A stretch of DNA of 33,401 nt from a virus. Its lineage: Duplodnaviria; Caudoviricetes. Both the position numbers and the translations under genes were made by a program. Every line of letters starts with the position of its first letter. Position 1 is the stretch's first letter. Location of the stretch: IMG/VR virus record IMGVR_UViG_3300032304_000486, positions 1 through 33,401 of that record. One strand, written 5' to 3'. Positions 1 to 33,401 of this stretch are shown in pieces. The notes below the pieces were generated by a model. It did no database searches, was not told the DNA's origin, and saw only the letters and a program-made list of their open reading frames with translations.

Positions 1-1463
1 CCTGTAATCCGCATGACGGTATCTGAAATGCGACGCGTGATTTCAGGGCCAGTCATATCACCTACAAAACGTGCCTGGGCAGTCGCAACACTTGTCCAGT
101 TTTCAGCGATCAATCCCAGGCGCGATGCCAGGCGTCCTTTTTCATCAATGTTCAGCGGCACCAGGTTATCCATTACGCGCTTGATAACGTCAGATGCGGG
201 TATTCCCGATGCTTTAGCGGCAATGCGCTGGAAGTTTAAGTCAGTCAATGCAGATACCGCGGCCGCGCCAAGTTGCGCCGATTGTAGTATTTGACGCAAG
301 CCGGCAAAGCCCCTGGCTACCGTGCCATCGACTGGCGATGCAGTTGATCCATTTAGGATCGCGTACATCGAATCAAACATTCCCATTTGAGAATTGGCCT
401 TATCGACCATTTTTCCTTCGGGATTATTTGCTTCTTTAATCTTGGCGTCTTGCATGACGGTTTGATGGATATAGCGAATAGTCGCATTAGGATTAGGCCC
501 TAGTATCTCCATCATGGATATATCCCGTGACATTCCTTCCAGGTGATTAACCATGGTGACGAACGGTTCAGGGTTTCCAAATTTCTCCTGGTACTCCAGC
601 CAGGCATCAGCATTCTTAAATGATAAGAATCGATGATCCTGGTTACGGCCAGCCAGGGACCGGCCACCACCAGCTCCGGACGGTTTAACCTTATTCCATC
701 CTTCCGTCGCAATAGAATCAAAGACTTGTGCCAGGGCCAGCTCTAATCTTTCGGGCGTAAACTTTAGGCCGCTACGCTCATCGATCATCTTTTCGGGATC
801 TAAACGCTCGCGAATAAAGTTTGTCCACTCTTCGCGTCCAGCCTTGCGTACAAGCATCGAATCATGGATCTGAGGCATACCCCAATCCTTACGATTTGGA
901 ATGGCACCACCGGCCGCATTAAAGCGCTGGCGGGCATAATCGGCCGCAGTTGACCAGGACTGTGCTAATTCTTTTGCGGCGGCCGATCCGGTATCTTCTC
1001 CGAATACTTCGCGCACCAGGTCCTTGGCCATGGCTTTATTGCCCAAGCTACCAGTTGCGCCGCGACGTCTAAAGGTTGCCAGGACGTCATCCATCTTAGA
1101 ATAGATTTGACCGAGTACGGCTTTGCGCCTGGCTTCCACGTTGGAATACTTGGCAAACTCATCTCGATCTAGTAGTGCCTGGGCCGCTTTACCCAAGCTT
1201 TCGCCATTGGCGTACTGGTTTAAATCAAAACTAATCTTTTGCCAGTTGCGGATCTGCAACATTTTGACGCGCTTGCTTTCAATTGCTTCTTTTTGCAATG
1301 CGTCAAACGTATCCTTGGCGGCTTGATTGCTGGCCTGTTCAGGACCCATCTTCGTCGCGTACTCTGCCTCTAGCTCATCGAATAGGCCACGGGCTTTTGC
1401 CGCCTGGTTAGCTGAGATCTTGCCTTCGTTCTCGCCGTTATCAATACATTCTCTAAAGCTCAT
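1..1463 (-). CDS. large internal virion (ejection) protein, runs off the left end of the window
   Basis: Not in the ORF track because it has no stop. ATG at 1461-1463 overlaps the upstream TGA (ATGA coupling). Manual translation MSFRECIDNGENEGKISANQAAKARGLFDELE...QRFNAAGGAIPNRKDWGMPQIHD...DHRFLSFKNADAWLEYQEKFG...EILGPNP stays open to base 1. It lies after the tail tube and other internal virion genes. Confidence 0.85.
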   Translation of the reverse strand, partial: MSFRECIDNGENEGKISANQAAKARGLFDELEAEYATKMGPEQASNQAAKDTFDALQKEAIESKRVKMLQIRNWQKISFDLNQYANGESLGKAAQALLDRDEFAKYSNVEARRKAVLGQIYSKMDDVLATFRRRGATGSLGNKAMAKDLVREVFGEDTGSAAAKELAQSWSTAADYARQRFNAAGGAIPNRKDWGMPQIHDSMLVRKAGREEWTNFIRERLDPEKMIDERSGLKFTPERLELALAQVFDSIATEGWNKVKPSGAGGGRSLAGRNQDHRFLSFKNADAWLEYQEKFGNPEPFVTMVNHLEGMSRDISMMEILGPNPNATIRYIHQTVMQDAKIKEANNPEGKMVDKANSQMGMFDSMYAILNGSTASPVDGTVARGFAGLRQILQSAQLGAAAVSALTDLNFQRIAAKASGIPASDVIKRVMDNLVPLNIDEKGRLASRLGLIAENWTSVATAQARFVGDMTGPEITRRISDTVMRIT

Positions 1464-4400
1464 TTTACGCACCCTATCAAGCGCTCTAACATAGACTTGT
1501 CTTGTTCAAAGTCTGCCAAAATTTCTCTTACAGTTGTCACTTCCGATACTCTTTCACCAGTTTGTGGATCAATTCTTTCCGCTACCGGTATCTCTAAATC
1601 CATTAGATCCTGATTGCGCTTGCCACCAGTACCGATCTGTGCTAATGTTAAGTCAGGAGTGTCCTTTATGAAATCATCTAAAAAAGTAGAATTTCTCGAT
1701 GTTGAAGGTATCCCGGTGACTTTAGGTTCGGTTCCCGGTTTCGCTGGCCTTTGCGCCGCCTGGGATAAATCTTCTCCAAGATCCTTTCCAGCTGATTCAG
1801 CGTTACGTAACGGTGCGCCGATTGATAAGGCCGAGTTCGAGCGATTGAGAATGGTTGCCAGCGCTTCATCGTAAGCCTGTGACATCTCAGCATTGATCTT
1901 CTCGATCTGTGCTTTTTCAGCTTTAGTAGGTTGACGATTCTCACTAGAGATTACGCGCATCAATCCATCACGCACTTCATACGCATCATGATATTTATCT
2001 TTGATTGCCATAAATTCAGGGGTGCTGATTTGCACTTCTGCAATATGGCCATCAATCTCAACGTTCATCTTGATGTCGCGATAACCACCGTCCAAAGCTT
2101 TGATTTGTGGATCGAGTAAATTTCTAAAGCCGCTATCTAATACGTTGTAGGTATTACGCAATTCTTTTAATGCGACACCAGCTTGTTGAAAGTTATCAAC
2201 GACAATAGTTGAGCGCAATAAATCTCTAATTTTGCTGGCATCACCAGCATAGTCAAATAGAATTTTTTCTACTGCACGGCTTGATCCTTTTAGATCTGCG
2301 TCTTTGTATTCGCCATTAACTAGGTTAGCAATCTCGCGATTAACTCTGTCAAAATTTTCTTTTCTGATTGCCGCGTCCTGGTACAAGTTTCGCAATACTT
2401 CCTGATCTTGTGGTGCAAGCTTAATGATGTCATCTTCATTTAATGACTTAGCAACATACTCATCAACGGTAATTGGTTTGCCGCCGCCAGGGATCTCATC
2501 TAGCAATGAGTTTTGCATAAGATCGCCCTGGGCTTTTGCACCAGCTGATCCAGGGCCTTCATCAAAAGTTTTTAGCTCTTCTGTGCCTGGTTCTGCGATT
2601 CGATTGTTTTGCGCCGGAGTTGTGAAATCGCCGCGATCTCCGCCATTTGGTACCCTTTCATAACTCCCGTCCTCAATTGCTCTCCGGACACTTTCGGTAA
2701 ACTCGCGGACGTAAGCTTCAGTTTTGGTTCCGCCCCCGTCTTTCCACGCCTTGGCGATTCGGGTGAGATTGTCTGAGATGGGTCCCCGGACGTTTGCGTT
2801 ATTTTCAATGATAGCGATTGCTTTGCCATAAATAGCCTCTTTTTCTTCGTTAGTCATTTTGGCCAAAGTGTTTCCGGCCTTCTCAATATCAGTTGCGTTT
2901 TTTACTAAGGTCGCAAACAGTTCGCGATCCTTACGCATTTCTTTCATGGCGCGATCAAGTATCTTGGCCCGCTCCAGGAATAAACTTTCTGCAATATCTT
3001 CGTCGCCAAATAATCCGCCTTGTTCAGTTTTTATAAAACCGGCCTCTCTTGCCTGGCGTACGATTTGCTCTGCCTGGATCGCATTTGCTGGTTCCAAGCG
3101 TTTGAGTAATTGAAGAATTGCAAGTTGCTGAGTTTCTTCTGTAATGTATCGGCCAACAATTGCGCCATAGTGTGGCGGCACTACATCATTAACGACTGCG
3201 TTAAATGCTTTAGGACCAAGTGTCGAAAGTTCATTCGCTTGCTTTACAAACTGCGAACGTGGCGGCAATGACTTAATTAGTTCAGGCGCGTCTCTTAGTA
3301 TCTTGGCCGCATCGACCAGGGTGCCAGTACCTTCTGCCAGGTTTTTTCCAGCGGCCGATGCCCTGGCATACGCTGGAGTTGCACCATCTACTTCGCGAAT
3401 TTTAAAAGCATAAATCTGAATGTCTTGCGTCGGATCTGCTTCTTGCAAGCGTTTTGCTAATGCCAGGCGTTGATGGCCATCAGCAATAAATGTACGGCCA
3501 TCTGCAAATTCATAAACGATTGCCGTATTTGCTTTGACCGGATCCCACTTGCTGATGTCTTTTAATCTTTCTGTAACGCCCAGGACATCGCCACCAGCTT
3601 TAAACTGAAATAGCTCTGCATTGACCAAGAGATCTTTTGGCTTGTACGCAAAAATCTCATTGTTTAAATTGTCATGAAAATAAATATCAGTAGAGCGAAC
3701 AATTGCGCTTTCAGGCGGCGCAGTTGTGATCTTAGTTGAATCGCCATTATTTACGGCGTTGTAGGATTGATCGATGCGGGCATTATGTTCTAAGTTGCCG
3801 GCGTCATCCTTTAAAACATTGCCTTGATTTGTGGTGTCATAAATACCATCCATCTCTTTCATCAGCTTTACATCGGGATCCATCTCATACGGACGACCCT
3901 CTTTAGCGGCCTTGGCTTTGCCTAGCGCCTCAATGCCATTGATGAGTTGATTTTTAGTAAATTGGAATGCGGGTTTTGCACCCATTAAAACGCCGGTGAC
4001 TGCACCAGCTCCAGCGGCGGCCATTCCCACATTAGTAAAAAATGTCTTGTAATCGTACGGAAGATCGAGTTGCTTATACCAGTCTGCGACTTCTGTTTGA
4101 ATGACTGCTTCTGATCCAGCTCCAATAACTGCCTGGCGTAATATTTCTTTTGCTATGTTGCTGGATCCACCACTAACTACCATGGCCGCAAGGTTTGGCG
4201 GATCAGTTATTGATGAAACCGCGCCGCCAATAAACTCTCCAATTAAGCCGGTTGTTGTTTGGCGAGACGCTACATCGACGTTAACGTCTCCGGCTTTAAC
4301 CGCGCTCTTTTTTGCCCTTTCAAATATAACGTCATTATCAAGGTTAATAAGATCAGGAAAGACGTCAGGTTGTTGCTTTACAAAATCCAATATTTGTTTT

Positions 4401-4681
4401 GAAGAATAGTTGTAACCCCTGATTGGCGTATCAGCGGATGCCGCGTAACCACCAAGATAATTGCCTGGGTTAATAAATTTTTTTCCAGTTTTCTGTTGTA
4501 TCTCCTGGACAATTGGATCCCATTGTTCGCGCAAGCTTATGGGGCGAGAATCACTACGATTAAGTCTTAAAGTCGCCTGGTATGCCGCATCATAATTTTC
4601 TAAAAAGCCAGTATCCTCTCCACCACCAAGGGGCTTGAATGGAGTTGCCGTTGGGTTTATTTCGTCAAAAACGAAACTCAT
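1460..4681 (-). CDS. polyvalent internal virion protein with a ParB-like domain and a RelA/SpoT-type nucleotide/pyrophosphate transferase domain
   Basis: 1073 aa, translationally coupled at both ends within the ejection-protein cluster, with Gly/Ala-rich hydrophobic N-terminal segments. ParB-like motif AIVYEFADGRTFIADGHQRLALA at ~3300-3650. RelA/SpoT-like motifs DLKGSSRAVEK / RDLLRSTIV / GYRDIKMNV / AEVQIST / HDAYE at ~1860-2420. Confidence 0.8.
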   Translation of the reverse strand: MSFVFDEINPTATPFKPLGGGEDTGFLENYDAAYQATLRLNRSDSRPISLREQWDPIVQEIQQKTGKKFINPGNYLGGYAASADTPIRGYNYSSKQILDFVKQQPDVFPDLINLDNDVIFERAKKSAVKAGDVNVDVASRQTTTGLIGEFIGGAVSSITDPPNLAAMVVSGGSSNIAKEILRQAVIGAGSEAVIQTEVADWYKQLDLPYDYKTFFTNVGMAAAGAGAVTGVLMGAKPAFQFTKNQLINGIEALGKAKAAKEGRPYEMDPDVKLMKEMDGIYDTTNQGNVLKDDAGNLEHNARIDQSYNAVNNGDSTKITTAPPESAIVRSTDIYFHDNLNNEIFAYKPKDLLVNAELFQFKAGGDVLGVTERLKDISKWDPVKANTAIVYEFADGRTFIADGHQRLALAKRLQEADPTQDIQIYAFKIREVDGATPAYARASAAGKNLAEGTGTLVDAAKILRDAPELIKSLPPRSQFVKQANELSTLGPKAFNAVVNDVVPPHYGAIVGRYITEETQQLAILQLLKRLEPANAIQAEQIVRQAREAGFIKTEQGGLFGDEDIAESLFLERAKILDRAMKEMRKDRELFATLVKNATDIEKAGNTLAKMTNEEKEAIYGKAIAIIENNANVRGPISDNLTRIAKAWKDGGGTKTEAYVREFTESVRRAIEDGSYERVPNGGDRGDFTTPAQNNRIAEPGTEELKTFDEGPGSAGAKAQGDLMQNSLLDEIPGGGKPITVDEYVAKSLNEDDIIKLAPQDQEVLRNLYQDAAIRKENFDRVNREIANLVNGEYKDADLKGSSRAVEKILFDYAGDASKIRDLLRSTIVVDNFQQAGVALKELRNTYNVLDSGFRNLLDPQIKALDGGYRDIKMNVEIDGHIAEVQISTPEFMAIKDKYHDAYEVRDGLMRVISSENRQPTKAEKAQIEKINAEMSQAYDEALATILNRSNSALSIGAPLRNAESAGKDLGEDLSQAAQRPAKPGTEPKVTGIPSTSRNSTFLDDFIKDTPDLTLAQIGTGGKRNQDLMDLEIPVAERIDPQTGERVSEVTTVREILADFEQDKSMLERLIGCVK
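1620..1648 (+). promoter_or_regulatory. sigma70-type promoter for the nested antisense gene
   Basis: TTGCCA (1620-1625), 17 bp, TAATGT (1643-1648) preceded by a TGn extended -10; AGGAG RBS at 1655-1659. Confidence 0.6.
1668..1874 (+). CDS. small antisense nested protein (68 aa), candidate antitoxin/immunity protein for the RelA/SpoT domain
   Basis: AGGAG 8 nt before ATG1668, with a promoter just upstream. Globular-looking sequence MKSSKKVEFLDVEGIPVTLGSVPGFAGLCAAWDKSSPRSFPADSALRNGAPIDKAEFERLRMVASASS ends where the synthetase domain ends on the other strand. Confidence 0.6.
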   Translation: MKSSKKVEFLDVEGIPVTLGSVPGFAGLCAAWDKSSPRSFPADSALRNGAPIDKAEFERLRMVASASS

Positions 4682-6936
4682 TTGATACCTTCTCTTTGTT
4701 TAACGCGTTCAGCAAGATCCCTAAAGTTAACTGTCAGGGCGGATCTATCCTTGATCGTAAATGCTAATGGACTTGTCTTGCCGCGATAATCCTCGTAATA
4801 CCATACGGCGCGATCTGCATCGATAAATGCGGGATAACCTTTACGTAAGCGTTCAATAGTAAACTTTCTGCCCTGGTCATCTTCGGGTAAACCATTGGAG
4901 ACGGCGGCAAAATCATCATACGTTGCGCGCTTAATGATGTCTTTAAAACTGTCCTGGGCGACGTTGCCTGGAATTGGAATGCGTGTACCTTGATATTCGA
5001 TGATGCCGCCGTAGGCCTTTCCATTTTTAGCGATTGTCATTCCGGATGCTTCCTGGAATGCTTGCTTATACATATCATCATCAAAAGTTGATTTGCCAGC
5101 TCTGATTGCGCGCTCGTTATAAATATTGTCAGCCGTTGTAATAATTGCGGCGCGTGTTTTTGGCGCAAAAGAGTAAGCGCTACCAAGTAGATCGGCAGTA
5201 ACACTCTTTTTGATTGATGCGTCACCTGAACCCTCAAACGGTTTATTGCCAGCTTGGGCTTGCTTCATGCCATTAAGGGCATCAAAAACTGTTTGCTTAT
5301 TTGCGCCTGAAAGAATCAGCCCGCCAGCATGAGCAAACTCAGGGGCAAACTTTGAGATTTCGCCCATGGCATTTCTTGATTCTTTTCCAAATCCTTGATT
5401 CATTACGGCAAGCAAAGATATCTGCTGGTCCGTACTGGCAGTTTGCAAAAATGTAGTTAATGCGCCAGCTTCGTCCTGGGAGAAATACTTTGGCGCTATG
5501 CTCATATTGGCCGCAAAAGTTTTAGATTGCGTAATGCGCTCACTAATTTGCTTTGTTAAATCTATCGGAGCCGCCGCAAAATTAAGTGTTTTAACTTCGG
5601 TAAATCCAGTTTGATTCATGTAGCTAACTGGATCTTTTTCCAGCATTGCAGTTTTGTTGCTTAATGATTTTTGCGCTACATCGATCAGCATTGCTTGTTC
5701 AAGAGTTGCTCCACCAGTTGTTTTTGACTGTGCATCGCGAACCCAGTCTCCCAGTTGAATGGGCGACATCTTATTAAAGGCAATAGAATTTTGACGCAAT
5801 ACACTTAAATAATTAACCTGGCGCATTGTGGGATCATTTGCCGGTAATCCTAGTTGACGGGCGCGATTTTGTATTTCGTTTACTACGCCCTCACTTGGCA
5901 CCTGGCCAAGAGTGATGATACGTAATGATTCGCTTACATCCGTCTTTAACTCTGTACGCAACGCTCTAAATTGTGCGTCCCTGGCACGTAGATCCGCCTC
6001 GATCTCATTGACCAGGGCGCCCATTCTGTTGACATCAATGCCGCGGGTAACGCGATTTTGTTTTAATGGACTGCCTTCTTTATCGTATAGCTCGCCAATA
6101 GGACCGCGGCCCAGGTCAGCTTGGACTTCTTTTAAGAATGCGGCTTTGTTTGGCGCTCTCTCATATTCTTTTCTAAAGCGCGCCATGTGAGCTTGCTCTG
6201 TGACGCTTTGCATTTGACGCTCTACTTCTACCGGACCAAATCCGCCGGCAATAGCAAATTGCTTAATAGATTGCAATTCTTGAAATAGGATCTGTTCTGC
6301 ATTGGCTATTCCGCTAGGAAAAATTCTTATAGCGTCTTGACTACGTTGTTCTAATCCAGCCAGGGTTGTTGCTTTTAATTGTTGTGCGACACGATCGTTA
6401 TGCTTTTCTGAAATTTCCAGGAATGCAACGTTTTTCATGCGATCTAAATCGCCCCCAACACGGCCACGCAATCTAGGGTCAAGCAATCCTGTTAATGATT
6501 CCAGGCCATCGCGTACGTCAGATGCTTCTGATAAGAATTGAATTGGATCAGAATTTGGATCGTTCTTAAAGGTATTAAGTTTTTCGCTTAAAAGACGACG
6601 ACCATCATTTTGTAATTGCAATGCGACTAATTCATTGGCTTGCTCGTATGCCGCCTTATCAAAAGCAGAGCGAGGCATTCCACTTTCTTTTGTAGCTTTC
6701 AATACTTGTTGCGCTTTTTCTGCCGTATCTACTGAGGCGCGACCTTTTTCCTCGGCTTGTTCCATACCAATCTTGCCGGCATATTCAATTACTGCATTAA
6801 GCGAGCGTTGTTGCGCTTCAGCCAAGTTACGGCTTTCTCGCATGATCGGACCATAATCGACGCCAGGCATTTGAGCCGGCCTAAATGGGTCAACGGAAAC
6901 GCCCGTTGATTGATATCTTGGAAGTCTGTCTGCCAT
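4678..6936 (-). CDS. internal virion (ejection) protein
   Basis: 752 aa, helical A/Q/E/K-rich, N-terminus MADRLPRYQ; positioned between the small ejection protein and the polyvalent protein. Confidence 0.7.
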   Translation of the reverse strand: MADRLPRYQSTGVSVDPFRPAQMPGVDYGPIMRESRNLAEAQQRSLNAVIEYAGKIGMEQAEEKGRASVDTAEKAQQVLKATKESGMPRSAFDKAAYEQANELVALQLQNDGRRLLSEKLNTFKNDPNSDPIQFLSEASDVRDGLESLTGLLDPRLRGRVGGDLDRMKNVAFLEISEKHNDRVAQQLKATTLAGLEQRSQDAIRIFPSGIANAEQILFQELQSIKQFAIAGGFGPVEVERQMQSVTEQAHMARFRKEYERAPNKAAFLKEVQADLGRGPIGELYDKEGSPLKQNRVTRGIDVNRMGALVNEIEADLRARDAQFRALRTELKTDVSESLRIITLGQVPSEGVVNEIQNRARQLGLPANDPTMRQVNYLSVLRQNSIAFNKMSPIQLGDWVRDAQSKTTGGATLEQAMLIDVAQKSLSNKTAMLEKDPVSYMNQTGFTEVKTLNFAAAPIDLTKQISERITQSKTFAANMSIAPKYFSQDEAGALTTFLQTASTDQQISLLAVMNQGFGKESRNAMGEISKFAPEFAHAGGLILSGANKQTVFDALNGMKQAQAGNKPFEGSGDASIKKSVTADLLGSAYSFAPKTRAAIITTADNIYNERAIRAGKSTFDDDMYKQAFQEASGMTIAKNGKAYGGIIEYQGTRIPIPGNVAQDSFKDIIKRATYDDFAAVSNGLPEDDQGRKFTIERLRKGYPAFIDADRAVWYYEDYRGKTSPLAFTIKDRSALTVNFRDLAERVKQREGIK

Positions 6937-6945
6937 GATTATCCT

Positions 6946-7449
6946 TTATCCGGTCCTGGAATATAACATTCCAGCCTGGCCAACCGTGCCGATTGCCTGG
7001 TACATACCAGCTTGTTTTGCCGCCGCTCCTGATGCGCGCAAAATGTCTGCGTTTGCCGCTCCGGAATACCTATAAACGTTTGCCTGGAATCCAGCAGATG
7101 AAGATGCTAGTTTTGCATTTTCCTGGGATAGATCAAAATCGGTATAACCTTCGCGTAATGCGTAAGTTTGTAATGATCCAGCTGATCCACTAAATGGATC
7201 AATTGCACCGGCACCGGATCTTGCTCTTACAGTTGAAAGAGTGCGATTGATGTTTGTAAGTGTTTTTACGCCTTCTTGGCGAGCGCGAATTGCTTCGGTA
7301 CGTCCTTGCATTTCAGCTTGTTGAGCTTGAAAATTTGCCTGTATCTTAGCTTGTTCAGCCTGGGCGTTATAAATTTTTTGCTGGGTTTGACCCTGTTGAT
7401 ATTGCCCGTAGGCGGATACCAGCATTGCGGCGACTGCGACGGCGGCCAT
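6946..7449 (-). CDS. small internal virion protein (T7 gp14-like position)
   Basis: 167 aa, Ala/Gln/Gly-rich with hydrophobic ends, immediately downstream of tail tube B. Confidence 0.7.
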   Translation of the reverse strand: MAAVAVAAMLVSAYGQYQQGQTQQKIYNAQAEQAKIQANFQAQQAEMQGRTEAIRARQEGVKTLTNINRTLSTVRARSGAGAIDPFSGSAGSLQTYALREGYTDFDLSQENAKLASSSAGFQANVYRYSGAANADILRASGAAAKQAGMYQAIGTVGQAGMLYSRTG

Positions 7450-7451
7450 AA

Positions 7452-9431
7452 TTATTGTCCTATCGAAACTTTAAATTCCATGTTGAGCAAATTAAACTTT
7501 AACGGTTCGCCTTGCGTTACCGTTATTGTTCCCTCTTTATCAAAACCTAGCAATGGTCCAGCCTTCTTAACACCAGTAAATTCCTGGATTGGAGTATCCA
7601 AAACGCTTGCACCAAATTGTCTAAACTGAATTGGATTGTCGTTAATTGTCATTGACTGGGTTTTAAAAACGTCGGCGTTAATCTCCATCATGCGCTTTTT
7701 AAATCCACGAATATTGCCGGATGCCATCTTTGCTTCGACTGGCATTGTCTTTAGGTTAATGTTGTAATTCAAACCCACTTGCCAGGAAGATGCCGCCGCA
7801 GTCGAAAAGGTTACTGTTCCGCCGCCTGGTACTGTCTTATCAGCTTCCAGGATGCCGTCTCGCAATACTTTAACTGTCTTGCCTACTAGGTGAGCCATTG
7901 ATGCTGATGCGGCCCCGGAGCTGGCGTACTTAGCACAATCCATAGTTAGATCGCGATTAAACACTTCAACGTAATAAGCAGTTGCACCGTTAACTGTTCT
8001 GGCAACAATAACGTAAACCGTATTTACGTCAACGGCTACGGCTTTAAATAGGCCGTCTGTTATCAATTCAGATGGAGCGATAACGCTCTGTGATCTAAGT
8101 AATGAGATATTCATAATCGTGCCGTCATCACCGTTAACCACGAATAATCGATCTGTATCGTCGGTTGATGTTGCGCGATTAAGAGCCATGTCCACCGGGT
8201 TTTTAACCAGGTGTCCTGATAACAATGTCACGTTGTTGGCAATATACGTTGCCTCAGTATCCGTAAACAATAGCTCATTAACTGATTTGCCCTGGCGTTG
8301 TAAGAATAGGGTTCCTGAATCCAGGCCAATAACCGGAAAATTATTCTTTGCGCCAATCTTGGTTGATGTACGAATAATAAAGTTAGTCGGTGTAATTGGC
8401 TCTAAGGTTGCCTGGGGGACGTAAAACTCGCCGCCAATACTAAAGATCTGCAAGTCACGGCCTGAATAAATATCGGTAATCGTATTCAATTGTGACGTAT
8501 CAATTGTCGCCTCTACGGCCTCATCGTCCAATCCTTCGCCATATTGGAAGTTAAAGAAATCAGAGACGCGCGATCCCCAAACCGTAGTCGGCCTGGACTT
8601 GGCACCAGCAAAGAATAAACGTCCTTCGTGGAAAGTTACTGCCCTGGGCCATCCACGGCCAGCGCTCCAGGAAGGTTCGTATCCGCGCTCAATTTCCCAA
8701 CTGCCCTGGGCAATGTTGCTAGTATCAAAAAATGGAATCTCGACAATAGCTTTGACGCTTGAATTTGTTTTGTATTCAACAATTTTTGCTCGGCCCTGGG
8801 GTTCGGCATTGATATATTGGCCAACGTCAGTAGATGAAAACGCAGAATGTTGCGACGTCAGAGTAACATTGCCGCTTGTTGCCGATGGTGTTAGATGGCC
8901 AGCGCTTGGAGTTGATACTGTCAACGTATAAGCATAGGACGGAATCTCATCAAAAGTAATTGTTGAGACGGTCCAGCTGGCATCGGTTCCGCCGCGAACA
9001 AATTTAATTGGAGCAAGATCTTCTTGAACGAAAATAATCGTATCAGCTGATTGCGTAACTTTTAATCCTGGAATGATTGCGGCAGTAAACGCGGCAACGG
9101 CCAGGTAACTATTGCCTGATCCGTTGATATTAGTAATCAGGGCTTTATTCTTATAAATGTAAACGCGCCCAGGTACGATCGCAAACATATAAGAATCATT
9201 AACGTTAAATTGGAATGGCACTAAACGGACTGCTTGGCTTGCCAGGTTAGCTGGCAAAGTGTCAATATATTGCAATCCTTCACGACGACGTGCGCCGCCC
9301 TGGGGTTGAATTACTACATTTGTAGCTTTTTGTAATGCGTTGTAATACTGGTTTAAATCAATACGGCCGCGCAGTAGCGGGTCCAATTCTCCCACTACAA
9401 AATTGGTTTGAATTAAAACTGAACGTGGCAT
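7452..9431 (-). CDS. tail tubular protein B / nozzle
   Basis: 659 aa; QTNFVVGELDPLLRGRIDL..Y, PQGGARRREG, WPRAVTFHEGRLFFAG and WGSRVSDFFNF motifs typical of podovirus nozzle proteins. Confidence 0.88.
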   Translation of the reverse strand: MPRSVLIQTNFVVGELDPLLRGRIDLNQYYNALQKATNVVIQPQGGARRREGLQYIDTLPANLASQAVRLVPFQFNVNDSYMFAIVPGRVYIYKNKALITNINGSGNSYLAVAAFTAAIIPGLKVTQSADTIIFVQEDLAPIKFVRGGTDASWTVSTITFDEIPSYAYTLTVSTPSAGHLTPSATSGNVTLTSQHSAFSSTDVGQYINAEPQGRAKIVEYKTNSSVKAIVEIPFFDTSNIAQGSWEIERGYEPSWSAGRGWPRAVTFHEGRLFFAGAKSRPTTVWGSRVSDFFNFQYGEGLDDEAVEATIDTSQLNTITDIYSGRDLQIFSIGGEFYVPQATLEPITPTNFIIRTSTKIGAKNNFPVIGLDSGTLFLQRQGKSVNELLFTDTEATYIANNVTLLSGHLVKNPVDMALNRATSTDDTDRLFVVNGDDGTIMNISLLRSQSVIAPSELITDGLFKAVAVDVNTVYVIVARTVNGATAYYVEVFNRDLTMDCAKYASSGAASASMAHLVGKTVKVLRDGILEADKTVPGGGTVTFSTAAASSWQVGLNYNINLKTMPVEAKMASGNIRGFKKRMMEINADVFKTQSMTINDNPIQFRQFGASVLDTPIQEFTGVKKAGPLLGFDKEGTITVTQGEPLKFNLLNMEFKVSIGQ

Positions 9432-10057
9432 TATCCAAACCGTACATTGATAAGTGGGAATGCGTCCTGGTGATCTAAGGTCACGGACGGACGGCTTTGT
9501 GCGTCAATTGACATTACCTGGCGGAAGTACCCGCCGCGCATATTCTCTTCCGGTAGTCCGAAAGCAAGGCGCTGGTAGTATTCGGCTTTTGTCAGCTGGT
9601 CAGTTACCATTTGTGCAAAATTGGCCGCCAGGACGTACTTTAAGAAATTTACAAAATATGAAGGCATTTCGCTTTCAGGCGTACGGTACTGGTAATCGAC
9701 CCAGGCCTCTTCAATGTTGGTCAACAATTTATCTTGCTGAACGTCAAACTCTACGGTAGATGGATAATTTACTGTGTCGTCCGCATATACGGCGCGTACT
9801 CCAGCAAGACGATCACCTGGTAACTGGTACAAGTATTTCCAGCCAAATGCTGGGGTATCTACTAGGCGAGCTAATTGGGTTTTCTTAAATGAAAAACTCC
9901 AGGGGTACATACAAATGACCATATCCCGGATGTCGTCATATAGACGGTCGCAGATCTGCGATGAATCAGATACTTCAGAAAATGACGTTAGTGGCTTTTG
10001 CCCTAGATAAATTAGAGCATCAGAACATATTGATAGTTTTGTATCACCCGACGCCAT
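9431..10057 (-). CDS. tail tubular protein A / adaptor
   Basis: 208 aa; ICSDALIYLG...YPWSFS...YQLPGD motifs; located between capsid and nozzle. Confidence 0.85.
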   Translation of the reverse strand: MASGDTKLSICSDALIYLGQKPLTSFSEVSDSSQICDRLYDDIRDMVICMYPWSFSFKKTQLARLVDTPAFGWKYLYQLPGDRLAGVRAVYADDTVNYPSTVEFDVQQDKLLTNIEEAWVDYQYRTPESEMPSYFVNFLKYVLAANFAQMVTDQLTKAEYYQRLAFGLPEENMRGGYFRQVMSIDAQSRPSVTLDHQDAFPLINVRFG

Positions 10058-10075
10058 AGTAATCCTTTAATGATG

Positions 10076-10106
10076 AAAATCCAGGCGAGAAAACTCGCCT
10101 GGATTT
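10076..10106 (-). terminator. stem-loop after the capsid/decoration genes
   Basis: Perfect 13-bp inverted repeat AAATCCAGGCGAG-AAAA-CTCGCCTGGATTT, with a short U-tract on the minus strand. Confidence 0.65.
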
Positions 10107-10117
10107 AGTACCTCTAC

Positions 10118-10399
10118 TTAGTCAGTATCGGTATTTGCTAATGTTGTACCGTCGCTTACGTCAACCGCGCCTGAGGCGTTAGATAGAACATAAACTAAAG
10201 TAGCAACCGCAGTAGTGCCTGTTGATGTTACACAGTAAATCAAGTCGCCAACGTTAACAATATCTGATACTGAGTTAAAGTAAGCGGCCGTGTTTACATC
10301 GGCAATTGCATCGGCAGTCTTGTAACCCCACATAATTGGAGCGTTACCAGCTTTAGATACGTTACCGATTGGACCAAAATTATCTCTTGTGAATGCCAT
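10118..10399 (-). CDS. small virion protein, probable capsid decoration protein
   Basis: 93 aa, own AGGAG RBS, directly after the major capsid gene and before the terminator. Confidence 0.65.
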   Translation of the reverse strand: MAFTRDNFGPIGNVSKAGNAPIMWGYKTADAIADVNTAAYFNSVSDIVNVGDLIYCVTSTGTTAVATLVYVLSNASGAVDVSDGTTLANTDTD

Positions 10400-10411
10400 G
10401 ATCTAGTCTCC

Positions 10412-11263
10412 TTATTCAGCGCAAGTGATTTTAACGATGCCTTCGGAATCAATCGCTACTGAACCAGCGCTGAACATAGATGCCACTAAGAAAGAGGTTT
10501 TCTCAGGGATATAGTCAACACGGCTAGTTTGATTGAGGCCAATTGCCATACCTACTGAATCGCGATGGAATGCGAATACAGTACGATCAGCGCTTGATTT
10601 TGGCAAGCCGCCTTCGTCACGATCACCAATGGTCACAAACTTAAAGCCCAGGAAGGTATCTACTTCACCAGTTACCAATGCTTTAACTGTATTAAAGTCA
10701 GAGCTGGTCACGGATGTTAGACCTAACAGAGCGGACAAGTTGTTCGCGTGGAGAACGATGGTACGGCCTTCCATTGGTACGTTCTTTGCGTCCAAAATTT
10801 TCTTGGCGGCGCGGAGTTTACCAACGTTCAAGTCAGTTGCAGAGCCAGTAGTGCCATCGTTTTGGATGGTGTTCGCGACTGTGCCTGTGCTTGATGCGGC
10901 GATTAGTGAATCAATAATTACCTGGTCCATACGACGACCAATCGCACCGGATACAACCTGAACAAGCTCTTGACGCTCGTTAAAGTTAACACGTTGCTGA
11001 TTGAAAATATCGCTATATTCTGCGGCGATATAGTCAGTCATAGTGGCAGTTACTTGTGCATAAGTAACGTTTAAAGGTACTACGTCAGTTTGTGGTACAC
11101 GAACAGACGCGGTTCCCTTACCAATTTTTGGGAATTTTACAGTTGAGCCTTCAACGTTGGTACGCTCACGAACTAAACCAGCTAAAGCGCGTTGCGCTTG
11201 GTATGCCTGTTTTACTTCGCTATCGAATAACGTGACGAAAGCGTTAGAGATTTGGATGCTCAT
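10412..11263 (-). CDS. major capsid protein
   Basis: 283 aa; ISNAFVTLFDSEVKQAYQ, KFPKIGKG, AIGRRMDQVII, GEVDTFLGFKF; downstream of the scaffold gene. Confidence 0.92.
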   Translation of the reverse strand: MSIQISNAFVTLFDSEVKQAYQAQRALAGLVRERTNVEGSTVKFPKIGKGTASVRVPQTDVVPLNVTYAQVTATMTDYIAAEYSDIFNQQRVNFNERQELVQVVSGAIGRRMDQVIIDSLIAASSTGTVANTIQNDGTTGSATDLNVGKLRAAKKILDAKNVPMEGRTIVLHANNLSALLGLTSVTSSDFNTVKALVTGEVDTFLGFKFVTIGDRDEGGLPKSSADRTVFAFHRDSVGMAIGLNQTSRVDYIPEKTSFLVASMFSAGSVAIDSEGIVKITCAE

Positions 11264-11317
11264 CTCGACTTCCTTTCATATCAAAGTTTAAAAAGTTAAA
11301 AATCATTTTTTAGCTTT

Positions 11318-11380
11318 GCGATTATCCGATGCGGGTCGCTACGCGTAGATCAACGGGCCTTGCGGTTATCCATTACGTAA
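11318..11380 (-). ncRNA. structured 5' leader of the major capsid mRNA (candidate cis-regulatory RNA)
   Basis: Two hairpins share the same AUAA/C asymmetric internal loop and flank a CUACGCGUAG mini-hairpin. Confidence 0.45.
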
Positions 11381-11381
11381 C

Positions 11382-11410
11382 ACTATAAATAAAAAAAGAG
11401 CGCGTTGCAA
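11382..11410 (-). promoter_or_regulatory. sigma70-type promoter for the major capsid gene
   Basis: Minus strand TTGCAA, 17 bp, TATAGT, embedded in the terminator hairpin. Confidence 0.65.
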
Positions 11411-11430
11411 CAAGCTTCGCGCTCTTTTTT
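11391..11430. terminator. bidirectional-type intrinsic terminator after the scaffold gene
   Basis: AAAAAAAGAGCGCG...CGCGCTCTTTTTT inverted repeat with A/T tracts on both sides. Confidence 0.7.
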
Positions 11431-11446
11431 ACTAAGACCGAGAAGG

Positions 11447-12304
11447 CTAACGGCTTCCCTCTCCATACATGGAATAGACCATATCTTCCACTTTTTTGGT
11501 GTAAGCCGGATCTTTTCCATACTTCGGATCGGCCATCATTGACTGAACGTCATTCAAGCTTACCTTTTGATTCTCTTGCATTTCAAGTCCAGGGATGTCC
11601 GTTTCCATATAGGAGCCACGGATCTTATGCAATGCGGAAATAAAAGACGCATTGTTGCTGGCGCGCCCAATAGCTTCGATTTCATCCTGGTTTAAAGTGC
11701 CTGAAGTTTGCATTTTGGTTAACCATTGCTCAGTAGATTGAACAATCTTGTCCGCATTGCGGCCTAGCTTTTTCATTTCTGAATCGCGACTGGTTTTGAT
11801 TTGATCTTCCATCGCGCCCATGTGGCCGGTATAGAGATCAATCATTTGGTCAAACTGTTCCTGGCTTAATCCTTGCTCTTTTGCCAAACCTACAAAGTCT
11901 TTAAGCATGGGATCATCATCTGCAACGCCACGATCCTTCAAGCTGGTAATCTCATACTTACCGTCTTTTGGGGCCTTGTGTTTACCAGCTGACATTTTGG
12001 CGCGTAACTCAGAGTACGCCTTGGCTAGACCCTCAACGTCCGGACCGGATTCTTCATCCCAAAAATTTTCAGGGAAAAATTCCGGGCGAACAAAATCTAG
12101 CTCTTCAGCGCTATCTACTTCCTGGGCTTTGTCGTTTGGATCTACTTCAAGGTGCGGCGCAGATAGATCATCCATTTTGGCGGTTGATTTTTCAGCTGGT
12201 TTAACGTTCAGTAAGCTACCTGAATCGTCCTTAGTGTTGCTTGTTGCGTTGTTTCCGGCTTGGTTATCGCTAGTTTCAGCGGTCAAGTTATCGGTATCGC
12301 TCAT
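11447..12304 (-). CDS. capsid scaffolding/assembly protein
   Basis: 285 aa, acidic; RPEFFPENFW, LAKAYSEL, C-terminal MMADPKYGKDPAYTKKVE; located between portal and capsid. Confidence 0.8.
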   Translation of the reverse strand: MSDTDNLTAETSDNQAGNNATSNTKDDSGSLLNVKPAEKSTAKMDDLSAPHLEVDPNDKAQEVDSAEELDFVRPEFFPENFWDEESGPDVEGLAKAYSELRAKMSAGKHKAPKDGKYEITSLKDRGVADDDPMLKDFVGLAKEQGLSQEQFDQMIDLYTGHMGAMEDQIKTSRDSEMKKLGRNADKIVQSTEQWLTKMQTSGTLNQDEIEAIGRASNNASFISALHKIRGSYMETDIPGLEMQENQKVSLNDVQSMMADPKYGKDPAYTKKVEDMVYSMYGEGSR

Positions 12305-12306
12305 GT

Positions 12307-12567
12307 TTAAGACCTCGCTCGTTTAATTCGCCGCTCTAATTCCCGGACCAGGGAGTTTTGACCCTCGCGGGCAAACCCATGGGATGGGTCCTCGCCCGGA
12401 TACCAGGTCGGCTGTTCGATGGTTGTAGCTCTTAGCCATTCCAAGAGCTTTACGCCATCATCGGTAGAAAAGACACGGGTGACAAGAAGATCGATCTCAT
12501 TATCACCAGGGCCTTTTTGCTTGATCTCCGCTGGGCGGAGTCCTTCCCATCCTTCTTCCATCATCAT
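12307..12567 (-). CDS. small conserved head-module protein (Bbp19-like)
   Basis: VFSTDDGVKLLEWL and AREGQNSLVREL motifs; located between portal and scaffold. Confidence 0.7.
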   Translation of the reverse strand: MMMEEGWEGLRPAEIKQKGPGDNEIDLLVTRVFSTDDGVKLLEWLRATTIEQPTWYPGEDPSHGFAREGQNSLVRELERRIKRARS

Positions 12568-12570
12568 GTT

Positions 12571-14136
12571 TTAAACCTGTTGTGCTTGTGGTTGTTCGGT
12601 ACCAGCTGGCGCCTGGGCGGCCTGGGCCATCTGTGCGGCCTGGGCCATTTGCGCCATAATTGCCTGGCGTTGCTCTTTTGAGTTAATCAAATAGCTTGGC
12701 ACTCCCAGGCGATCGGCCAAGTAATCGGCCAGCTCTTCCTGGTTGATTGCCAGCTGGGCGCCAAGACCTACCTGGCCAGCGACCTGGACGAATTGCAATA
12801 CGTCGTTAACTTCTTGCATATTCTGAGCCTGGGCCAATGATCCAGTAGGCACTACCTTAACTTCTGCGCCATCTACGCGCAATGGGAAATCAATTAAACC
12901 CATCTCATCCATCACTTCCATGGTGCGACGCACAATAGGTTGCATGACTTCGGTAATAAGACGGCCATAAGCTGGGCCAATGTTTTGAGATAACTCTTTC
13001 ATGCGCTCCGCGACTTCGGTTGCGGACCGTGCGCTCATGGTATCCGGCGGCAAGGTGTCATCTAACAACATTTTTTTAATGGCGTTACTCAGATCGTTGA
13101 TAACAAGCTGGGACACGTTAAAGTCACCACCGGATCTCAATGGGCGCAAGCTCTCGCCCTGGGGACCACCGTTACGGGCCACCGGAATAATCGCGCCAGG
13201 AGCAATCCTGACTGTCGCCGGGTTCAATACGCCATCATCTGCGGCCGTATATACACCGGCAACGGAGATCGACGCGTTTTTCAAGAGTAATTCTTTAACT
13301 TTGTTGAGTGTTTTGATGTCAGGCAATGCGTTGACCAGGGGTCCGCGGCCATAAACCTCACCGGCCACCTTCATATAACGGCCTACCACCCAGGGAGAAC
13401 TCTTCTTTAGCTCGCGATAAACGATCTCGTTCTTGCCTTTAGGTTCAACAACGTAATAACAAACTGCTCCAGTTTGATAGTTGTAGATCGTGGCTTCCAG
13501 GAGATCAATTTCTTCTTCCGGTTTGCGGTCAATCTTGATTTGTAGGTCCGGCGGGATCTTGGCGTCTTTCCATTGTGTGGTGATCGCCTCACCTTTAACG
13601 CGTAACTTACGATAAACGTTGTCAACCGTGCCGTGCTGGCCCTCTTCAAATGAGACTAGGTATTGCGGCACCGCAGTAAAACGAATCGGGGTGTCTTTAT
13701 CGCCTGGCATGATAAGCAAAACGCCAGTACCTACGGCCATATCCAGGAGCATTTCCGAGATTGCTAGGTCAAAGTTAGTTTGCCGCAAGACTTCAAAGAA
13801 TTTATCAGAGTAAATATCCAGGGCATCGGCAATATCCTTGCGCTTGTCCTTCGGAATGCTGGACCCTGGGGTCAGTTGCATCCATTTACGGTACGGCGGG
13901 AAGAGGCCCGACTGAATACGGTTAGCAAAACGCTGGGTCGAATTGATTGCAGTTGAATCAAACACGCGGGCGCGCTTATGTTGACCAGGAGTTTTGCCTT
14001 CATACTGCCCGGAATAGAGATTTCGCTGGGGTAAAGCAAACTCATAGCACTCTTCGTAGATCGAACGCCATAAATCTTTACGCGAATCAGCTAATTCGGC
14101 GCGCTTTAGTACGTGTGCTACGGGCATTTTTTTCAT
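12571..14136 (-). CDS. portal protein (head-to-tail connector)
   Basis: 521 aa; FDSTA...FANRIQSGLFPP, GEVYGRGP..ALPDIKTLN and RSATEV..R motifs of T7-like portals. Confidence 0.93.
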   Translation of the reverse strand: MKKMPVAHVLKRAELADSRKDLWRSIYEECYEFALPQRNLYSGQYEGKTPGQHKRARVFDSTAINSTQRFANRIQSGLFPPYRKWMQLTPGSSIPKDKRKDIADALDIYSDKFFEVLRQTNFDLAISEMLLDMAVGTGVLLIMPGDKDTPIRFTAVPQYLVSFEEGQHGTVDNVYRKLRVKGEAITTQWKDAKIPPDLQIKIDRKPEEEIDLLEATIYNYQTGAVCYYVVEPKGKNEIVYRELKKSSPWVVGRYMKVAGEVYGRGPLVNALPDIKTLNKVKELLLKNASISVAGVYTAADDGVLNPATVRIAPGAIIPVARNGGPQGESLRPLRSGGDFNVSQLVINDLSNAIKKMLLDDTLPPDTMSARSATEVAERMKELSQNIGPAYGRLITEVMQPIVRRTMEVMDEMGLIDFPLRVDGAEVKVVPTGSLAQAQNMQEVNDVLQFVQVAGQVGLGAQLAINQEELADYLADRLGVPSYLINSKEQRQAIMAQMAQAAQMAQAAQAPAGTEQPQAQQV

Positions 14137-14303
14137 TACATATACTCTTTTTTACGTTTCATCTTGTTGGCCATCTCGCTCTTATGCTCGACCTCTACAC
14201 GGCCTTTAACTTCCTTGGCATAGTTGCGGGCCGCGACCATACCGGCCTTTGTGTACGCAAATTTCTTTAGGACGTTGCCCTTCTTGTCATAGACTTCGGG
14301 CAT
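14136..14303 (-). CDS. small basic hypothetical protein (55 aa)
   Basis: Below the track cutoff; MPEVYDKKGNVLKKFAYTKAGMVAARNYAK...; its stop overlaps the portal ATG (TAATG). Confidence 0.65.
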   Translation of the reverse strand: MPEVYDKKGNVLKKFAYTKAGMVAARNYAKEVKGRVEVEHKSEMANKMKRKKEYM

Positions 14304-14305
14304 GA

Positions 14306-14572
14306 TTACATTCCGCCAGTTGTGTTGGTACCGCCCGATCCAAGTGTCTCCGGCACAATGCCAAGAGCTGGATTTTCGCGTTGCTGGCTAAACAATAAAC
14401 GCATACCGCCAGTTTGACGGGCGCGCTTGGTAGCCTGGAGACGATCTTGTTGCGCTTTCTCCTGGGCGGCTAGACGCTCTTCTTGCTTTTTCTGATTTGC
14501 CGCAATTGCTGGATCCGGTTCCGGAGCTGGTTGCGGCGCTGGAATTGATGGTCCGCCAAATAATCCACCCAT
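14306..14572 (-). CDS. small virion protein (T7 gp7.3-like position), paralog 2
   Basis: MGGLFGGPS...RARQTGGMRLLFSQQR; AGGAG RBS; upstream of portal. Confidence 0.7.
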   Translation of the reverse strand: MGGLFGGPSIPAPQPAPEPDPAIAANQKKQEERLAAQEKAQQDRLQATKRARQTGGMRLLFSQQRENPALGIVPETLGSGGTNTTGGM

Positions 14573-14582
14573 GGTTTTCTCC

Positions 14583-14837
14583 TTACGCTAAAGTATTTTG
14601 ACCTGGGCCAGCACCGCCGCCCAATGTCGTTTGATTTTGACCAAGGCCAGCTGAACGCTCCTGGCTAAACAAAAGCCTGGTACCCATACGGCGACGGGCG
14701 CGGGTATTGGCCGCCACTTTTGTCTCTTCTGAAGTTGCTTGAGTTGGTTCTGCCGCTTTTGGTGCCGGTGCCGCTACTGCTTCAACCGCTCTTGCTACTG
14801 GTGCGCTTACGCTTGGACCACTAAATACTCCGCCCAT
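14583..14837 (-). CDS. small virion protein, paralog 1
   Basis: MGGVFSGPS...RARRRMGTRLLFSQER; AGGAG RBS. Confidence 0.7.
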   Translation of the reverse strand: MGGVFSGPSVSAPVARAVEAVAAPAPKAAEPTQATSEETKVAANTRARRRMGTRLLFSQERSAGLGQNQTTLGGGAGPGQNTLA

Positions 14838-15324
14838 GATTTAATCTCCTATACATAAAATGCGATTCACCCGTAGGGCCAAAGCCCTTCATTTCGGATT
14901 CCTTTTCGAAGTATAAGAACTCTGCCCATTTTGTCGCGCGTACATTTGACGAACGCACGATGATTTGAATGCGCCGTAGTTGCATAGTGGTTTCAGCCCA
15001 ATCAAAAAATTGCCTGGCACAACGGCATAACGGTATCGTCACGGTATCAATATCCTTATCGGGGACCATCCAGGCCTCTGCTAACCCTGGCCAAATAGGA
15101 ATAATCCCAAAAGAAAGCATCGGTTTGCCGTAATACAGTCCGGTAAATGCTGGCCCCATGCTGGTTTGGTGCTTTAATCGGTCCAGCCAATCAGGAATAT
15201 GCGCCCTGGCATCGAGATCATGCTCGTTAAGATTCATCAAAGCGACGTGACCGTAGAAAAAAGGGACAAGTTTTCCCCCTTCCGGTAGCCGCACCTTAGA
15301 AGTGAAGTTAGTCGTATCGATCAT
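14821..15324 (-). CDS. GNAT-fold/acetyltransferase-like virion assembly protein
   Basis: FGIIPIWPGLAEAWM, LRRIQIIV, KWAEFLYFEKES.MKGFGP.G; directly after terL. Confidence 0.6.
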   Translation of the reverse strand: MIDTTNFTSKVRLPEGGKLVPFFYGHVALMNLNEHDLDARAHIPDWLDRLKHQTSMGPAFTGLYYGKPMLSFGIIPIWPGLAEAWMVPDKDIDTVTIPLCRCARQFFDWAETTMQLRRIQIIVRSSNVRATKWAEFLYFEKESEMKGFGPTGESHFMYRRLNHGRSI

Positions 15325-16871
15325 AGGATATCAAAATCAAACTCAGCCGTGTATTGTTGGCCGTAACTGGATGAAGATCCGCTCCTGGTCAGGCGTTTAT
15401 ACTCCCCGCCCCCTAGCATGAGATAAGAAAACGCGTCCCCGACGTGCGAATGCTGGTTTTTATTCGGTGCATCCCTAAATCTTTCCTCACCTGGTATGCC
15501 TACTCGTTTAAAATGATAGCCACCAGCAAGCGCCTTCCGTAATTTTGGACACGTGCGCGCCACTCTCAGACCCGGTTTTCGATCGATCAGCCGTATCATG
15601 GGCGCGGCGCCAGCTTCACGACGTACTCCAAAGTCATTGGTTGGCGCGGGTTGGACCTTACTAAATCCCAGGGTCCGCAAGTGATCGAATGCCGTTGTCT
15701 CGAAGATTGGATCGCGAGCCTGGCCGGCCGGATCGCCCGTCAAGATTACCTCGGCCTTCGGGTACTTCATGTTTAGTTGTTGCAATAGCATCTGTCCAAA
15801 CCTTTGAAGGCCCATATCCTCGGTGACAATCTCTTCCAGGATGTGCCAGGCGCCGGACGGCAAACGTTGTCCGATTACTGCCGCGGGAGTTAAACCGAAG
15901 TCGCATCCGATTAACAATGGCAATTCCGGGGTATAGACCAGGGTATCGTCCGTCATTGTGGAATCGTCATACTCGGCCCATACGGCTTTACCTTCCTGGA
16001 CATACACGTATTGCGCGCCCACGTAGCAACGGATCCAATCCAGGTTCTTGCCACCTAACTGTTGCTCATAGTAGCCAATGGGCAAATTGCGTACGTTCTC
16101 GGCATTCGGGTTATCAAGCCAATGCTTGCCGGCCGCGTAGATCGCACCCGAAGTATCGGCCGGGACCTCGATCATGCCGCCTGGTTGCGTATAAAAATTC
16201 CACTTGTATTTACCCTTGACCGGTTCTTTCTCGGCCAGGCGATACCACCAGCCATCATCATCCGGCGGGTTCGTGTCGGCCCATATTCCGCGCCAGGTGC
16301 ATCCGCCGTGCGTCTTGCTAGGGTATCGTCCTACACGGGCCGTCAATCCCTGGATCACGGCAAGCGGCAATTCGCGCGCCTCGTTACACCAGCCGCCAGT
16401 TACTTCCAGGGACAAGAGCTTGCGTACCGACTTCGTATCATCAAGCGCTAGGAAGATTACTTCACAATCTAATCCTGGCACCCCGTCGCGGGTCGGCAAT
16501 TGCAAATGGTGAGTAATCGGCGGGGACCAGCGAATTGGACCCCAAATATGCTCCGGGAATATTTCAAGCCAGGTTCGAATCGTCGTGGTCCGAAGTTCCC
16601 CGTAGGTATTTCGAATGACCACAAACCTAGTGTAACGAACATTATCCACCGGGGAAGGCGCTTGCCGCACCGCGCGCAAGAGTATTTCCGACGCGCATCC
16701 GTATGACTTGCCGGAGCCGACCGGTCCCATAAGACCGCGAAAAAAAGAATCGTCAGATAAAAATTTCGAAGTCGTTGGACTTGTCGAGAAGTCCAGGCTA
16801 AGATCCCCCAGCGCATCTAATTCATTCCCCGTCTGTCGGTTCCGACCCGTCGCGCCCATTTTCCTTGGCAT
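15321..16871 (-). CDS. terL: terminase large subunit
   Basis: Walker A GPVGSGKS, VIRNTY.EL, Walker B GWCNEARE, DTNPP, nuclease GCDFG and HSHVGDA. Confidence 0.95.
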   Translation of the reverse strand: MPRKMGATGRNRQTGNELDALGDLSLDFSTSPTTSKFLSDDSFFRGLMGPVGSGKSYGCASEILLRAVRQAPSPVDNVRYTRFVVIRNTYGELRTTTIRTWLEIFPEHIWGPIRWSPPITHHLQLPTRDGVPGLDCEVIFLALDDTKSVRKLLSLEVTGGWCNEARELPLAVIQGLTARVGRYPSKTHGGCTWRGIWADTNPPDDDGWWYRLAEKEPVKGKYKWNFYTQPGGMIEVPADTSGAIYAAGKHWLDNPNAENVRNLPIGYYEQQLGGKNLDWIRCYVGAQYVYVQEGKAVWAEYDDSTMTDDTLVYTPELPLLIGCDFGLTPAAVIGQRLPSGAWHILEEIVTEDMGLQRFGQMLLQQLNMKYPKAEVILTGDPAGQARDPIFETTAFDHLRTLGFSKVQPAPTNDFGVRREAGAAPMIRLIDRKPGLRVARTCPKLRKALAGGYHFKRVGIPGEERFRDAPNKNQHSHVGDAFSYLMLGGGEYKRLTRSGSSSSYGQQYTAEFDFDIL

Positions 16872-17238
16872 AGATTACCTCTTCCACTTTTGATAAATTC
16901 AATTTAATTCCGATCATTGTCGGGCGATTACTTTCTTCCGGAGTTTGGTCCATCATGCCTGTCGCGCGGGCCAGCATACGCAACGCGCCCAGTTTGTCGT
17001 GCATCTCTACTTCGATTGCGTTGCCATACTTGCCAGGCGTGATCTTGACCTTCTTGATGGCTTTACGTACGTGCGGGGCCAGGGTATCGCTGGAGTTGAG
17101 TACGGCCACGTCACCGGTCCAGGAGATCACGTCCGTTATGTCCGCCTGGGCGATGTGGCCCAATTCAGTCGATACTTTCTCCTGGTTCTCCGGGGACGTT
17201 AGTAAGGCACGTGCTTGGCGAACGGTTAGCTTAGTCAT
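16822..17238 (-). CDS. terS: terminase small subunit
   Basis: IAQADITDVISW, AIKKVKI, EVEMHDKLGALRMLA; immediately upstream of terL with a 50-nt overlap. Start taken at ATG17238 with a GAGG upstream. Confidence 0.75.
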   Translation of the reverse strand: MTKLTVRQARALLTSPENQEKVSTELGHIAQADITDVISWTGDVAVLNSSDTLAPHVRKAIKKVKITPGKYGNAIEVEMHDKLGALRMLARATGMMDQTPEESNRPTMIGIKLNLSKVEEVIYAKENGRDGSEPTDGE

Positions 17239-17407
17239 CCTCAACCACCCTCTCAACCGTGTTAAAACGCGCGTCGCATGACAAGCATTGTCGGCGACGT
17301 TGGTTATAGATCATCTCACTTTCCGGGTCCAGGTATTGCCTTGTCTCCAGGACTTCAGTTCTAGAAAAATGATGGCCATCATCATTAAAGCAAAATTGGC
17401 AGATCAT
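17231..17407 (-). CDS. zinc-ribbon protein resembling the NrdR N-terminus (58 aa)
   Basis: Below the track cutoff; MICQFC...TEVLETR...QRRRQCLSCDARFNTVE, i.e. CxxC...RRRxCxxCxxRFxT; ATGA-coupled to the upstream gene. Confidence 0.75.
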   Translation of the reverse strand: MICQFCFNDDGHHFSRTEVLETRQYLDPESEMIYNQRRRQCLSCDARFNTVERVVEDD

Positions 17408-17619
17408 CTGAGATTTACCTCGATAAGCTTGTCCAGGTAGTGGCGAGCCTTCCTAAGATCCTCGATGCCGCCCTTTGCGCGCCAGCGCGACACGTATTTG
17501 ACGATATTACCCTCTAGGTAGCCAAGTTCATTGGCCACGATATAGTCCCAGGGTTGAATTGCTTTGCTGGTGTAGTGGGTGCCGCCAATTTGATTATTGT
17601 TTGCCTGGTCCATACGCAT
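17404..17619 (-). CDS. DUF3310/SaV-like protein
   Basis: QIGGTHY...IQPWDYI...GNIVKYVSRWRAKGGIEDLRKARHYLDKLIE. Confidence 0.85.
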   Translation of the reverse strand: MRMDQANNNQIGGTHYTSKAIQPWDYIVANELGYLEGNIVKYVSRWRAKGGIEDLRKARHYLDKLIEVNLR

Positions 17620-17785
17620 CCTTTTCTAGCAGTTGTTTAACCTTCTTTACGTAATGTTGTAACTCTTCATAATCGTCCACGCGATCTGCATGAATTATTA
17701 AGTTTTTGACTTCCTGGGCTAGTGCCAGGTAATTGGCACACCAAAATTCGCACCTGGTTTCCCAGTATTTCTCGTCTAAATTCAT
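17594..17785 (-). CDS. hypothetical protein
   Basis: 63-aa ORF overlapping the next gene, with AAGGT upstream. Confidence 0.55.
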   Translation of the reverse strand: MNLDEKYWETRCEFWCANYLALAQEVKNLIIHADRVDDYEELQHYVKKVKQLLEKDAYGPGKQ

Positions 17786-17803
17786 ATTCCAGTTACCTTT
17801 TCA

Positions 17804-18241
17804 ATGTATTTTATGTTTATGGTTTATTTCAAGCAAATAAAAGTTACTACCGATAGCAAGCCCATGTTGGTGCGCTTGCAGAAAACTTGTTTGCCCCACG
17901 ATAAGCTTTGTAATTTAAAAACCGCCGTGTGGTGGGTCGGGTTTGATGGGGATACCCCCGTCGCATTTTGTGTTTTATCGCCATCGCGCAAGTGGGCGGA
18001 TACGGCATACCTGGCGAGATCCGGCGTTATCCCGGCGTATCGCGGCAAGGGGTTACAAAAACGCATGATTACCATCCGGGAGAAGTACGCCAAGCGTAAA
18101 AATTTCACCTGGGTTATTAGCGACACTACCGCTAACCCGCCCAGCTCCAATAGCTTGATTAAGCGTGGTTATCAATTGTTCGAACCCAGCAATCCATGGG
18201 CCTGGGTGCATAGTCTTTACTGGAGAAAGAGGATTAAATAA
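17804..18241 (+). CDS. GNAT acetyltransferase
   Basis: Acetyl-CoA motif A GVIPAYRGKGLQKRMI and N.PS.NSLIKRGY; start uncertain (17804-17819). Confidence 0.8.
   Translation: MYFMFMVYFKQIKVTTDSKPMLVRLQKTCLPHDKLCNLKTAVWWVGFDGDTPVAFCVLSPSRKWADTAYLARSGVIPAYRGKGLQKRMITIREKYAKRKNFTWVISDTTANPPSSNSLIKRGYQLFEPSNPWAWVHSLYWRKRIK
17808..17836 (-). promoter_or_regulatory. candidate sigma70 promoter at the head of the packaging/virion operon
   Basis: Minus strand TTGCTT, 17 bp, TAAAAT in an AT-rich divergence point. Confidence 0.45.
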
Positions 18242-18643
18242 ATGCCTTATAAGGATCTCGCAGTCCGCAGAGAAAAGAACAAAGAGGCAAATAAGCGCTG
18301 GTATCAACGAAATAAAGAAAAGCATCAAAAGCTTACGGCCAAGAATAGGCGTGACTACCGCCAATTGTGGATGGAGTTCAAAGCGACGCAAGACTGTACG
18401 TTTTGTGGATTCTCTCACCCGGCCGTTATTGACTTTCACCATGTCATTCGCACGGAGCCTAAATTTTCTGTCAACAAGCTGGCCCAGCAAAGTTCTTATA
18501 GAAAAGCCCTGGAAGAGATTAAGAAGTGCATTCCGCTTTGTGCTAACTGCCATCGCATTCTCCATTGGCAAGAACAACAAGACGGCAAAGAGGATCGCCG
18601 AAAGCGTCGCAAAAAGAAGAAAAAGACCGACGGGCATCCATAA
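18242..18643 (+). CDS. HNH endonuclease-like protein
   Basis: CTFCG...DFHH...KCIPLCANCHRILH, with basic N- and C-termini. Confidence 0.85.
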   Translation: MPYKDLAVRREKNKEANKRWYQRNKEKHQKLTAKNRRDYRQLWMEFKATQDCTFCGFSHPAVIDFHHVIRTEPKFSVNKLAQQSSYRKALEEIKKCIPLCANCHRILHWQEQQDGKEDRRKRRKKKKKTDGHP

Positions 18644-18793
18644 TCATTTCCCGATGGCCGTCAGCACCATGCCAATATTGCTGATTGCGAACCCAAAGAA
18701 CATGATCGCCTGGCCAAGTGTTGCCTGTCGGGCGAACGTTATCGCCACGACTAGGTAAATTAACCCCACAAACCCGATTAACCATGGACCCAT
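18644..18793 (-). CDS. small membrane protein (49 aa)
   Basis: Manual translation MGPWLIGFVGLIYLVVAITFARQATLGQAIMFFGFAISNIGMVLTAIGK; two hydrophobic segments. Confidence 0.6.
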   Translation of the reverse strand: MGPWLIGFVGLIYLVVAITFARQATLGQAIMFFGFAISNIGMVLTAIGK

Positions 18794-18947
18794 TTTTTAT
18801 ACCCAAAAAAGTTGAAAAATCTAGAGCGATCGCCCCGTACAGTTAAGTCAATGGGGGGGACCCCAAAACCCTGTTTTTGTTGCATCGCGCAAAAACACAC
18901 CCCCTGGCCAGTTGCAAAGGCCAAACGTTCGATTGGCTTTTGTAAAT

Positions 18948-19625
18948 TCACTCTAATCCGCCCCACTTTGCCACTTGGTCCAGCGTCATCGGTGGATCCT
19001 TGCGGTTTTTTCGGTTATCGATGGTCGCCTGGACTGCCAGCTCCAGCACTTTTCCCGCATCCACGCCCTTATCTGCCAGGCGCCTGGCGCATTCCAGGCT
19101 TGCCGCCACGTCGCGGACCACGCCGGACCCGCGCTCGACGCCCTGGCGGAATGCTTGAGCAATACTCTGAACTAGCTCGCTATCACCCCCCGTACCCCCC
19201 TTCTTATTATTAAGGTCGTCCATCTCTTCCCGGTATTCGTCATCCTCTGCGATTAGAGGCCTTGCGGCTAGGAATTGCTCCCTGGTCGGCATCGGTGTTC
19301 CAGGGCCATCGAAGAGTACCTGGTAGCGATTCGTGAAGTAAGCCGATCTGCGGCGAAATGCGAAGGGATAGGCCTTCGGTTGTAGCTTTCTGATATACCC
19401 GGCCTTGATTAGTCGTCCGACGTGCGTAGAGACGGTTTTAATCGATCTGCTGACGTGTCTGCCTAGCGTCTCCCTGGATGGAAAGCAAATGCCGTATCCA
19501 TTCGTATGTAAACAGATTGCGGCCAGGACCCGGAAGGTTGTTGGGTGCAAACTGTCGTCCTGGACGGATCTCGCCGGAAGTATCGAATACTTGCGTGTCT
19601 TTGGTTTCTCAGAATGGGATGTCAT
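18948..19625 (-). CDS. helix-turn-helix protein (replication initiator/regulator-like)
   Basis: FRVLAAICLHTN..GICFPSRETLG...SIKTVSTHVGRLIKAGYI...TNRY, a typical winged-HTH N-terminus. Confidence 0.75.
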   Translation of the reverse strand: MTSHSEKPKTRKYSILPARSVQDDSLHPTTFRVLAAICLHTNGYGICFPSRETLGRHVSRSIKTVSTHVGRLIKAGYIRKLQPKAYPFAFRRRSAYFTNRYQVLFDGPGTPMPTREQFLAARPLIAEDDEYREEMDDLNNKKGGTGGDSELVQSIAQAFRQGVERGSGVVRDVAASLECARRLADKGVDAGKVLELAVQATIDNRKNRKDPPMTLDQVAKWGGLE

Positions 19626-20289
19626 CGTCCATATCCAGTAATGAATTGCCCGTCTTTACCTTCGGCGTCGCGGCCTCACGTGCCAGGCGTTCTTCGGTTG
19701 ATTTGCGGATCTGTTCGAAGGCCGTTGTTACCTTGACCGTTGACGACCCAGGGAATTGCTTGGTTAGCTCGATCACTTCCTTGGGGATCCACTTGACCAC
19801 ATCTTCCAGGGCGAAGTACGCGTAATCCGAATCCTGGGGTATCGCGGCCCGTGTTCGTACCAGTTTCACTACTAACCCGGCCGGATGTTCCGCTTGCCAC
19901 TCGGTCCGGTCCACGGGCTGGTGTCCAGCTTCGCGGATCCTTTGATCTGCCAGGCGCAATCCGCGAATCATTGCCTCGCATCTCTGCTCGACAAGATATC
20001 CCGCTTTAGCATCCCTGGCCGTCTCCTGGATAAGCGTCATTTGTTTGCGGAGCTTGCTTGCCAACTCATCGCCGCACAAAGTGAAAGATCTTGCATAGCC
20101 CCAGGTTTCATTAAATCGATTCAACTCATCACGATAAATCTTTACCTGGTTTAAATCTTTCCAACGATCCAACGCATCAACCGGTCCGCCGGACAAGACA
20201 GGACATTCTCCTAGAGAGGAGAAATGTCTGTCCGTGCTTGGCGCTCCCTTGTCCGTCTTTGTCCGTCGCCCTACAACCCTTGTATTCAT
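19609..20289 (-). CDS. hypothetical protein with an SSB-like acidic tail (MDDDIPF)
   Basis: Long ORF; the start is uncertain and ATG20289 was chosen for its AGGAG RBS. The 5' end overlaps the iteron cluster. Confidence 0.65.
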   Translation of the reverse strand: MNTRVVGRRTKTDKGAPSTDRHFSSLGECPVLSGGPVDALDRWKDLNQVKIYRDELNRFNETWGYARSFTLCGDELASKLRKQMTLIQETARDAKAGYLVEQRCEAMIRGLRLADQRIREAGHQPVDRTEWQAEHPAGLVVKLVRTRAAIPQDSDYAYFALEDVVKWIPKEVIELTKQFPGSSTVKVTTAFEQIRKSTEERLAREAATPKVKTGNSLLDMDDDIPF

Positions 20290-20375
20290 TGGGTTCTCCT
20301 TGTCTGTCCGTGTTGTCCGTCCATGTCCGCCAGCAAAGTTATCCACAGGCTCCGGACAATTCCGTTTTGTCCGTC
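20190..20375. repeat. putative replication origin: TGTCCG(T) iterons, inverted repeat and DnaA box
   Basis: Seven direct TGTCCG(T) copies (20229, 20250, 20260, 20305, 20314, 20324, 20368) and two inverted CGGACA (20190, 20353). Imperfect palindrome GACATTCTCCT-AGAG-AGGAGAAATGTC. Perfect DnaA box TTATCCACA at 20339-20347. Lies just downstream of the primase-helicase gene. Confidence 0.65.
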
Positions 20376-20403
20376 TTTTATAGGGTTAACCCTTACATTT
20401 AGC

Positions 20404-22302
20404 TCATAATTTAGGTTCATGCTTGTCCTTCCATATCCAACAATAATCGTCCCACTTGCCAACAATGCCGCGTTCCTGGAGCGCTTTCGCGGCGCGTAAG
20501 AATGCTTTCTTTTTGCTATCGTCCGATCCGTCGCTGATCTGTTTGCTCATCGAGAAGTCGCGCCACAATGATTCGCTCACCGAGTAGTAACCCTTCGGAA
20601 TGTAATTACCGATCGATCTCTGCTCCCCGGCGTTTGCTAGTGCATCGTGTAACGCGTCCAGGATGAGTCTCTGTTGTCCGCTGAGTTTCTTCCTGGCCAC
20701 GATGTCCGCTGGCTGGTCGGTGGCTTCCAGGACCAGGCTGGTTTCCGCTTCCAGGGACAAGGGACCGGTGGCCAGCTCAACGCTGATCGTCTTAAATTGC
20801 ATTGGTTGTAACGGTTCCGCGTCTTTCTGCTTCTCGGTGGTTAGCAGTACGCGATCGTTGTCGCGCTCTACTTTGATGCTGACATCCACGGCACCGATTA
20901 GGGCAGTAGATCCGCGCGCCCCGCGATTGCTATCCTTGCCGGAGTGATGGATTGGGAGTACGGCGCACCCCAGGGCCTCGCGTACCAGGTCCATGTTTTT
21001 GACCGCTTTGCCCATGTCCTGGGCGGAGTTCTCATCGCCGCCGATCATGCACCTGGCAACGGTATCGAATACGACCATCGCGACGGGTACTTGCGGGTCC
21101 CTGGTTGTCTCGATCGTTTGCAGTAGGTCCAGGATCTCGTTGTCATCCAATAGGTTGACGGCTTTAGGGATTAAGTAGAAGGGCGCCTCTTCGTCGCGTT
21201 CGTGATGCTGATGCCAGGCTCCGATCCGCTTTCTAAATCCGCCAACGCCTTCGCCCGCCACGTAGAATACTTGCCCCCTGGTTACTTCATGGCCATGCCA
21301 TTGCGCGCCGTGTGCAACGGTGAGCGCAATATCTAGCGCCGTGAAAGTTTTACCGCCGCCAGGTTCGCCGTAGATCATGGCCAGGGATTGTTTTGGGATC
21401 AGTCCATTGACTAGCCAGGTGACTGGCGGCAATTGTGCAATCTCTTTTAACGTGAGAATGCGTAACCTGGGCGGGCTAACGGGCGCTTGCCAATCTTTTG
21501 CCAGGGGCGCGACCTTGGCCAGTTGTACCAGCTGGTCCTTAGATCCGCCGTCCTGTATCCAATCGAATACATCGGCCTTCTCTTTCAGGTTCGGCAGTTC
21601 CAGGATGCGGACTTCCTGGGCAACGCTGGCCAATTGCTCAACCAGGACTTTAGCGTGATTGCGGCCGGCCTCATCGTTGTCCGGCAGTACGATGATCTTG
21701 CGCCCGGCAAAATGCTGGTTCAAATCCTGGGTCCATTTCTTGGCACCGCCTGAGTTGCAAGATGCCAGCAATCCCAGTTTCTTTAGGGCCTCGACATCCT
21801 TCTCCCCTTCGACCAGGAAGATAGTCTTTCTCGGATGCTCCAGGATGGCCGGAAGGTTGTAAGGTAAGGGTGTAACGCCTTGAAGGTTCCATACGTGTTT
21901 GCCATTTTCCAGGCGCCTCTGCCGGAAGTCTTTTGGCTCGAATCGTAGGACTTCGTACACGATCTCGCCGTACGCATTCACGTACGGATAGACTTCTTTG
22001 ATGCGACGCGGGATGATGGGCCTAAGATCTTCTGTCTTGCTTGCCCTGGGCGTGAGATGGATGCCTAAGTTTTCACTCATCCAGGCTTCGATCTTCGCGC
22101 CCCCAGTTTCTTTCTTGATGAGATCGGATACGCCGCCGCCTTCGTTCTGTTCGTGGTCGTACCAGGTTCCCTTTTCAAGATCGATTGACTTGGACCCATG
22201 GGTTCCAAACCGGATCTCTTTACCAGGTTTGGATAACTTCGTATTTGGTTCGCCCCAAAAATACTGGGCGACTTGTTCTATGTGTTGTACCAATTCCGTC
22301 AT
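20404..22302 (-). CDS. primase-helicase (TOPRIM + RepA/AAA_25-type SF4 helicase)
   Basis: FLVEGEKD, LPDNDEAG, Walker A GEPGGGKT, YVAGEG, VVFDTVAR, HHSGKD..RGARGST. Confidence 0.9.
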   Translation of the reverse strand: MTELVQHIEQVAQYFWGEPNTKLSKPGKEIRFGTHGSKSIDLEKGTWYDHEQNEGGGVSDLIKKETGGAKIEAWMSENLGIHLTPRASKTEDLRPIIPRRIKEVYPYVNAYGEIVYEVLRFEPKDFRQRRLENGKHVWNLQGVTPLPYNLPAILEHPRKTIFLVEGEKDVEALKKLGLLASCNSGGAKKWTQDLNQHFAGRKIIVLPDNDEAGRNHAKVLVEQLASVAQEVRILELPNLKEKADVFDWIQDGGSKDQLVQLAKVAPLAKDWQAPVSPPRLRILTLKEIAQLPPVTWLVNGLIPKQSLAMIYGEPGGGKTFTALDIALTVAHGAQWHGHEVTRGQVFYVAGEGVGGFRKRIGAWHQHHERDEEAPFYLIPKAVNLLDDNEILDLLQTIETTRDPQVPVAMVVFDTVARCMIGGDENSAQDMGKAVKNMDLVREALGCAVLPIHHSGKDSNRGARGSTALIGAVDVSIKVERDNDRVLLTTEKQKDAEPLQPMQFKTISVELATGPLSLEAETSLVLEATDQPADIVARKKLSGQQRLILDALHDALANAGEQRSIGNYIPKGYYSVSESLWRDFSMSKQISDGSDDSKKKAFLRAAKALQERGIVGKWDDYCWIWKDKHEPKL

Positions 22303-22305
22303 GGG

Positions 22306-22334
22306 AAAAAAAGACCGCGGGATTAGCCGCGGCC
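22306..22334 (-). terminator. intrinsic terminator between the SSB-like gene and primase-helicase
   Basis: Minus strand GGCCGCGG-CTAATC-CCGCGGTC followed by T7. Confidence 0.7.
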
Positions 22335-22350
22335 CCTACTCAAAGGTTAA

Positions 22351-22920
22351 TCAAAATTCGTCGTCAGATGCCGCTGGCGCTGGGGCCTTGGCTGGGGCTG
22401 GTTTTGAAGTTTGTTCCTGAGTAAACCCACGTGGATCGTACAAAGCAAAATCGGCTGGTGCATCGACCCATTTTTCTAGTGTGAAATTAGGTACCTGGGT
22501 GGATCCCTTGCCGATCGCGATTACCGTTGCGCCGGTAAACTTTAAGACTGGCACCTTGCCAGGGTTAGCTACCGCCTGGTCCGAGATCTGTCCCCAAATT
22601 GCGGACAATCCCTTGTTGCTACCAGCTGAGTTGGTGGACCACTCGCGCTGGCCAATCGTTTTGGAATACATTTGCAGAGAGAATCCGCGCTTGTGTTCAT
22701 CGCTAGGCTGATCGCCTTTAACACCCGGCCGCGTGTCCCATGACCAGCTCGGTGATGATCCGGCCACGATCTTTCCCCATCCTGTTTTCAGGCTCGTTGG
22801 ATCTACCAGGAATTGCCCTAGTTGGATCTGTTCGCCGTCAACGTTCCAGGTGCCGGTGCTTGCGTTGTAACGGATGTATTGCCCGCCGCCTTCGCCGGTA
22901 AGTCCTAAGTCAAAGCTCAT
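22351..22920 (-). CDS. putative single-stranded DNA-binding/annealing protein
   Basis: 189 aa, aromatic beta-rich core, Pro/Ala linker and acidic C-terminus SDDEF; located in the replication block. Confidence 0.55.
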   Translation of the reverse strand: MSFDLGLTGEGGGQYIRYNASTGTWNVDGEQIQLGQFLVDPTSLKTGWGKIVAGSSPSWSWDTRPGVKGDQPSDEHKRGFSLQMYSKTIGQREWSTNSAGSNKGLSAIWGQISDQAVANPGKVPVLKFTGATVIAIGKGSTQVPNFTLEKWVDAPADFALYDPRGFTQEQTSKPAPAKAPAPAASDDEF

Positions 22921-23272
22921 TGTCTTGCTCCTTCTTGCTATTTGCTAAATTGAAATTAAAAAGCCCGTATTGACGATGCCACAAGAGCATTGTCTCTTCC
23001 GGGATCACGTACAAGCGCGGCTTCCTGTCAGCTCTCACTACCAGGAAGTCACTTCCTTGTTGCTCCAGGGCGTCATAGAGTACGCCAAATCCTGTCTTGC
23101 GCCGCTTGCATTCGATCGTATAGCCGGCCAGCATAACGTCGCCGCAAAACATTCCGCCAGCTCCGCCTGATAACGGGACGCGCTGGGCCTCAATGCCTTC
23201 GGCCTTCCAGGTATGCACGACTTCGAGTTCTAGTTCCGCGCCCCGCTCGCGGTTGCGCTTACCCCCGGCCAT
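22910..23272 (-). CDS. Holliday junction resolvase (PD-(D/E)xK, Hjc-like)
   Basis: RERGAELELE, RVPLSG, GDV...IECKRRK, VRADR. Confidence 0.8.
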   Translation of the reverse strand: MAGGKRNRERGAELELEVVHTWKAEGIEAQRVPLSGGAGGMFCGDVMLAGYTIECKRRKTGFGVLYDALEQQGSDFLVVRADRKPRLYVIPEETMLLWHRQYGLFNFNLANSKKEQDNEL

Positions 23273-23450
23273 GGATCACCTGGTCGATGCGATCTTCTAC
23301 ACTAGTGCGGCGGCCGGTAAGGCCCAGGGCGATCAGCTCTTCGGCCAGGCTAGACATTGAGCGGCGTTCCTTGCTGGATTGCTCCTGAAGTTCGCGGCGC
23401 AATCGCTCGGTAAGGTGTAGCTGGGTGGGTTTTGTGGGGTTTTCTGTCAT
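23259..23450 (-). CDS. ribbon-helix-helix (Arc/CopG-like) regulator
   Basis: TQLHLTERLRRELQEQSSKERRSMSSLAEELIALGL; first gene of the leftward block. Confidence 0.7.
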   Translation of the reverse strand: MTENPTKPTQLHLTERLRRELQEQSSKERRSMSSLAEELIALGLTGRRTSVEDRIDQVIHGRG

Positions 23451-23483
23451 GGTTGTGGTTTATTTACAAATTATTTTTGTTTT

Positions 23484-23516
23484 GGTATTGCAATGGTATC
23501 GCAATGGGACCATAAT
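23484..23516 (+). promoter_or_regulatory. early promoter with a tandem operator repeat
   Basis: TTGCAA (23488), 17 bp, CATAAT (23511), overlapped by GGTATTGCAAT/GGTATCGCAAT direct repeats. Confidence 0.65.
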
Positions 23517-23551
23517 AAAAGCGAACAGTAAACAAACGAAAGGTAAACAAG

Positions 23552-23824
23552 ATGGAAACTTACGACATAGACCCCTCAGTATCCCAGCAAATGTTTGGTT
23601 GTGACATTGAGCGATTCGCAAATCGGATCGTCGATTCAGGCCAGTATCAACGGTGCGGCGGCCTCACCATCGTGATGGGTATGCTCTCCGACTGCCAGGA
23701 AATGCTCGGCATCGAAGGCGACAACGGCCAAAGCAAAGAGAACATTCGCCAGGCACTCAATCGCGCCAAGTTCTTACTCGCAGAAATGCAAGACGGCAAC
23801 ATGATCCCAGTAGTTCAACGTTAA
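23552..23824 (+). CDS. hypothetical protein
   Basis: 90 aa, AAGGT RBS, first gene after the promoter. Confidence 0.65.
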   Translation: METYDIDPSVSQQMFGCDIERFANRIVDSGQYQRCGGLTIVMGMLSDCQEMLGIEGDNGQSKENIRQALNRAKFLLAEMQDGNMIPVVQR

Positions 23825-23840
23825 TCCAGGAGAAATCACC

Positions 23841-24428
23841 ATGAAAAATTATTTCAGTTGTGCAGACACCGCCAAGATTATTCGCCAGGTCCTTAAAGAA
23901 TCATTCCCAGGCGTTAAGTTCAGCGTCAAGTCCAGCACCTACTCGATGGGTGCCAGCATCACCGTTCGGTACCAGGACGGGCCTACTGCCGACGCAGTAA
24001 AAGCCGCAGTCTCGATCTTCGAGGCGTCCTACTTCGACGGGATGCAAGACTACAAAGGCCAAAGATACTCCGCGATCGACGGCCAGGAAGTTAGCTTCGG
24101 CGCCGACTACGTGTTTGTTGATCGTCAGATCAGCGACGAGTTGTACGCCGCGGCCTTAGACGCTCTGTACGAAAAGTTTGCCGGTAACTTCCGAGACGAC
24201 CCGCTTCCACGTGTGACCGTCGCCGATGTTAAGAATGGCGCGTCATTCTGCCGCGAAATCCCTGGCATGAGTAACGGTTTATACGGCGGGTTCAATAGAC
24301 GCCTGGAAGAAGTTGTCAAAGAGCTGGACGCCGACTTCCCGGTTCAGCAGAGCGCGACGCTCGCCAGGATCACCAGCCTGGGCGATGACGGGTACGGTCA
24401 AGGTTGTGTCGGTAGGTTAGCCGCATGA
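23841..24428 (+). CDS. LPD29-domain protein
   Basis: DTAKIIRQVLKESFPGVKFSVKS..YS.G.SI.V...DGP...FDGMQDY; AGGAG RBS. Confidence 0.75.
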   Translation: MKNYFSCADTAKIIRQVLKESFPGVKFSVKSSTYSMGASITVRYQDGPTADAVKAAVSIFEASYFDGMQDYKGQRYSAIDGQEVSFGADYVFVDRQISDELYAAALDALYEKFAGNFRDDPLPRVTVADVKNGASFCREIPGMSNGLYGGFNRRLEEVVKELDADFPVQQSATLARITSLGDDGYGQGCVGRLAA

Positions 24429-24673
24429 AGTTGGCGATCCTACGCCGGACCGTGTTCCAGGGAGATGAGGTCCGTCTCCCGATGGCGGTTGTCCTGGCCA
24501 AGCGCTTGGACGTTCGCGAGTACGCGACGTTCTTGCAAGACCAGGGCGGCGCAATGTACGCGGGACTTTATTCCAGGGACTACGAGGCGGCATTCGGTGA
24601 GTACGAGATCCGTTGCCGCGCCGCGAGTTCAGTCAACGATCCAGGTAGAGAAATCAGCGAGGTGAAATTATGA
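24425..24673 (+). CDS. hypothetical protein
   Basis: 82 aa, ATGA-coupled on both sides. Confidence 0.6.
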   Translation: MKLAILRRTVFQGDEVRLPMAVVLAKRLDVREYATFLQDQGGAMYAGLYSRDYEAAFGEYEIRCRAASSVNDPGREISEVKL

Positions 24674-25356
24674 AAGTGATTGCGTATTACCGTGTGAGTA
24701 CCAAGAAACAAGGCGAGAGCGGCCTGGGTTTAGAGGCCCAAAAAAATACCATCAATCGATTCCTGGCCAGCTCACCCTATGAGCTAGTGTCCGAGTATGT
24801 TGAGATCGAAAGCGGCCGCAAGACTGACAAGCGCAGACCACAATTGCGCGCGGCCCTGGAGCAATGCGAAAGAGAAGGCGCGACCCTGATGATTGCCAAG
24901 CTTGACCGTCTAACCCGTAACGTCGGATTTTTGACTACGCTCTTGGATCGCCAGGTCCCGATCATGGCGCTCGATATGCCAAACCTTCAGGACCCAGCGA
25001 TGAGCCGATTCATTCTCCAGCTGATGGCCAACGTGGCAGAGCTAGAGCGCGCTCAGATTTCTGACCGTACTAAGAAGGCCCTGGCGGCGCGCAAGGCCAG
25101 GGGCATGACATTGGGTTCACCTACACCAGCCAACGGCGCCCAGGCCGGGGGATTGGCTACGGCGGGGCAAGCAAACGAGTTCGCTTCCCAGGTTTACCCG
25201 GTGATTGCAGAGTTGCGCGAGTTCGGTTGCAAGACCCTGGAGAAAATTGCCCAGGGTTTGAGTGCGAGAGGAATTGCAACGGCCACCGGCAAAAGAGCCT
25301 GGTCGATTAGTGCGGTTCGTAATGTTGTTAATAGATACGAGGGAGCGTTAGCATGA
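24670..25356 (+). CDS. serine recombinase (resolvase-type catalytic domain plus short DNA-binding domain)
   Basis: YYRVST..Q, ESGR...RPQL, AKLDRLTRN, AELER..IS.RTK.AL...K.RG..LG. Confidence 0.92.
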   Translation: MKVIAYYRVSTKKQGESGLGLEAQKNTINRFLASSPYELVSEYVEIESGRKTDKRRPQLRAALEQCEREGATLMIAKLDRLTRNVGFLTTLLDRQVPIMALDMPNLQDPAMSRFILQLMANVAELERAQISDRTKKALAARKARGMTLGSPTPANGAQAGGLATAGQANEFASQVYPVIAELREFGCKTLEKIAQGLSARGIATATGKRAWSISAVRNVVNRYEGALA

Positions 25357-25874
25357 GTAACTTAATTTCTAGAGCAGTTCAGTTTGCGGACCAGGCGCAT
25401 GATGGTCAGGTGCGTAAGTTTTCCGGGGTGCCGTACATCGCTCACCCTATGGAAGTGATGCAGATTGTCCGCGGTGTTTGTAGTGATGATGATGTCCTGG
25501 CCGCCGCAGTTTTGCATGATGTCATTGAGGATTGCAAAGTAACTTACACCGACCTGGTGATCGAGTTCAACGAAAGAGTTGCGCGCCTGGTGTACCAGGT
25601 AACGAATGCCGCCGACAAGTCAGACGGTGATCGTATGTCCAGGGCGTACATCAATCGCACGATCCTATCGAATGCAAGCGCCGAGGCGCAGACGATTAAG
25701 CTGGCCGATATCATTTCAAATCTTGGCACGATTGAGCTGGCCTTTGAATGTGATCCAGTATGGGCCGCGATGTACCTGGAAGAAAAGATCGACACAATCA
25801 ACGTGTTAACCAGGGGCAATATTCAGTTAATCAAAAGAGCGAGATCTCTCGCGGCGAGGGGAATATTGCAATGA
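25353..25874 (+). CDS. SpoT/Mesh1-type HD hydrolase (small alarmone hydrolase)
   Basis: AHDGQVRKFSGVPYIAHP, AAAVLHDVIED, VA.LV..VT, IKLADIISN. Confidence 0.85.
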   Translation: MSNLISRAVQFADQAHDGQVRKFSGVPYIAHPMEVMQIVRGVCSDDDVLAAAVLHDVIEDCKVTYTDLVIEFNERVARLVYQVTNAADKSDGDRMSRAYINRTILSNASAEAQTIKLADIISNLGTIELAFECDPVWAAMYLEEKIDTINVLTRGNIQLIKRARSLAARGILQ

Positions 25875-25975
25875 TCGACGCATTGATTCAAGGCTTACTT
25901 TTTATGGCCATGGGGGTCATAGTGATTTTGATTGTGGTAATGGCAGTTTATTTAATGGAGAAATTTCAACGATGA
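25871..25975 (+). CDS. small membrane protein (34 aa)
   Basis: MIDALIQGLLFMAMGVIVILIVVMAVYLMEKFQR; ATGA-coupled. Confidence 0.5.
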   Translation: MIDALIQGLLFMAMGVIVILIVVMAVYLMEKFQR

Positions 25976-26145
25976 AAAGAATCAAAGAGATAGTCCTGGA
26001 GTGTTTAATTGTTTTCGTGTTCGGCGTTTTGTTCAGCGTGTTCCTGGTTGAGTGGGCCGTCGGGTGTGGAGAGTATTACATTGATTCGCGCGGCAATGTA
26101 ATTCCAAATGAGTGCGTGTTCTTAGACTTCCCGAAAGGAAATTAA
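25972..26145 (+). CDS. small membrane protein (57 aa)
   Basis: Manual translation MKRIKEIVLECLIVFVFGVLFSVFLVEWAVGCGEYYIDSRGNVIPNECVFLDFPKGN; GGAG RBS and ATGA coupling. Confidence 0.6.
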   Translation: MKRIKEIVLECLIVFVFGVLFSVFLVEWAVGCGEYYIDSRGNVIPNECVFLDFPKGN

Positions 26146-26146
26146 A

Positions 26147-27115
26147 ATGGTTGGAAAAATTACAAATGACATTCTGCCGTCCGGGTCCCGGATCCCTGGC
26201 ATCATGGGGGTATCCCCGTTCCGTACACCGAATGATGAGTTGGCGGCCAGCATCGACGCGATGGAAGGCAAGCCGCGCCCACCGTTTAATGTAGAGGCCG
26301 CAGACTGGGGCAATACTTTAGAGCCAATCATCATCGAAGAGGCGGCCAAGCGCCTGGGCATCAAGATCAAAGAGTTGCAAGTGGACTATGCGCTTTCCTA
26401 CCTGGAAGATGACGAGATCATTTTGCAATGCTCGCTCGATTCAATTTGGGAAGGTGATGGGCGTACTATAACCACCGACCCGGAGATGGGCGTCTATGTT
26501 GTCGGCGCGAATAGCATTACGCTCAACGGCCTGGGATGTTGCGAATCAAAACTAACGAGCGCCATGCCGGAAGAAGAGCCACCGTTATATCGTGGTCCGC
26601 TCCAGCTCCAGGCGCAATTACTTTGTGCCGGTTATACCTGGGGAGTGATCGCGACCTTGTATCGCGGTACAGAATTGCGGCTTTACTTTTACCAGGCAAG
26701 TGGTAACACCCAGGCTAAGATCATTGACGTATGCAAAGAGTTCACGCGACGCGTTAATAGTCAGTCCTGGTATCCGGTTGCCAGTCCGGCCGATGGTGTT
26801 AAGGCATATCCTACGGTTGACGGATTGCATGAGCCAGTTGAATTAGCTGGTGAGAGTGCAGATCAGGCGCGTCGCTTGATCGAGGCCAAGGCCCATGTCA
26901 AGATCCTGGAAGAAGAGATTGACCAGCTCCAGGCCAAACTCATGGACCAGCTGACGACATCGGAAGAAGGCTATATCAGAAACCCGGATGGTTCTATTGC
27001 GGCGCGGATCAAGTGGGCAATGAGATCGTACAAGGCCCAGCCTGAGAAGGTGACACCAGCCAAAGAGGCCCGCGTTGAGCGCTCCAAAACATTACAAATA
27101 TTGGGAGTTAAATAA
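26147..27115 (+). CDS. YqaJ-like (lambda-Exo family) recombination exonuclease
   Basis: SGS....IMGVSPF.T, WGNTLEP.I, CSLD, CCESK, QLQAQL. Confidence 0.8.
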   Translation: MVGKITNDILPSGSRIPGIMGVSPFRTPNDELAASIDAMEGKPRPPFNVEAADWGNTLEPIIIEEAAKRLGIKIKELQVDYALSYLEDDEIILQCSLDSIWEGDGRTITTDPEMGVYVVGANSITLNGLGCCESKLTSAMPEEEPPLYRGPLQLQAQLLCAGYTWGVIATLYRGTELRLYFYQASGNTQAKIIDVCKEFTRRVNSQSWYPVASPADGVKAYPTVDGLHEPVELAGESADQARRLIEAKAHVKILEEEIDQLQAKLMDQLTTSEEGYIRNPDGSIAARIKWAMRSYKAQPEKVTPAKEARVERSKTLQILGVK

Positions 27116-27360
27116 TGAAAATAAAATCCTATTTCCAGGAAAGACTAGAGCATCATATCGAGGCCAGGAAGGCGGAGAAAAACTTAGAGCCAATTCCTTT
27201 CGCGGGCCACGTGTGCGATCAATGCGGCAAGACTTTAGAGATCGACCAGGTGCATACGTGCAGTCCGCAAGTGAAGTCCCTGGCGCAGTTGGCCAACGAG
27301 TTCGAGGATAAATACAACGAGAAGATGGGCCGGTCAGGTGTGAGATGGGCGGGCGACTAA
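27115..27360 (+). CDS. hypothetical protein
   Basis: 81 aa, TAATG-coupled, contains CDQC..HTC. Confidence 0.55.
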   Translation: MKIKSYFQERLEHHIEARKAEKNLEPIPFAGHVCDQCGKTLEIDQVHTCSPQVKSLAQLANEFEDKYNEKMGRSGVRWAGD

Positions 27361-27578
27361 TGAAACTTTCACCCACTCCAAAGCAAAAAAGATTGCTGGA
27401 TTTCTTATTGAAATTTCATGCAGATCATGGGGTATTCCCTAGTACCAGGGAGATTGGTACGGCCCTGGGATACTCCAGTCCCTCTACCGTTCATGCCATC
27501 ATGCACAGATTAGAGCGCCGCGGATTGATTAGGATCAAACCATACTTGACCAGGGGAATCGAGATTGTGGTAGATTAA
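27360..27578 (+). CDS. LexA-like winged-HTH DNA-binding protein lacking a peptidase domain
   Basis: TPKQKRLLDFL......G.FPSTREIG.ALG.SSPSTVH.....LERRGLI......RGIEI; start at the TAATG overlap. Confidence 0.85.
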   Translation: MKLSPTPKQKRLLDFLLKFHADHGVFPSTREIGTALGYSSPSTVHAIMHRLERRGLIRIKPYLTRGIEIVVD

Positions 27579-27598
27579 CGTATCTCTTAGCAGAGGCT

Positions 27599-27651
27599 TC
27601 CCAGGGTTCACGACCTGGGACTTTATCCCCGCCTAGTGCGGGGATCTTTTT
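27599..27651. terminator. twin hairpins at the convergence of the early and lysis operons
   Basis: TCCCAGG-N8-CCTGGGA, then ATCCCCGC-CTAGT-GCGGGGAT followed by a T-tract. Confidence 0.65.
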
Positions 27652-28078
27652 ATGCGTATGCCCTGGTCCCGGCCTTATCAATAATCAGCGCTTGACGGCG
27701 CGGCTTATCTTCCGGCTTGTTGGGTACAGAGAGATGGGTCCAGCGATCAAACTCGCGAATGACTTGATCGTATCCCAGGCCGGACGCAATGATTGTTTTA
27801 ACCACTTGATCCGGTGTCATGCCTGGCACTCGAATATCTGCGGCGCATCCAATACGATGCTGGCTTGTATCCTTAGATCCTACTGCGTCATTGACTTGCT
27901 TAGATCTAAATGCTGAGTTAATGATGACCGGCTTATCGCCCAGGGCGCTCTTAACTTCTTCCAAGAAATCAGCCAGGCGCACCAGGTTTGCCATCTCTGC
28001 ATCGTTTGGCGTGTTGTCAAATTCACGGTGGTCCGTGTGGCTTAATTCTTCCAGGGTGAAATGCTCACTTAGGTTCAT
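27650..28078 (-). CDS. endolysin, peptidase M15A family
   Basis: LSEHFTLEEL, INSAFRS..VN.AVG....SQH..G.AAD, WTHLS. Confidence 0.88.
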   Translation of the reverse strand: MNLSEHFTLEELSHTDHREFDNTPNDAEMANLVRLADFLEEVKSALGDKPVIINSAFRSKQVNDAVGSKDTSQHRIGCAADIRVPGMTPDQVVKTIIASGLGYDQVIREFDRWTHLSVPNKPEDKPRRQALIIDKAGTRAYA

Positions 28079-28478
28079 CTTTTTTATCCCTCTTCATATC
28101 CATGATCTTCTCCAACGTGCGTCCGCCGAAATAGAAAGACATAATCAGCATTCCCCATTGCCCCAAGAGTTCAACGTAATTATTGTTTACTTCAATATCC
28201 CAGGCGGACATCATGGCAAATGCAGAATATACAAAGAGGATAAAGACTAAGGTACCTGGGCGGATGTTCTTGCTTAACCAGGAATCGCTGGCCATGTCAG
28301 CTTCCTGGCGCTTGGTTAATTCTTGCGCCTCAATGTTATCTGCATTGAGTTCTGCCAGCCTTCCTTCTTGTTGCATCTTTAGAAGTTCTTGCTGGGCCTT
28401 GGCTTTAGCTTCCGGGTCAGGAATAAACTTGTCCAGGATTTTCATCCCAACATCAACGATTGCAGTCAATGGAAACAT
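28065..28478 (-). CDS. holin (3TM-type)
   Basis: SDSWLSKNIRP, two hydrophobic helices, FYFGGRTLEK; adjacent to the endolysin. Confidence 0.75.
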   Translation of the reverse strand: MFPLTAIVDVGMKILDKFIPDPEAKAKAQQELLKMQQEGRLAELNADNIEAQELTKRQEADMASDSWLSKNIRPGTLVFILFVYSAFAMMSAWDIEVNNNYVELLGQWGMLIMSFYFGGRTLEKIMDMKRDKKDEPK

Positions 28479-28636
28479 TATTTTTTCCCCTTAACTGCGC
28501 GGGCCTCAGATAGCGCGATGGCCACGGCTTGCTTTTGGTTTGTAACCTTTTGGCCGGAGCTAGACTTTAACTTGCCGCCCTTAAATTCGCGCATCACTTT
28601 TTCAACCTTCATCATTTGCTTGCTATTCATTGGCAT
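28478..28636 (-). CDS. small basic protein (DUF6496-like)
   Basis: KVEKVMREFKGGKLKSSSGQKVTNQKQAVAIALSEA. Confidence 0.65.
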   Translation of the reverse strand: MPMNSKQMMKVEKVMREFKGGKLKSSSGQKVTNQKQAVAIALSEARAVKGKK

Positions 28637-28637
28637 A

Positions 28638-28805
28638 TTATTTATTCCCCATCGCTTTTGCGCGAATGTTATCAATCATGTTAGGGTAAGGGCGGCCCGC
28701 TTTCTTGGCCATTGCCTTGGCCGCGCTGAGTTGGCCAGGCGTTAACTTCTTTGATTTGCCCAGGGACTTGGGCCGTTCTTTTTCCCATATCGGTTTAGTT
28801 GCCAT
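28638..28805 (-). CDS. small basic hypothetical protein (55 aa)
   Basis: Manual translation MATKPIWEKERPKSLGKSKKLTPGQLSAAKAMAKKAGRPYPNMIDNIRAKAMGNK; TAATG-coupled. Confidence 0.65.
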   Translation of the reverse strand: MATKPIWEKERPKSLGKSKKLTPGQLSAAKAMAKKAGRPYPNMIDNIRAKAMGNK

Positions 28806-29257
28806 TATGGTTTAATCCCCCAAACTAAGTACCAGGCGATCCAGGCCGCCACTATAAAACAAATAAACTGTACGCGTCGAACGTCTCTTAATTGTTCGTC
28901 GTAAAACTTCTTGCTATTTTGTTCCATGGTTTCGATCTCTTTCTTAATCTTCAAAACTTCTTCCCATTCTTTTGCACCGTACTTCTTTATAAACTCAACC
29001 TTGGCCTGGTATTCTTTTTCACTTATTACTTTGCGGTGCCGGTACTCTTCGAGCGCTTTGTAGATGGCGCGCTCTTTGAGGAGCGCGGCCTTCCTCTCGG
29101 CCGCTTTGCGCTCGCTGGCTTGTCGCTGGGCAACGTCGAAGGCGTCGCCTTGAATTCCTTCGATACTTTTACTGAGCTTGTGACTGGCTTCTCGCGCCCC
29201 ATCAAACGATGCACTAAGAGCCTTAGCCCCTTCAGTAATCCCAAAGTCATCGACCAT
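28805..29257 (-). CDS. coiled-coil protein with a C-terminal TM helix
   Basis: 150 aa, ends FICFIVAAWIAWYLVWG. Confidence 0.65.
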   Translation of the reverse strand: MVDDFGITEGAKALSASFDGAREASHKLSKSIEGIQGDAFDVAQRQASERKAAERKAALLKERAIYKALEEYRHRKVISEKEYQAKVEFIKKYGAKEWEEVLKIKKEIETMEQNSKKFYDEQLRDVRRVQFICFIVAAWIAWYLVWGIKP

Positions 29258-29266
29258 ATCATGAGC

Positions 29267-29470
29267 TTACTTTCCCAGGGCTTTATAAACAATGTCGATC
29301 ATCCATCCGAATACTGCGCCGACCATTAACAGAATGGCACCAGCTCCACGCCAGCGATTCATCTGATCGCTCATGGTTTTAATGCTACCTTTTATATCAG
29401 TCATGTCGCGCTGGAGTTGCTCGACGTGCGCTTCAAGGCGGCCGATTTGCTGGTTAAGATCGTCGGTCAT
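29267..29470 (-). CDS. small coiled-coil + TM protein
   Basis: IGRLEAHVEQL...RWRGAGAILLMVGAVFGW; GGAG RBS. Confidence 0.65.
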   Translation of the reverse strand: MTDDLNQQIGRLEAHVEQLQRDMTDIKGSIKTMSDQMNRWRGAGAILLMVGAVFGWMIDIVYKALGK

Positions 29471-29482
29471 TTCGCATCACTC

Positions 29483-29767
29483 CTACGGCTTGGGATACTT
29501 GGCTTTTACAGAATCAATCGTTGCCTTCCAGGCGTTATAGCCGCCGTGATAAAGGGTATCGAATTGTTCTGCGAATGATGGGTACTCGGCGGCGCGATCG
29601 CGTTGGTATTGCTTGGCCTGGTATTCTGCTTGAAGGCGAGCGATCTCGGCGTTGATCTCTGATTCAGTTGGCTCTACTTGTATGGTGTCTAACCACTCAA
29701 CAGTATTGCCGCGAATAATAAAACTTGCTCCAGGTCTTATTGATTGTATGGCCGTCATTTTTATCAT
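29483..29767 (-). CDS. tail fibre-associated small protein
   Basis: YQRDRAAEYPSFAEQFD.LYH....W...I..VKAKYPKP. Confidence 0.65.
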   Translation of the reverse strand: MIKMTAIQSIRPGASFIIRGNTVEWLDTIQVEPTESEINAEIARLQAEYQAKQYQRDRAAEYPSFAEQFDTLYHGGYNAWKATIDSVKAKYPKP

Positions 29768-30399
29768 GCCGCAATCTCCATGATTGTAAATGTTGAAACT
29801 GCCCTAAAATAATCACTACCATCAATATCACCATCAGTCGCGGCTACGTTAACTCTTGTGCCGCCTTGTGTGCCAGCAATAGTTGTGCAATAAATGCCGT
29901 ATGTAAAAGTTCCGGCACCGGGGGAATCGGATAGTATTGATGCTACATTCATCTGCATTCGAGCGTCTCCGGCGCCGTCTCCAGTCCAAGTTCCACCGAT
30001 ATTTGTTATAGTTCTGCTTCCTGGGCTTGTTGGCGGCTGAATAACATTTGCGCTATTGTAAGAAGATCCTCTAACAACCACAAATCCACCGCCCTGTGCA
30101 TTATGTGAATGACTGTTTATACTAGACATTAAAATAAGTGTGCTACTTGCGTTTAGCTTTGTAATTGAAAGTTGCAATGAGTTAGTGCCATCACTTACAA
30201 GCGCATATGTTCCAGGGCTTGAATTTCCAAATATACCTTGCATAACTACGTTTTGCACTTGTAACACGCTCCCACTCGGAGCGTTCGCATCAGGCACCTG
30301 GCCAGTCAGCTTACTCGCCGCCACCGCCTCAATATTTGCGTTGGGTAGTAGGCCACTTCCGTTCGGTACCAGCCTGGCTATGTTGCGGGCGATTCCCAT
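29764..30399 (-). CDS. second tail fibre/spike-like protein
   Basis: MGIARNIA, PSGSVLQVQ, C-terminal STFTIMEIAA. Confidence 0.6.
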   Translation of the reverse strand: MGIARNIARLVPNGSGLLPNANIEAVAASKLTGQVPDANAPSGSVLQVQNVVMQGIFGNSSPGTYALVSDGTNSLQLSITKLNASSTLILMSSINSHSHNAQGGGFVVVRGSSYNSANVIQPPTSPGSRTITNIGGTWTGDGAGDARMQMNVASILSDSPGAGTFTYGIYCTTIAGTQGGTRVNVAATDGDIDGSDYFRAVSTFTIMEIAA

Positions 30400-30401
30400 G
30401 G

Positions 30402-30758
30402 TTATGCTCCTTGCTGGACTTCGGTCCAGGATGTAGTTGATTCGTTCCAGGTATAAATCTTGCCATCATTCGGCATGGCCACCGGAGCGTCCCATAAACA
30501 AGTTGATTCGTTTAGGGTCCAGCTTGCGTATGGTTTAGGCGGAATGAATGCGTCGCGTTGTGCATCGTATGTATATCCAATACCGGCAAAGTTTTTACGC
30601 AATGGCGTACCGCCATTCTTATGTACGCCGCCATGAGTATTGTATGAAGTTTGGATCCATTGCCCAGGCGATGTATCTACGAATGAATTAAAAAATTCTT
30701 GCTCGGCAACAATCACTTGTTCGACGACGCCATTATTTACTTTTGCAAAATGTCCCAT
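30402..30758 (-). CDS. conserved tail-fibre-associated protein
   Basis: MGHFAKV, WIQTSYNT, RKNFAGIGYTYD...DAFIPPKPYASW.L.E..C.W.APV..P. Confidence 0.7.
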   Translation of the reverse strand: MGHFAKVNNGVVEQVIVAEQEFFNSFVDTSPGQWIQTSYNTHGGVHKNGGTPLRKNFAGIGYTYDAQRDAFIPPKPYASWTLNESTCLWDAPVAMPNDGKIYTWNESTTSWTEVQQGA

Positions 30759-30767
30759 GTCAATTCC

Positions 30768-33329
30768 TTATGCCGTGTACGAGCCGGAGCCAGTAAATGT
30801 CAAAATTGTGTTGGACCCGCTTGTTGTTACCGCTGGAGATCCTGTAGATGTTCCGCTATAGTATGCCGTTGGAATGGCTAATACGACAATTCCGGAGCCG
30901 CCATTACCACCCGCCGTTGAAGAAGATGAACAACCGCCACCGCCGCCACCAGTATTTGTAAACCCTGATTGGTTAACAAACCCACCACCGCCCGCACCTG
31001 GAATACCAGCGCCGGCGGCATTATAAGTTCCACCAGCTCCACCGCCCGCATAAATTTGACCAGTTACAGGGAAACAGGCGCCATCCCCACCTTTGCCACC
31101 AAATATTGAGGTGCCATTAGACCCAGGGGTGCTTGCCCCACCACCACCACCACCGCCGTAAGTATTAGCATCAGTTGATCCAACGCCACCATTGTTTCCT
31201 TGGCCAGCCGTACCAGCACCACCTGAACCACCAAAGTTTGATCCGCCACCAGATCCACCAGAACCGCCATTAAAACCAGGAGAAGAGCCACCACCACCGC
31301 CGGCTCCACCACCAGTTGAAGTAATAGAACCAAATACAGAATTAGAGCCATTTGATCCTTGAACGTCTGATCCACCACCATTTGCGCCACCAGCGCCGAC
31401 GGTAACTGTATATGTTGTTCCTGAAGTTAAAGTGAGAAAGCCAGTTCTAAAACCGCCAGCCCCACCAGCACCACGCCCACCCGTTCCAGCGGCTCCACCG
31501 CCACCCGCAACAACGCAATATTGAACGCTATATCCCGAAGATGTTATTAGATTCCAAGACCCATTTCGATATACCTCAAGTTCATTAAGACTTGAGTTAT
31601 ATCGCGTTTGCCCATTAACAGGACTGCCAGGGCGTTGTGCAGTTGTTCCACTTGGAAGATTTGCGGCACCAGTCACAGATGTCTTAGCAACAAATCCGGC
31701 GTCGGTTTGTGCAATCGTATAAGTATTCGCCACCAGGAAAGAGCCAAACGCGTCAACGACTAGCTCGTCGTTTAATGCCGCGGCGCTTACTAACGTGATC
31801 GATGTACCATTCGTGGCCGTGTAATCGTCGCCAGGACGCAAGCGAACACCGTTCAATGTAACGATGATTGCTGGCGCGACGTACGATAAGCTGGCCCCGT
31901 TTGCATCGTTACCGGAGAAAACGGTTTGCCCGGCAGTTGCTACAAACTCAAACGTCGCGAGAGTTGCTACCGACGCGGATGATGCGGCAATCCAGCCGGA
32001 TGCCGTGTAAACCTTCATCACGCCATCGGTTGTATTGAAGTAAAGCGCGCCAATTGCTAAAGCATTGCCATCATTATCCAGGGCCGGATCAGAAGTTTTC
32101 GCGCCCAGGTAACGATCATCAAAGTTATCCAACAAGGCGGCCGCACTTGCCGCACTAGACGCCGCTGATGTTGCTGAGTTAGCCGATGCAGTTGCAGAGC
32201 TGGCGGCGTTCGTGGCTTGTGTTGTGGCCGTCGATGCTGAATTGCTTGCGTTGGTTGCACTTGTTGACGCATTGCTGGCAGAAGTCGATGCCGCGCTTGC
32301 ACTACTAGCCGCGTTGGTTGCACTTGTTGATGCGCCGCTTGCTGATGTAGCCGCATTCGTCGCCTGGGTTGTTGCAGTTGACGCGCTATTGCTGGCCGAT
32401 GTTGCGCTTGTTGCCGCATTCGACGCAGAAGTTGACGCATTGCTCGCTTGTGTCGTTGCAGTTGACGCAGATCCGGACGCGCTTGTTGCTGAGTTGGACG
32501 CGTTCGTTGCCGAAGTTGACGCATTGCTGGCCGACGTACTAGCGGCACTTGCAGAGCTGGCCGCATTCGTGGCCGATGTTGAGGCGTTCGATGCAGAAGT
32601 AGATGCCGCGCTCGCTGAACTGGCGGCCGCACTAGCTGATGCCGCGGCGGCACTAGCGGATGATGCCGCACTTGCCGCATCGACTACTAGGTCCCACTTA
32701 GCAGAATCAGCATTCGAGCTGATTGGCGTTGTGCCAACAGAAGTATGAGCAGTATTGGCGCGATATACGTTTGCATTGCTGGAATCTTTTACCAGGTCAC
32801 GGACGGTATAGGCTTGACCAGCGGCCCAGTTACCACGCCAGTTACCAATCTCTTCACCAACAGTAGGATTACCAGTCGAATCGAATGCCAGGATCTTTCC
32901 GGCGCGGGAAGTTTGCACCGGCAATACCATATTGATAGAGGCCGGGTCCGTTACTGGAGCCAAGATCGCACGACCCAATGATTCAGCATTTTGCTGATTA
33001 AAAATGGTTTGCTGGTCCAGCTCTAAGTTTAGAGATGCCGCAGTAAAGTCGCCACCAGTTACGTAATCAGATGCACGGGTAATATCCCTGGCACCCACAA
33101 TCGTGATCCGCTTAGTGGATCCAGGAGCAGTAACAAAGGTGACTGATCCGGTACCGTTTGAATTGATCGTTACCGTGTAATCAGTTGTCAGCGTTTTGAG
33201 AGTTGAATCAACATATACGTCGATGTCAGTTTGCGCCAATATCTCAAAGGTAAATGCGTACGGCCCTACACCGGCAGATCCGGTATAGACTACGCGACGC
33301 ACTACGGGTGAAATTGGGAAATCAGCCAT
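30768..33329 (-). CDS. tail fibre protein
   Basis: 853 aa; T7-like N-terminal anchor (YTGS.GVGPYAFTF...DYTV), Ala/Ser/Thr repeat stalk, FDDRYLGAK motif, Gly-rich C-terminal domain; AGGAG RBS. Confidence 0.85.
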   Translation of the reverse strand: MADFPISPVVRRVVYTGSAGVGPYAFTFEILAQTDIDVYVDSTLKTLTTDYTVTINSNGTGSVTFVTAPGSTKRITIVGARDITRASDYVTGGDFTAASLNLELDQQTIFNQQNAESLGRAILAPVTDPASINMVLPVQTSRAGKILAFDSTGNPTVGEEIGNWRGNWAAGQAYTVRDLVKDSSNANVYRANTAHTSVGTTPISSNADSAKWDLVVDAASAASSASAAAASASAAASSASAASTSASNASTSATNAASSASAASTSASNASTSATNASNSATSASGSASTATTQASNASTSASNAATSATSASNSASTATTQATNAATSASGASTSATNAASSASAASTSASNASTSATNASNSASTATTQATNAASSATASANSATSAASSAASAAALLDNFDDRYLGAKTSDPALDNDGNALAIGALYFNTTDGVMKVYTASGWIAASSASVATLATFEFVATAGQTVFSGNDANGASLSYVAPAIIVTLNGVRLRPGDDYTATNGTSITLVSAAALNDELVVDAFGSFLVANTYTIAQTDAGFVAKTSVTGAANLPSGTTAQRPGSPVNGQTRYNSSLNELEVYRNGSWNLITSSGYSVQYCVVAGGGGAAGTGGRGAGGAGGFRTGFLTLTSGTTYTVTVGAGGANGGGSDVQGSNGSNSVFGSITSTGGGAGGGGGSSPGFNGGSGGSGGGSNFGGSGGAGTAGQGNNGGVGSTDANTYGGGGGGGASTPGSNGTSIFGGKGGDGACFPVTGQIYAGGGAGGTYNAAGAGIPGAGGGGFVNQSGFTNTGGGGGGCSSSSTAGGNGGSGIVVLAIPTAYYSGTSTGSPAVTTSGSNTILTFTGSGSYTA
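32140..32680 (-). repeat. degenerate heptad (21-nt) repeats coding the Ala/Ser/Thr/Asn stalk
   Basis: Units such as ASTSASN / ASTSATN / ASTATTQ repeated over ~180 codons. Confidence 0.85.
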
Positions 33330-33401
33330 TTTTTTCTCCTGATAATTTATACCTTAAACTGGTACGTTTTGCCATCATTATTTCCTTCTTGGCGGGGGTT
33401 C

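Follow-up and report, generated by a model that had tools for sequence, protein, structure and literature searches.

A Tas1/RelV-clade alarmone synthetase domain in a likely ejected phage core protein and a nested antisense gene predicted to encode its Tis1-like inhibitor

Background

Among the described phage systems, the main text of Iyer et al. (2017; PMC5512222) reports an RSH domain in a multidomain protein of late virion context that also contains a ParB-like domain, proposes an alarmone-like response at entry and lists Zeta-like kinases as well. Spirochaete and epsilonproteobacterial prophages as well as MuF fusions are named there, and the terms 'antisense' and 'opposite strand' have no occurrence in that main text. 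Apk2, IapK (BcTis1) and Aph1 constitute MuF polymorphic toxin systems (PMC12226406 and the relevant sections of PMC10083569). As for the exported alarmone synthetases (EAS), MuF is the sole phage carrier among the export-associated domains listed in the pertinent part of their survey (PMC12691689). Tas1 is a PAAR/T6SS effector that makes (p)ppApp, whereas VpEAS and AaEAS are (p)ppGpp-specific, and Tis1-fold antitoxins have been reported for (pp)pApp synthetases. Finally, the antitoxins that neutralise the tRNA-targeting toxSAS enzymes FaRel2 and CapRel are of the pZFD type and have a YXXY motif.

The locus analysed here lies in a 33,401-nucleotide stretch of a tailed-phage genome (IMG/VR record IMGVR_UViG_3300032304_000486), hereafter the window. 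Like the polyvalent proteins of Iyer et al. (2017), it combines RSH and ParB-like domains in a late virion-context protein. With Apk2/IapK/Aph1, as presented in the sections cited above, it shares a phage Tas1-like synthetase on a head protein, an adjacent small gene for a predicted Tis1-like immunity protein and an optional alarmone hydrolase, but it departs from that plan in that the carrier is an epsilon15-type core protein and not MuF, the toxin is internal instead of C-terminal, the predicted immunity gene is nested on the antisense strand whereas iapK and aph1 lie directly downstream on the same strand, the syn3 motif reads GYRD and not GxN, and the hydrolase, 23 kb away, appears by eye to lack the Aph1 Asp. 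We give a probability of roughly 65% to the reading that an intact synthetase of the Tas1/RelV clade occupies a swappable slot of a likely ejected core protein and is accompanied by a nested antisense gene for a Tis1-like inhibitor. The original prediction had put a RelA/SpoT-type domain inside an ejection protein; the antisense gene, the Zeta-kinase alternative in the slot and the hydrolase elsewhere in the genome were absent from it.

The synthetase domain

The domain covers aa 748-944 of protein P0001 (1850..2440, minus strand). The five motifs on which the RSH assignment had been based all lie in one frame of ORF 1460-4681(-), namely LKGSSRAVEK (2264-2293), RDLLRSTI (2204-2227), GYRDIKMN (2063-2086), AEVQI (2027-2041) and HDAYE (1976-1990). 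Its sole sequence match in the PDB is Tas1 (6OX6_A), with an E-value of 2.6e-7 for the single sequence and of 1.5e-22 for the profile. An AlphaFold2 model (pLDDT 89.7) displays the SYNTH fold, a four-stranded sheet between helices, and Foldseek places 6OX6_A on top (E 3e-8, TM 0.64), followed by SaEAS (8VX3, TM 0.65-0.70) and then by RelA/SAS structures. Tas1-Tis1 (PDB 6OX6) is thereby the top structural match for both the synthetase and the antisense-protein models, the latter match being weak (Z 4.2), with identities of only 22% and 15%, respectively. Residues R802, K806, D820, R823, G866-Y867-R868-D869, E882, Q884 and H898 are invariant in 35/35 aligned homologues and K798 is kept in 34 of these 35 sequences; the catalytic and ATP-binding residues (syn1 K/R/K, syn2 D..R, syn4 E.Q) are present. 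VpEAS/RelV and AaEAS belong to the same clade and have similar syn2-4 motifs according to the portion of the EAS survey devoted to them (PMC12691689), the Vibrio parahaemolyticus RIMD entry taken as VpEAS reading DLARATI, GYRDLN and AEVQ; unlike the phage-borne synthetase, they are exported by Sec or T7SS.

The profile and structure searches that had been proposed as a check thus gave the Tas1 matches, but Pfam RelA_SpoT (PF04607) yielded no match even at E ≤ 10. Since relatives P0042, P0072 and P0101 pass the cut-off of that family (some others match it weakly), the miss reflects divergence from the Pfam model. Judged from sequence and fold, aa 748-944 is a RelA/SpoT-type synthetase of the Tas1/exported-alarmone-synthetase clade with intact catalytic residues and predicted activity, and the motifs, the Tas1 matches and the invariant residues bear out the original assignment.

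Alarmone product and hydrolase

Concerning the product, the syn3 motif is GYRD in 35/35 sequences, as in VpEAS and AaEAS and unlike the GxN of Apk. The Apk2 signature, made up of GxN in syn3, RYT in syn2 and YH in syn4, is missing, the corresponding segments being GYRDIK, RST and EVQIS. From these motifs, (p)ppGpp appears more likely than (p)ppApp, with about an even chance for the former, slightly over one in three for the latter, about one in ten for both and about one in twenty for a tRNA modification. The tie between Tis1-fold antitoxins and (pp)pApp synthetases counts, as a separate observation, against (p)ppGpp here.

A small alarmone hydrolase with an HD domain (Pfam HD_4, E 3.5e-16) is encoded at 25353..25874 on the plus strand, unlinked to the synthetase gene, and appears to be accessory. 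Its best PDB matches are Lmo0812, SpoT and 7QOC, 7SMG scoring below Lmo0812 and 7QOC. It was found in 6/18 records; among the three complete ones, both synthetase genomes possess it and the Zeta genome lacks it. In the wider set it is present in 6/31 records, including the Zeta-slot phage G023, and in the distant synthetase phages it exceeded the cut-off in 3/20, with one of the five near-complete ones. A strict hydrolase-synthetase linkage was rejected on account of G023 and of this last proportion.

A clearly less favoured explanation is that the same cassette encodes an Apk-type (p)ppApp synthetase draining ATP, an ejection protein having acquired the Apk2/IapK/Aph1 system. Among solved structures Tas1 is the nearest, Tis1-like antitoxins accompany (pp)pApp synthetases in the literature and Apk2 systems likewise combine a toxin with a small immunity gene and a hydrolase, but the missing GxN, RYT and YH and the uniform GYRD of the (p)ppGpp-specific type argue against it, as does the Arg of the hydrolase (in QVRKFSG) at the D24/R43 position of Aph1, located by eye and not by direct alignment to 7SMG.

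Carrier protein and operon

P0001 is a multidomain core/ejection-type protein of 1073 aa (1460..4681, minus strand) that, from the ORF listing and the PHROGs of its neighbours, occupies the position of epsilon15/phiV10 gp16. It consists of an N-terminal carrier domain (3653..4681), a region at 2600..3649 with matches to phrog_10691 (E 1.8e-59) and phrog_21 (E 5.7e-17), the synthetase domain and a conserved C-terminal segment that follows it. The region at 2600..3649 is presumably ParB/Srx-like, a label that we take from its IADGHQR motif; it has no Pfam ParB match, and many other synthetase carriers have Pfam ddrB-ParB. On the same strand lie a small internal virion protein (6946..7449, phrog_418, gp14 equivalent), an upstream core protein (4678..6936, phrog_992, epsilon15 gp15 equivalent) and, as the next gene after P0001, a downstream core protein (3..1472, phrog_684, gp17 equivalent) truncated by the window edge. 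PHROGs 418, 992 and 684 are those of the phiV10 gp14, gp15 and gp17 equivalents, so that P0001 stands in the core operon with a gp15 homologue on one side and a gp17 homologue on the other. The coupling of the gene to internal-virion neighbours, as originally put forward, stands: it overlaps both neighbours (1460-1472 and 4678-4681) and both belong to internal-virion families in the PHROG search.

No detectable similarity of P0001 to the gp16 family phrog_1145 was found in the PHROG search. Its N-terminal carrier could not be aligned to the phiV10 gp16 equivalent, and no similarity to any cultured phage was detected, so the virion location is read from gene order. Full-length P0001 matched no Pfam family, hence no MuF domain, and its PHROG matches are not MuF. 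The carrier corresponds, with 27% identity, to a stand-alone protein of 384-390 aa at loci L062 and L063, of which the short L063 orthologue matches the internal virion protein family phrog_342 (E 1.3e-7); from aa 214 onwards there is one weak hydrophobic segment. Also, at locus L066 the same synthetase cassette is inside a true phrog_1145 protein, i.e. a phiV10 gp16 equivalent (E 2e-37). By its gene position, P0001 is likely a capsid-core protein that probably passes into the host together with the DNA on ejection.

An unlikely alternative to such ejection is that the synthetase is cleaved off or never delivered and that the module works inside the lysogen or producer cell, be it for addiction, for abortive infection or as a toxin-antitoxin pair. 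It would fit a genome encoding a LexA-like repressor (TIGR00498, E 3.4e-12) and a serine recombinase, a virion location read from gene order and the debate over the role of MuF toxins themselves; but the gene lies within the late head-tail block, the conserved C-terminal segment continues beyond the synthetase, and the domain recurs fused to virion parts, namely portal, MuF, SLT lysozyme and ddrB-ParB polyvalent proteins.

A swappable slot

The synthetase domain is only 80-82% identical in L001/L002 while the flanks reach 97-99%. Pfam Zeta_toxin occupies the corresponding position in 6/16 such ejection proteins scanned, and in a tree of the ParB region synthetase and Zeta carriers are interleaved both inside a 99/99 clade and beyond it. 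Some relatives of P0001 carry an extra insert of about 170 aa. From these comparisons the synthetase occupies an exchangeable slot, taken in other relatives by a Zeta-like kinase, and P0001, with carrier, ParB-like and synthetase domains and mosaic exchange, is a polyvalent protein. The idea of a swapped-in module is therefore upheld by the identity drop, the Zeta exchange and the tree interleaving, and not by the CCWGG scarcity first invoked for it. One such site, at 2377, does exist in the 561 bp, as had been noted, but the rest of the same gene has 6.4 sites/kb and not more than 10. With 3.6 sites expected, a count of at most one is not significant (Poisson P(≤1) = 0.13) and is shared by 18% of the 561-bp windows between 1.5 and 12 kb, so CCWGG depletion was rejected as evidence of exchange.

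The nested antisense gene

Nested opposite the linker that follows the synthetase, a gene of 68 codons predicted to encode a Tis1-like immunity protein runs on the plus strand (1668..1874); it spans P0001 aa 936-1005, its stop overlapping the last helix of the synthetase. It is preceded by a Shine-Dalgarno sequence, AGGAG (1655..1659), 8 nt 5' of the ATG, and by a candidate sigma70-like promoter, TTGCCA-N17-TAATGT (1620..1648), with a TG one base before the -10 hexamer. A strict consensus promoter scan did not list this candidate, whose spacing and distance to the ATG recur in many homologues; L057 and L127 have versions close to the consensus.

The antisense ORF was found in 38/40 dereplicated synthetase loci (the exceptions being L016 and L105), all in one register, vs. 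157/565 control anchors, and an SD-like motif precedes 34/40 homologous sites vs. 16/565 control anchors, the 40 loci being related nevertheless, so that these counts are not independent events. None of the seven Zeta-slot loci has it, and the linkage to the synthetase 3' end, 38/40 against 0/7, is of the Tis1/IapK type. Where the synthetase is C-terminal (L088, L090, L091 and L121), the gene is free-standing and convergent. Within the overlap, codon-position conservation is the reverse of that in the synthetase region and follows the antisense frame, antisense position 2 being the most conserved (entropy 0.75 vs. 0.98, 33 loci, P = 3e-4). Trp32 of the antisense frame is kept in 35/38, whereby a base that is synonymous in the sense frame is held constant. 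The antisense gene is thus conserved and under selection in its own frame. The pN/pS values of the two frames are too close in this register to tell them apart (0.09 vs. 0.11), and the avoidance of antisense stop codons (0/82 vs. 221/573) was discounted as separate evidence because the ORFs had been selected for being open.

It is improbable that the antisense ORF merely reflects conservation of the sense linker, or that it is a real gene or antisense RNA devoid of immunity function. Such an origin would agree with the open frame of 50-90 codons seen at about 28% of the control anchors and with a single record by gene callers in a search of 5.8 billion clusters, its product having no family match; it is opposed by the SD enrichment, the persistence past the sense stop, the codon-position inversion, the fixed Trp, the absence from Zeta-slot loci and the top rank of Tis1.

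Concerning the product, nothing usable, Tis1 included, came out of comparing its sequence and profile with PDB, PADLOC, NCBIfam, PHROGs and Atlas, and the protein could be aligned neither to the 69-aa gene behind the phage PHB04 synthetase nor, in the divergent L055 group, to the antisense ORF. Its model (pLDDT 84.9) ranks Tis1 first of 48,161 chains (rmsd 4.3, 60/68 residues aligned), a match that is weak on its own and leads the second rank by less than 1 Z; with Foldseek, Tis1 is at rank 15 and not significant (E 3.5). On this model and the genetic linkage, the antisense product is predicted to be a Tis1-like inhibitor of the synthetase domain. It contains no Tyr and hence no YXXY motif, unlike the FaRel2 and CapRel partners. 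Pyrophosphorylation of tRNA CCA ends in the manner of FaRel2 or CapRel, an activity raised in the original prediction, is very improbable because, even though these enzymes are of the same superfamily and CapRel is in the fold list (rank 50, E 9.6e-4), the fold groups with Tas1 and SaEAS ahead of it and the partner looks Tis1-like and is free of the YXXY of pZFD antitoxins.

Proposed mechanism and distribution

With the Tis1-like inhibitor as the preferred reading of the antisense gene, P0001 would be packaged and ejected like epsilon15/T7 core proteins, its C-terminal half reaching the cytoplasm, where a few copies of the synthetase could produce an alarmone burst and stall host transcription or growth at entry. 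Because it has its own candidate promoter, the antisense gene may be expressed independently of the late operon; its product, by binding the acceptor site as Tis1 does, would end the burst and shield the cell during late core-protein synthesis, and lysogens against kin. A separate hydrolase, where present, may clear the leftover alarmone. The reverse-strand placement of the immunity gene, in which the two frames have their third codon positions in common, keeps the sense frame open. Toxin and antidote could therefore be transferred together, as a single in-frame unit, to internal sites of multidomain virion proteins.

For polyvalent proteins there had been no clear answer to how a phage makes and packages a structural protein with a toxic enzyme inside it and yet spares the producer cell; a nested antisense immunity gene gives one. 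If this is true, polymorphic toxin domains are freed from the C-terminus, and the linkers of other effector domains in polyvalent proteins may likewise conceal immunity genes. Should the product be (p)ppGpp, the locus would represent a virion-delivered stringent-response trigger that includes its own off switch, a finding of relevance to the purpose of Apk2/MuF-type phage toxins.

We hold the chances about equal for and against a broader proposition, namely that this is a widespread, unannotated phage cassette in which the synthetase precedes a Tis1-like immunity gene that lies on the reverse strand under a promoter of its own, and which can be inserted in-frame anywhere in a virion polyprotein. 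With it, podophages would use their ejection machinery to deliver a timed pulse of (p)ppGpp before shutting it off, and the seemingly low-complexity linker would be a hidden immunity gene. Nearly invisible to annotation, the antisense gene has nevertheless left its trace in the sense frame behind the synthetase domain in 94/115 diverse proteins with an internal synthetase. Finally, a scan of genome contigs provided two loci, of which one, L103 on an alphaproteobacterial MAG contig, is informative.

The synthetase domain and its carrier

All five RSH synthetase motifs that led to the original prediction of a RelA/SpoT-type domain were found in one frame of the ORF 1460-4681 (minus strand), coding for P0001, the 1073-aa carrier of the synthetase, and the feature is real. 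Tas1 was the best match both by sequence and by fold, whereas Pfam missed the domain: Tas1 was the sole PDB sequence match (E 2.6e-7, and 1.5e-22 with a 35-sequence profile), and the structure model of the domain (pLDDT 89.7) retrieved Tas1 first and SaEAS second, followed by RelA and SAS structures, with CapRel only at rank 50. R802, K806, D820, R823, GYRD 866-869, E882, Q884 and H898 are invariant in the 35 aligned synthetase sequences, and the family is large, with 1,692 clusters (50% identity) reaching E ≤ 0.001. In four loci from unrelated phages (L088, L090, L091 and L094), this synthetase either forms a fusion with a Phage_portal_3 protein or comes directly behind one.

The 33,401-base virus record is a near-complete podophage genome: the window edge truncates the gene at 3-1472, and close relatives measure about 35 kb. 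Its head-tail genes (capsid, scaffold, portal, adaptor and nozzle) form a block of the T7/epsilon15 type, and it also encodes a serine recombinase and a LexA-like repressor, which make a temperate lifestyle plausible; the LexA-like DNA-binding domain (27345-27578, plus strand; TIGR00498, E 3.4e-12) comes without a peptidase domain. A 167-aa gene located after the terminase (14821-15324, minus strand), far from the core operon, weakly matches phrog_308 (internal virion protein).

The three genes neighbouring P0001 match PHROGs 418, 992 and 684, also the families of phiV10's equivalents of epsilon15 gp14, gp15 and gp17, and by this gene context P0001 occupies the gp16 position of an epsilon15-type core operon. 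No similarity was found in a direct comparison of P0001 with the phiV10 gp16 equivalent. L063, a short P0001 orthologue with the N-terminal domain only (27% identity), matches an internal-virion PHROG, and in locus L066 the protein that houses this synthetase belongs to the family of the phiV10 gp16 equivalent. According to the consulted part of a review (PMC8954989), epsilon15 internal virion proteins are ejected and T7 gp16-C reaches the cytoplasm. Given this position, these family matches and these precedents, the synthetase domain would be packaged and delivered to the cytoplasm. In L062, a free-standing PD-(D/E)XK nuclease gene (L062:9186-9998) separates a minimal carrier of 384 aa from the gp17-like gene.

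A swappable slot

The synthetase domains of L001 and L002 are 80-82% identical to that of the window; their ParB-like region, C-terminal segment and next gene are all 97-99% identical. A Zeta_toxin domain was detected in 6 of 16 proteins at the ejection-protein position (20 proteins scanned in all), and in L051, L056, L059, L061 and L065 it is placed where the synthetase lies in P0001. In a 15-row tree built on the ParB-like region, with L065 as a long branch of unsure placement, Zeta and synthetase carriers are mixed inside a clade supported at 99/99. They also mix outside that clade, L055 (synthetase) being paired there with L056 (Zeta; support 89/87). By sequence comparison, the synthetase thus sits in a swappable slot of its carrier. 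The CCWGG depletion formerly taken as the sign of a swapped-in module was not significant (P = 0.13). CCAGG and CCTGG are commoner than expected throughout the window (164 vs. 114 and 149 vs. 98), as is AGCT (1-33401, ratio 1.41).

The Zeta-like kinases in the ejection-protein position (L061:6687-10010, L051, L056, L059, L065 and L070) had no SD-led antisense ORF behind them, and none of 45-110 codons was found in the last kilobase of any of the seven Zeta-slot loci (six defined by Pfam Zeta match, L060 by likeness to L059). In three carriers (L048:6279-10010, P0014 and P0030), the ParB-like region and the synthetase are separated by an additional stretch of about 170 aa, which has no Pfam match and is possibly another effector domain.

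A nested antisense gene

The P0001 linker after the synthetase domain is unusually conserved, and antisense to it runs a 68-codon ORF (1668-1874, plus strand) with AGGAG 8 nt upstream and, further upstream, a candidate promoter (TTGCCA-N17-TAATGT). Among 40 loci retained from 148 with the synthetase (required: <90% identity, last helix complete, 400 nt of downstream sequence), 38 have an antisense ORF of 50-90 codons ending at the domain's 3' end, vs. 157 of 565 control anchors, and its register is identical in all 38; an SD-like motif precedes it in 34/40 loci vs. 16/565 anchors. That of L139 looks truncated, and the ORF is absent from L016, a portal fusion, and L105, the cultured Bordetella phage PHB04. 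In the latter (L105:3077-5342), synthetase, 69-codon gene and hydrolase follow one another on the same strand after the portal; the synthetase (syn3 GYRDLM) and the 69-codon gene are annotated as hypothetical. In loci whose synthetase is C-terminal (L088, L090, L091 and L121), the antisense gene is retained, convergent and free-standing. Outside the 40-locus set, the divergent synthetases of L055, L057 and L058 have their own SD-led antisense ORF with a near-consensus promoter ahead, which does not align to the window's antisense family. Of five other loci lacking the synthetase, three yielded candidates that start with TTG and are unrelated to that family. The antisense protein appears a single time among called genes.

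The three antisense codon positions differ in nucleotide entropy over the 33 nested loci, with 0.98, 0.75 and 1.58 for positions 1, 2 and 3 (position 1 vs. 2, P = 3e-4); entropy being lowest at antisense position 2, its minimum in the overlap falls on sense position 1, vs. sense position 2 in the synthetase (1.03 vs. 0.81). The same inversion is seen among 8 close relatives (0.020 vs. 0.052), and Trp32 of the antisense protein is kept in 35/38, fixing a base whose change would be silent in the sense frame. By these signatures, selection acts on the antisense frame. A protein-level profile derived from the sense-frame trace at 8 loci matched directly behind the domain, and nowhere else, in 94 of the 115 representatives whose synthetase is internal (150 examined, the other 35 C-terminal). 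With 54 of the 150 scanned, carriers with the trace include ddrB-ParB, SLT, amidase, LPD22, LPD38, ART and DUF2213 proteins, those with a C-terminal synthetase portal, MuF and InPase proteins. The antisense ORF is very probably a real gene.

A Foldseek search with the antisense-protein model (pLDDT 84.9) gave no significant match; Tis1 was rank 15 by E-value, yet had the highest query TM-score listed (0.39). VIA-align placed Tis1 first, both among Foldseek's 177 aligned chains and over 48,161 representatives (Z 4.2, rmsd 4.3, 60/68 residues aligned). Although this Z is middling and <1 above rank 2, the match carries weight because Tis1 had been predicted before the search and the gene is linked to a Tas1-like toxin. 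The antisense protein is likely the immunity protein. The whole arrangement, a synthetase toxin with nested antisense immunity on a probably ejected carrier, is given a probability of roughly 65%.

Iyer et al. 2017 (PMC5512222) already reported RelA/SpoT and Zeta domains of phage polyvalent proteins and suggested shutdown at the entry stage, and MuF-Apk2/IapK/Aph1 systems have been characterised (PMC10083569, PMC12226406), so the initial idea of an ejected synthetase shutting down the host at entry falls within a known theme. A nested antisense immunity gene, an in-frame toxin-immunity cassette and an epsilon15-type carrier of the synthetase were not found in the literature searched, mostly titles and abstract openings; Bartoli 2023, Jamet 2017, Ahmad 2019 and the Iyer supplements may bear on novelty.

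Putative product and alarmone hydrolase

The window's synthetase family has GYRD (35/35), unlike Apk2, with its signatures GxN, RYT and YH (PMC12226406), and Tas1, whose syn3 is GYSGVN. GYRD is common to the sole V. parahaemolyticus RIMD and A. azurea entries in the portion of the PMC12691689 supplements consulted (GYRDLN and GYRDLQ), taken to be VpEAS and AaEAS, both reported as (p)ppGpp-specific. The chances that the product is (p)ppGpp are about even. Synthesis of (p)ppApp is somewhat less probable: that Tis1-like antitoxins are reported with (pp)pApp synthetases (PMC11782079, seen in part) and that exchanging syn motifs did not switch Apk2 specificity (PMC12226406) count against (p)ppGpp, but the invariant GYRD in place of the Apk2 signatures, and an Arg in the phage hydrolase at the place of Aph1 D24 (judged by eye), speak against (p)ppApp.

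The small alarmone hydrolase (25353-25874, plus strand) is accessory. Its gene follows, in a plus-strand block, the LPD29 gene (23841-24428) and the serine recombinase gene (24670-25356), sharing 4 nt with the latter. In L091 and L092, a hydrolase lies about 2 kb downstream.
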